Part shown: piece after piece, positions 1 to 64,000 of the stretch
Layout: every line of letters starts with the position of its first letter
Numbering within the stretch: position 1 is the stretch's first letter
Origin: the human T2T-CHM13v2.0 reference genome, Homo sapiens
Direction: 5' to 3' (one strand)
NCBI RefSeq assembly: GCF_009914755.1
Contig: NC_060947.1
Length of the DNA: 64,000 nt
Position numbers and translations under genes: made by a program
The notes under the pieces: generated by a model
Told to the model about the DNA's origin: nothing
Database searches by the model: none
Seen by the model: the letters and a program-made list of their open reading frames with translations, nothing else

Positions 1-843
1 TGTTTTCTTCTTTATTAGTCTGGCTAATGGTCTATTTTGTTAATCTTTTCAAAAAACCAGATCCTGGGTTCATTGATTTTTTGAAGGGTTTTTCTTGTCT
101 CCATCTCCTTCAGTTCTGCTCTGATCTTAGTTGTATCTTGTCTTCTGCTAGCTTTTGAATTTGTTTGTTCTGGCTTCTCTAGTTCTTTTAATTGTGATGC
201 TAGGGTTTCAATTTTAGATCTTTTATGCTTTCTCCTGTGGGCACTTAGTGCTATAAATTTCCCAGTAAACACTGTTTTAGCTGTGTCCCAGAGATTCTGA
301 TACAGTATGTGTTTGTTCTCATTGGTTTAAAAGAAGTGATTTATTTTTGCCTTATTTTCATTATTTACCCAGTAGTCATTCAGGAGCAGGTTGTTCAATA
401 TCCATGTAGTTTTGCTGTTTTGAATGAGTTTCTTAAACCTAAATTCTAATTTGATTGCACTGCAGTCTGAGAGACTGTTTGTTATGATTTCTGTTCTTTT
501 GATTTTGCTGAGGAGTGTTTTACCTCCGATTATGTGGTCAGTTTTAGAATAAGTGCGATGTGGTGCTGAGAATGCATATTTTGTTGATTTGGGGTGGAGA
601 GTTCTGTAGATGTCTACTAGTTCTGCTTGGTCCAGAGCTGAGTTCAAGTCCTGAATATCCTTGTTTATTTTCTGTCTCGTTGATCTAGTATTGACTAGTG
701 GGGTGTTAAAGTCTCCCATTATTATTGTGTGGGAGTCTAAGTCTCTTTGTAGGCCTCTAAGAACTTGCTTTATGAATCTGTGTGCTCCTGTATTGGGTGC
801 ATATATATTTAGGATAGTTAGCTCTTCTTGTTGCATTGATCTC
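1..843 (-). mobile_element. LINE-1 ORF2 fragment (endonuclease region), L1PA-type, degenerate
   Basis: ORFs 327..836 ([30 protein letters not shown]) and 24..272 ([22 protein letters not shown]) are L1 ORF2p motifs broken by stops and frameshifts. Confidence 0.93.
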
Positions 844-1152
844 TAGGGACTTCTTATTTGTGTTTCATAGAAAATGAACCTGAGACTCAAGAAAATTAAA
901 TAGCTTTTTAAAAATACACATCTGATAAATGGTTGAACTTGGATGAATGCCATCAAATGCATTATCAATGTTATGATTTTTCTCAAGCTTTTTCCTCCAT
1001 AATTGTTCAGATACATTTCACATACCATAAAATGCACTCTAAATTTAAAGTATACAGTTTAATCGTTTATAGAATATTAAAAGAATTGTGTGCAGTCATA
1101 ACCTTTATATTAGTTTAGAAAATTGCCAACACCTCTAAAATAAATTTCATAC

Positions 1153-3404
1153 TGATATGGTTTGGCTTTGTGTCCTCACCCAAATCTCTCTTGAATTATA
1201 ATCCTGTCATCTCCTCCTGTGGTGGGAGGGACCTGGTGGAAGGTAATTGAATAATTGTGGTGGTTTCCCCTTTGGTATTCTCGTGATAGTCAGGAAATTC
1301 TGGTGAGATTTAATGGTTTTATAAGGGGCTTCCCCATTTGTTTGGCTCTCATTCTTCTCCTTTCTGCTGTCACATGAAGAAGGACATGTTTGTTTCCCAT
1401 TTCACCATGATCGTAAGTTTCTTGATGCCTCTCCAGCAATGCTGAACTGTGAGTCAATTAAACCTCTTTCTTTATAAATTACCAAGTCTTGGCATGTCTT
1501 TATTAGCAGTGTGAAAACAGACTAATAAAGTAAATTTGTACTGAGGGAGTGGTGTGCTGCTATGTGAATATTAAAAAAGGTGAAAGTGACTGAGGAACTG
1601 TATAACAGGCAGACGTTGGAACAGTTTAGAGGACTCAGAAGAAGACAGGAAACTGTGGGAAAGTTTGGAACTTCCTGGAGACTTCTTGAATGGCTTTGAC
1701 CAAAATTCTGATAGTGATATGGACAATGAAGTCCAGGCTGAAATAGTCTCAGATGGAGATGAGAAACTTGTTGGAAACTGGAGTAAAGATCACTCTTATT
1801 TTGCAGAGACTGGTGGCATTTTGCTTCTGCTCTGGAGATCTGTGAAACTTTAAACGGAAGAGAGAAGATTTAGGGTATCTAGCAGAATAAATTTCTAAGT
1901 GGCAAAACATTCAAGAGGAAGCAGAGCATAAAAGTTTGGAAAATTTGCAGCCTGATGATGAAATATAAAAGGAAACTCCTTTTTCTGGGGAGAATTTAAG
2001 GCAGCTGAAGAACTTTGCATAAGTAATGAAGAGCCGAAGGTTAATCACCAAGACAATAATGAAAATGTCTCCAGGGCATGTCAGAGGCTTTTGCTGCAGA
2101 CCTTCCTGTCATAGGCCTGGAGGCCTAGGGGGAAAAATTGTTTCATGGGCTGGATCCAGGGACCTCCTGCTGTGTTCAGCCTTTGGACTTGATGCCCTAT
2201 GTCCCAGCTCTTCCAGCTCAGGCTGTTACTTCAGAGGGTGCAAGCCCCAAGCCTTGGCAGCTTCCACATGGTTTTGGGCCTGCAGCTGTACAGAAGTCAA
2301 AAATTGGGCTCTGGTAACCTCCACCCAATTCTCAGAGGATGTATGGAAAAACCTGGATGTCCAGCCAGAAGTTTACTGCCAGGGTGGAGCCCTCATGGAG
2401 AACCTCTGTTAGGGCAGTGGGAAAAATAAATGTGAGGTTGGAGCCCCCACACAGAGTCTTCCCTGAGGCACTGCCTAGTGGAGTTGTGAGAAGAGGGCCA
2501 CCATCCTGCAGACCACAGAATGGTAGATTCACCAACAGCTTGCACCGTGTACCTGGAAAAGACTCAGACACTCAATGCCAGCCATGAAAGCAGCCAGGAG
2601 GGGGGCTGTACCCAGCAAAGCCACAAGGGTGGAGCTGCCCAAGACCATGGGAGCCCCCCTTTTGCATCAGTGTGCCCTGGATGTGAGACCTGGAGTCAAA
2701 GGACATCATTTAAAAACTTTAAGTTTTAATGACTGCCCTATTGGATTTTGGACTTGCATGGGACCTGTAGCCCCTTTGTTTTGGTCAGTTTCTCCCATTT
2801 GCAGTGGTATTTTTGCCCAATGCCTGTACCCCTACTGTATGTAGGAAGTAACAAACTTGCTTTTGATTTTGCATGCTTATAGGTGGAAGGGTTTTGTCTT
2901 GTCTCAGATGAGAATTTGGACTTACTTAGACATTTAGGTTAATGCTGGAATGAGTTGAGATTTTGGGGGACTGTTGGAAAGGCATGGTGTTTTGAAATGT
3001 GAAGGCATGACCTTTGGGAGGGGCAGAGGTGGAATGATATGGTTTGGCTTTGTATTTCCACACAAATCTCATCTTGAATTGTAATCCCATAATCCCCACG
3101 TGTAGTGGGAGGAAGCCAGTGGGAGGTAATTGAGTTTTGGGGTGGTTTTCTGCATGCTATTCTCATGATTGTAAGTTCCCATGAGATCTTATGGTTTTAT
3201 AAGGGGCTTTCCCTTTTGCTCATCTCTCACTTTTCTCCTTGCTGGCACCTTGTGAAGAAGGACATGTTTGCTTCTCTTTCTGCCATGATTGTAAATTTCC
3301 TGAGGCCTCCTCAGCCATGCTGAACTCTGAATCAATTAAAGTTCTTTATAAATTACCCGGTCTCAGGTATGACTTTAGTAGCAGTGAGAGCATAGAATAA
3401 TACA
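1153..3404 (+). mobile_element. Full-length THE1 (MaLR) element: 5' LTR 1153-1529, internal 1530-3034, 3' LTR 3035-3404
   Basis: Both LTRs start TGATATGGTTTGGCTTTG and end AATAAA/AATACA. A purine tract precedes the 3' LTR. Perfect 5-bp TSD CATAC at 1148-1152 and 3405-3409. Confidence 0.93.
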
Positions 3405-4500
3405 CATACAGTCATTAGCGGTCATTCATTTCCACTACATCTCTGCTTACCCTGCTTCCCAATAACTAGTTTATTTTAATATTTTCATGTATTTGATTGT
3501 TTTGTACATTTATCATCAATGAAACAATACAGTTTTTGGTCTCTTGTGACTGACTTCTTTCACTTATAATGTTTTCAAAGTTTATTCATTCCGTAGCATG
3601 TATCAGTACTTTATTTCTTTATAAGACGGAATAATTTACTTTTATGTGTGGGAACAAGAATAATGCATTTCTCTTTTTCAATTTAACTTTATTTTAGACA
3701 GGGATATGCATGTGCAAATTTGTGACATTGGTATATTACACCCATATAGTGAGCAGAGTATGCAACCCACTCTCCTCTTCCTCCCCCAACACCGTAGTGG
3801 TCTCCAGTATCTACTGTTGCCATTGTTATGTCTATGAATACCAAATGTGTAGCACCCATTTATAAGTGAGAGCATGCAATATTTGGTTTTCTGTTCTTTC
3901 ATTAATTTGTTTAGGATAATGGCCTCCAGCTGCATCCATGTTGCTGCAGAGGACCTGATCTCATTTTTTTAATGGTTGCATAGTATTCCATGGTGTGCAT
4001 GTACCACATTTTCCTTATTCAATCCACCATTGATGAGCACCTAGGTTTATTCCCTGTTTTTGCTATTATTAATAGCACAGTGATGAACGTATAAAGGTAT
4101 GTGTCTTTTTGGTATAATGATCTATTTTGCAGGGGGAAGGGGCACATATACCCAGTAATGAGATTGTGGGTCAAATAGTAACTGTCTTTTAATTTTTTTT
4201 GAGACATAAATGTCATTTCTATATTTTGAAGAATCCAATTATACATTCTGTTTTTATACTAGATATATTATAAAATTATAAAACTGCAGCAGAAATCCAG
4301 AGACAGTTTTTTCGTTTTTTGCTTTTTTTGGTTTTTTGTTTTTGTTTCAGTTTTTTTTTTTTTTTTTTTAATTTGAAGCTTAATTTCTTGGAGAAATCTA
4401 CAAACTGCTTTTCAGAACGGCTGAACTAATTTACATTCTGGCAACGGTGTATAAACATTCCCTTTTCTCCACAGCCTTACCAGCATCTGTTGTTTTTTGA

Positions 4501-4876
<376 letters not shown>

Positions 4877-7030
4877 TCATCATGGTTTTAATTTGCATTT
4901 ATCTGGTGATAAGTGATAATGGGGATTTTTTTCATGTTTTTGGCCACTTGTGTGTTTTTTTTAAAGAAGTGTCTGTTCATTTTCTTAGCATATTTTTGAT
5001 GGAGTTGTTTTCTGCTTGTTGATGTGTTCAGTTTCTTATACATTCTGGATAGTAGACCTTTTACAGATCCACAGTTTGTGAATATTTTTCCAGAAATAAA
5101 GTCTACACAATCATAGTCGATTTGCTTTTGATATGCCGCTGGATTAGGTTTGCTAATATGTTGTTGAGGATTTTTGCATCTATGTTCATCAGGGACATTG
5201 TCTTAAAGTTCTTTTTATTGGTTGTGTCTTTGTCTGATTTTAGTATTAGGCTGATACTGGCTTCATAGAATGAGTTAGGGAGGAGCCTCCTCAATTTATT
5301 GAAATAGCTTCAGTAAGATTGGTACTAGTTTTTCTTTGTACATCTGGTGGAATTCAGCTGTAAATTAATCTAGGGCTTTCTTTTTTTAATTGGTATTTTT
5401 TTTAATAACTAAATCAATTTCTGAATTTGATATTGGTAAAGTTAGTGTTTCAATCTCTTTCTAGTTCAGTCTCGGGAGATTGTGTGATTCCATGAATTTG
5501 TTCATCTTCTCTAGATTTTCTAATTTGTGTGCATAGAGTTGTTTATAGTATGCTCTGAGGATCTTTTCTGTTTCTCTGGGTTCAGCTGTAATGTCATCTT
5601 TGTCATTTCTGATTGCATGTTTTTGGATCTTCTGTTTTTTTCTTTGTTAATCTAGCTGGCAGTATATTAATTATTTAAAGAAGCAACTTTTGGTTTCATT
5701 GGCCTTTTAAATAAATTTTTGCATCTCAGTTTCATTCAGTTCTTCTCTAATTTTAGTTATTTCTTTTCTTCTGCTAGATTTTGAGTTGTTCTTTTTATTC
5801 TACTTCCTTTAGGTGCAACGTGAGATTATTAATTTGAGATCTTTTCAACTTCTTGTTGGAGGTGGTTAGTGCTATAAACTTTTATCTTAATACTGCTTTA
5901 GCTACATCTCAGAGATTTTGGTACGTTGTGTCCCTATTTTCATTAACTTCAATGTATTTTAAAATTTCTGCCTTAATTTCAATGTTCACTTAAGAGTTAT
6001 TCAGGAGCAAGTTGTTTGATTTCCATGAAATTTTGTAGTTTTGAGACATCTTCTTTATATTCATTTTTATTTTTATTGCACTGTGACCTGAGAGTATGCT
6101 TGGTATAATTTCAATTTTTTAAATTTATTGAGACTTGCTTTATGATTAAGTTTATGATTTATCTTAGAATATGTTTTGTGTGCAGATGAGAAGAATGTAT
6201 ATATTCTGATTATTTTGTGGAGAATTCCACAGGTGCTTATTAGGTACAATTGGTAAAGTGTTGAATTTAATTTCAGAGTTTATTTGCTAGTTTTCTGCCT
6301 CAATGATATGTCTAATGTGCTGCTGATGTTTCCCACTATTGTGGTGTGGTTGTCTATTTTTGTTTGTAGGATAAGAAGAGCTTGCTTTATGAATCTGGGT
6401 GTTCCAATGTCGGATGCATATATATTTAGTATAATTATGTTTTCTAGTTGGATTGTATCCTTTGTCATTATGTAATGTCCTTATTCATGCTTCTTTTTAG
6501 CTTAAAATCTGTTTTATGGGATATAAGAATAGCAACTCTTGCTTTTTTTTATTTTGTTTTCTGTTTGTATGGTAGATCTTACTCCATCTCTTTTCTTTGG
6601 TCCTATTTGTGCCCTAACATATGAAATGCGTCTCAGGGAGACAACAGATAATTTGGTCTTGTCTTTTTATTCAGCCTGTCACTCTGTGTTTTTTAAGTGA
6701 GGCATTTAGCTTGTTTACATTCAAGGTTAGTATTGATATGTGCAATTTTGATCCTGTCATTGTGTTGTTAGCTGGTTGTTACCATATCCTCAAAATACAT
6801 TTTCCAAGTTGTTTATTCTCTCTCCTTATCTCCCAAGAATGCCAACAATTCAAAGAGTTGGTCTCTACATAATCCTATATTTCTTGGATGTTTTATTCAC
6901 TTTTTAAAATTATTTTTTCTTTATTTTTGACTAATCGATTTGAAGAATCTGTTTTCAAGCTCAGAGATTCTTTCCTCAGCTTGGTCTATTCTGCTGTTGA
7001 TAGTGCTGATTCTATTAAAAATTCTTGTAA

Positions 7031-9276
7031 AGAGGAATTGCCACACTGTCTTCCACAATGGTTGAACCAATTTACAATCCTGCCAACACTGTAAAAGCAT
7101 TCCTATTTCTCCACATCCTCTCCAGCATCTGTTGTTTCCTGACTTTTTTATGATTTCCATTCTAACTGGCATGAGATAGCATTTCATTGTGGTTTTGATT
7201 TGCATTTCTCCAATGACCAGTGATGATGAGCTTTTTTTTCATATGTTTGTTGGCTGCATACATGTCTTCTTTTGAGAAGTGTCTGTTCATATCCTTCACC
7301 CACTTTTTGATGTGATTGGTTTTTCTTGTAAATTTGTTCAAGTTCCTTGTAGATTCTGGATATTAGCCCTTTGTCAGATGGATAGATTGCAAAAATTTTC
7401 TCCCATTCTGTAGGTTGCTGTTTCACTCTAATGATAGTTTCTTTGGCTGTGCAGAAGCTCTTTAGTTTAATTAGATCCTATTTGTCTATTTTGCCTTTTG
7501 TTGCCATTGCTTTTCGTGTTTTAGTCATGAAGTCTTTGCCCATGTCTATGTCCTGAATGGTATTGCCTAGGTTTTCTTCTAGGATTTTTATGGTTTTAAG
7601 CCTTATACTTAAGTCTTTAATCCATCTTGAGTTAATTTTTGTATAAAGTGTAAGGAAAGGGTCTAGTCTTAGTTTTCTGCATGTGGCAAGCCAGTTTTCC
7701 AAACACCATATATTAAATAGGGAATCCTTTCCCCATTTCTTGTTTTTGTCAAGTTTGTCAAAGATCAGATGGTTGTAGATGTGTGGTGTTATTTCTGAGG
7801 GTTCTATTCCACTGGTCTATATATCTGTTTTGGTACCAGTACCATGTTGTTTTGTTTCCGTAGCATCGTAGTATAGTTTGAAGTCAGGTAGTGTGATGTC
7901 TCCAGCTTTGTTTTTTTTGTTTTTTTTGTTTTTTTTTTTTGCTCAAGATTGTCTTGGCTATGTGGGTGCTTTTTTGGTTCCATATAAAATTTAAAGTAGT
8001 TTTTTTCCTAACTCTTTGAATAAAGTCAATGGTAGCTTGATGGGGATGGCATTGAATCTATGAATTACTTTGGGCAGTATTGCCATTTTTATGATATTGA
8101 TTCTTTTTATCCATGAGTATGGAATGTTTTTCCATTTATTTCCTTGAGCAGTGGTTTGTTATTCTCCTTGAAGAGGTCCTTCACATCCCTTGCAAGTTGG
8201 ATTCCTAGGTACTTTATTCTCTTAGTAGCAATTGTGAATGGGAATTCACTTATGATTTGGCTCTCTGTTTTTCTATTAATGGTGTGTAAAAATGCTTGTG
8301 ATTTTTGCACGTTGATTTTGTATCCTGAGACTTTGCTGATTTGCTTATCAGCTTAAAGAGATTTTGGGCTGTGACTATTGGGTTTTCTAAATATACAATT
8401 ATGTAATCTGCAAACAGAGACAATTTGAATTCCTGTCTTCCTATACTGAATACCCTTTATTTCTTTCTCTTGCCTGATTGCCCTTGCCACAACTTCCAAT
8501 ACTATGTTGAATAGGAGTGGTGAGAGAGGGCATCCTTGTCTTGTGCCAATTTCCAAAGGGAATGCTTCCAGTTTTTGCCCGTTCACTATGATATTGTCTG
8601 TGGGTTTGTCATAAATAGCCTTTATTATTTTGTGATACATTTCATCAGTACCTAGATTATTGAGAGTTTCTAGCATGAAGGGGTGTTGAATTTTGTGGAA
8701 GGTGTTTTCTGCATCTATTGAGATGATTATGTGGTTTTTGTCATTCGTTCTGTTTATGTGATGGATTACATTTATTGATTTGCTATGTTGAACCAGCCTT
8801 GCATCCCAGAAATGAAACCGACTTGTTCTTCATGGATAAACTTTTGATGTGCTGCTGGATTCCGTTTGCTAGTATTTTATTGAGGATTTTTGCATCAACA
8901 TTCATCAGAGATATTGGCCTGAAATTTTGTTGTGTTTCTGTCAGGTTTTGGTATCAGGATGAAACTGGCCTCATAAAATGAGTTAGGGAGGAGTCCCTCT
9001 TTTTCTGTTGTTTGGAATAGTTTCAGAAGGAATGATACCACCTCTTCTTTGTACCTGTGGTAGAATTCAACTGTGAATCCATCTGGTCCTAGGCTTTTTT
9101 TGTTGTTGTTGTTAGGCTATTAATTACTGCCTCAATTTCAGAACTTGTTATTGTTCTATTCAGGGAATCAACTTATTCCTGGTTTAGACTTGGGAAAGTG
9201 TATGCATCCAGGAATTTATCAATTTCTTCTAGATTTTCTAGTTTATTAGTGTAGAGGTGTTTATAGTATTCTCTGA
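7031..9276 (-). mobile_element. Younger L1PA internal ORF2 segment (RT to C-terminus), without 3' UTR or poly(A), nested in the older L1 ORF1
   Basis: [50 protein letters not shown]. The host ORF1 resumes on both sides. Confidence 0.85.
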
Positions 9277-11099
9277 GTTTTTTACTTATAGAAAATCAGT
9301 TTGTTTTTTTTCTTAAAATGGCTACTTTGTGTTTCATCTCTTGGATTGTTTTACTGGGATCCCTGGATTCCTTGGATTGGATTTCAACTTTCTCCTGAAT
9401 CTCGATGAACTTCCCTGCCATCCAGATTTTGAATTCTGACTGTCTTTTTCATCATTTTCAACAAGTTATGAAACATTCCTGGGGAGCTAGTATACTTGTT
9501 TGAAGGTAGGAGGACACTGTGGCTTTTTGAATTGTCAGAGTTCTTGAACGGATTTCTTTTCTCATGTCCTTAATTTTACAGAAGCATATATTAGCTAAGT
9601 ATTTTTGGTGTTGTAGTTTGTGGTGCAATTCAATAGATTGTGCTAAAGAGTAATGGCTGGCAGATAGGATCTTATTTAGAGGCATGACTCTTTCATATTT
9701 CCTTATGTTTACAGTTGTGCTCTGTGGTGCAGTTGGAGAAAGGTGACTCCTTCACCAGGTCCACTCCTGAGACTTAAGGATGCCCCTCCTCTCACTGACA
9801 CTGTGCCCACGTTTCTTTTGTTAGATATTATGCACCATGGAGATCCCTTGTGCAAAGGCCAAGGAGGGGAGAGAGGCCACTTTCTGGACCCTCCCCATAG
9901 AGGGAGGCATGTCCAATTCCTGTGGCAACCCACAAACCCATGTGACTCTCCTTTCTCAGTGCTCTCATAGTATGGGCTCCTCTCCTCCATTGCCAGCCAC
10001 AGATCAGGGCTCAGCACTCCTGAGCTGTGCAACGCAGCCTTAGGGTGAACTCAGGCTTTTTGTTTCTTTCCCAGCTTGGGAGCAGCAGGGGCAGAGACCT
10101 CAGCAGTGGTGATGGCATAGGGGCCTTCACTTGTCTTCAGGAACTCCACCCCAGAGAAACACAGAGACACTACCAATGAAGACAATCACTGGTGTTGGGA
10201 TGGCTGTGCTGCGAGGCCAAGTAGGATGTGGTAAAGGTGCACTGTCTGGCAAAGAGCAGTGAGAGCAGGGGTTCAATGGAAAGTCAGTATGACCTCCTCT
10301 CTGTAGAGCAGTGGTGACATGCTGGAGGTGCCAGCAAAGCAATCAGGCTCTTTGTTCCCTCCCTAGCCTGGAGGGGAACCAGGTCAAGGGAGAAGAGTCT
10401 GGCTGATTTTGCATATGGCAGCTGCGATGTGCTGGAGGCCCAGGGCTGTTCTGCGGCTCTTTGCTCCATCCCAGAGCAATGGAGAGCTGTGACCAGCCAA
10501 AGGGCTCCAGGTGTGGGGGTGGGGAGGTGGGGTAACTTCACTGGTGTCCCAGGTTAATGAGCCTGGTCTGATAAGGTGCAGTGGTGGTGGGACCTACAAT
10601 CTATCTGCTCCTCAGCACTGTGAATGTGGTTCTTCTCCAAGGGGCACATAAGAGAGCACAACCTTCCCTGCTGGTGGAACTACAGCAGTTGGCACTGGGA
10701 TGCTCAGGGATCCAAAGCCTGTGGGGTGCCATATAGGCATGACTGGTGACTCTGATTAGACTTCAGACATCTCTCTGTGTCACTCTGGAGGCACAAGGGT
10801 GTCAGGGGAGATTTCCTGTGCCCAGGCTTGCAAAGGTCCATGGCACAAGTGTGGGTCCCAAGGGGCTCTCACTCACTCACCCTTTCCCAATGGTAGGGAG
10901 TTTTCCCTGGATCTGCACCAAAATTGGTGGGTTGCTGTCTTGTCTCATTCTTCTCTGCTCTTTGTCGGTCACATTGCTGACTTGGTGAACCCCAATATGG
11001 CCTTCTGGACAATCCACTTGAAGAGTTAGAGTTTATTAGCTACTTTCCTCCTCTCCCTAAGGGCAGCACACATTAGTTGCTTCTAGTCAGTCATCTTGG

Positions 11100-13850
11100 T
11101 GCTTCTGAATAATTTTCCATTTTATAGATTATATATTTTGCTTCTCCATTCATTAGTTAGGGACATTTGGGTTGTTTCCACTTTTTGGCTATTATAAATA
11201 CTGCTGCCACAAATGTTTCAGTACAAGTCATTATGTAAACATGTTTTCAATTTTAGGTCATATGGTAACTGTATGTTTAACTTTGTGAAGTCCTGCCAAA
11301 CTGTTTTCCAAAGTGGCTGCACCATTTTACATTTTCACTCTGTGGTTGTTTTTTTCACTTTCTTAATGATTTCCTTTGAAACACAAAATGTTCAATGTTG
11401 ATGCAGACAAATTTCTCCTTTGTTTTACTTTGTTCCTTATGTTTTTGGTGTAGTCTCAAAGAAACCATTACCTAACTCATCATCATAAAAGTTTACTCAT
11501 ATTTTCTTCTAACAGTGTTACAGTTTAGCTCATATATTTAGGTCTTCAATATATTTTGAGTTAGTTTTATGCATGGTTTGGGTAGGGGTCCAACTTCATT
11601 CTTTTTCATGTGGATAGTCAATTGTCCCAGTACCATTTGTTGAAGACTTTTCTTTCCCCAATCAACTGTGTTGGTACTCTTGTTTAAATCAATTAACCAT
11701 GAATATAAGGGTTTACTTCTGGGTTCTCAATGCAGTTTCATTGATCTATATGTTTATCCTATGCCAGGACTATACTGTCTTGACATCTGAAATCATGAAT
11801 TGTAAGTTCTTCAAATTTGTTCTTCTTTTTCAAAATGATTTTGGCTCTTCTGGCTCCCTTGCATTTCCATATACATTTTAGAATAAGTTTGTTAATTTCT
11901 GCAAAGAAGACATCTGGGATCCTTTTATTATATAAGACTGTGTTGAACTTATCGATCAATTTGGAGAATATTTTCATCTTAACAATATTAAGTGCTGTGA
12001 TCTATGTATGTTGTATGTCTTTTTATTTATTTCAGCATTTTAAAATATCTTTCAACCATGGTTTGTAGTTTTCAGCATACAGATCTTGCATTTATTTCAT
12101 TAAATTTATTCCTAGATATTTTTCCTGCTATTACATATATAAGAACATTTTCTTAATTTTAGAAATATTTATTGCCAGTGTGTAAAATTATAGCTGATTT
12201 TTTATATTGACTATGTATCCTCCAACCTTGTTGAGCTCATTTATTAATTCTAATACATTTATTGCATTCCATAGGATTTTCTATATACAAAAGTTCATGT
12301 CATCTAGAGCCAGTTTTACTTCTTCCTTTCTAATATTGATGCTTTTATTTTATTTTCTTATCTCATTTCTCTTTCTCAAACCTCCACTACGATGTTGAAT
12401 AGAAGTGATGAGAGAAAATATTGTTGTTTGCTGCCTGTTCTTAGAGGGAAATCATTTAGTTTTTCACCATTAAGTGTGATGATTACTGTGGAATTTTTAT
12501 AGATGCCTTTTATAATCTTGATGACGTTCCCTTGTAGTTTTTAGTATGTTGGCTGTTTTATCATTAAAAGTTGCTGGATTTTGTCAAATACTAATTCTTT
12601 ATCTACTGAGAGAACTATGCAGTGTTTGTTCTTTATTCTATTAGTATAATGTATCATGTTTATTGATTTTCAGCTGTTGAAATGGTCCTGCCTTCCTGGG
12701 ATAAGTCTCACTAAATTGTGTAGCATAATCCTTTTTATATGTTGCTGGATTAGGGTTACTAGTATTTTATTGAAAATTTTTGCATCTATATTGATAAGGG
12801 ATATTAGTCTATAGTTTTCTTTTTATATGTTCATGTGGTTTGGATATGAGTTTAAGACTGTCATAAAATGAGTTGAACAGTGCTGCCTTTTCTCTAACTT
12901 TTTAAAAGACTTTTTGTAGAATGGCCTTAATTCTTCTTTAAATGTTTGGGTAGAATTCAGCAGTGGAGTCATCTGGTACTTGGCTTTCCTTTGTGGTAAG
13001 TTTTAAAATTCACAATTCAACCTCTCTGCTTATTATAGTAGAAATCTATTCAGATTTTTAATATCTTCTTGAATCTGTTCCAGTAGTTTATGTCTTTCTA
13101 GGAATTTGTGCTTTTCATCTAGGTTATCTAATCATTGGCATGCAATTTTTCATTCTCCTACAATACTTTTTATTGCTATAAAGTCAATAGTAATGCCCCC
13201 TTTCATTCCAGATTTTAATTATTTGAGTGTTCTTTTTTCTTGTTCAGTCTATTTAAAAGATCACTAATTTGATCTTTTCAAATAACCAAATTTTGGATTT
13301 ATTAATTTTCTCTATTGTTTTTCTGTTCTGTGTTAATTAATTTCTGCTCTAATTGTTGTGTCCTTCCTTCTGCCTGGTAGAGTTTAGTTTGTATTAAAAT
13401 AATACAAGCTTTTAAAAATAATATAAGCTATCCCAGCCATAAATTTCTCTCTAATGACTATTTTTGTTGCATCTCTTAAGTTTTGTTACGATATGTATTA
13501 CATTTTCTTCACCTGAAAGAGTTTTTTAATTTCCCTCTTGATTTCTTCTTGATGCATTGATTATTTAGGAGAATGTTGTTTAATTTCCACATGTTTATGA
13601 AATTTCCTAATATTCTTCTCTTATTGATTTCTAATTTCATTTTATTATGGCCAGAAAACACATGAATTATGATTTCAATATTTTTAAATTTATTGTTTCA
13701 TATTTTATGATGTAGCATATGGTTTATTCTGGAGAATGTTCTATGTTTGCTTGAAGAATGTGTATTCTATTGTTGTTGGATGTAGTATAGTTGCCTTTTA
13801 TGTCTAATTGGCAGTTCATGTTGTGTGGCATGTCTTTAAATTGCATTTTT
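11100..13850 (-). mobile_element. Ancient L1M-type ORF2/3' fragment
   Basis: T-rich degenerate L1 ORF2 sequence (FAEINKLILKCIWKCKGARRAKIILKKKNK at 11759..11977). Confidence 0.75.
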
Positions 13851-16394
13851 TGACAATGCTTTTTATTTCTCTTAAAAAACTAATAAATCAGTTTATAAAA
13901 CCTTTTAAGAAAGGCAGAAGAGGAAACAAATGGCGGGTAGGAGGCAGGACTAACTTGTAGCTCCCACTCAGACAAATCCAGTAGCATGTGGAGACTCACA
14001 TTGTGAACTTTGCTCCAAGAACTACTGCAGGAAATACCAGGAAAGCTGAGGGAATCCACAGACCCTTTGAAGGAGGTGGATTGCTGCTGCAGGCTCTGTG
14101 GGACAGCTGAGGAACTGTGAGTCTGCTTGCTTTCTCAGCTGGAAGGCTTGTAGCCTGGAGCAAGTTCTCAGCCCTGCTCACCAGCAGCCTGGAAATAAAC
14201 TCAGTTTACTGGTGGGGGTGGGCATGGTGGGAGTGAGAGTGGCCTTTCAGACTGTGGGCTGCATGGGAGCTGGATGAGGCCTGTGGCTGCTAGCTTTCCC
14301 CCACTTCCCTGGTGACCTGTGTGACACAGCAGAGGCAGCCATAGTCCCCCTGGGAACACAACTCCATTAGCCTGGGAGCCACACTCCCATCCCCCACAGC
14401 AGCCACAGCAAGCCCCACCCAGGGAGAATCTGAGCTCAGACATGCCTAACCTTCCCATACCTGATTGTCTTACTCTTCCTACCTGGTAGCTGAAGACAAA
14501 GGACATAATCTTTTGGAAGCTCTATGGCCTGCCCACCACCTGGTACCTATACTACCATAGATCATGCACTCTTGAAAGTGCCACATCCTGGCTAGAGGCC
14601 AACCAATATAAAACCAGTGCACTTAATAAAAATACAACCAAAGACCCTCACAGAGTCACTTCACTCCCTTGCTACCTCCACTGGAGCGGGTGTTGGTATC
14701 CATGGCTGAAAGACCTGAAGACAGATCACATCTCAGGACCCTTTAAAGACACTCCCCAGTACCAGCCCAGAACCTGGTAGCCCCACTGGGTGCCTAGATC
14801 AAGAAAAGAATAATAATCACTACAGTGTGGCTCTTAGGAAGCCACACTGTAGTGAGGAGAGAGCCACATCAAGGGAAAAGAGGAGAGAACCACATCAAGG
14901 GAGCACCCTGTGGGACAAAATAACCTGAACATCAGCCCTTGAGCACTAGATCTTTCCTTTGACATAGTCTACCCAAATGAGAAGGAAACAGAAAAAGATT
15001 TCTGGTAATTGTGGTAATGTGATGACAAAATAAGGTTCTTTAACACCCTCAAAAAAATCACACTAGCTTACCAGCAATTGATCGAAACTAAGACGAAATC
15101 CCTGAATTGCCAGAAAAGGAGTTCAGAAGGTCAATTATGCTAATCAAGGAGGCACCAGAGAAAGGTAAAGTTCAATTGAAAGAAATAAAAAAAGGATACA
15201 GGATATGAATGGAGAAATCTCCAGTGAAATAGATAAATAAAAAACAATTACAACTTCTCGAAATGAAGGACACACTTAGAGAAATGCAAAATGCACTGGA
15301 AGGTCTGAACAATAGAATTGAACAAGTAGAAGAAAGAACTTCAGAGCTCAAAAACAAGGCTTTTGAATTAACCCAATCCAACAAAGACAAAGAAAAAAGA
15401 ATAAAAAATAAGTAAACAAAGCCTCCAAGAAGTTTGGGATTATGTTAAATGATCAAACCTGAGAATAATTGGTGTTCCCATGGAAGAAGAGAAATCTAAA
15501 AGTTTGGAAAACATATTTAAGGGAGTAATCAAGGAAAATTTCCCGAGCCTTGCTAGATATCTAGACATTCAAATATAAGAAGCTCAAAGAACGCCTGGAA
15601 AGTTTATCCCATAAAAGATCATCTCCTAGGCACATAGTCATCAGATTATCTAAAGCGAAGACAAAGAAAAGCGTCCTAAGAGCTGTGAGGCAAAAGTATC
15701 AAATAACCTATAAAAGAACACCTATTAGTTTATCAGTAGATTGCTCAGCACAAACCCTACAAGCAAGAAGGGATTTGGGTCCTACCTTTTGCCTCCTTAA
15801 AGAAAACAATAATCAGCCAATAATTTTGTATCCAGTGAAATAAAGCTTCATAAATGAAGGAAAGATAGTCTTTTTCAGAGAAATAAGTCCTGAGAGGATT
15901 TGCCACTTCCAAGCCAGTTCTACAAGAACTCCTAAAAGGAGCTCTAAAACTTGAAAAAAAATCCTCAAAATACACCAAAACAGAATCTTTTTAAAGCATA
16001 AATCTCACAGGACCTATAACACCACACACACACACACACAAAAAAAGGTACTCAGATAACAACTAGCACAATGAATAGAATAGTACCTCACATTTCAATA
16101 CTAACATTGAATGTAAATGAACTAAATGCCCTACTTAAAAGATGCAGAATGGCATAATGGATAAGAATTCAGCAAATAAGTATCTGCTGTCTTCCTCACC
16201 TGACACATAAGGACTCATACAAACCTATATTAAGGGAGTGGAAAAAGATATTCTGTGAAAATGGACACCAAAAGCAAGCAGGAATAGCTATTCTTACATC
16301 AGACCAAAGAAACTTTAAAGCAACAGCAGTAATAAAAAACAAACAGGGATACTATATAATGATAAAAAGACTAGTCCAAGAGAAAAAATCACAA

Positions 16395-16396
<2 letters not shown>

Positions 16397-16434
<38 letters not shown>
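16397..16434. repeat. (GT)n microsatellite inside the L1 endonuclease region
   Basis: Direct reading. Confidence 0.95.
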
Positions 16435-16444
<10 letters not shown>

Positions 16445-19400
16445 ACCTAACACTAGAACTCATAAATTTATCAAACAATTACTACTACACCTAAGAAATG
16501 AGATAGCAACACAATAATAATGGGGGGCTTCAATACTCCCCTGACAGCATTGGACAGGTCATCAAGACAGAAAGTCAACAAACAAACAATAGACTTAAAT
16601 TATACCCTAGAACAAATGGACTCAAAAATATTTACAGAACATTCTACCCAACAACTGCAGAATATACATTCTATTCATTAACACATTGACCATTCTTCAA
16701 GATTGACCATATAATAGGTTATAAAACAAGTCTCAATAAATATAAGAAAATCAAAATTATGTCAAGTACTCTCTCAGATCACAATTGAATAAAATTGGAA
16801 ATCAACTTCAAAAGTAACTCTCAAAATCATGCAAATACATGGAACTTAAATAATCTGCTCCTCAATGATTGTTGGGTCAACAATGAAATCAAGATGGAAA
16901 TTAAAAAATTATTTGAACTGAACCATAATAGTGAAAAAGCTATTAAAACCTCTGGGATACAGCAAGGGCAGTGCTAAGAAGAAAGTTCATAGCATTAAAT
17001 GTCTACATCAAAAAGTCGGAAAGAGCCCAAATAGACAATCTAAGGTCACACCTCAAGGAACTAGAGAAACAAGAACAAACAAACCCAAACCCAGCCAAAG
17101 AAAAGAAATAACAAAGATCAGAGCAGAACTAAATGAAATTGAACAAAAAAAAATACAAAAGATAAATGAAACAAAAGTTAGTTCTTTGAAAAGATAAAAT
17201 TGAGACACCATTAGAGAGATTAACCAAGAAAAAAAGAGAGGATCCGAATAAACTCAATTAGAAATGAAACAGGTGATATTACAACCAATACCACAGAAAT
17301 ACAAAAGATCATTCAAGGCTACTATGACCACCTTTATGTGCATAAACCAGAAAACCTATAGTAGAAGAATAAATTCCTGGAAATATACAACCCTCCTAGA
17401 TTAAACCAGGAAGAAGTAGAAACTCTGAACAGACCAATGACAAGCAGAGAGATTGAAATGGTAATTAAAAAGTTACCAACAGGGAAAAAAAGTCGAGGAC
17501 CAGATAGATTCACAGCTAAATTCTCTCAGACATTCAAAGAAGAATTTGTGCCAATCCTATTGATACTATTCCAAAAGATAGAGGAAGAGGAAATCCTTCC
17601 TAAGTCATTCTATGAAACCAGTATCACTCTAATACCCAAACCAGGAAACTACATAACCAAAAAAGAAACCTACAGAACAATATCCCTGATGAATATAGAT
17701 GCAAAAATCCTCAACAAAATACTAGCTAACTGAATTCAACAGCATAGCAAAACGATAATCCCACCATTATTAAGTGGGTTCATAACAGTGATGCAGAGAT
17801 GGTTTAACATTTATGTCAGTAAATGTGATATATCACATTAACAGAATTAAAAACAAAAATCACATGATCATCTCAATAGATGCAGAAAAAGTATTTGGCA
17901 AAATCCTGCATTTTTTTATGATTAAAACCCTAAGCAAAATTAGCATAGAAGGGACATACCTTAACGTAATAAAAGCCATCTATGACAGACCCACAGTCAA
18001 CATTATACTGAATGGAGAAAAATTGAAAGCATTCTTCCTGAGAAATGGAAAAAGACAAGGATGCCCACTTTCACCACTTCTATTCAATGTAATACTGGCA
18101 GTTCTAGACAGAGCAATCAGACAAGAGAAAGAAATAAGGCATCCAAATTGGTAAAGAGGAAGTCACATTATTGCTGTTTGCTGATGACATGATTGTATAC
18201 CTAGAAAACCCTAAAGACTCCTCCAAAAACCTCCTAGAACTGGTAAATGAATTCAACAAAATTTCAGGACACAAAATTAATATACAGAAATCAGTAGCCC
18301 TGCTATACACCAACAATGACCAAGCTGAGAATCGAATCAAGAACTCAACCCCTTTTATGATAGCTGCAAACAACAACAACAACAACAAAACCTTAGGAAT
18401 ATGTGAAACTAAAGAGGTGAAAGACCTCTAGAAAGAAAACTACAAAATACTCCTGCAATAAATCATATATGACACAAACAAATGGAAACACAGAACATGC
18501 TCATGGATGGTTAGAATCAATATTGTGAAAATAGCCACACTGCTAAAAGCAATGTACACATTCAATGCAATTCCCATCAAAATACCCCCATCATTATTCA
18601 TAGAACTAGAAAAAACAATCCCCAAATTGATATGATACCAAAAAAGAGTCTGCATAGTCAAACAAGACTAAGCAAAAAAATTAAGCTGGAGATATCAAAC
18701 TATATTATAAGACCATAGTTACCAAAAGAGCATGGTATTGGTATAAATTGGGCATATAGACCTATGGAACAGAATAAATAGCCCAGAGATGAAGCCAAAT
18801 AATTACAGCCAACTGATCTTTGACAAAGCAAACAAAAACATAAAGTGGGGAAAGGACACCCTATTCAACAAATGGTGCTTGGATAATTGGCAAGCCACAT
18901 GTAGGAGAATGAAACTGGATCCTCATCTCTCACCTTATGCAAAAATCAACTCAAGATGAATCAAAGACTTAAATCTAAGACCTGAAACCATAAAAATTCT
19001 GGAAGATAACATTGGCAAAGCCCTTCTAGACATTGGCTTAGGCAGGACTTCATGACCAAGAACCCAAATGCAAATGCAACAAAAACAAAGATAAATATAT
19101 CGGATTTAAACTAAAAAGCTTCCGCCCGGCAAAAGAAATAATCAGCAGAGTAAACAGACAACCCACAGAAAAAGAAAAATCTTCACAAACTATGCATCCA
19201 ACAAAGGTCTAATATCCAGAATAAACAAGGAACTCAAACAAATCAGCAAGAAAAAAAACAAACAATTCCATCAAAAAGTGGATTAAGGACATGAACAGAA
19301 AATTCTCAAAAGAAGATATACAAATGGCCAACAAACGTGAAAAAATGCTCAACATCACTAATGATCAGGGAAATGCAAATGAAAACCACAGTGCAATATC

Positions 19401-19736
19401 ACTATACTCCCGGATGAATGGGCATATTTTAAAAATAAAAAAATTAATAGATGTTGGCATGGATGTGGTGAAAAAGGAACACTTTTGCATTGCTAGTGGG
19501 AATGTAAACTAGTGCAACCAGTATGGAAAACTGTATGGAGATTCTTTAAAGAACAAAATGTAGACCTACAATTTGAACCAGCAATCCCACTGCTGGGTAT
19601 CTAACCAGAGAAAAATAAGTTATTATATGAAAAATACACTTGCACATGCATGTTTGTAGCAGCACAATTCGCAATTGCAAAAATATAGAACCAGTTCAAA
19701 TGCCCATCAATCAACAAGTGGTTAAAGAAAATGTGA

Positions 19737-19809
19737 TTATCTATCTATCTATGTATCTATCTATCTATCTATCTATCTATCAATCATCTATCTATCTATC
19801 TATCATCTA

Positions 19810-19855
<46 letters not shown>
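19737..19855. repeat. Compound (TATC)n + (TG)n microsatellite inside L1
   Basis: Direct reading. Confidence 0.95.
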
Positions 19856-19856
<1 letters not shown>

Positions 19857-20649
19857 CATGGAATACTACTCAGCCATAAAAAAGAATGAAACAATGACAT
19901 TCACAGCAACCTGATGGAGTTGGAGACCGTTATTGTAAGTGAAGTAACTCAGGAATGGAAAACCAAACATCGTATGTTCTCAGTTACAAGTGCGATCTAA
20001 GCTATGAGGACACAAATGCTTAAGAATGACACAATAGACTTTGGGGACTCAGGGGGAAGGGTGAGAGGGTGGTGAAGGATAAAAGACTACCCACTGGGCA
20101 CAGTGTACACTGTTTGGGTGATGGGTGCACCAAAATCTCAGAAATCACAACTAAAGAACTTATTCATGTAAGCAAACACCACCTGTTCCCCAAAACCTTA
20201 TTGAAAAAAAAAATATATATATATATATACACAAAGAAAAGCAGGAAACTACTAGCTGAACTGAAATATAAATAAAAATGAAAAACTTCATTCATACATA
20301 AAATATTGTTTTCCTTTTAAATTTGGTTTATATATAAAAATTGTGTTTTCCTTTTAAATTTTGTTTCTGTGCAAAACAATTTTTAATTAGAAACTTTAAG
20401 GATAATACTACTTAACTTCTTATTTATATTTGGTTAATATGTTTAAGTTGACACAATATTAATTTAGTGAAATTTAATGGGAAAATACTTTAGACCAGAA
20501 AACAAAAGACATGCATTCTAGGTTTGGTTCTGCCACTAACTTGCTGTGTGGCCTGTGTGGAGAATCTGACTTCTTTGGATTGCAGTGTTTCTATCTGTAA
20601 ACATAGGCCATTCCAGCTCCAGTATTCTTTCTAAGAGCTAGGAAAAGCA

Positions 20650-20855
20650 TAGGATTTGAGAGAGACAAACCTGAGTTTGTCTTAGGATTTCACCAGTCCT
20701 TCTTGAGTGACTTTCATGTCCCTAAGACTGAGCTTCTGGATCTATAAAATGGGAAGAATAATATATACCATGCTAAATGTTTGTTAGGATTAAATGAGAT
20801 TTTATAGGTAAATTACCCAGCAGAGTGTGGCCAACAATAGGTGCTCACTACCTGT
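20650..20855 (+). mobile_element. MIR SINE remnant
   Basis: MIR core-like text (ctataaaatgggaagaataata...ggattaaatgagat...taggtgctca). Confidence 0.6.
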
Positions 20856-23800
20856 TAGGTCCCTTTTCTCTTATTTATGAGTACGCAAAAAAAAAAAAAA
20901 AAAAAAAAAAGACTGAACAGACCTAGTAGTAACAATGATAGTTGCTATGCAGTGTACATGTCTGCGTTCTTTTAAATGATAACCAACCTGAGAGCTTGCA
21001 CATCTGGTAGGGAGGAAAAAAATCTTATGTAATTCTGTTAATTTTTATAGGTTAGACAGCTATGAGGTAATAATCAAAATTTCTTAGAATACAAAATACA
21101 AAAGGAAATGTCATATTGAAGTCTCGGTTTATTTATTCTCTCTGCAAAAGCTACATTCCTTTGGAGTGTTAGGTAGCCTTTAGAGCAATAATAATATTCT
21201 CACTTATATCTGGGGTTGCTGTTTTCATATTTGTTATCTCATTTGAGCTTATCCCAGTGTCTGGCATATAATTGGAATTTAACAAATGTTCACTGAATAA
21301 ATGATTCTCTGCAATATTTTATAAAGGTAAACAGCATGGACATTACTATCATAAGTTTTCCTGTAAAGAAACTGAGCTTCAGAAAAGAGATCAATTAACT
21401 AATCCAAGGTCATAGGGCAAGTTAAAAACTAAAACTAAAATCTAGGAATCCTGATTGTTCCTCTGCTCTTCACTGGACTTCATCATGTAGTCTGATTAAA
21501 GTTACTTAGCTCTTGTCTGTCTGTCCATTCTTCCTCTGTAAAATAGTATCTTTATTGTTCAAAAAAGGCTTTTCACAGTTATTAAATGAGTGTAAGGCTT
21601 TCTGACCCACTCTTTTTCCCCCTTATGGAAAATCAGTGAGGAGAAATGCTTCTTATTGCAATTTTTAATTAGAAACTTTAAGGATAATATTTGGTATTTA
21701 GCTGTTTGGGAATTCCTTTAATTTACTGGTGTTCAGCCAGCTTTTCTTCTAATAATCAGAACTTCACTGGTAGTGCAGTTGATTCACTTGCAGACTATTA
21801 TGTGGTATCTGTGGTGTAACTGACAGGAAAAATGCAATGTGAAAGACTAAGAAAAGCAGTGAACTGAGCTATAGCATTTCAGGCATTCTGCTCTTTGTGG
21901 TTACAAAATTTCATGCTTTCTTTTACTTAAGTGAAATTTAGGTTGCCAGATGTCTTGTGCACACATGGCCGTTCTGTTTCTGTGCCGTATTCCATTTTCA
22001 TCTGTATTGGAATACATAATAGTACATTTGAGCCAAGTCAAATGCATTTAGTTGACTACTGTTGGCATTTGTTACCCTCCCCCACTTCTCTACAGACCTA
22101 GTTTGAATATGTTCCACATTCTCGAGACTAAAACCCTTCACCAAACTTTCTCACACATCTGAATCGCTTTGAGGCAAAATAATAACCGAGGTGAGATCTT
22201 GTTAGTCATGTTAAATGATGATGGCAATTGTTCCCTGCAGACATTGTGATTTATTTAGAGGCCAGTATGGTTTGACCTTTTAACTTTCAATTATTTTTAC
22301 TTAGAAAACTATAAATGAAAAAGATAACTGTGAGTTTTAATTTTTAAAGTTATTTTTATTGATGGGAACACACAAATTAGTCTGTGCTGACATGTTTTCT
22401 CTATGTTGTGCTAAATAGATTTAAAAAAAAAAACAACAAGTTCAGACCAATTAGAGTAAGTTAACATCTAGTTGTCATGCCCCAATAAGAAATTGGCATT
22501 TTAGATCGTAAAGTATTCTGGGAGACTGCTGTTATATGTGCCAGGGCTTTGACTGTAGGAATACTAAAAAACTACTCAATATGATAATTATATAAATCCT
22601 AATTGAATCTTGCTTTGATTGACAATAAAGAGTACCTGACATATAGGAGGTATTTACTAGGTATAGATTTCTGTGGAGTTGAAATAAATTTAAACAGGCA
22701 TTTTGGTATTTTCAAGATGCTTGTGGTCACTTTAACAAAGATCGGTTATTATAATGATATCTCTTATTTATACAGCATTGTCAATTTTCAAAATGCTTTT
22801 TATCATGAGTTTTCTCATTTGATGCTTTTGTGAACTTTGCTGGGTAGAGAAAGCAAATATTATTATCCTCATTTATTAAATGAAATAGGTTGTACAGCTA
22901 GTAAGTGGCAAACCTAGGAGTTTAATCTTAATATCTTGATCCCTAGTACTTTGATCCCTATATTGTTCTTGTCATTCAATATTTGATATCTTGTAGAATG
23001 TTAGATATCAAAATTTACTGCATTAAGAATTTTAAAAATTATCTATTCCTACAAAACCTTTTAAAAACAGACTTATACAGGTACTTTATGAACTGAAATA
23101 CATGTAAATCCTTCTACAGACTGACCATAAATATTCCAGGCACACTTTAATATCATAAACTACAAAATATTTGTTTAAAAAAGCAAACCAGAAAGGGAGA
23201 GTACAAAAATACATAGACATCATTTTCTTCTTAAATTGTCAACTTAGAAAAGTTAGCTAAAGAGGGGACTGTTTTCATCTGTGCCAAATATTACAAAATA
23301 TTTATTTTTTAAAAACAACTTCATTTAGAGACTCTTTAAAGTGTTTGAAACTGATGAGGCCCAAATGAAATGGTAGTCTCTTATTATTCATGATCCTTTG
23401 TCCATTACTAGATTGTGAAATCATTGATGGTAGGAATATTGTCCTGCATATGTTTATGTGTACTTCAGTGCCTTGCTTACAGTAAGCCCTCAAAATAAAT
23501 ACTTGATGAAAGTTGAGCTTAATTTACTTTTAATATTTCGCTTTTGATGGTTTGAACTCAACTTCATCAAATCTAAGAAGATAAAAAGAATAGGCACACT
23601 TTATCGCTTACTTTTTTATCATTTTCGATATTCTCATAAAATTATTAAAATACAAAGTAATCATGTTTCTTTCCTACTCTGAGTTTGTGAGATGGGGAAA
23701 GAGAAAGGGGCCAACCTTCAATTTTTATGTTATAAAGTCCTGATACATATGAATTTGTTGGAATAAGTATGCAGTATTTCATAGCAGAAGAGAAAAATAC

Positions 23801-23934
23801 AATCATATCTACAACAGAAAAAAAGAAAGAAAAACAAATATCTTAGTCTAAATCACTCACAGGATAAAGTTTAAACTCCTTAGCTATTAATAGATAATGT
23901 CTTTAACCTAAAGCTTCATCTCCCCACCTCCACC

Positions 23935-23936
<2 letters not shown>

Positions 23937-23970
<34 letters not shown>
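23937..23970. repeat. (AC)n microsatellite
   Basis: Direct reading. Confidence 0.95.
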
Positions 23971-23972
<2 letters not shown>

Positions 23973-25154
23973 CTTTACTCTCCAGTGACATAGAACTATC
24001 ATTTCTGAAGACACCTTGCTTTTTCCCTCCAGCTTGATTTTTTGTTTGCACCATACTAAACCTAGGAAGCCCTGCCTTTCCTCTTGCTTCCAATGAGGTT
24101 TCTCCAGGAACCAGCTCAAAATGCACCACTTCAGTTCAAGCAGAATTAGTGTTCTCTCCTTTGTATGTCACAGTGCTGCACTACCCAACGGCTTCCCCTT
24201 TTAAATTGTGGTCAGAGCAAAAACAATGAGTCATGCTTTAGTTATATTTTTCCTTTTCTGTCTCTCTCTTTTCCCTCCTCTTCTCTCCTGCCTGTCTCTG
24301 ATGCATAGAAGGCATTCCATAAATGCTTGTTGAGTGAGTAAAGTAATGATTAATTTAATAAATTAAAATCTTTTCTAGGGTACTAGCACTCATGTTTAGT
24401 GAATCAATATTATTAAGGTGGTTAATAGAGTAAAGGTCGTTCATACTGAGGAGCAGTGTGGTACGTTGGATGACACTCCAGCTTTGGAATGAGACAGATC
24501 AGAGTTTGTTTTTAGAATCCATCAATTCCTAGCAGTGTGACCTCTGGCAAGTAACCTCACTTCAGTGGACTTCAATCATTTGATTTGTGTAATGGGGCTA
24601 ACAATATTTACTTTGCAGACAGTTGAAAAGACCTAAATGGCCCAACACAATATCTGGCAAAGAGCAAGTGCTCACTAAATGGAAATTTTTATTAGTCTCA
24701 TTAGCTGGTATGTTTCAGTTTAGTATATTTGTTGCCATCACATAACTTAGCATTTGGCTATCTATGCTAGCTGTGTAACGCCTGCTAATTTTTTTGTTCT
24801 TGACCACATTTAAACCTCTCATGTTATACTTTAAATACTGTCCACAGTACCTGACTGAATGGTAGCCACAGACTTGATTTTTAACTCTTGGGTTAGAATT
24901 GTGGATCACGGTGAAAAGAGAGCAAAGGATTTAAAAACAATAGGTAGAGGTACACTGAGCTTTGTTAAGTGACTTTCCTTTCTCTGGTCCTCAGCTCATT
25001 AATCTGTAAAATTAAGACGAGAGCTTATTGAGTCTTTTTCAACATACAGCATCTGTGATTCTGTGATTAGATAATTATTCCCGTTTGTAAAATAAAGAAT
25101 TGTACTCTAATTAAATAAGCCTCTGTAGCCAGATAGAAAAATATAGAGTCCAGG

Positions 25155-25268
25155 TAGGTTGACCAACCGTCTCAGTTTGTCTAGCACTGTCCCAGTTTTG
25201 GTGCAGAAAGCCCTATGTCCCATGACTCCTCTCAGTCCCAGGGAAACCAAGCACAGTTGATCTTCCTA
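25155..25268. mobile_element. MER81-like hAT MITE (114 bp)
   Basis: Imperfect terminal inverted repeats TAGGTTGACCAAC...GTTGATCTTCCTA. 8-bp TSD agtccagg / ggtccagg. Confidence 0.85.
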
Positions 25269-26139
25269 GGTCCAGGGTAATTTGGCCAATAAGAGGCATT
25301 TTTTCTTTATGGTTGCTTAAAGTTTTTTTTTCTCTCTTTAATTCCACATTGACAAATAGTGTTTGGTTTTAGGAATAAAGATGAGCAACTGAGTAGGAGA
25401 AAATGCAAGAAGGGCCTGTATATAGTATACAAATAAGCCCCTTTCTCTGATAATAAAATGTCATCGAATCAGTCACTATGTCAAACTTTTTATGTATAAG
25501 ACACTGTGTTACACTTAACTGTCCAGGGTAGGGATGTAGATCATTCTGTTCCTTCACCCAAGCTAAGTATGTATGTGTGTGGGTGGAAGTGGGGGAATAC
25601 AGGACATGTACCTAGGGAAAGAACCCCCACGTATCACAAAGCAATTGTAGTGCCGAAGTACATTTGACTGTTCAGGAAAGGAAGGGAAGGCCAGTGAGGA
25701 CTAGGAGAGGTGGAATTTAAGGCTGCAGAGGATTTGGATGGGTTATGGAAGTGGCTAGGTAGACAGTCCAAGGGGTGGTGCTGCTATGTAATGTACAGGT
25801 CCTGTAGATAACTGTTCTGGACTCCCAACTCTCATTAAAAACACCTTGGAATCTGAAAGAGGTCTGAGACATTAGGTATACAAAAGAAAAATTTCCAAGA
25901 AATGAAAAAGGGAGTTTGGTGGGTGATGACAGGGTTAGCAGTAGAATAAGAGAACCAGGGAAGTGGAAGTAGTACCAAAGCATAGGACATGGAACTATTA
26001 GCCAAACTCTTTAGAAGTTTTTGTTTTGAGTTTTCCCCTCAGTTTTAGGGGAAAACTTAAGGGACCCACTTAGGTCTCTGCTGCCATAATTTTGTTTGGC
26101 TCTTACCACTGCATTAGGGAGGTTGGCATGCTGTAGGGG

Positions 26140-26350
26140 AAAGGGCAAAGGCTTTGTAGGCCAAACAGGTCTTCATCACTTACTAGCTGTGTGGCTTTGG
26201 GCAAGTGAATTAGCCTTGCTTGGATTCTGTTTGCTCATTGCTAAAACAGGAGCAAACTACTTCACTGGATTGTTCTGAGGAGTAATGAGATGATTAATGT
26301 GTGTTAAATGTCTGACATTGTAGCTGAACATATTAGTGGTCCAATGAATG
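26140..26350 (+). mobile_element. MIR SINE remnant
   Basis: cacttactagctgtgtggctttgggcaagt...gaggagtaatgagatga. Confidence 0.65.
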
Positions 26351-26900
26351 GTAAGCCCCTTCCCTATTACCTTCTAGGGTTATAATCATTTATTTGATAT
26401 TTTGTCTACATTTGTCTAAATGAGGGAAAGAGTCCGCTTTTAGCAGCCTCAATGAGAGAGGCTCCTAAGGGAAAGCTGAAAACACAGAGGAAAAGCATTA
26501 GGTTCTGCTTAGACCACTCCTCACACCTCACCTGGAGATTCTACCTCTCAGCACCCCAACCCTCCTCTAAACCCTCTTCAACCTCCTCCCAATCTCCCCC
26601 AAACCCTCTTCTCAATCTTACCTCTACCTTTCCCCTAATCCCTCCATACCTCACTTACTTTCAGCCCTAACCATTCCCTACTCTCACTTTCAGCCCTAAC
26701 CATTCCCTACTCTCTCCATCTTACCCTCTACATCATTTCTCCATCATCTGCAGACCTATCACTACACCCGGAATGTTTAGGAGCCTCCCTAAACATTGAA
26801 CATTTTCTAATTCCCTCTCTCCCTCCCAATTTACTGGTTCATTATCTCTTCCTCTAGCTAAGCCAAGAAATAACTCAAACACAAGTAGAAATTGCTAATA

Positions 26901-26906
26901 TTTATT
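26901..26906 (-). terminator. Candidate polyadenylation signal (AATAAA) of RTL3
   Basis: TTTATT on the + strand about 900 nt after the gag stop, followed on the minus strand by a GU/U-rich element (CTTGTGTTTGAGTTATTT). Confidence 0.6.
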
Positions 26907-27316
26907 GATTCTTTTAAGAAATATCACTTACAAACTTATTTTCTTTATGTAAAAGATGTTGCCATTTTTGTGATATAGAAAATATTGATAAGAAAAAAAT
27001 CAAGTCAGTTTAACAGCTATGCTTTTTCATTATTAGTTTCTAATATCTATTCTCATGTGTATTGTTAGTATAATTGTAATTAAAACAGTTCCGCAGGATG
27101 CAGAGTTCTGAGATAGAGGCATGCAGAGTTAGTGAAAAAAAAAAAAGCAGCTCAAAGTCATCAGGTTCAGTCTATCATCTAAGAGGCAGAGTCGTTGTAC
27201 AGGTAGCCTTAGTACATAGCAAGATGTTCAGTAGAAGATTCAGGGAGCAGCAAATGCTGATGACAGCTGAGGTAACAGAAGACAGGTTGCCAGGAACAGT
27301 CACTAGGACACAGGAT

Positions 27317-27829
27317 CTACCCAGAAATTATTTCATCACGATTTCTTCTATTCCACCTGTGCCTGAAGCAATTGTAGTGACAATAACGTGATAGAAAGGA
27401 CACAGTGCGGGTACTCCATTCTATGTTTGGGTCATGTGTCTCAAGCCAATGGATTCCAATAATCAGAGGGTATCGTGGTGCATGAATAATGTCAAACTGG
27501 AGCTCTTCAACATGGTTTCCAATTTGAACTTGGACAGGTGATGTTTCCTTAGTTATGGGTCCATTAATAAGTGGATGGCCGTCGACAGTTTCCAGCATCA
27601 GAGGGAAGATATTACTGCGGATGGGCAGCTTCTCTCGAAGAACCACAGTATGATCAATGCTGTTTCTGTAGGAGCCTGAATCTACCATTGCTTGCTCAAA
27701 GAATTATCTTCTTCCCAGTTGGATTTCAACAGTAAGCCATAGTGTATGAGACATGGATATTGGAAGAGAGGGGGACGCATATTTGTAGATTGGCCCACGT
27801 GGGGTCCCCCTTACTGGCAGGCCTGGATG
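27317..27829 (-). pseudogene. RTL3: RTL3 pol-like ORF2 (-1 frame): PEG10-like retropepsin domain, interrupted by one in-frame TAA at 27704-27706
   Basis: The -1 frame reads HPGLPVRGTPRGP...VEIQLGRR*FFEQAMVDSGSYRNSIDH...ETVDGHPLINGPI...PLIIGIHWLETHDPNIEWSTRTVSF. It has a catalytic DSG and a second hydrophobic-hydrophobic-Gly motif, and is colinear with the PEG10 protease as recalled. Confidence 0.88.
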
Positions 27830-27835
27830 TTTCCC
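27769..27835 (-). promoter_or_regulatory. -1 programmed ribosomal frameshift signal: G_GGA_AAC (27835-27829) plus predicted H-type pseudoknot
   Basis: Heptamer correctly phased in the gag frame, spacer ATCCA, stem 1 GGCCTGC/GTGGGCC, stem 2 AGGGGGAC/GTCCCCCT. Confidence 0.85.
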
Positions 27836-29238
27836 GCCTGCAGGGCCTGATGAGGCTTGACAGGGCAATCTCTGGCAAAATGACCAGGATAACCACAGTA
27901 GAGGCATAAGCGGCCTTTGTGCCAACGGACCCATTCAGCTTCACTGATGTGTGGGCAGTTGATTGCAGCCTGCATAGGTTGGTTTTCAGCTGGTGGACTC
28001 TCGGGTCCATCTCCCTCTGCAGAGGAACTTTTCCCTAATGGATTGGGATCAGGCTTCTCTTCCAGGCTGATGCACTGAGTGATGAGATCAGATAGGTTGG
28101 TGGCTGGGCTTGTGTGAGACAGTTCATCTTGTATAGAACTGGCAAGACCTTCTTGAAATTGGATCCAGAGAGTGCTTTCATCCCAGTTCAGCTCTTGAGC
28201 AATGAGGTGGAAGTGGGTTGCTACATGACCCTCCCCTTGGCAGAGTTGATGGATGCACTGGTTGGCATCTTTCATGTTTTCTGGATTATCAAAAGTATCC
28301 TGGAGCACAGGTATGAAACTTTCACATTGCTCCAGTAAGGGGCTTTGGATATCCAGTAAGAGCTGGAACCACCATCCTGCCCTACCTGAGAAGCAATTGC
28401 CAACAAAGCTCACCAGGGCTGCTTCAGTGGGATACAGGTGCCCTCTGACTCTCATGTAACTATACAGCTGAACCAGGAACTCAGGAAGCTTCTGGGAATC
28501 TCCACTGAAGGTTAAAGTGTATTGCAGGGGGAAATCTGTAGCCTCTAACCCAATAGGGGCCTGTGGAAACTCTGAAGCTGCTGATGTCTCCACAACTATT
28601 AGACCCTCCAGGGACTCCTGGGCTGCTGAGAGTTCTAGGAATTCCTGGGCATTTGAAGGCTCCAGAGGCTCCTGGGGAGGTGGAAGCTCAAGGAACTCTA
28701 GCTGTGCTGCAGTTTCCTGGTATTCTGGTGCCTCCTGGGGCTTCTCAATATTTGGGGGATCCTGGGGTTCTGAATTCTTGGGCTCTTGGGCTATTGTGGC
28801 ATCCTGGGTGTTTGCAGGCCCCTGGCCCTCCAAGACTGTTGGGATCTCATGGGCCATTGGAGGTTTCTGGGACTCCCGGGTTGCTGGAGGCGCCAGGGAC
28901 TCTGGGGCTGCTGGGGCCTCCTGGAGTTCCCAGGCTGCTGGGGGTTCCCAGGGTAGAAGATCCTGTGGCTCTGGTGGCTTCTGGGGTTCCTTGAACTCTG
29001 GGGTCTTTTGGGCCTCCCAGGCTGCTGGGGGATTCATGTGCTCTGGGAGCTTCTGGGGCTCCTTGGCCTCTGAGGACTTTCGGAGTAGATCATACTCCTT
29101 GGCTGCTTGGGACTTCTGAAGCTCTGGGATCTGGGCCTGGAGAGCAGCATTTTCTTCCATCAGCCACTGCACTTGAGCCTGCCGAATTTCATTCTCCAAT
29201 TTCAGAACAATATAGGAGGCTGCTAAGTCCTCCACCAT
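27811..29238 (-). CDS. RTL3: Retrotransposon Gag-like protein 3 (ZCCHC5/MART3/SIRH9), 475 aa, domesticated Ty3/gypsy gag
   Basis: Intact intronless ORF with strong Kozak (AAGATGG). N-terminal helix (MVEDLAASYIVLKLENEIRQAQVQWLMEENAALQAQ), capsid-like domain (FSGDSQKLPEFL...AQELNWDE...QEGL) and CCHC knuckle CLYCGYPGHFARDC (27865-27906). Sequence recognised as ZCCHC5/RTL3. Confidence 0.96.
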   Translation of the reverse strand: MVEDLAASYIVLKLENEIRQAQVQWLMEENAALQAQIPELQKSQAAKEYDLLRKSSEAKEPQKLPEHMNPPAAWEAQKTPEFKEPQKPPEPQDLLPWEPPAAWELQEAPAAPESLAPPATRESQKPPMAHEIPTVLEGQGPANTQDATIAQEPKNSEPQDPPNIEKPQEAPEYQETAAQLEFLELPPPQEPLEPSNAQEFLELSAAQESLEGLIVVETSAASEFPQAPIGLEATDFPLQYTLTFSGDSQKLPEFLVQLYSYMRVRGHLYPTEAALVSFVGNCFSGRAGWWFQLLLDIQSPLLEQCESFIPVLQDTFDNPENMKDANQCIHQLCQGEGHVATHFHLIAQELNWDESTLWIQFQEGLASSIQDELSHTSPATNLSDLITQCISLEEKPDPNPLGKSSSAEGDGPESPPAENQPMQAAINCPHISEAEWVRWHKGRLCLYCGYPGHFARDCPVKPHQALQAGNIQACQ

Positions 29239-29466
29239 CTTTTGAGGAAATGGGTATGATTTGACAATTTGCTACCAAGAGAGATTGGGTGGGTGTTTGT
29301 GAGATCCTTCCTGAAAGCTGCTTACAGGCAGATGTCAGGCTCAGTGAGTTTTCCAAGGGGTGGTATTTGGGCCCCGCCAAGGCTGATTATCAAGAGGTCA
29401 CTGGGAGCCTCCGGAGCTCGGCAAGAAGGAGCCTCCGGAGCTCAGTAAGGGGAAGTGTCAGATACA

Positions 29467-30076
29467 CTGCGAAGAGAGTGGGAGCTGAGGATCAGAAACT
29501 GTGGAAAGCACACATTCAACATAAAACAAAATCTGCCCAACAATGCTGGGTTTCTTTTACCATAGGCTTATGTTCATGAGCTGGGGTATATATGCTGGAT
29601 CTGACTCCACGACATTTTAAGAACAGCATCTGTCCCAAACTGCACATGTCATTTTGCATTTATCCTTTGAAACTTAACATTATATCAAAAGCAACTTTTT
29701 AATATTATTTTCTGTTTTATATAGTCTTTAATCTTGAATATCTGCCTAATATCCCAATGTAACATTTGGATTTTAACAGCTGCTTTCAGTGACTAAATCA
29801 AATGTTTGAGCAATGTGGGAATTTTAGGCTCTGCGGTGGGCCAGCCCAAGAGATATTTTTGGGTGACTAGGGTGGTAGGAAGTAGGAGGGAGCTCTTTCT
29901 GACACCTCAGAAATCATACCACATAAGTAACCACACAAGACCAGCCTCAGGAGAAAACAAGCAAAAGTCGACTAAATATATATATATATATATATATGCC
30001 CTCAGAAGACACATGCATATTATTTATAAAATACCTCAAAATAGTTAAGAAAATAATCTTTATAAATGTACGTTAC
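29467..30076 (-). other. Candidate 5'-UTR intron of RTL3
   Basis: Donor ATG|GTAACG at 30077/30076. Pyrimidine-rich acceptor CTCCCACTCTCTTCGCAG ending at 29467, with alternatives at 29485 and 29499. Inferred from motifs only. Confidence 0.45.
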
Positions 30077-31972
30077 CATTCAGAGACTTAGTCCAGGAGC
30101 TTGGCTGTCTGTGTACCCATTGCTGAGGAGGGAAATGTGTAAATGGCTGTGGAGGCTTGCCTTTTCTGCACACACTGAACTCAAGCAAACACACCCACTC
30201 CCAGAACACATTCCAACTTTCCTCTGTAACATAGCTTTTTAAAGTGTGGAAGAGTTTTTTGACAGTACCTCACAGTTCAGAGCTGCAAGGAAAGTAGGAT
30301 GCTGTGCTGATGTGAAGCAGCTTCATGTACTCAGTCCTTGGTTACTTTAATGAATATTTGGCCAGGAAATTGTGAGTAATACCACTGCCCTTGTGAAAAG
30401 TTGCAAACATTTTTGAATGACCACAGTGGTTTGGGATGTGATTTTTTATGTCTGTCTCATCTAACCTATTCTTACTCTGTCCAAATTGGGCCATTTGTTT
30501 ACTTCTCACTCAGGGAACAGCCTGCAAACCCTCAGCCCCTTCCCTTGCTTACTACCTATTCAGTCCCTAGGGTTTTTCCTTGCAATGTTTTCTTGGAAAA
30601 TTTGCCACAGACAGATCTAGAAAAGGTATAAAAGGGTACAAATGTCAGGGAGACCAATTGTGTTGGTGGGTACTTATAGCAGTCTTACAGAGTCCCTGGC
30701 TCTTTCTGAATGTCCTGGACCAAAGATCTCATGCTTCCCTGAACTGATCAGGTGCTCCAGGTAGCACTCAGGACATTCACTAAAGACTGGCCTCTTGGGA
30801 AGTAACCCTGCTCAGAATCTCACTTTCTCTTCTCATGCCAGATCACAGTTATGCCTTGGGTATGGGCTATGTGGCCATTTTAGGCAAGGCTTAGGGGCAA
30901 CTATTTTTATCCAAGTAAGGAGTGGGGTTGAGGTTTGCATTTGGCCATTTCAAATCACACATCATGTCAACCACAGTCCCATGTCTCCTTCACAAATGGT
31001 CAGTTCTGCATTAGTCAGCATAATGGGATAAACCCTAGTGATGGAATAGGCCCAAAACATAGCAAATTGACAGACTGGGCTACCTGAATCCGAATGCAGA
31101 AGCTTTGAAAGTAAAAACAAAATCTTTTGCAAATCGAGTTTATTCTTTCCTTACCTTTCAAAGTTTTATTTTTCTAGAAACACCACACATATAAAAATAC
31201 CACCATCATCAGGGATGATGTGATCTATTTATGTGAAGTTTTCAGATAACTGAAGCCTTCCTGCCCTCCAAGAAGCCAAAACACACAGTTAACATTTATT
31301 TTATCCAGAAAGAAAAGAGAACTTCCAACACCTGAATTTGTAACGGGCTTAGTTAGGGAACAACTATTAATTGAAACTCTTTCCTAATGTTTAGCAATTT
31401 CTGTAACAATGAGTTTGAAGGTTCAATACTGGACATCAAGTTGAAATTTAATAAAGAGTATTTCAATTTAAAAAAATCAGAGAAATATTTATAGCATATG
31501 TTATACCTCTTTGTCCATTCTTAAGAAATGATTTTGCATATAATTTAATCCAGTTTTAATGGTTTGGATTCATACTTACACAAACCAGCTAGTTTACCCT
31601 GTTGTAACACAGTGTTGCCCTCTGAAAGCTACTGAGAGGTATAAAGTGGTCTGTCTTCAAATTAAAAACTTCCAAATTGCTATGTTTTGCGACTTCTTGT
31701 ATTTTCTTTTCCTTTATATTTTTATACTCTTTTGCAATCAAGTTGTAACATAGCCCTTCATGTTATACCTATATGCCTGTCTATACTTACCCTATACAAA
31801 TTTGGCAAATTACTTCATCCTTCTGATAGTTAGAATCTAAACTTTAGTTTATGAAACTGTAAAATGAAGTTATTAATATTATTTGACTTTATAGGGTTGT
31901 CAAAAATTCAGTGAAATAATGTGTGAAAAAAGGATTAGCACAGTGTCTGGCAGCTAATAACACCCAATAAAG

Positions 31973-31974
<2 letters not shown>

Positions 31975-32007
<33 letters not shown>
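31975..32007. repeat. (AAT)n at the tail of a MIR-like remnant
   Basis: Direct reading. Confidence 0.9.
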
Positions 32008-34861
32008 GCTGTAGCAGCAGTAATCTCATTTTAATTTATTCTTTTTAATCACCTGTGAATTGGGAAACTGAATAGGTAAACATGCTAGAGTTGTGTAGAG
32101 GCTGAGAAAGGGGTCTCATACCGAGAAATCTACAGTGCATCGATTTTACAGCATTGGTTTTTCACCACTTGGGAACTTTTATCTATTCTTCCTTGCTGGG
32201 ATATAGATGGTTTAGTTTCCAGATAGTACTCTAGAATCAGGACTGGAGGCACCTGAGCAGGAAGATTAGAAGATTAAAACTGGAATTGTGAAGCAGCCAA
32301 GATAGATGTTTAAAAAGTTCATGGACTAAAGCACTGAAAAGTGTCTTGCCTACAGGAATATTTATTCAGTGTATAAACACAGAAACCTTTCCTTCCCCAG
32401 CCCCCTACACTAAACAGCAAAGACCGAATTCACCGTCCTTAAGTACAAGTTCAAACTGCCTAAACATAGAGAATTATTCTTTTCTGGGTGGAAAAGGCAG
32501 CTACACAGACTTTTGTCAAAACGCCTAAAGTGGTTTCAGCATCCTGAATTAGTTAAGTGAGAACAGGAAAGTAAGAATAAGAAAGTAATCACATCCAAAT
32601 TTTCATCATGTTTCCCCTACACTGTAATTCTTCTTCATACATTTACAATATGATGGAATGTATGGATCCTTTAGAACGGTCATGAAAATATTTTAAGTAA
32701 ATGAGATTTTGTTAACTATGCAAATGAATATTTCAGGGAGAAAAGAGACAAATATGCTCATTTAACAGATATAAAAAGACTACACACTAATAAGAAATAT
32801 TCAGGCTCAGTTATGTTAATAAGCTACATATGCTGATTGTTAGCTTAGGGAGAAAAGGAAAGAAAAGGTTGAATGCAATGCAGTTCTACTTTGTACATTC
32901 CACTGGCTCATAATTTTCTTTCGTCGGCAAATATACAAACTAAATGTTTTAGGTCTCTCCCAGGGTCTTCCTCCCCTAAGCTGGCTGGGCTGCATCTTTA
33001 AGCAACTCCAGCTTCTGTCCCTCCCTTTTCCCACTCTGAAAAACAGTCAATGGGACAGTTTACCCTACAGGTCTCTGGCGCAAGGCCCAGTCACCCCTTG
33101 GGGGCAGTCCCATCCTGGTGTGTGTTTTATTTAACATATTATTCCTATGGTTACATTATAGCTTGCAACACTTTCTTAAATTTAACCTATAATGTGATTA
33201 GTACAGAATGAAACTTTTCATTGTCAACAACACCCCATAATATAGCACTGGGGCAACAGGAGTTCCCAATTTCTCTGGAAGTTAGAAGGCTGACCAAAAA
33301 TTCTCTTTACTCATAAGGCCAGGACCCAGAGGACCTAGTAATGGTATGGAAACAGAGTCTATCCCACACAGGAGTCAAAATTTGTCACTCATCTCCCTTT
33401 ACGAAATTTACAACCTTCTCACTTTATTTCTTATCCCATACTTAGGAGGCTTTTCCGCTTGATCAGCTGTCACACTGGGAAAGTAAGGCCCTACTGAAAT
33501 ACTAACTCGTAAGACTTTAAAAAATCTTTCTTGGGGGTGTGTGCATTTTCATAGGATATTTTGAAAGACTGCAATCCATTCAAGACTCTTCTGTTAGGAG
33601 AGATACCCTTGGTCAGAGATATCATTTTGGTGTCCTTCAGATTACACCTTGTCAGTGGCCTTATATTTGATTTCCTTATAAAGTTGACCCAATATGGCCC
33701 CTAGTATTAGCAGCAGATATGCTTAATGATTTTAATGCTCTGATTTCACTAAATCCTTGTGAAGGCACCAGGGTGCCTTAGTTTCCTCACCAGGGCTGAG
33801 GAAACTGCCATCACAGCCTAACCACGGAATGCGGGACTTTGCTATAACCCCACTTCTGGGGATGCACTTATTGTAGAGATCTGTCCTTCTCCTCTACTTC
33901 CTGGACCTCTTACTCTCTGAGGCCTACCAATGCTGGCTCACCCAGAAGTCAGACTAAGTTTAAGCTGATGGTACCAGCAAAGCAGGAGAGATGGGGAAAG
34001 ACAAGATGGAGGGAGAAGCGGGGAGATGAGGGGCTACAGATGGAGAGAAGGAGAAAGGGAGAGAGAGAAAAAAAGAGGGAGGGATATGGGGAGAAAGAGA
34101 GGGTAGGGGAGAAGGCGAGGAGAAGGAAAGATAATATCAGGAAATCTAGAAAGGAGCTTAAAACCTCAGCATAGGTACATTTTGGTCAGTGAAAGATAAA
34201 ATTTAATTTTATAGTTTAGCATTTTAAAAATTAGATAAAATAATGAAGCATTATCTTTTAAGTGTTTAAGCTTACCTCTACAGGTCTTAATTAGTCCATA
34301 GTGGGTGATATGGTCTTTAAAGGTTTGCAGACTGCTGAAGGAGTGATGGTAGAGCCTCAGTGGGACTGAAGAGGACAGTAAGAGTGTAGAAGTGGAAGAT
34401 GTAGGAGTGACTGTGGTGCTGAGGAGAAAGAATACCAAAATTGGCCATTTTTCTGTGTGCTACAAATAAGATATCAGTTGTTAAAGTGCTTTAAAAATGT
34501 GCTAATGGAAAGAACTCAAGCTTTGAAGTAAGGCAGGACTAGTTTCAATTCCCACCTCTGCTGTTTGCTAGTTGTATCTAGTTGTATGGTCTTGTCCAAG
34601 TTGCTTAAATTCTCTGAAACTCATTTTCCTCACTTGGAAAATAGGAGATAACAATGGGTAATTACTGAGTTGCTGCGAGGATTAGAAATAATGTTAGTAT
34701 TTAATAATAGGCATTTTCTGAGTTGTAGCTTATGATAAAAATCATATTGACAGTGGAAAGAATTGTCATTGATTTTCATGTCAGCTTATCTAGTGCATTC
34801 AAGCAAAATTCTTCTCAATTTTTTCCATATAAACTCAACATAATATGATTGCTCCAATATG

Positions 34862-35234
34862 TAGATGCTCCTCATCTTATGACTTACAATAGGGTTATGT
34901 CCTGGTAAAGCCATTGTAAGTTGAAAATATCATAAGTTGAAAATGCATTTAACATACCTAATCTACGGAACATCATAACTTTGCCTAGCCTATCTCAAAT
35001 GTGCTCATAATACTTACATTAGTCTACAGTTGGGCAAAATCATCTAATACAAAGCCTGTTTTATAACAAAGTGTTGAATATCTCATGTAATTTATTGAAT
35101 ATTGCACTGAAAGTGAAAAGCAGAATGATTGTGTGAGTATAGGAAGTACGGTTTCTACTGAATGCATATTGCTTTTGTATCATTGTAAAGTCAAAAAATC
35201 GTGTGTTGAACCATCATGAATCAGGGACTATCTG
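34862..35234. mobile_element. MER47A-like Tigger-family MITE
   Basis: About 370 bp with ends (T)AGATGCTCCTCA.../...TCAGGGACTATCTG. Internal text matches the recalled MER47A consensus. Confidence 0.8.
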
Positions 35235-35740
35235 TATTTTGCTTTCCATAATGTCAATCTACATTTCTTCTTTCTCACCTTCTTTCTTCAAATATTTATT
35301 GAGTATTCAGGTGGTTAAAGTCACTGTGCTGTGGTTGTCTATATGCACGTGTGGGTGTATGTATGTGTGAGGGGGTGTGATGTATGTGTTTGTGATGCAT
35401 ATGCTGAGTGAGGAATACAAAGATGAATGCTCTTGGAGCTTTTTCTCAAGGAGTTTACAGGCCAGTGGAACAGGAAAAATATGTACTTTCCTATTAATAT
35501 GCAGAAATCTCTCAGTGCTAAATGTTATGTGAGAGATAAAGATAAAGTCCTCCAAAGGTAGAAAACTTGTGGATGTGGTGGGGTGTGGTAGAGAGGAGTG
35601 AGGGGTGAAATTTTGGAAAGCTTAATAGAAGAGGTGGCTTTTGAGTTGAGCTTTTGAATTTGAATTTGAGAGAAGGGTAAGATTTGATCATCCCAGTATG
35701 AGGGTGAATTTAGAATGGATGAAGAAAAAAAAGCAACTCT

Positions 35741-37670
35741 GCTGCTGTAAAGATACCTGAAAATGTGGAAGCGACTTTGGAACTGTGTAACAGGCAGAGG
35801 TTGGAATAGTTTAGAAGGCTCAGAAGAAGATAGGAAAATGTAGGAATGTTTGGAATTTCCTAGAGACTTGGAGGGCTCAGAAGACAGGAAGATTTGGGAA
35901 AGTTTGGAACTTCCTAGAGACTTGCTGAATGGCTTTGACCAAAATGCTGACAGTGATATGGACACTAAAGTCCAGGCTGTGGTGGTCTTAGATGGAGATG
36001 AGGAACTTTTTGGGAACTAAAGGTGACGCTTGTTATGTTTTAGAAAACAAACTGGTGGAATTTTGCCCCTGCCCTAGAGATCTGTGAAACTTTGAACTTG
36101 AGAGAGAGAATTTAGGGTGTCTGGTAGAAGAAATTTCTAAGCGGCAAAGCATTCAAGAGGAAGTAGAGCATAAAAGTTTGGAAAATTTGCAGCCTGGTGA
36201 TGCAATAGAAAAGAAAAACCAATTTTTCTGGGAAGAAATTCAAGCCTGCTGCATAAATTTGCATAAGTAACAAGGAGCTGAATGTTAATCACCAAGACAA
36301 TAGGGAAAATATCTCCAGGACATGTTAGAGGCCTTTGCTAAAGGCCCTCCTATCACAGGCCTCAAGGCCTAGAAGGAAAACATGGTTTTGTGGGCTGGGC
36401 CAGGGCCCCTCTGTTGTATGCAGCCTAAGGATCTGGTGTCCTGCTTCCCAGCTTCTCTAGCCCTGGCTAAAAGGGACCAAGGTACAGCTCAGGCTGTGGC
36501 TTTGGAGGGTGCAAGCCCTGATCTTGGCAGCTTCCACATGGTGTTGAGCCTGTGGATACACAGAAGTCAAGAATAGAGGTTTGGGAACCTCTGCTTAGAT
36601 TTCAGAAGATGTGTAGAAACATGTGAATGTCCAGGCAAAAGTTTGCTGTAGGGGCAGAGACTTCATGAAGAACCTCTGCTAAGGCAATGTGGAAAGGAAA
36701 TAAGAGGTGGGAGCCCCCACACAGAGTCTCCACTGGGGGACTGCCTAGTGGAGCTGGGAGAAGAGGGCCACCATCCCTCAGACCACACAATGGTAGATCC
36801 ACCAACAGTTTTCATGGTACACCTGGAAAAGCCACAGACCCTCAACACCAAGCCATGAAAGCAACCAGGAGGGGAGCTGTGCCATGCAAAGTCACAGGGG
36901 TGGAGCTACCCAAGGCTGTGGGAGCCCACCTCTTGCATCAATGTGCCCTGGATTTGAAACATGGAGTCAAAGGAGATCATTTTGGAACTTTATGGTTTCA
37001 TGACTGCCTTATTGGATTTCAGACTTGTATGGGGCCTCTAGCCCCTTTGTTTTGGCCAATTTCTCCCATTTGGAGTGGGTGTATCTACCCGATGCCTGTA
37101 CCCCCACTGTATCTAGAAAGTAACTAACTTGGCTTTGATTTTATGGGCTCGCAGGTGGAAGGAACTTGCCTTCTCTCAGATGAGACTTTGGACTATGGAC
37201 TTTTGAGTTAATACTGAAATGATTAAAGACTTTGGGGGACTGTTAGGAACTCATGATTGGTTTTGAAATGTAAGGACATGATATTTGAGAGGGGCTGGGG
37301 TGGAATGATGCAGTTTGGCTGTCTCCCCACCCAAATCTTATTTTGAATTATAGCTCCCATAACTCCCCCATGTCGTGGGATGGACCTGGGCAGAGATAAT
37401 TGAATCATGGGGGTGAGTCTTTCCAGTGCTGTTCTCATGATAGTGAATAAGTCTCATGAGATCTGATGGTTTTATAGTGGGGAGTTCCCCTGCACAAGTT
37501 CTCTCTTCTCTGCCACCATGTAAGATGTGACTTTGCTCCTTCTTGCTTTCTGCCATGATTGTGAGGCCTCCCCAGCCATGTGGAACTGTGAGTCAATTAA
37601 ACCTCTTTTCTTTATAAATTATCCAGTCTCTGGAATGTCTTTATTAGCAGCATCAGAACAGACTAATACA
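35741..37670 (+). mobile_element. THE1 internal region plus 3' LTR (37306-37670); 5' LTR absent
   Basis: Colinear with 1556-3404 of this window. The LTR ends GACTAATACA. Confidence 0.9.
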
Positions 37671-39949
37671 ATCTCCAATGAAAGAAATCATGAGAACAAA
37701 AGCAAAGAGATTAGGAACTTCAGCTTGTGAATGGGGGAAGCAACAGTTCAGTTTGGATAAAACCTAGGGTACGTGAAGGAAATGTGTAAGTTCATAGACA
37801 TAAAATGTAATACAGAGCTACTCAAAGAGAAAGTTGAGTTTTAGCAGAAAGATGACAATAAAAAGCAAATATTTTATATGTTCATGGTCAAGAAATATGT
37901 GATTCTGGCAATTTCTAACTGCTCTAAATATTTTATTAATTTACTAAGATCCTAGCATCCATTAATACTCCCTCACACCCAGGAACACCTGGTAGATTTT
38001 TAATATGATCTATCAGGTGATCTTCTCTTTTAATGTTTCCTAGAGCTTTTGAATGTATGTTTTCTTAACACTGTAATCCTGGCTGTGATTTCCCTCATGT
38101 TCAGAATGATTAAATTTTCCTTCACCTTTGAGTCAGGTATTAAACAGGCATAGATGTCCCATGCTAACCCCAGCATGGACCTCTTGGTTTAGCTCTTTTA
38201 TCTCAATCTCTTCCTGTAGAATATTTACATAACCAAATTCCATTTCCCCCTTTCCTTCCACTCCATTTCTGAATTATTTTGTTCTTGTCACTACCCTGTT
38301 TGATTTTTTAGCAGAACTGGATTATCTAAAACTGCATTCTTTGTGTGTACCCCTGACAGAAAGAGAGGCCCCTTCTTAGTTTCTGATTATTTCTTGGCTG
38401 AAAGACTGAAGCAGAAAATATCATTAGTGAGGAGTCACATCAGATTCCTGGGACATTTGTATGTTCTTTATGGGTGCCAGCAGAGCTGACTCTATCAGCA
38501 TGTGCAAAAGGGAAGGATTACACTGATGAATTATTTGTCAAAAAGTGAAAAGGCATTTTGGTTTTCTAAATTTTTAGAGAGAACTTAGTGATTTCTTTTT
38601 TCCAGTTCTCTTTAAGCAGGCTAGGCAGTACTCATGGGCACTTTTTGCTTTCAGCATTTGTATAACCCATTTATAATGCAATGCAGTCACTGTGCTACAT
38701 CAGGGCCACAGCAGTAGACAACAGTATAAAAAATAAAGATTGTGATTTTAAAAGAACTACTTAGAGACTTTTCTGGCAAGTTTCACCAGAAACTGTTAAT
38801 CATGGTGACTCTGGGTAGTGGAGATTGAAGAGACTTTTACTTTTTATTTACATTTTTCTGCAGCAGTTGAATTATTTTAAAAATACGAGTACACATTTCT
38901 TTTATGGAAAATAGGAGCCTTAGTACCTGGCTGTGGCCTCATGTGCAGGTTTATTTATTTGGTATTCAAAACCCTCTAGAATGCAGCCCTATCTTCCCTT
39001 TCTGGCAATGCTTCCTTTCACTTTTACCTATACACTACTAGTCTTGTTAGTCTCTACATTGTGCCACCCACATGGCGCTTTCACCCTACCTTTTTTACAT
39101 GGCTATGCCCTCTGACTGGCTTTCGACCTTTAGAAATTTGATCCTTTTTTCTAGGCCTACCACAGAAGCTGCCTCTTCCAAGCAACCTTTTGAGAGATTT
39201 TTAGCCCACCACTCACCCTCTATCTATTCTGTGCTAATGTTGCAAATGCAGCCACATTGAATGTAGTTCTCAGTTAGTACCTAATTATTTCCTGTATTAG
39301 TATTTTCTGACTAGTTACAGGAGCCAAATTCTTGTTCTGCCACAGCCTAGCTGTGTGATTCTGGGCATGTAGCAATCTCTCTGGGTGTGTTTCCTCATCT
39401 AGAAAATGAGGGATGTTGGGAGATCTCCTAAGTGCTTTCTATTTCTAACAAACTAGGATTTTCATATTTGTGAAAGAGACTTTAAAAATTCCAAAGCACT
39501 ATACAATAAAAATTTGTATTAGAATTATACTGTTTGTATTTCCTGCAGCTCTTACGTTACCAAGTAAAATACCTGTATCTCTGACAAACTGTTTGTACAA
39601 AATGTCTTAAGATTTAATAAAAATTCTTTTTGGCTTGAACTAAAGTCCAACTTTCCACAAAAGAAAGTATATTTTTCACATATTAGAGACACAGATTTGA
39701 ACATGTTTCTTCTATTGTCAGTTTTGCATTTCATTTTTGAGCTGACAATCACTTGAACATATTTTGATTAATGTAGAATTTGCATTAACGAACCATTTAA
39801 ATGCCCTTTTTACATCAAGCCTGACAATTTAGAAATGTCCTAGTATCATATATTGGCAATCTTTCCTGAAGAAATTAACTCCTCAGAAATGACAAATAAT
39901 ATTACTGTCCCCATGCATTATCTATGGGAATAACAACATTATCATCATC

Positions 39950-40200
39950 AACAACAAAGCTAACACTTCCATAGCACTTACTTTGCACTAGGTACTATCC
40001 TAAGCTCTTTACATATATTAATTCATTCAGTTCTCTCAACAACACTGTAAGGTAAGCATTTCCCCTTCCATTTCATGGATGAAAAAAACCGAGGCCCAGA
40101 AAGGCTAAATAATGTGCCAAGAGGTCACATAGCTGGTAAATTGCAGTGATGGGACTTCATCTCAGGAAATCTGTCTTCATATTCTCTGTTCTAAGCTATT
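39950..40200 (-). mobile_element. MIR SINE
   Basis: atagcacttactttgcactaggtact...gatgaaaaaaaccgaggcccaga...ggtcacatagctggtaaa. Confidence 0.7.
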
Positions 40201-40308
40201 AAGCTAAGCCGCTTTCAACTCTGCTCTCAAATTTCTGTGTGACCATGGATAAGCCCCTTTCTTTCTGAGTCTTATATGCGTCTCTAAAAGTGGAGAGATT
40301 AAATTAGT

Positions 40309-40655
40309 CAGAGATTGCAAACTGATCACCCATGGGCTCGATGTAGCCTGCAGATATGTTTTGATCTGTCTGTACTTATCTTAAAGTTGATTAAAAATCA
40401 GGGGATTCCACAAAACAATCCATACTCCCAATTTCTCTTGAAAAGCTGGGAAATCTGGCCATACTATGCCCATGTTCCCACATAGCAAGAGCCAACAAGA
40501 ACTTAGTATATACTGGTTGCTTCCTTTAGCTGGGGAACAACTCTAGTTTTCTATGGTTCTACCACTCCCTAGTTGCATTAAAACTACCTGCTTTACTCTT
40601 TTGCTTTCTCTACCTGGTTCCTTGTATACATTTGAGCCGGAGCTCTAATATCCCT
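40309..40655. mobile_element. MER102-like hAT-Charlie element
   Basis: cagagattgcaaact...gcctgcagatatgttttg...tctcttgaaaagctgggaaatctggc matches the recalled consensus. Confidence 0.65.
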
Positions 40656-40837
40656 GATATATAACTTTTACAGTCTCTTTTAGCTTGAAAATTTAATGTT
40701 TCCATGTGTAGTAAAAACTTACTGTAGTTGCTACTGATACACATAACTGCATAGATGACCCTTTAAGACATAATGTCAAATGAAAGCAGCCAGAAACAAA
40801 AGAGTAAATGTTATCATTATTTGAAGTTCAAGAACAG

Positions 40838-42138
40838 TCAAAGCCTGACAAAACAAGCAATGGGGAAAGGACTCTGTATTTAATAAATGGTGCTGGGATA
40901 ACTGGCTAGCAATATGCAGAAGACTGAAGTCAGACCCTTATATTCAGCATATACAAAAATTAACTCAAAATAGATCAAATATTTAAATGTATGACCTCCA
41001 ACTATAAAAATCCTAGAAGACAATCTAGTAAATACTCTTCTTGACATTGGCCTTGGCAAATAATTTTTGGCTAAGTAATGAAAAGCAATTGCAACAAAAA
41101 CAAAAATAGACAAGCAGAACCTAATTAAACTAAAGAGCTTCTTCAAAGCAAGTAAATTATCAACAGAATAAACAGAGAACCTAGAGAATTGGAGAAAATA
41201 TTCACAAACTATGCATCTGACAAAGGCATATCTGGAATCTATAGGGAACTTAAGCAAATCAACCAGCACAAAACAAATAACCCCATTAAAAACAGGCAAA
41301 GGACATGAACACACACTTCTCAAAAGAAGACATACAAGTTACCTACACACATATGAAAAAATGCTCAGCATCACTGACCATCAGGGAAATGTAAATAAAA
41401 ACCACAATGAGATACCATCTCACACCTGGCAGAATGGCTATTATGAAAAAGTCAAAAAGCAACAGATGCTAGCGAGACTATGGAGAAAAGGAAATACTTA
41501 TATACAATTGATGAGAATGTAAATTAGTCTAGCCACTGTGGATAACAGTTTGGCAATTTCTCAAATACTTAAAACAGAGCTACAATTTGACCTAGCAATT
41601 TCATTACTGGGTGTACCCAAAGGAAAATAGATCATTATACCAAAAAGACACATGGACTTGTATGTTCATTGCTGTGCTATTCACAATAGCAGAGACATGT
41701 AACCAACCCCGTGCCCATCAATGGTAGATTGGATAAGGAAAATGTTGTTCATATACACCATGGAATACTATGCAGCCATAAAAAGAATGGAATTCTGTCC
41801 TTTGTGACAACATGGATGGAGCTAGCTGGAGGCCATAATCCTAAGTGAATTAAGGCAGTAGCAGAAAACCAAATACCCCATGTTCTCACTTATAAGTAGG
41901 AGTTAAACATTGAGCACACATGAACATAGAAATAGGAACAGTACACACTGTAGACTAATAGAGGGTAGAGGGAAAGAAAGGCGGGAGGTGTGGGTTGAAA
42001 AACTACCTGTTGGGTATATGATCACTATTTTGGTGATGGGATCCATACTCCAAACTTCAACATCATGTATTACTTCGATGGAACAAAACAGCACATGCAT
42101 AAAATAAAATAAAAGCTGAAATTGGAAAAAAAAAAAAA
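40838..42138 (+). mobile_element. 5'-truncated LINE-1 3' end (~1.3 kb) with poly(A), nested in an older L1M fragment
   Basis: ORF2 C-terminal and 3' UTR sequence. A-tail at 42127-42138, with aagaacag on both sides. Confidence 0.88.
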
Positions 42139-42450
42139 GAACAGGAAGATCCACTCAATAGTGCTGCAAGTCAGAAGAGTAGTTACCTCTGGGGATGAGG
42201 GAGTATTGACTGAGGAATGAGCAGAAGAAACTTTTCTCAGTGTGGGTGATGGAAATAATCTATATGTTGATCTGAGTGGCAGTCACATAGGTATACACAT
42301 ATCTTAAAAGTCACTGAAGATTTGTGCATTGTACTGTATGTGAATTGCACATTGCATTTTGAGCAAGATGCTTAAAAAGCAATGGTGTCCAGGGGTTTCC
42401 AAATGCTAGTCCTCAAAGGGTGGCATCAGAATAATCTGAGATATTTTCTT

Positions 42451-42577
42451 TTTTTAATTTTTTTATTATACTTTAAGTTCTAGGGTTCAAGTGCACAACA
42501 TGCAGCTTTTTTACTTATGTATACATGTGCCATGTTGGTGTGCTGCACCCATTAACTCATCATTTACATTAGGTATA
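42451..42577 (-). mobile_element. Very short young L1PA 3' end inserted in a MER5A-like element
   Basis: tattatactttaagttctaggg...; perfect 14-bp TSD tgagatattttctt (42437-42450 and 42578-42591). Confidence 0.9.
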
Positions 42578-43609
42578 TGAGATATTTTCTTAAAAGCAAA
42601 TTCCCAGGACCAAGGTAAGACATACTAATTCAAAATCTCTGTAGGTAGGGCCTTGAGATTGTATGTATTTTAACAAGTTGGCTGGTCTAGCTGACTCAAA
42701 GACACTTGTCAGGACCCTCTTGAATACCTTTGGAGAAGTGTAAGCAAACGTCTTATTTGCTCCTCAGAACAACACATGAGATAGGTGTCATTATTTCTAT
42801 TATACATGGAAGTGAAATGAGGCTTGGGACAATCAAGGAACTTAACCTCAGTGATAAAACTAGCAAAAGATGGATACAGATTTAGAGACAGCCCCACTTA
42901 ACTTCAAAGACCAGGTATTTCCATGACAATGCATTGCCTTCTAAAAACAGTCATTATGGGCAAAGTGTTATCCCTACTTGTTGATTAAAGATGTGTAGAG
43001 TCAGAGCCCTGAAACAGCATATCTTATATAACTTAGCAGAGTTTGCTTTTTAAGTATCTTGCTCAAAATGCAATGTGCAATTCACATAGGAGAGTTTGAA
43101 CCCAAGTCTATTAATATATCCAGGACCTATTTCTCTGATGCCTTCAGTGCCCCTCACTTTGCCCCTGAAAAGAGTTGGTTTTTTACAACTGGAGTTCTGC
43201 TTGAGATCTGTTTGCAAAATATTTTAAAGCCCGACTGCACAAAATACGACAGTTTCTAAGGTTACAACATAGAATAGCTTTTTCACTGCATTTTGTACCT
43301 TGAAAAACCCTGTAATTAGAGAATGTTCATTAACGATGGAGTGAAAATGAATAATGTAATTTCAATATTTCCAAAATTCTAACATTTATGGAATAACTAA
43401 AACTTGTTTGATTCTAATTTTTTCAAAAATAAAATCAACTCTGGTGGTATATGTGTCTACTTTAGAAGGGATCTGTGGGTCTTCAGATGTCTATCCTGTC
43501 TCCTAAATTGTCACCTTCACCTCAGTTCCACTGTCTGAAATTTGCCATTTTATATTTAATATCTCTCTTTTACTAAGGAAATATATTCTTTTGCATTAAA
43601 CATTGTCTC

Positions 43610-44047
43610 TGTCTGGGGTTGAATAGTGACCTCTTGAAATTTATGTCCACCTGGAGCCTCAGAATGTGACTTTACTTGGAATAGGGTCTTTGAAGATATA
43701 ATTAGTTAAGATAAGGCCATACCGGATTAAGATGGGCCCTAAGTTCAAAGACTGGTATCCTTATAGGAAGATCATGTGAAGACAAAGAGACACACACAGA
43801 GAAGATGCCCATGTGAAGATGAAGGCAGAGATTAGAGTGATGCATTGACAAGCCAAGAAATTCCAGGAGCCATGAGAAGCTAGAAGAGGGAAAAAAATTC
43901 TTTCCTAGAGCTTTCAGAGGGAACATGGTCCTGCTGACACTTTGATTGTACTCTTTCAGCTTCCAGAACTTTGAGAGAATACATTTCTGTTTTTGAAGCT
44001 ACATATTTTGTGGTAATTTGTTATGGCATCCCTAGGAAATTGATACA
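43610..44047 (+). mobile_element. MLT1-type MaLR solo LTR
   Basis: TG...CA ends, MLT1-like text, TSD gtctc / gcctc. Confidence 0.82.
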
Positions 44048-47000
44048 GCCTCTTACATCAAGTCCTTGAAGACAGGTGCCTGGATGGGGCATTCTATGAA
44101 GTCACTGGCACTTCAGTGGGAAAGCACTGGATTAACAGGTAGGAATCACTAGGAGGGATAAAAGGCCTTTGAACAGGAAACAAGGAAGGGGAGAGGAAAG
44201 ATGATCACATTTTGCTTATTGCACAATTGAAGACCAGCCCTGTAGAGAGTAACCACCAAAGACTCTGTCAAATGCCTGGACCCAGGCCAGCTTTCTGTCC
44301 TATACCAATATGGAGTCAACAGTGAGCAACTGTTGCCCTGGCTAAGTGCTCAGGAACTAGGAGTTGAAAACAACTTGCACACCTTGGAGACAAGAGCCCT
44401 TGTCTTGTCTTGGCCAGTCTTTTCCCTCCTCTGAAATCATCACTTGTAAATGTCTTGTTCTCAGGGTGATTTACATGCTTACAAAGAGTTTGGCAGGCAG
44501 GACAATACTCTCTATGTGGCCCCTATTCCTCTATCTCAATCAGAATTGGAAAATTTACTATTATCTTTTTAAATTGCCATTTGTATTTGTTTGTTTGTCT
44601 TTGTGAACATTCATCTATCTGTTTTACTACCCATCCCCTGCTCCCCTCCATCGCATGTTTTAGCAATGCTTCTCTAGACTTGACTAGACTTGGTTTTGTT
44701 TTCTGCATCAAGTGATGTTTCATTTTGACCCAATACCCAGGGGAGTGGGGATGACCAGGGGTCTTAGGCTCTGCTTTACTTTTTTGCTGATTAGGCCAGA
44801 GCAGGGTGGCTGTTTCTAATTCATTTTACAGTTTGCTGTTGGTATAATTTATCTCCCTGAGAAAGTCCTCTCATTTGTTTGCATTTTCACATTTCAAGCA
44901 CCTCTATCTTGTCTGAGCATCAGGGTAGGTGGGTGGCCATCACAGGTACAGACTTGTCACAAGTACAGATATATCTGATTGTATTATATCCAATTTTGTA
45001 GGTTGCAATTTTGCTACCCCTGTCTTCATAGTGGACCTTCACTAACCTGGAACATGGTTTCTAAGGTAGATATGTGAAAAATGAATGTAGAGACCTGTCA
45101 CATAAGAGAGCTGTTGGTATGACATGAAAAGACTGGCAAAGATACCTTTTCTTATCTCTGCACCAAAGAAAACAAAAAGCTGCTTACTTAACAATTTTGT
45201 CTATGGTTGATATGACAGTAGCATTCAGCTGCGTGCTCAGGTATGCCTCAATTGTTTTGTTCTTAGTTCCACACAATGTCTATGAAACAATAATTTATAA
45301 TGGTGATTGAAGAGCATTAACTAGCATATATTGCTTTCCTTGTCTACATTTTGGTTACTAAAGCCATGCTTTTCTGGAAGGAAGAATGAGAAATTTACTG
45401 GTTTAGGAGTCAAGAAACATGTTTTTTTGCTAACTGTGAATCTCCCACTATTAATTCAGCCTCCTGTAGTATCCTGTAATATGCTTTAAAGGGAATCACC
45501 AGTGTTAGTTTCTCTTTTCCAATTTGGTCTGACAAAGCCCAGGCCTGAAGTCTTTGGGGAAAGAAAAGTTTAATGGGCATAGTGCTGGTCTCTAAATCAA
45601 AAGATCTCCATTTCAGAGGAGCATGTGATTCACAGATCTTATTTTCTTTCTAACAATTTCACTATCAGACATTACACGAAATATTTATTTGTTTGAATTC
45701 ATAGAATGTTACCTCATTAGACCAAAAAAAAAAAAAGCCTTACTCTCCACTGTGTCTTTAGTGCTTACAATGGTGCCTGGAACTTAGTAGGGGCTTAGTA
45801 AATATCTGTGTAAAGAGTGAATGAATGAGTGAACGACTTTGGGAAGCTGTAAGGGTTATCTAACCCACTCTCACACTAACATTCTCTCTAACATCCCTGA
45901 CAAACACTCATCCAATCTAGACTCAAGTCTCTCCAGGAAAAGAGAACTTAACATTTACTCAGACAGCTCATTTTACTATTGCCAGAGAGTTCTTCCTTAT
46001 GTTGACTTCAAGTCTGCCTTATGAAAATTTTCTCCTTAGTCTTTATCCTGCTCTTTCAGCCATACAAAATAAGTTCTAATTTTTCAGTACAAATCGCCCT
46101 TCAAATTTATACAAATTGCACTGATATTCTCCTTAAGTCTTCTTCGTCTTCAGGTGAAATAGCTTTTAACTGTTTCTCATGTGATAAGATTTAGACTACC
46201 CCTCATCATCCTGGCACTCTTCTGTGACCACCTATTTCTGTCCCAATACTACAGTCTGGCATGTGTGCAATGTATTACAGCTAGTGTCTCCTTGGTGGAT
46301 GAAAATCCATACATACTTTGGAATGTGGGTGATATGTATATATTCTTTATCGGTTTGGCTGGAGAATCAGTGGGGTCATAGTTAATGCTATTGGTACTGA
46401 CAATAAATCTTTATAATTAGACTTCTAAGTCAGTGCCTTAGCAAGATGAGCAGGCCAAATGCAAACTCCCCTTGGTATATTGTTTCATTATGGCAAGACA
46501 GACTCAAACATGTAACAATACCTTGGGTTCTATTTGGAACCTTTTAATTCAAAAAAAAACTGATTAAAAAACACTTTTCTCTTTCACCTTTTTTCTCTCC
46601 AGTGAAACACATATCCAAGAAAAGGTAGTCTGCAGGAAAACTGGAGGAAGACTTATGCTTAGAGTCCTTGCTCTGCAAACTTCTACAGGTAACATTAATT
46701 ATTTGTGTGAGTGAATACAACCGCATTGCGTAAGTTCACTTTGGATATTTCTGGCTTTCTGAGAAAGACAGAGATAAAATATATTTTGGTCTGAGTCACA
46801 GATTAACTAGGCATCTAGTCGTAACTTAAAACCTAGGACAATAAAAAGAGACCCTCATCAAATTAAATAAAACATTTGAACTTACTAAAAGGAAGTATGT
46901 TTAGAAACTGATACAAATTCAAATTCTCTCTCTCAAATAAAGTACAGTGTTTGCTTCAAATTAAGATCATTTGCCAATTTGATTATTAGGGTCCCTCACA

Positions 47001-47106
47001 GCTCAAAAACTGATTCATTAAGTACGGTCTAAATATAACCAATATTTCATTATTTACTATAAAATTTTGATGAGTTTAGGTTAGAAATATATATGCTGCT
47101 CTATTC

Positions 47107-50100
47107 TTTTTTTAACTTTTATTTTAAGTTAAGGGGAGCAAGTGCAGGTTTGGAACATAGGTACATTTGCGTCAAGGGGGCTTGTTGTACAAATTATTTC
47201 ATCATCCAGGTTTTAAGCCTTGTACCCATTAATCATTTTTCCTGAACCTCTCCCTCCTCCAAACCTCCATCCTCAGAAAGGCCCCAGTGTGTGTTGTTCT
47301 CCTTTATGCATCCATGTGTTCTCATCATTTAGCTCCTACTCATAAGTGAGAACATGTGGTATTTGGTTTTCTGTTCCTGTGTTAGTTTGATAAGGATAAT
47401 GGTCTCCAGCTCCATCCATGTCCCTGCAAAAGACATGATCTCGTTCTTTTTTGTGGCTGCATAGTATTCCATAGTGTATATGTACCACATTTTCTTTATA
47501 CAGTCTATCATCGTTGATGGACATTTAGGTTGATTCCATGTCATTGCTATTGTAAATCATGCTGTAATGAACATACATGTGCATGTGTCTTTACAGTGGA
47601 ATGATTTATATTCCTTTGGTTACATACCCATACATGTGCATGTGTCTTTACAGTGGAATGATTTATATTCCTTTGGTTACATACCCAGTAATGGAATTGC
47701 TGATTCAAATGGTATTTCTGTCTTTTGGTCTTTTAAGAAATCACCACACTGTCTTCCACAATGGCTGAACTAGTTTACACTCCCACCAACAGTGTATAAG
47801 CATTCTTATACTTATAATCCTATTCACAATTGCCACAAAAAGAATAAAATACGTAGAAATACACCTAACCAGGGAGGTTAAAGGTCTCACAAGGAGAACT
47901 ACAAACCACTGCTCAAAGAAATCAGAAATGACACAAACAAATTGAAACACATTCAATGCTCACAGATAGAAAGAATCAATATTGTTAAAATAGTCATACT
48001 ACCCGAAGCAATTTATGGATTCAATGCTATTCCCATTAAACTACCATTGACATTCTTCACAAAACAAGAAAAAAAACTATTTTAAAATTGATATGGAATC
48101 AACAAAGAGTCTGAATAGACAAGGCAACCCTAAGCAAAAAGAACAAAGCTGGAGGCATGATGCTACCCAACTTCAACCTATACTACAGGGCTACAGTAAT
48201 CAAAACAGCATGGTACTGGTACAAGAATAGACATATAAACCAATGGGACACAATGGATAACCCAGAAATAAGAGTGCACGCCTACAACTATTTGATCTTT
48301 AACAAACTGAAAAAAAAACAAGCAATGGGGAAAGGAATTCATATTCAATAAATGGTGCTGAAATAACTCACTAGCCATATCCAGAAGATTGAAGCTGGAC
48401 CCCTTCCTTACATCACACACAAAAATTAACTCAAGATGTATTCAAGACTTAAATGTAAAACCAAAAACTATAAAAATCCTGGAAGACAACACAGACATTA
48501 CTATTCAGGATACATGAACAGACGAAGATTTCATAACAGAGACACCAAAAGCAATTGCAACAAAAGAAAAAATTGATAAATGGAATCTAATTAAACTAAA
48601 GAGCTTCTGCACAGCCAAAGATGCTATCAACAGAGTAAATAGCCTACAGAATGGGAGAAAATATTTGCGAACTATGCATCCCACAAAAGTCTAATGTCCA
48701 GCATCTATAAGGAATTTAAACCAATTTACAAGAAAAAAAAAACCCCATAATAAAGTAGGCAATGGACATGAACAGACACTTTTCAAAAGAAGACATACAT
48801 GAGGCCAACAATCACATGAAAAATCTCAACATCCCTGATCATTAGAGAAAAACAAATTGAAACCACACTGAGATATCACCTAAGACCAGTCAGAATGGCT
48901 ACTATTAAAAAGTAAGAAAATAACAGATGCTGGCAAGGTTGTAGAGAAAAGGGAATGCTTATGCACTGTTGGTGGGAGTGTAAACTAGTTCAGCCATTGT
49001 GGAAGACAGTGTGGTGATTTCTTAAAAGACCAAAAGACAGAAATACCATTTGAATCAGCAATTCCATTACTGGGTATGTAACCAAAGGAATATAAATCAT
49101 TCCACTGTAAAGACACATGCACATGTATGTTCATTACAGCATGATTTACAATAGCAATGACATGGAATCAACCTAAATGTCCATCAACGATAGACTGTAT
49201 AAAGAAAATGTGGTACATATACACTATGGAATACTATGCAGCCACAAAAAAGAACGAGATCATGTCTTTTGCAGGGACATGGATGGAGCTGGAGACCATT
49301 ATCCTTATCAAACTAACACAGGAACAGAAAACCAAATACCACATGTTCTCACTTATGAGTAGGAGCTAAATGATGAGAACACATGGATGCATAAAGGAGA
49401 ACAACACACACTGGGGCCTTTCTGAGGATGGAGGTTTGGAGGAGGGAGAGGTTCAGGAAAAATGACTAATGGGTACAAGGCTTAAAACCTGGATGATGAA
49501 ATAATTTGCACAATGTTCCTGGTTTGGCTTTTGGCTTGACTGTTTTTTATATATAGAAATGCTAGTGACTTTTGCACATTGATTTTGTATCCTGAGACTT
49601 TTCTGAAGTTATTTATCAGTTTAAGAAGCTTTTGGGCTGAGACTATCAGGTTTTCTAGGTATAGGATCATGTCTTTTGCAAACAAGGATAGTTTGACTTT
49701 CTGTTTTCCTATTTGAATGTCCTTTGTTTGTTTTGTCTGATTTTCCCAGCCAGAACTTCCAATACTATGTTGAATAGGAGTGGTGAGAAAGGGCACTTTT
49801 GTCTTGTGCCTATATTCAAGAGAAATGCTTCCAGCTATTCAGCTATTCAGTATGATGTTGCCTGTTGGCTTCTCATATATGGTTGTAATTATTTTGAGGT
49901 ATGTTCCTTCAATATTTATTGAGAACTTTTAAACTGAAGGAATGTTGAATATTTTTTCAAAAGTCTTTTCTGCATCTACTGAGATAATCATATGGTTTTT
50001 TTTGTTTAGTTCTGTTTATTTCATGAATCACATTTATTGATTTGTTTCTGTTGAAACAACCTTGCATTCTGGGGATCAGACCTACTCAATCGTGATGGAT

Positions 50101-50480
50101 TAGCTTTTTGATGTGCTGCTGGATTTGGTTTGCCAGTGTATTGTTGAGGATTTTGCATGAATGTTTGTCCAGGATATTGGCTGAAAGTTTTCTTTTATTG
50201 TTGTGTCTCTGTCAGGTTTTTGTATCAGGATGAGTCTGGCCTCAGAAAGTGAATTAGGGAGAAGTCCCTCCTTTTTGATTTTTGGGATAGTTTCTGTAGA
50301 GATGGTACCAGGTCTTCTTTGAACATCTGGTAGAATTAGCTGTGAATCCCTCTGGTCCTGGGCTTTTTTTTTTTTTTGGTTGGTAGGCTATTTGTTACTG
50401 CCTCAATTTCAGAACTTGTTATTGGTCTGTTCAGGGATTCAGTTTCTTTCTGTTTCAGTCATGGGATGGTGTATGTGTAT
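47107..50480 (-). mobile_element. 5'-truncated LINE-1 with internal inversion and inverted duplication
   Basis: Minus 47107-47805, plus ~47815-49513, minus 49514-50480. Segments 47185-47805 and 48953-49513 are inverted copies of each other. Confidence 0.92.
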
Positions 50481-52031
50481 TCTGCTTGCTTAAGGCCTGG
50501 ATTTTAATAGTTTTCCTTAAGCTTAAATCTTAGTTATTTTCTCACTACTTTTCTAATATATGCCATAACCTCCTCACCATTATTATTGATTGCTTACCAT
50601 TTTTCTTTAAATTGACTCCCTTTTAAAGCTTAAATACGTATGTTATCCATTTTCAACATTATGTTTGTTGGCATCATGGGCTTGATATGCTCAATATTTT
50701 TTTAAAAAATTGTTTAGGTACTATAATTTTCTATGAATTATGTGTATTATACATTTCTAACTACACAGTCTGCCTTCTGACAGTATTCTACAGTCTTGAC
50801 TCAATTGACTATAGTCTTTATTTATATATATTCAGAAATTTAAAATTTCATTACAATATAGGTACCAGGAATTGGATCAGCGCTACCCAGTGTCAAATGT
50901 GTTTGTGGGACAGAGGGATGAGAGAGCTGCTGATGAGACCAGATGAAGGAGTTTCTGTCTGCTCATCACCTTTCTCCCTACTCATCTCCTGCTATGCCAG
51001 TTTTACAATTTTCTTCCTTCAAAACTCAGCCATCTGCTATATGCATGGTAAAAAGTCCTTGAAAAGTTTGCAGAATTTTACCTTTTGCTCTTGAAGATAT
51101 TAGACTGGAACATGATAGAAGCATAACGCAAATAGCATTAAAAAAGCAGAATGAATTTTCTTCTCACTGTTGACATGGAACTTCAGTTGTTTTAGCTTCA
51201 CGGCCCAAATGACTTGGTCTGTGGAAGCTACTTTTGGCTTGCTATCCCAGCTGAAATAATAATATTCAGAGTACAGTTGAAATTGTTTGAAACTTCAGTA
51301 TAGTTGAATCTCTAATGCTCAAGTCCAGGTGATTAACTTTTAATTGGCCTAAGGACTTTATGCTGATCCTTCAAAACCTTTCAGTAGCTATCTCTTCTAT
51401 CTTTCTTACAGTGATCAATGAACCCTTTGGTTCTCCAGCTCCTGGGTCAAGAAATGGCAAAGGAGATAATGGTATTGTTATCACTCTAAAGGTTTAAGTT
51501 GCAAAAGCAGTTTCATCTCCAAAAAAATGTTTGTTTCTTCTTAGGCACTGTGTCCACAGATCAGTTTCTTGGGTAAGGTTGTATGGGTCAACTTACGAAA
51601 CTTTCTTTAATCATGTCAAAGGACCTAGAGTTTGTTTGCCCATGCTTAATTCTGCTCTTTATAAACTCAAACAAAAATACACTCTTCACTGAATTACCAG
51701 CATGAGTATTCACTAGTCTTGAATTACTATTATAAAGAATAATTCATAATTTAAAGTAAGATTTAAAGAAACATGAAGGTTTTGGTTTTTAACAAAGACA
51801 TATAGTGGCTTCCTCTAAAAACTGTTGAGACTGTTTAGAGTTATCATTATAAAACAAGGACATTCTCACAATGCACGGACACGGTGAAGTTTATGTTTAA
51901 TTAGAAAGCTGTCACTGGAGCTCAAGGGTCAATTAATGTCACCTCCTGGATCATGGTTGACATAATATGGCATGTACATGTAATGTCATAACTTAGAAGA
52001 GACCGCAGGAAAAAAAACAATCAAAGGTCTT

Positions 52032-52212
52032 TGATATGGTTTGGCTCTGTGTCCCCACCCAAATCTCATCTCAAATTGTAATCCCCATAATCCCCATGTG
52101 TTGAAGGAAAGAGCCGGTGGGAAGTGATTGGATCATGAGGGCAGTTTCCCCCATGCTGTTCTCATAATAGTGAGTGAGCTCTCATGAGATCTGATGGTTT
52201 TATAAGTTGTGT

Positions 52213-52257
<45 letters not shown>

Positions 52258-52421
52258 TTCTCTTGCCTGCTGCCATGTGAGAAGTGCCTGCTTCCCCTTC
52301 TGCTATGATTGTAAGTTTCCTGAGGCCTCCCTGCCATGTGGAACTATGAGTCCCATTTTCCTTTATAAATTACCCAGTCTTGTGTAGTATCCTTATAGCA
52401 GTGTGAAAACTAACTCATACA
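52032..52421 (+). mobile_element. THE1 solo LTR containing a (TC)n tract
   Basis: TGATATGGTTTGGCTCTG...CATACA with perfect TSD GTCTT. Confidence 0.92.
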
Positions 52422-52484
52422 GTCTTTATGCATTTATGTAGCTCTAGAAAACCGAGCAGTTCTAGAGATATCAATTATATAGAT

Positions 52485-52670
52485 TAGTAGTTTTCAATAT
52501 GTATCAGAATAACCTGAAGGATTTAATAAAAGAGAAATGTATGGGCTCCAGCTCCAGAGATTCTGACTCTGTATGTGTAGTATGGTACCTAAGAATTTGC
52601 AAATCTAAAAGTTCTCAGGTGTTCCTGATGCTGTTGGTCTGAGGGACCACACTTTGAGAAACATTGGATT
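52485..52670. mobile_element. MER5A-like hAT MITE
   Basis: gtatcagaataacctg...gatgctgttggtctgagggaccacactttgagaaacattg. Confidence 0.75.
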
Positions 52671-53036
52671 AGAGTCACCTATGGTAAAGAAGTTCCATGG
52701 TATTTCTATGAAATAACATTGGCATTTCCATAAGCTATAAATTAAAATGCAAGAGTCACAGAAAAGGATAGAGTCAAACACTTACTGAACACCTACTGTG
52801 TAGGATGCACTTGCTAGATACTTTATACAGATATCTTATTCAATTTCATCATTGCTTCATTATCCCCATTTTTCAGATTAAAAAAATGGAACTCAGCAAG
52901 TTAACTAACATTCTGAAGGCCACAAAGCTATCAGGTGGCAGAGTTGAAATTCAAACCCAGTTCTGCCTAGGTTGAAAACTTACAGTTTCTCTTCTAGATC
53001 ATTTTGCAAATACTATTATTTAAAAAAATATACCTA

Positions 53037-53040
53037 AATA

Positions 53041-53071
<31 letters not shown>

Positions 53072-53099
53072 ATCTATCTATCTATCTATATATATATAT
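53037..53099. repeat. (TATC)n/(TA)n microsatellite
   Basis: Direct reading. Confidence 0.93.
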
Positions 53100-53330
53100 T
53101 TATTGGTCCCCCAGTTTATGCACCCATTCATCACTCATCTATCCATCCATCATCCACCAATCAATTAATTGATCCATTTGTTCATTCATGAAAACATTCT
53201 TAAACATTCATAGTTCTTTAGCCTCCCATATGTGCAAATACTTTCTCTTCTTTAGGCCTCACTTCCATCATGAGTGCAATAAGAAGGTTGGACTCAATGA
53301 TTTTTAAGATTTCTTTTATTCATTCATTCT

Positions 53331-53671
<341 letters not shown>

Positions 53672-54119
53672 TAGCAATAAAAATATTACAAAGCTTTTCA
53701 AGCAAATGAAGTTAAGTTATCTTTCATAAGAACGAATTCAGAGGAAAATCCCTGTGTAGTTATGGAGGAGAATTATATATGAAAACACATCTCTCTGTTA
53801 GTACTGCAAAAATATTTCATTAATTAAAATTAAGACATAGTAGAAGACTATGGTAGTTATAGCAAAGCTATATTGAATATTTCACAAAAATATGAATAAA
53901 CAATTTACAGAAAGCATAATGATTCCAGCAACTTTGAAAGTACTTAAGCCCCAAGGGCATTATACTTAAGAAATGGTTAGAGTCAAATAGAAAACTTGTG
54001 ATCATCTAGCACTTAAAAGAGTTTGAATTTTCAAGTTCTTAAGATAAATTAATATTCATTCTTTATGAAGATAACTTTTTATTTGATCTGTAATAAAATC
54101 TCCTTTGTGAACAGAAAGT

Positions 54120-54686
54120 AAAATTACTACTTGACCCAACTATTCGATTACTGGGCATATACCCGAAGGAAAATAAATCATTATACCAAAAAGACACCTG
54201 CATTTGCATGTTTATTGCAGTGCTATTCACAATAGCAAAGAATTGGAGTCAGCCTAGGTGTCTGTCAATACTGGATTGGATAAAGAAAATGCAGCACATA
54301 TACACCATGGAGTACTATGCAGCCATAAAAAGAATGAAATAATGTCTTTTGCAGCAACATGGAAGCTGGAGAAAATTACCTTAAGCAAATTATAGCAGAA
54401 ACATAAAACCAAATACTGCATGTTATCATTGATAAGTGGGAGCTAAACATTGGGTACATACAGACATAAACATTGGAACAAGAGACACTCAGGACTCTAA
54501 AAGGGGGGAGTGAGGGAGGGGAGCAAGGGTTGAAAAACTACTTGTTAGTTACTATATTCAGTATTTGGGTGACAGGTTCAATTGAAGCCCAAACCTGAGC
54601 ATCATGCAATATACTCATGTAACAAACTTGCACATGTACTCCCTGAATCCAAAACAAACAAATTTTAAAAATAAAAAATAATAAAA
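54120..54686 (+). mobile_element. 5'-truncated old LINE-1 3' end
   Basis: L1 ORF2 tail and 3' UTR with an A-rich end. Confidence 0.85.
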
Positions 54687-54741
54687 ATCTCCTATGCTCA
54701 AATATCTTTCTTTCTGTTTTATGCACTTTAAGAAAACTCTA

Positions 54742-55079
<338 letters not shown>

Positions 55080-57184
55080 CTCTGAAGAGGATCACATAGA
55101 AAAAAAAAAACAAGCAAACACAGTACACCACCACCACCACCAACAACAAAATAGCATAAATGGAACCATGTGAATGGGGATTGCAAAAAGCCAATGATGG
55201 GCTTTGCAAGTGAATGGCAGATTTGTCTGGGATTGAGTTACAGCTTAAAACGATCTCATTTCTTATGAATGAGGGAGTTAGGTTTGTCAATGAAATGAAT
55301 ATCAATTTTTATCATATCTATATCTATAGCTTTTGCTATGGAACTTCAAAGACTTACAAATCTAAATTAGTTCAGAATTTAGATCTTTGAACTTTCTTCT
55401 ATACTTATGAAAGCAAAAATATTTATGAAGCCTACAATGCCAATCAGCCAAAGATACCCCTTATTTGAAGCCATTTTTGTATTACATTTGACACATATCA
55501 AGGTGTGAGATTCATTATCTGAGGCATTCCCAGAACTGGAGTGATTTGAGTATGTCTGTGAATTTTATCTCTCTTCTTTTCTAAAAGCTCTTTCCCATTC
55601 TTGACACTTCCAAAAAAGGTGCAAACTAAATGTGAGATGTTAGAGAAATATATTAATGAGGGAAGATGAAAGAACATTGGAGAATAAATTTCAGTTGTTT
55701 TTTGATTTTGATGGAAAAGTTTTCACAAAAATCACACTATCTAAAGATTCAGAAACTGTTTAGAATCTTGGGAGTTGCCTATGATTTTAATAGAATGTTA
55801 ACAAGGTATTTCCAGAGAGATGTCGTTGTCATCAATTGATGACATGCCCAGATCTTGTTTGTTTCTTCTTTAAGGAGAAATTCATTTTCGTTTTTCCTTA
55901 GAGAATGTATTTCCTCTTCTGTGAAAATGCACCCTCCTGTCACAACAATATGAACTCAAGAAAAATTTTATAGCATTGGAGCTCACTTTTCAATATTCAG
56001 AGGAAGCAAAAGGAGAACAAGTTTGCATTGACCCTCAAAGGGAAAAATTTGCAGCATACTAAGTACTCCTTGTGAAATTAAACAGTTGGAGAAACACCAT
56101 GTCCTTCTATTGGTTCAGTTTTGATAGAAACTATGATTTTCAATAGTTATAGGAGAGCAAAAATGCTCTGCTGCTGATTTTGGAAGAAAATGAATTGAGT
56201 TAGCTGTTCAATGGACAACAGATAACTTTGGATAGTGCTTTTCTTTGCCTTTGCTCATAGTTATCACCATATTTTACCCTGAGTTCTCAATATAGTAAAA
56301 TAAAGTAGGATTATCTTATAAGCAGAATAATGAGCCTCCTTATACTTTAACTTGTTATCATGATTAAAAGCTACTGCAATTATAAAACTGAAAGAACTCC
56401 CTGTAGCCAAGTGCCTTGACGTAGGTTGGAAGTAAAATGGTGGATTTTGTCAAACACGTGGGATTTAGACTGCAACTCCCTAATACTAGACCTACTATTG
56501 ATTTCTGGCTAGGTCTTAAGCAACAGGATTAACCTCATATTTTTGCTTTCATTTAGGTTTTTAACCTCCTTTTATTCAAGTCTTTATTTGTGCAATGAGA
56601 TAACAGGCTGAGACTATGTGGTTTGGGTGGGACATTTCAACTAGATTCAGAAATTTGTACTCATAAAGGCATGCCCAAATTTGTCCATGAAGATTCATCA
56701 TTTTTTTTGCTAATGGTAAATGAAAACATGCCATGTTGAATTTGGTTTCCTTCCACGGATGTTAGCATGGATGTCTGGATTTTAAAAAGTAGATTATTAA
56801 ACTGACCATAAAGCCTCAGTTTTAAATTCAACATGGTGTGGTGGAAAGAACATTCAACCTTAAGCAAATCCTGTAATTTTTCTGGGCCATAGTTTTCTGA
56901 TTTGTTCAAACAGAGTAGAAACACCTCCCGAGCATCCCCCAGGGATGTTATAAGGAACAAATGAGAGAAAACGGAAATACATTTTATAAATTAGAAATTC
57001 TATTTAAGTGTAGCATATTATTTACCCCATAACATTTTAAATTAGAAAGAATATTTTAGTTGAAGGAGTCTGTGGCACAGAAAGGTTAAAGAGTTTAACA
57101 AAATAACCCAGCTAGTAAGTTGGAGAGCCAGGACTAGAACCCAACTTATTTGATACTTATGCTAATCTTCTAAGAATCCGGAGT

Positions 57185-57992
<808 letters not shown>

Positions 57993-58312
57993 GATGTCTC
58001 CATTTTACCATTCACCAGAGTTGATTATCTTTACTTTCATCCTTGGCTTGAAAGAGTCAACAGTTACCAGTGTTCTTTTATCTCCTCCATATCAAAAAAG
58101 TTGACAGATTATCAATATGTGGTATAATTATGACAAATAGGCAAGGCTATTTTTGCAATAGCAAAGATTAGTAACCTTTGCTGAGTAATTATTATTTCTG
58201 AGGTCTTTATATGCATTGTCTCATTTTTCCTCACAATAGCCCAGTGAGGTACTAGTTTTAATCCCCTTTAACAGATGAGAAAATTGAGACTCAGAGAGGA
58301 TAAGTAACTTGT

Positions 58313-58694
58313 TGATATGGTTTGGATTTGTGTTCCAGCCTAAATCTCATGTCAAATTGTAATCCACAATGTTAGAGGAGAGGCCTGGTGGGAGGTGATT
58401 GAATCACGGGTATGCGTGGATTTACCCCTTGTTGTTCTCATGAGAGTGAGTGAGTTCTCATGAGATCTGGTTGTTTAAAAGTGTGTAGCACCTTCCCCTT
58501 CTCTCTCTTTCTCCTGCTGTGACTATGTAAGACATGCCAGCTTCCCCTTTCACCATGACTGAAAGTTTTCTGAGGCCTCCCCAACCATGCCTCCTGTACA
58601 GCCTGAGGAACCATGAGCCAATTAAAACTCTTTTCTGTATAAATTACTCAGTTTCAGGTCTTTTTTTATAGCAGTGTGAGAACAGACTAATACA
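58313..58694 (+). mobile_element. MST-type MaLR solo LTR inserted in a MIR
   Basis: TGATATGGTTTGGAT...GACTAATACA with perfect TSD CTTGT. MIR text continues on both sides. Confidence 0.9.
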
Positions 58695-60295
58695 CTTGTC
58701 CAATGATATATGGCTCATTAGTGATGGAGCTTGTATTCAAACTCAGGTCTGCCTGGTCCTGTGTCTGAGATCTTATGTACAACCATGCTGTCTCCAAATT
58801 AAAAAAAAAGATAAAATTTGATGCTGCATCTACAAAATCTGTATTTGGGTAGTAGGTTAGAGAAGAGAATAAAAAGCCTCATGAGTCTGTTTAGTGATAT
58901 ATTAGATGAAGTAGAAAGGGCCCAGGCTTTAGAATCAAAGAGACCTTGGTTTGAATCCCAGGTCTGCCAGTTACGAGCTGGGTGACATTGTCAGTCATTT
59001 AAACCCCTGAGCCTGGTTGTCCTTATCTGTAAATTGGAAATAAAAATACCTCACAGAGTTGCAATAAGGATTAAATAAGATGATGGATTGTAAGTGTTTG
59101 AAAAAGAGAAGGTATTAAATGCATGGTAACTGTTAAAATTATATTTGCTGATATTATTGTTATTATTGAAATTTTAACAGATTTGGGAGATAGGGAAAAT
59201 ATTAACATGAAGAATATACTTCTAGATTTCATTGCTTCATGATTCCTACCCCTGCTTAGTGTTGACTCTACATGGAGGTGGCCTTCAGATCAATTTTACA
59301 GAGTAGTCAGTATGCTTTTCCACTTCTGAGCTAGTGTTCATTTGAGTATAGGAATTTAGAGACTTTTCAACAGTTTCAAAAAATACTAAGTTTCTACTTG
59401 TGCATGACATTGTAAGGAATGAAAAAATCATATGGTCTAGAGAGAGATAACTGCCATTGATCAATTTATATGTTATCCCATTTTATCCAATAAATTCACT
59501 TAACAGGAATTTAATGAACAACCATAATATTCAAGGCAATGTGCTAATTGTGGCTGAGGTAGAAAATAAATAGAGCAGATATATGACATCTTGGCCTTTG
59601 TTTTCATGCAGTCCTATACTCTAGGTTGAAAGTGAAAAGTGCCTTTAGAGAGGTCTATAAATGGGGCAATGGAAAATTAGAAAAGGAAATAATGACTTCT
59701 TGCTGGGACTGAGTGCAGGAGGCAGCATTTCAGCTGAATCCTCCCGATTTGGAGATAAGAGAGGGAAGAGAGCGGGTGATTTTTATTATACATTCTAATG
59801 CTGATATAATTTTCTATTTTGAAGCATGGTATATCTTCGTGATTACAAATGCAGGTTCTGGAGCCAGATTGTCTAGGTTCAGTCCTGGCTCAGCTAGTTT
59901 TACTGTTACTTATCCATTTTGTGACTTGATATCTTCATCTGCCAAATGGGAAGATAATAACAATGCCTTCCTTATAAGGGTTTTGTAGGATTAAACGAAA
60001 CAAATACACATAAAGCATTATACAATGCTCATTAAATTTGAGCTATTTGGGGTATTATTACAAGGCCTTTGATACTGATGAAGCTGATATGTTTAATCAT
60101 TCAGCCCCTTTACAGTGAAATATTTATGAATCACTATAATTTAAGTAAGAAGGAGGAAAATACAACAGAAGGGGTAGAAGCTGAATCTTGAGACAGGAGA
60201 GAAGCTTTTCTGCTCTCTCAACAAAAGTGCAGTGAAATAGCGGCAGAAAACCCACATGTGGAACCTGCCTTGTTCCTTGCTTGAAACTCAATTTA

Positions 60296-62217
60296 TATTT
60301 TTAACCTTTATTTTAGGTTTAGGGCTAGATGTGCAAGTTTGTTATATAGATAAATTATGTGCCATGGAGGTTTGGTGTACAGATTATTTTGTCACCCAGG
60401 TAATAAGTACAGTACTCGATAGGCAGTTTTCAATCCTCTCTCTCTCCCCCAACTCCACCCTTAAGTAGGCCCCAGTATCTGTTGTTTCCTTCTTTGTGTC
60501 CACATGTATGCAAAGTTTAGCTCCCACTTATAAGTGAGAACCTGCAGTATTTGATTTTCCTGTGTTAGCTCACTAAGGATAATGGCCTCCAGCTCCATCC
60601 ATGTTGCTGCAAAGGAAATGATCTCATTGTTTCTTATGGCAGCATAATAATCCATTGTGTATATGTACCTCATTTTTTATCCAGTCTACTGTTGATATTT
60701 AGGTTGATTCCATGACTTTGCTATTGTGAATAGTGTCACAATGAACAACATATCCATGTGTCTTTATGGTAGAAAGATTCTTATACCCAGTAATGGGATA
60801 GCTGGGTCAAATGGTAATTCTATTTTAAGTCTTTGAGAAATCGCCAAACTGCTTCCCACAGTGGCTGAACTAATTTACACTCCCACCAGCAGTGTATAAG
60901 CTTTCTTTTTTTCACAACATCGCCAGCATGTGTTATTTTTTGACCTTTTATTAATAGCCACTCTGAATGGTGTGAGATGATATCTCATTTTGATTTGCAT
61001 TTATCTAATGATTAGTGATGTTGAGCATGTTTCATATGCCTTTTGGCCACATGTATGACTTATTTTGAAAAGTATTTGTTTAGATATTTTGCCAACTTTT
61101 TCATGGAATTATTTTTTTTCTCATGTATTTGTTTAAGTTCCTTACAGATGCTGGATATTAGATCTCTGTTGGATGCATAGTTTGCAAATATTTTATGCCA
61201 TTCTGTAAGGTATCTGTTGACTCTGTTGATAGTTTATTTTGCTGTGCAGAAGCTCTTTAGTTTAATCAGGTCCCATTGGTTAATTTTTGTTTTTGTTGCA
61301 ATTGCTCTTGTCATCTTCATCATGAAATCTTTGCCAGTTTCTATGTTCAGGCTTGTTGCCTTTCAGGGTTTTTATATATTTGGGTTTTACATTTAAGTCT
61401 TTAATCCACCTTGAGGTGATTTTGTATATAGTGTAAGGAAGGAATCCTATTTCAATCATCTGCATATGGCTAGCCAGTTATCCCAGAACCATTTATTGAA
61501 TAGAGAGACATTTCCTCATTGCTTGTTTTTGTCAATTTTGTTGTATGTGTGTGGCATTATTTCTTTGATTTCTATTCTGTTCTATTTATTGGTCTATGTA
61601 ACTGTTTTTGTACCAGTACCATGCTGTTTTGGTTACTGTTTGCTCGTAGTATAGTTTGAAGTCGGGTAATGTGCTGCCTCCACCTTTGTTATTTTTGCTT
61701 AGATGGCCTTGGCTATTCAGGCTCTTTTATGGTTCCATATGAATTTTAAAGTAGTTTTTTATAGTTCTGTGAAGAATGTCAATGTCTCCTTTGATAGGAA
61801 TATAATTGAATCTGTAAATTGCTTTGGACAGTATGGGCATTTTAACAATATTGATTATTTCTATCTATGAGCATTAAATGTTTTTTCATTTGTTTGTGTC
61901 AAAATAGGAATACAGGAAGTCAAACTATCCCTGTTTTCAGATGATATTATTCTATACTTAGAAAACACCATAGCCTCCCCTCAAAAGCTCCCGGAACTGA
62001 TAAACAACTTCAGCAAAGTGTCAGGATACAAAATTAATGTGCAAAAATTAATAACATTTCTTTACACAAACAACATCCAAGCTGAGACCCAGATGAAGAA
62101 TGCAATCCCACTCACGGTAGCCACAAAAAGAGTAAAATATCTAAGAATACAGCTAACCAAGGAGGGGAAAGATCTCTACAAAGAGAATTACAAAACATTA
62201 CTCAAAGAAATCCGAGA
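60296..62217 (-). mobile_element. 5'-truncated, 5'-inverted LINE-1 (minus 60296-61900, inverted plus piece ~61901-62217)
   Basis: 14-bp TSD tgaaactcaattta / tgaaattcaattta. The two pieces are contiguous in L1 ORF2. Confidence 0.9.
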
Positions 62218-62571
62218 TGAAATTCAATTTAACTCCACACTTGGCACATAGTAGGTGCTCAATGAATTTTTGCTGAATGACTTCATGAACAATTGAAGGC
62301 TGAGTTTTATTTTACCGTTTTCTATTGAAGGATGGAAATTGTTTAAAATTCCTAAACTTGCTCTGATCAGAACTGTACTTCTCTCAAGTAATTCTTAAGT
62401 CCCTAGAATATAATTTTTCAACACTCCACATTCTTTTAGCAATCATACCTCAGCAAATCTTTAAACAGGGACTGAAAAACCATAAAATTAAAATGTTTAA
62501 TTTTACCTTTTTGCCTTTCCATCTGTAATGCCATCTGCAAATAATAGAACATCTAAATTTCACTTGTTGGT

Positions 62572-62905
<334 letters not shown>

Positions 62906-63142
62906 TGAAATGAAACATTAAAATCATACGATAATACCAGGTTTCCATCAACTATTTACTCATTCATTAGTACAGACAGCCATATCAATACCCAGCTCCA
63001 TTATATCCATTTAAAGGTTTTTGTTTTTAAAGAGTTCTGTTTCAGTGTCTCTATGTTTGAAGGTTGTTCAGAAAGTTTACAAGCAGCAGCTCCAACTTCG
63101 TCTTCAAAAATGAATAAAGAAACATGGACAGTTAAGATGATA

Positions 63143-63222
63143 TCAGATTGATACAATAGTAATTGTGGGTTTTGCCATTAAAAGTAATAGGAAAAACTGC
63201 AATTACTTTTGCATCAACCTAC
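63143..63222. mobile_element. MADE1-like mariner MITE (80 bp)
   Basis: Imperfect palindrome flanked by TA at 63141-63142 and 63223-63224. Confidence 0.85.
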
Positions 63223-64000
63223 TAATCTCAGGTCTTAATATAATATTGGTAAACAGAATTGTCCATGGACTGAACATGACTGCTTATGGTTTATTTAAAG
63301 ATGTCCCCAAGAAATAGACATATTCATGTTTAGCATTTTAGAGACTGATGCAAGGAAATGTGATTGCCATTGATTATAAACTTTGTAATGGTAAGATCCA
63401 GGTCTGGATTACTTACTCTCCCAAGCACGTGTCACTGGGGTTCTCCTTAAAGGTACTGATGAGTTACTCTTGAAAGGACAAATGCATTTAACATGTACAG
63501 CTTCACAGGAACAAATCTTAGACCTGGTAGGGTGGAAGGAAGTGAAAATGGAGTGGAATGAAAAGGAACAAAAAGAACCCTGAGAAGAAAATAAAGAGTG
63601 CTGACATAAAACTTGGCTGACTCCCACAATCTAGTAGAGGATTTTCCCTGGATAGAATAATTCCTCAGGCACTGTTGAATGTAAGCATGTGAGCAGAAGA
63701 GCAGGCAGCAATGAAGTGAAAGATCTAATGGCAAATATCCTCTACAAACAAAATGAAACCTTTAGGTCTAATATAAAATTCGTTAGCCTTTCCAACATCT
63801 TTTTGCTGCATGTTACCTATGAACCTATAGTGGTTTTCTGTTTGGTTCTGTTTCCAACATGGTCCAACAGTGATTACCCTTTTATAACACTTTAACATTT
63901 CTTCCTACTCATTTCCTCTCATGTTAAGTCCCTTTAATTCTAAGCAAGATTTAAGACTCCAATTTTCGTATGTCTTAACAAACACTGAAAATTCTTTTCT

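What the first reader, a model, noticed from the sequence alone, without database searches (positions are those of the whole stretch)
27769..27835. PEG10-type -1 ribosomal frameshift cassette at the end of the RTL3 gag ORF
Seen in sequence (minus strand): GCG GGA AAC ATC CAG GCC TGC CAG TAA. The heptamer G_GGA_AAC (27835-27829) is phased as X_XXY_YYZ five codons before the gag stop. A 5-nt spacer (ATCCA) follows. Then comes a predicted H-type pseudoknot: stem 1 GGCCUGC (27823-27817) pairs with GUGGGCC (27798-27792; 7 bp, 2 G-U), and stem 2 AGGGGGAC (27811-27804) pairs with GUCCCCCU (27776-27769; 8 Watson-Crick bp). Established: PEG10/Edr uses the same heptamer, a short spacer and a pseudoknot to make Gag-Pol. 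Inference: RTL3 makes a second, recoded protein that standard annotation misses. I recall ZCCHC5 being mentioned as a frameshift candidate, so this may be partly described.
Basis: partly seen in the sequence, partly recalled or inferred. Interest (0 to 1): 0.88.

Follow-up and report, generated by a model that had tools for sequence, protein, structure and literature searches.

The report
Known RTL3 frameshift signal, dead-ended in human
The slippery site and RNA knot at the end of human RTL3 gag are real and match the PEG10 frameshift signal, but the signal is already published and in humans the shifted frame stops before the protease.

Summary
G_GGA_AAC (27835-27829, minus strand) is phased X_XXY_YYZ in the gag frame, five codons before the TAA. 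My own H-type pseudoknot scan picks the same two stems. No shuffle (0 of 1000) and no random window 75-mer (0 of 3000) reaches their score. Human PEG10 has the same layout with matching stems.

The shifted frame is homologous to PEG10 RF2 (43% identity, E 1e-39). In human it stops at a TAA (27706-27704) after 41 codons. That is eight codons before the protease Asp-Ser-Gly, which lies further on in the same frame. So a slip gives gag plus a 41-residue stub (511 aa), not Gag-protease.

This is in print. Frameshifting in ZCCHC5/RTL3 was predicted in 2005 and is reported as shown experimentally (unpublished) in PMC5009743. PMC11011659 and PMC11299033 describe the fusion in mouse and its loss in human and other simians. 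I found no printed description of the RTL3 pseudoknot itself.

Verdict: already known, and probably a relic in human. Interest is low.

The parts
27814..29238 (-). RTL3 gag-like coding sequence (475 aa): Ty3-type capsid plus a CCHC zinc knuckle. Its stop is at 27813-27811.
   Evidence: open frame. Pfam DUF4939 E 2.9e-13, Ty3_capsid E 2.8e-8, zf-CCHC E 2.6e-5.
27829..27835 (-). Slippery heptamer G_GGA_AAC, phased X_XXY_YYZ in the gag frame (Gly469-Asn470).
   Evidence: Same heptamer and same distance to the gag stop in PEG10. Gly-Asn plus 5 residues plus stop in 53 of 53 gag orthologue clusters.
27824..27828 (-). 5-nt spacer AUCCA.
   Evidence: The PEG10 spacer is also 5 nt.
27817..27823 (-). 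Pseudoknot stem 1, 5' arm GGCCUGC.
   Evidence: The GGCC core is shared with PEG10 stem 1.
27804..27811 (-). Pseudoknot stem 2, 5' arm AGGGGGAC. It lies in the loop of stem 1 and starts at the last base of the gag stop.
27792..27798 (-). Pseudoknot stem 1, 3' arm GUGGGCC.
27769..27776 (-). Pseudoknot stem 2, 3' arm GUCCCCCU.
27707..27829 (-). The 41 codons read after a -1 slip (HPGLPVRG...EIQLGRR). From about codon 19 they are homologous to the start of the PEG10 RF2 protease region.
27704..27706 (-). TAA closing the -1 frame, eight codons before the catalytic Asp. The aligned position is a sense codon in PEG10 and in 5 of 5 related reading frames that cover it.
27320..27703 (-). Retropepsin-like reading frame (128 codons) in the same -1 frame. 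Asp-Ser-Gly is at 27682-27674 and the stop at 27319-27317. It lies in the annotated 3'UTR.
   Evidence: Pfam RVP_2 21.4 bits against a cut-off of 20.3, E 2.3e-4, profile positions 36-130 of 136; 45% identity to PEG10, 34% to RTL1..

Best explanation
This is the ancestral -1 programmed frameshift signal of RTL3 (ZCCHC5/Mart3/SIRH9). It is inherited from the same Ty3/metavirus-like gag-pol junction as the PEG10/Edr signal. The mechanism is inferred from the established PEG10 and retroviral model. A ribosome with Gly-tRNA on GGA and Asn-tRNA on AAC meets an H-type pseudoknot 5 nt downstream. Both tRNAs re-pair one base back, on GGG and AAA, and decoding continues with CAU. In mouse and many other mammals this yields a capsid-protease fusion (literature). 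In human the RNA signal is still intact in sequence, so some slipping probably persists. However, the shifted frame is closed by a TAA after 41 codons, inside the protease-homologous region and before its active site. The only possible product is therefore gag residues 1-470 plus a 41-residue tail (511 aa) without protease. The signal is most likely a relic. Shown here: the sequence features, their non-random character, the homology to PEG10, and the stop. Inferred: that slipping occurs in human cells, and that the product has no function.
For: Phased heptamer, 5-nt spacer and stems. The knot score is reached by 0 of 1000 shuffles and 0 of 3000 random window sites. PEG10 (L003) has the same heptamer, the same 5-nt spacer, its gag stop five codons after AAC, and its best-scoring knot uses matching stems: GGCC/GGCC core for stem 1 and GGGAC/GUCCC core for stem 2. 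The two genes lengthen stem 2 to 8 bp on opposite sides. The top Rfam hit on 27835-27770 is the Edr frameshift family RF01090, colinear over model positions 1-66 of 66, though below threshold. PEG10 is the positive control at 99.5 bits. The -1 frame read with X at the stop aligns to PEG10 RF2 at 43% identity over 137 aa, E 1e-39, straight through the X. Of 53 gag orthologue clusters, 52 end Ala-Gly-Asn plus 5 residues plus stop, and the 53rd has Val-Gly-Asn. Literature passages read: PMC5009743 (predicted, and 'experimentally demonstrated', unpublished); PMC11011659 (fusion in mouse, non-overlapping frames in human, protease dN/dS 0.11); PMC11299033 (heptamer conserved in six species, ribosome footprints in the mouse 3'UTR, 'lost in primates').
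Against: There is no experimental or ribosome-profiling datum for the human cassette in anything I could read. Human stem 1 is weaker than PEG10's: -9.8 against -16.5 kcal/mol as isolated hairpins, with two G.U pairs and a 5-nt L2 against 0 in PEG10. Pseudoknot-free folds are not better than shuffles. The Rfam score is below the gathering threshold (17.5 against 45). I could not reach orthologue DNA, so stem covariation is untested. The -1-frame peptide over L3 and the stem 2 3' arm (GPIYKYASPSLP) is conserved in the 2 relatives that cover it, so protein coding could explain part of the sequence conservation. PMC11011659 leaves open that human makes separate capsid and protease proteins.
Confidence: 0.85

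Rival explanations
1. The human cassette is inactive. With stem 1 reduced to 7 bp including two wobble pairs, and a long L2, ribosomes no longer slip above background, and RTL3 makes gag only.
For: Stem 1 is -9.8 kcal/mol against -16.5 for PEG10. The human gag tail differs from 52 of 53 orthologue clusters exactly over the stem 1 5' arm: Cys-Gln where they have Arg-Arg. PMC11299033 states the mechanism is lost in primates.
Against: The heptamer, the spacer and an 8-bp G/C-rich stem 2 are intact. The combined knot score exceeds that of human PEG10 in the same scanner (-33.7 against -30.3). GGGAAAC itself supports some slippage. The papers' 'lost' refers to the fusion protein, not to a measured efficiency.
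Confidence: 0.35
2. Human RTL3 makes a functional second protein. This would be either the 511-aa gag-plus-tail isoform or a separately translated protease (an option offered in PMC11011659).
For: The cassette is intact. The protease frame is still open for 128 codons with Asp-Ser-Gly present. PMC11011659 reports strong constraint on the protease across mammals.
Against: The tail stops before the active site. The protease frame starts at most 7 codons before the catalytic Asp, and its first AUG is 2 codons before it. From general knowledge of retropepsins, it would therefore lack the N-terminal strands that precede the active-site loop. It lies about 100 nt downstream of a 475-codon frame with no evident way for ribosomes to reach it. 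PMC11011659 reports inactivating mutations of one or both domains in many simians.
Confidence: 0.1
3. Chance: a GGGAAAC that happens to lie near a stop codon, with fortuitous complementarity downstream.
For: The heptamer count in the window equals expectation (8 against 7.9). Standard fold z-scores are not significant.
Against: The knot score is unmatched in 4000 controls. The architecture matches PEG10 position for position. The downstream -1 frame is a protease homologue. Gly-Asn plus 5 residues plus stop is found in 53 of 53 orthologue clusters.
Confidence: 0.01

Closest known systems
PEG10/Edr -1 frameshift signal (Rfam RF01090; Shigemoto 2001 and Manktelow 2005 as cited in the papers read)
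   Same: Same GGGAAAC heptamer in the same phase (Ala-Gly-Asn). Same 5-nt spacer. The gag stop is five codons after AAC. Same H-type topology, with stem 1 built on GGCC/GGCC and stem 2 on GGGAC/GUCCC. The -1 frame leads into a homologous Asp-Ser-Gly protease.
   Different: RTL3 stem 1 is a single 7-bp helix with two G.U pairs, whereas PEG10's is 5+5 bp with a 3-nt bulge. L2 is 5 nt against 0, and L3 is 15 nt against 9. Stem 2 is extended on the other side. The Rfam score is 17.5 bits against 99.5. In human the -1 frame ends after 41 codons, whereas PEG10's frame stays open for 388 codons beyond the slip site (402-codon stop-free frame).
Mouse and other mammalian Rtl3/Zcchc5 frameshift (Brandt 2005 as cited; PMC11011659; PMC11299033; PMC5009743)
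   Same: This is the orthologous site. The gag proteins end Ala-Gly-Asn plus 5 residues in 52 of 53 clusters, and the heptamer is reported conserved in six species (PMC11299033).
   Different: In those species the gag and protease frames overlap, so one slip gives a capsid-protease fusion, and mouse shows ribosome footprints in the 3'UTR. In human the frames do not overlap (PMC11011659).
PNMA3 and PNMA5 (Ma3/Ma5) frameshift sites
   Same: They use the same GGGAAAC heptamer followed by a pseudoknot, in a domesticated gag gene. Their shifted frame also encodes no pol domain (PMC5009743, PMC11299033), which resembles the human RTL3 outcome.
   Different: They belong to a different domesticated family. 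I did not examine their sequences here.

Membership tests
Canonical eukaryotic -1 programmed frameshift signal | X_XXY_YYZ heptamer in phase with the upstream frame | tested here: met
   G_GGA_AAC at 27835-27829 in the gag frame.
Canonical eukaryotic -1 programmed frameshift signal | Stable downstream structure starting about 5-9 nt after the heptamer | tested here: met
   In silico only. An H-type knot starts after a 5-nt spacer, and 0 of 4000 controls reach its score. No probing data exist.
Canonical eukaryotic -1 programmed frameshift signal | Measured frameshifting that depends on the heptamer and the structure | not testable with these tools
   The only statement found is 'experimentally demonstrated (unpublished)' for ZCCHC5, with the species not given (PMC5009743).
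Rfam RF01090, Edr gene ribosomal frameshift signal | Score at or above the curated gathering threshold (45 bits) | tested here: not met
   17.5 bits, E 0.36-1, aligned over model positions 1-66 of 66 at 27835-27770. PEG10 scores 99.5 bits. It works like a member and is homologous, but it is not a member by Rfam's rule.
Gag-protease genes expressed by frameshift (PEG10 type) | Gag-like frame with capsid and CCHC knuckle | tested here: met
Gag-protease genes expressed by frameshift (PEG10 type) | Retropepsin with Asp-Ser/Thr-Gly in the -1 frame | tested here: met
   RVP_2 at 21.4 bits against a cut-off of 20.3. 43% identity to PEG10 RF2.
Gag-protease genes expressed by frameshift (PEG10 type) | The -1 frame is open from the slip site through the protease, so that one slip gives the fusion | tested here: not met
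   A TAA at 27706-27704 lies 41 codons after the slip. PMC11011659 says the same.

The most novel reading that the evidence does not exclude
The human cassette still drives efficient -1 frameshifting. The resulting 511-aa gag isoform, carrying a 41-residue stub of the former protease, would have been kept in apes for a function of its own, for example changing capsid assembly, partner binding or turnover. That would be an unannotated recoded human protein, and a case of a frameshift signal outliving the enzyme it once served.
Probability: 0.1. Interest if true: 0.5.

Novelty: already known. Interest (0 to 1): 0.2.

Why it matters
Conserved -1 frameshifting in vertebrate cellular genes is very rare: PMC5644247 lists only PEG10, PNMA3, PNMA5 and ZCCHC5. 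Each site therefore matters for annotation and for screening frameshift-modulating drugs for off-target effects. For human RTL3 the practical point is negative. RefSeq's gag-only model is nearly complete, and the missing product, if made, is a short dead-end extension. The open question is whether a frameshift signal stays active after its downstream enzyme is lost. That can be tested directly with this cassette, but it is of modest reach.

Tried and rejected
- **Pseudoknot-free folding.** Folding 27840-27760 and 27828-27760 gave z -1.45 and -0.45. This says nothing about a pseudoknot, so I wrote a dedicated scanner.
- **Loose genome-wide pattern.** Heptamer, 5 nt, GGCC, 10-30 nt, GGGCC gave 50 hits in the human assembly against 8 for the reversed control. 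The hits include PEG10 and RTL3, but the pattern is too loose to be useful.
- **Orthologue DNA.** No collection here holds other mammals. The supplement of PMC11299033 lists accession numbers only. The supplement of PMC11011659 gave no hits for any term tried. Stem covariation was therefore not tested.
- **Codon threading.** I threaded related protein sequences onto the human codons to infer forced base differences. This rests on three unnamed, partly degenerate copies plus the gag tails, so I use it only as a hint that relatives differ at one or two stem 1 positions and at the last stem 2 pair.
- **Structure prediction.** An AlphaFold2 model of the -1 frame read with X, from an 8-row alignment, had mean pLDDT 46.3. 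It was too poor to use, and I ran no fold search.
- **Solved structures.** A sequence search of solved structures found nothing below E 0.5.
- **Reporter data.** The supplements of the high-throughput frameshift reporter study PMC7297798 contain neither the ZCCHC5/RTL3 names nor the human cassette string in the held text. One file was cut when stored.
- **Papers and records not available.** Manktelow 2005 is not held, and I did not look up Brandt 2005. I cite both only through papers that cite them. Earlier findings of this scan were not open to the session.
- **RTL1.** The RTL1 locus (L004) has no GGGAAAC.

Full report
**Observation**

On the minus strand the sequence reads CAG GCG GGA AAC ATC CAG GCC TGC CAG TAA. 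The stop-to-stop frame 27811..29271 is the RTL3 gag frame and ends ...QAGNIQACQ. Its 475-aa product carries DUF4939, a Ty3-type capsid domain and a CCHC knuckle.

The heptamer G_GGA_AAC (27835-27829) is therefore phased X_XXY_YYZ, five codons before the stop. The 5-nt spacer and both proposed stems are at the stated coordinates. Stem 1 has 7 bp, two of them G.U. Stem 2 has 8 Watson-Crick bp. Loops L1, L2 and L3 are 5, 5 and 15 nt.

**Is it more than chance?**

The heptamer alone is not unusual: there are 8 copies in the window against 7.9 expected. Ordinary folding, which cannot form pseudoknots, is not better than shuffles (z -1.45 and -0.45). It does recover stem 2.

I wrote a scanner for H-type knots that begin 4-9 nt after a site. 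It uses contiguous helices of at least 5 bp and scores them by summed ViennaRNA stacking energy.
- That score is reached by 0 of 1000 dinucleotide shuffles, 0 of 3000 random window 75-mers and 0 of 200 GC-matched ones.
- The other 7 GGGAAAC sites in the window score between 0 and -20.9.

**What lies downstream**

After a -1 slip the reading is ...QAGN-HPGLPVRG..., 41 codons long, ending at a TAA at 27706-27704. The same frame then continues for 128 codons (27703-27320) and contains AMVDSGS. This segment matches Pfam RVP_2 just above its cut-off (21.4 against 20.3 bits). In the human assembly its relatives are PEG10 (45% identity, E 2.4e-32) and RTL1 (34% identity).

Read with X at the stop, the shifted frame aligns to PEG10 RF2 at 43% identity over 137 residues (E 1e-39). 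The alignment runs straight through the X and starts 23 residues before it. So the stop sits inside the protease-homologous region, eight codons before the catalytic Asp.

The aligned position is a sense codon in PEG10 and in 5 of 5 related reading frames that cover it. All three frames carry a stop between gag and the protease frame, as PMC11011659 states.

**Comparison with PEG10**

Human PEG10 (locus L003) reads GCG GGA AAC followed by five codons and TAG. It has a 5-nt spacer. Its best-scoring knot is GGCCC/GGGCC plus GGGACCUU/AAGGUCCC.

The two genes share the stem cores: GGCC/GGCC for stem 1 and GGGAC/GUCCC for stem 2. Each reaches 8 bp in stem 2 by extra pairs on opposite sides of that core. 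This goes beyond mere sequence identity.

Rfam holds the PEG10 element as RF01090. PEG10 scores 99.5 bits. The RTL3 site is the best Rfam hit of its region and is colinear over the whole model (positions 1-66 at 27835-27770). However, it scores only 17.5 bits against a threshold of 45. It is a homologue, not a member by Rfam's rule.

As isolated hairpins, RTL3 stem 1 is weaker than PEG10's (-9.8 against -16.5 kcal/mol). Stem 2 is slightly stronger (-13.7 against -11.2).

**Orthologues**

Only proteins could be reached. Of 53 gag orthologue clusters, 52 end Ala-Gly-Asn plus five residues plus stop, and the 53rd has Val-Gly-Asn at the same place. Most tails read [IMFL]-E-A-R-R, whereas human reads I-Q-A-C-Q. 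The human-specific residues lie over the 5' arm of stem 1.

I threaded these tails, and three related reading frames from unnamed sources, onto the human codons. The result implies that relatives differ from human at one or two of the positions that form wobble pairs in human stem 1, and at the last pair of stem 2. This is a hint of drift in the human lineage, not a test. Orthologue DNA is needed.

One relative has a changed first base of the heptamer together with a changed active-site motif, and looks like a decayed copy.

**What is in print**

I read passages only, not whole papers.
[quoted passage not shown] - PMC5644247 lists PEG10, PNMA3, PNMA5 and ZCCHC5 as the known canonical -1 sites in vertebrate cellular genes.
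- PMC11011659 credits Brandt et al. 2005. It notes that RefSeq does not show the frameshift and finds the protease well conserved (dN/dS 0.11). It concludes that mouse and many other lineages make a capsid-protease fusion by frameshift. In human the two stop-free regions do not overlap, and many simians carry inactivating mutations.
- PMC11299033 finds the GGGAAAC heptamer conserved in six species, with a dip in synonymous variation there. It reports ribosome footprints in the mouse 3'UTR and says the mechanism is lost in primates.
- PMC11402058 and PMC10570562 repeat the point.

I found no printed description of the RTL3 pseudoknot itself. The evidence for that is as follows:
- A search for 'pseudoknot' together with any of RTL3, ZCCHC5, Mart3 or SIRH9 returned 12 papers, of which 11 were listed.
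- Three of the listed papers hold 'pseudoknot' at all.
- In one of them, PMC11299033, I read the passage and it uses the word only generically.
- I did not read the pseudoknot passages in the other two, PMC5009743 and PMC5644247.
- PMC11011659 contains none of the words slippery, pseudoknot or heptamer.
- Brandt 2005 and Manktelow 2005 could not be read, so this absence is not established.

**Mechanism and verdict**

The site is the ancestral RTL3 frameshift signal, homologous to PEG10's. By the established tandem-slippage model, ribosomes paused by the knot would shift from GGA-AAC to GGG-AAA.

In human the RNA elements are intact, so I put the chance of measurable slipping at roughly one half to two thirds. 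The output can only be a 511-aa gag with a 41-residue tail that ends before the protease active site.

The downstream protease frame could start at most seven codons before the catalytic Asp. From general knowledge of retropepsins, it would lack the strands that precede the active-site loop. A separately made active protease therefore seems unlikely to me. This is inference: the structure model was too poor to support it.

The finding is real but already known, and for human it is most likely a relic.

Noticed in passing
window 27320-27703 (-): A 128-codon retropepsin-like reading frame with Asp-Ser-Gly intact sits in the annotated RTL3 3'UTR, in the same frame as the post-slip reading and separated from it by a single TAA. 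PMC11011659 describes it, but the gene table does not show it.
   Followed up: yes
P0054: A rodent 'hypothetical protein' of 369 aa joins the RTL3 protease frame to a KH-domain tail (PF00013). It looks like a chimeric gene model rather than a real fusion.
   Followed up: no
P0055 and P0059: These are reading frames from unnamed sources that look like decayed copies. P0055 runs from the third frame of the cassette region into the protease frame. P0059 has a changed first heptamer base, Asp-Ser-Cys in place of Asp-Ser-Gly, and an early end.
   Followed up: partly
L004 (RTL1, human chromosome 14): RTL1 has its protease homologue inside one 1377-codon open frame and has no GGGAAAC in the 3.3 kb fetched. 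Of the three human relatives with a protease, only PEG10 and RTL3 keep the slip site.
   Followed up: partly
L005 (human chromosome 1, 74.70 Mb): A weak fourth match to the protease frame (E 0.008, 37% identity over 54 residues, one TAG inside). It is probably an old retroelement fragment.
   Followed up: no
window 27726-28034 (-): The third frame is open for 102 codons across the end of gag and the cassette. Nothing suggests it is used, apart from its appearance in the decayed copy P0055.
   Followed up: no

What the first reader, a model, noticed from the sequence alone, without database searches (positions are those of the whole stretch)
27317..27829. Hidden Gag-protease fusion frame disabled by a single TAA
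Seen: the listed ORFs 27704..27934 and 27317..27688 share one frame, the -1 frame of gag. They are separated only by TAA (27704-27706) and five sense codons: ...VEIQLGRR*FFEQAMVDSGSYRNSIDH.... The 170-codon frame has no other stop or frameshift. It retains DSG, ETVDG, PLIIG and WLETHDPNIEWSTR, closely matching the PEG10 protease as I recall it (FVRAMIDSGA...WLSTHDPNITWSTR). Frameshifting here would give 470+41 = 511 aa and stop 8 codons before the catalytic Asp. With a sense codon it would give a 640-aa Gag-PR. Inference: RTL3 was a second PEG10-like self-processing capsid system, and the protease was lost recently in this lineage. The TAA-TTC context is not a known readthrough motif. The ATG at 27688 has good Kozak context (GCAATGG) but would omit the first beta-strand.
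Basis: partly seen in the sequence, partly recalled or inferred. Interest (0 to 1): 0.86.

Follow-up and report, generated by a model that had tools for sequence, protein, structure and literature searches.

The report
Broken protease relic behind human RTL3
The human RTL3 gene still carries, behind its capsid-like coding part, the remains of a retrovirus-type protease that other mammals join to it by ribosomal frameshifting, but in humans one stop codon cuts it off, and this was already published.

Summary
On the minus strand the -1 frame of RTL3 gag is open from the slippery site G GGA AAC (27835-27829) to 27320. Its only interruption is TAA at 27704-27706. It encodes a PEG10-like retropepsin domain (41% identity to human PEG10 ORF2, E 3e-43; Pfam RVP_2 just above cut-off; model matches Ddi1 and retroviral proteases, Z up to 12.6).

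The finding is not new. Henriques et al. 2024 (PMC11011659) describe exactly this human CA/PR non-overlap and the frameshift fusion in mouse and other mammals. Brandt 2005, Atkins 2016 and PMC11299033 also cover it.

Three things are added here:
- The break is a single in-frame nonsense codon. Five of five relatives that cover that column carry glutamine, and an intact relative aligns with no indels.
- The stop lies inside the protease fold, in the turn of the first hairpin. The downstream ORF or its ATG therefore cannot encode a complete retropepsin.
- The heptamer and a PEG10-like pseudoknot candidate persist in human, so a 511-aa frameshift isoform remains possible.

"Lost recently" is not shown. 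Ten of the 13 differences from an intact relative are on the human side, which fits relaxed constraint. Best reading: a decaying relic. Interest is low.

The parts
27811..29238 (-). RTL3 gag-like CDS (475 aa plus TAA stop at 27811-27813): capsid-like domain and CCHC zinc knuckle
   Evidence: ORF list and translation. Pfam hits: DUF4939 50.1 bits, Ty3_capsid 33.8 bits, zf-CCHC 24.6 bits, all above their cut-offs.
27829..27835 (-). Slippery heptamer G GGA AAC, in the gag frame, 5 codons before the gag stop
   Evidence: It is the only GGGAAAC in exon 2, and its first G is the third base of a gag codon. It lies in the same 10-nt string GGCGGGAAAC as the PEG10 site.
27769..27823 (-). Candidate H-type pseudoknot starting 5 nt after the heptamer. 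Stem 1 pairs 27823-27817 with 27798-27792 (7 bp). Stem 2 pairs 27811-27804 with 27776-27769 (8 bp).
   Evidence: My own helix scan gave summed helix energy -33.7 kcal/mol, and 0 of 300 dinucleotide shuffles did as well. The same architecture at the same offset was found in PEG10, also 0 of 300. It is computational only. An ordinary nested fold of the 111 nt was not remarkable (z -1.0), and Rfam gave no match.
27707..27829 (-). 41 codons of the -1 frame between the slip site and the stop: a linker plus the first beta-strand of the protease fold (LWLTVEI)
   Evidence: Translation. The model has a strand at residues 50-56 with block pLDDT 96. The segment aligns with PEG10 ORF2.
27704..27706 (-). 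TAA, the single in-frame stop that separates the frameshift frame from the rest of the protease
   Evidence: Five of five relatives that cover this column in frame carry Gln there (P0152, P0153, P0154, P0003, P0103). PEG10 has Thr. In the model it lies in the turn between strands 50-56 and 63-68.
27320..27703 (-). 128 open codons holding the rest of the retropepsin-like domain and a short basic tail. The TAG stop follows at 27317-27319.
   Evidence: Pfam RVP_2 21.4 bits against cut-off 20.3. Identity is 45% to the PEG10 locus and 34% to the RTL1 locus in the same genome.
27674..27682 (-). Codons of the catalytic motif Asp-Ser-Gly (D69 S70 G71 of P0001)
   Evidence: Among the other 73 rows of alignment A3, 70 have D, 66 have S and 70 have G at these columns.
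27686..27688 (-). ATG two codons before the catalytic Asp, the only possible start for a separate protease product (123 aa)
   Evidence: The context is CAAGCAATGG. There are 25 ATGs upstream of it in exon 2, three of them between the gag stop and this ATG.
27380..27751 (-). Extent of the retropepsin fold in the read-through model (about residues 46-169 of P0001). It straddles the stop.
   Evidence: VIA-align ranges: Ddi1 protease domains Z 11.9-12.6 over model 42/46..166/170. HIV-1 protease chain 1..99 aligns to model 36..157 at Z 8.4-8.9.

Best explanation
This is the decaying remnant of the protease half of an ancestral PEG10-like gene.

In the ancestor, and still in mouse and many other mammals according to the literature, ribosomes translating RTL3 gag slip back one base at G GGA AAC, helped by a downstream pseudoknot. 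They then read on into a retropepsin domain and make a Gag-protease fusion.

In the human copy, one nonsense codon (TAA at 27704-27706, a glutamine column in relatives) ends that frame 41 codons after the slip site. It falls inside the first hairpin of the protease fold, 8 codons before the catalytic Asp.

The human gene therefore makes the 475-aa Gag. If slipping still occurs, it also makes a 511-aa Gag with a 41-residue tail. It makes no protease. The 128 open codons behind the stop lie in the 3' UTR as untranslated sequence under relaxed constraint.

Shown here: the frames, the single stop, the homology, the fold, and the position of the stop in the fold.

Inferred: that the break arose as a nonsense substitution, that the remnant is not translated, and that it is evolving neutrally.
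For: - The only stops in the 206-codon -1 frame are the TAA and the terminal TAG.
- Homology to PEG10 ORF2 runs across the stop: 70 of 169 identical, E 3e-43.
- An intact relative is collinear with the human frame: 132 of 145 identical, 0 gaps, Gln at the stop column.
- Five of five relatives covering that column in frame carry Gln.
- In the AlphaFold model of the read-through (X at the stop; mean pLDDT 82.7), strands 50-56 and 63-68 flank X61 and D69 follows.
- Structural alignments begin at model residue 36-46, upstream of the stop (Ddi1 Z up to 12.6; HIV-1 protease 1..99 to model 36..157). The downstream ORF therefore lacks 15-25 residues of the fold. A product starting at the ATG (M67) would start 2 residues before the Asp.
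- 25 ATGs precede that ATG in exon 2.
- Ten of the 13 differences from the intact relative are on the human side. One of them is I143, where 69 of 73 family members have Leu.
- Staying open over 128 codons is not unlikely under neutrality: P 0.24-0.15 at 3-4% divergence, using my own assumed indel rate.
- Literature passages read: PMC11011659, PMC11299033, PMC5009743.
Against: - The remnant is well kept. It has no indel and no second stop, and 14 of 15 near-invariant family positions are retained, including DSG. That would also fit a recent break or some remaining constraint.
- The ATG has a strong context.
- Henriques et al. write that the most likely explanation for human and other simians is independent CA and PR proteins, although their figure legend also allows functional loss.
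- I had no DNA of relatives, so there is no dN/dS and no date.
- Only one human genome was read.
- No expression, ribosome-profiling or proteomic data for human RTL3 were seen.
Confidence: 0.8

Rival explanations
1. The protease ORF is kept as a separate gene product. A protein starting at the ATG at 27688 (123 aa) is made independently of Gag and acts as a protease or protease-like subunit.
For: - Henriques et al. 2024 favour independent CA and PR proteins in human and other simians (passages).
- The ORF is open for 128 codons without indels.
- DSG and 14 of 15 near-invariant positions are kept.
- The ATG context is CAAGCAATGG.
Against: - The ATG lies 2 residues before the catalytic Asp. The product would lack the part matching HIV-1 protease residues 1 to about 22. 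By established retropepsin structure that part includes the N-terminal dimer-interface strand and the first hairpin.
- It sits about 1.55 kb into exon 2, behind 25 ATGs, and the RefSeq table supplied with the finding lists only one RTL3 transcript and no other sense-strand transcript.
- Human-side replacements have accumulated.
- Openness is expected by chance at plausible divergences.
Confidence: 0.07
2. A full Gag-protease is still made at a low level. Ribosomes that have frameshifted then read through the TAA.
For: - The slippery site and a pseudoknot candidate are intact.
- The frame behind the stop is open and collinear with an intact relative.
Against: - It needs two rare events in series.
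- No readthrough-stimulating element was looked for beyond Rfam, which found nothing.
Confidence: 0.03
3. The stop is a variant of this one assembly or is polymorphic in people, so some humans carry the open 640-codon fusion frame.
For: Only T2T-CHM13 was read here. Henriques et al. also describe using a complete (telomere-to-telomere) human assembly, so their human observation may rest on the same genome.
Against: - Nine further human-side replacements lie in the same 145 codons.
- Other simians are reported to have lost one or both domains.
- PMC11299033 speaks of loss in primates.
Confidence: 0.05

Closest known systems
PEG10 (RF1/RF2), human chr7, read here as L002
   Same: - Same heptamer in the same frame position, inside an identical 10-nt string.
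- A pseudoknot candidate with the same offset and layout.
- The -1 frame encodes a retropepsin domain with DSG: 41% identity over 169 aa.
- A similar marginal Pfam RVP_2 score: 21.8 against 21.4 bits.
   Different: The PEG10 -1 frame is open for 402 codons through the protease and beyond. Human RTL3 stops after 41 codons, and its protease frame ends 128 codons after the stop.
Rtl3/Zcchc5 of mouse and other mammals (literature) and the intact relative P0152 / Sousa chinensis protein P0002
   Same: They are orthologous. P0152 is 91% identical over 145 aa with no gaps. The dolphin protein is identical to P0152 over 107 aa.
   Different: These keep a sense codon at the human stop column. The mouse is reported to have overlapping ORFs, a conserved heptamer and ribosome footprints in the 3' UTR (PMC11011659 and PMC11299033, passages).
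RTL1/PEG11, human chr14 (L003)
   Same: A Sushi-class protease relic, 34% identical to the RTL3 ORF, E 6.7e-17.
   Different: It lies in one long open frame of 1377 codons. By the literature passage it contains the protease together with RT and RNase H remnants. That passage mentions no frameshift for RTL1, and I did not check that here.
Ddi1/DDI2 and retroviral proteases (solved structures)
   Same: The fold is the same. Ddi1 protease domains give Z 11.9-12.6, and XMRV, M-PMV and HIV-1 proteases give Z 8.4-10.6. Foldseek gives E 1.2e-6.
   Different: Sequence identity is only 9-19%, and a sequence search of the PDB found no relative. Those proteins are complete active or active-like domains. 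The human RTL3 domain is interrupted.
PNMA3/PNMA5 frameshift genes
   Same: They use the same GGGAAAC heptamer in retroelement-derived gag genes (PMC11299033 passage).
   Different: Their -1 frames encode no recognisable pol domain (PMC5009743 and PMC11011659 passages).

Membership tests
Retropepsin-like aspartic protease domain (Pfam RVP_2, PF08284) | Profile score at or above the curated cut-off | tested here: met
   The 128-aa ORF scores 21.4 bits against cut-off 20.3. This is marginal but on a par with PEG10 ORF2 (21.8) and the intact relative P0152 (23.2). The other protease profiles score below their cut-offs.
Retropepsin-like aspartic protease domain (Pfam RVP_2, PF08284) | Catalytic Asp-Ser/Thr-Gly motif | tested here: met
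   D69-S70-G71 at 27682-27674. These columns are near-invariant in the 74-row alignment.
Retropepsin-like aspartic protease domain (Pfam RVP_2, PF08284) | Retropepsin fold | tested here: met
   Tested on the read-through model with X at the stop. Ddi1 protease domains give Z 11.9-12.6 with 98-114 residues aligned. Retroviral proteases give Z 8.4-10.6.
Retropepsin-like aspartic protease domain (Pfam RVP_2, PF08284) | One uninterrupted reading frame for the whole domain | tested here: not met
   The TAA at X61 lies between model strands 50-56 and 63-68, and the fold starts at about residue 36-46.
Retropepsin-like aspartic protease domain (Pfam RVP_2, PF08284) | Homodimer with one Asp from each chain; proteolytic activity | not tested
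   No complex job was sent, because a pass would mostly reflect likeness to solved dimers. Activity needs a bench assay.
PEG10-type -1 programmed frameshift Gag-protease gene | X XXY YYZ heptamer in the gag frame near the gag stop | tested here: met
   G GGA AAC at 27835-27829, with its first base the third base of a gag codon, 5 codons before the stop.
PEG10-type -1 programmed frameshift Gag-protease gene | Stimulatory RNA structure 5-8 nt downstream | tested here: inconclusive
   A candidate pseudoknot starts 5 nt downstream. 0 of 300 shuffles did as well, and the layout matches the PEG10 candidate. Against this, the nested fold has z -1.0, Rfam has no family match, and there is no probing or covariation data.
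PEG10-type -1 programmed frameshift Gag-protease gene | -1 frame open from the slip site through the protease | tested here: not met
   The human frame stops after 41 codons. It is open across this stretch in relative P0103, and in mouse according to PMC11011659.
PEG10-type -1 programmed frameshift Gag-protease gene | Measured frameshifting | not testable with these tools
   PMC5009743 states that ZCCHC5 frameshifting was 'experimentally demonstrated (unpublished)'. The species is not given.
SIRH/RTL Gag-like proteins | Ty3-type capsid domain and CCHC zinc knuckle | tested here: met
   DUF4939 50.1 bits, Ty3_capsid 33.8 bits, zf-CCHC 24.6 bits, all above their cut-offs.

The most novel reading that the evidence does not exclude
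Human RTL3 mRNA still frameshifts at its intact heptamer and PEG10-like pseudoknot. Human cells would then make a second, unannotated 511-aa RTL3 isoform. Its 41-residue tail would end with the first strand of the lost protease. The frameshift signal would have outlived the protease and might tune Gag output or assembly.
Probability: 0.4. Interest if true: 0.35.

Novelty: already known. Interest (0 to 1): 0.2.

Why it matters
RTL3 is one of the few vertebrate genes with a retrovirus-type frameshift, and its function is unknown. A 2023 review lists no protein-expression or knock-out data for it (PMC10604271 table).

It matters for annotation, and for any use of human RTL3 as a capsid-forming protein, that the human gene is Gag-only. 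It also matters that its protease ORF cannot fold into a complete retropepsin on its own.

This sharpens a published either/or (separate protease protein versus loss) towards loss. It also points to a cheap test: whether the surviving frameshift signal still works.

Tried and rejected
- A sequence search of the PDB with the read-through found only one chance-level hit (E 0.62). The fold search was needed.
- An ordinary nested RNA fold of 27850-27740 was not more stable than shuffles: z -1.0, with 31 of 200 shuffles as good.
- Rfam gave 0 matches at E up to 1 over 27300-28000.
- A relative-rate count with PEG10 as outgroup was uninformative: 2 against 0, p 0.5. Polarising by other RTL3 relatives was used instead. 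This is weaker because their relationships are unknown.
- The supplement of PMC11011659 gave no occurrence of RTL3 or ZCCHC5 in the readable part. Its figures PDF and xls tables could not be read. Fig. 3D, which shows which primates lost what, was therefore not seen and may bear on the dating.
- DNA of relatives could not be fetched, because no metagenome scan is allowed and the genome collection is prokaryotic. So there is no dN/dS and no check of the ancestral codon.
- Two frameshift surveys of human mRNAs do not mention RTL3 or ZCCHC5 in their main text: 10.1101/2021.04.23.441185 and 10.1101/469692.
- The full-text search 'RTL3' plus 'pseudoknot' found only PMC11299033.
- A tandem-repeat scan of the Pro-rich part of gag found nothing of note.
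- No complex prediction was sent and no second fold was run.

Full report
**What is in the sequence**

RTL3 lies on the minus strand. Its gag-like CDS runs 29238..27814 and ends with TAA at 27813-27811, giving 475 aa.

The frame one base back is open from 27934 to 27707. It carries TAA at 27706-27704 and is open again from 27703 to 27320, ending with TAG at 27319-27317. Among these 206 codons those are the only two stops.

- 470 + 41 = 511 aa for a frameshift product.
- 640 aa if the stop were a sense codon.
- 170 codons from the slip site.
- The stop lies 8 codons before the catalytic Asp.

The motifs DSG, ETVDG, PLIIG and WLETHDPNIEWSTR are present. The other two frames also have stops between gag and the protease part. 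This agrees with the published statement that the intervening region has stops in all three frames.

**It is a real protease homologue, on both sides of the stop**

The 128-aa ORF found three places in the window's own genome (3 matches at E <= 0.001 among 10 candidates scored):
- itself;
- the PEG10 locus on contig 7 (45% identity, E 2.4e-32);
- the RTL1 locus on contig 14 (34% identity, E 6.7e-17).

The read-through with X at the stop (P0001) aligns with PEG10 ORF2 over 169 residues (70 identical, E 3e-43). That alignment runs through the stop, with X opposite a PEG10 Thr.

Pfam RVP_2 scores 21.4 bits against a cut-off of 20.3. This is marginal, but PEG10's own protease scores 21.8 and an intact RTL3 relative scores 23.2. 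The other aspartic-protease profiles fall below their cut-offs.

A phmmer pass over 1.84 billion representatives found 2784 proteins at E <= 0.001.

**The frameshift signal**

The heptamer G GGA AAC (27835-27829) is the only GGGAAAC in exon 2. It is in the X XXY YYZ register of gag, 5 codons before the gag stop. PEG10 has the same heptamer in the same register inside an identical 10-nt string.

A helix scan of my own looked for a two-stem pseudoknot starting 4-9 nt after the heptamer. In both genes it found a candidate starting exactly 5 nt downstream:
- RTL3: 7 bp + 8 bp, -33.7 kcal/mol, 0 of 300 dinucleotide shuffles as good.
- PEG10: 5 bp + 8 bp, -31.3 kcal/mol, 0 of 300 shuffles as good.

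This is computational only. A nested fold of the region is unremarkable (z -1.0) and Rfam has no matching family. That PEG10 has an H-type pseudoknot is stated in PMC13622457 (passage). I did not see the original study (Manktelow 2005).

**Relatives**

A search of 5.8 billion proteins gave 8 hits at E <= 1e-10 among 26 candidates. The representative search gave several more fragments.

P0152 (145 aa, a cluster of 38 members) is intact. It is 132/145 identical to the human frame with no gap, and it carries Gln where human has TAA. A protein that its source names as from Sousa chinensis (P0002) is identical to P0152 over 107 residues.

All five relatives that cover the stop column in frame carry Gln (P0152, P0153, P0154, P0003, P0103). 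Two more cover it in another frame, and three do not reach it. The simplest account is a single-base nonsense substitution in a Gln codon. This is an inference, because I had no DNA of relatives.

Several relatives are themselves decayed:
- DSC or DPG in place of DSG (P0103, P0154).
- Frameshifted tails (P0003, P0153, P0016, P0155, P0156).

This fits the reported pseudogenisation in several clades.

**Where the stop sits in the fold**

An AlphaFold model was made of the read-through from a 74-row alignment (mean pLDDT 82.7, pTM 0.70). It has strand 50-56, a turn containing X61, strand 63-68, and then D69.

Foldseek puts Ddi1 protease domains and HIV-1 protease on top (E 1.2e-6 and below). VIA-align gives:
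- Ddi1 domains at Z 11.9-12.6 over model residues 42/46 to 166/170;
- HIV-1 protease chain 1..99 against model 36..157 at Z 8.4-8.9.

So 15-25 residues of the fold lie upstream of the stop.

The ORF behind the stop lacks the first strand. A product from the ATG at 27688 (M67) would begin two residues before the catalytic Asp. By established retropepsin structure, the missing part includes the N-terminal strand of the dimer interface and the first hairpin.

That ATG has a good context (CAAGCAATGG), but 25 ATGs precede it in exon 2.

**Is the remnant under constraint?**

Points that fit relaxed constraint:
- Of the 13 columns where human differs from P0152, the human state is the minority among the other relatives at 10. 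P0152's state is the minority at 2, and 1 column is uninformative.
- Six replacements and the stop are seen in no other sampled relative.
- One replacement hits a near-invariant position: I143, where 69 of 73 family rows have Leu.

Points that could fit recency or some remaining constraint:
- 14 of 15 near-invariant positions are kept.
- There is no indel.

Openness by itself says little. About 3.7% of substitutions in this ORF would create a stop. With an assumed indel-to-substitution ratio of 0.10, the ORF stays open with P 0.75, 0.49, 0.24, 0.15 and 0.06 at neutral divergences of 0.6, 1.5, 3, 4 and 6%. The 13 replacements amount to 0.039 per non-synonymous site, and the 7 human-only ones to 0.021.

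Without synonymous data these numbers cannot separate old relaxed evolution from a recent break. They give no support to the word "recently".

**What is already in print**

- Henriques et al. 2024 (PMC11011659; abstract and passages read) report differential use of an ancient frameshift in RTL3. The ORFs overlap in mouse and many species. In human a -1 frameshift would not suffice, because the stop-free regions do not overlap. PR dN/dS is 0.11 against 0.67 for the CA ORF. Loss has occurred in simians, carnivores and bovids. They credit Brandt et al. 2005a,b, which I did not see, with the first suggestion.
- PMC11299033 (passages) reports the conserved heptamer in six species and mouse ribosome footprints in the 3' UTR. 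It says the mechanism is lost in primates. It also gives primate dN/dS 1.03 for RTL3 gag.
- PMC5009743 (passage) says ZCCHC5 frameshifting was predicted and "experimentally demonstrated (unpublished)".
- PMC5644247 and PMC11402058 (passages) list it among frameshifting genes.
- PMC10604271 and PMC12839241 (tables) give no protein or knock-out data for RTL3.

**Verdict**

The core interpretation, a former PEG10-like Gag-protease gene, is supported but already published. "Recent" and "self-processing" are untested.

The modest additions here are:
- The human break is one nonsense codon in an otherwise collinear frame.
- It lies inside the protease fold. This argues against the published alternative of an independent protease protein.
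- The slip site and a PEG10-like pseudoknot candidate are intact in human, so a 511-aa isoform is a testable possibility. My full-text searches found no paper that pairs RTL3 with a pseudoknot beyond PMC11299033.

Noticed in passing
proteins P0003, P0153, P0016; compare window 27320-27400 minus strand: Three RTL3 relatives end in the same alternative-frame tail (…VTT.AS.TGGIED.MMK). They leave the protease frame at different points: after GIH in P0153 and P0016, and after EWS in P0003. This suggests independent frameshifts into the same frame in different lineages.
   Followed up: no
protein P0103; human counterpart 27829-27840 minus strand: One relative has the -1 frame open from upstream of the slip site into the protease. 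It reads SRK where human reads GGK, so its heptamer appears altered. It also has DSC instead of DSG. This looks like a different route of decay from the human one.
   Followed up: partly
window 28472-29119, plus strand: A 215-codon stop-free frame lies antisense to the Pro/Gln/Glu-rich N-terminal half of RTL3 gag. It is probably a by-product of the biased codon content of that stretch. No tandem repeat of note was found there.
   Followed up: partly
window 28540-29090, minus strand (gag residues about 50-230): The N-terminal half of RTL3 Gag has no Pfam domain above its cut-off. It is rich in P, Q and E with recurring PQ/EPQK-like strings. PMC11299033 reports primate dN/dS 1.03 and positively selected sites for RTL3.
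   Followed up: no
L002 1378-1429 (PEG10 locus of the same genome): My scan found only a 5-bp outer stem 1 for PEG10. By eye, an inner CGCUG/CAGCG helix separated by a 3-nt bulge would lengthen it. The published PEG10 pseudoknot was not checked against this.
   Followed up: no
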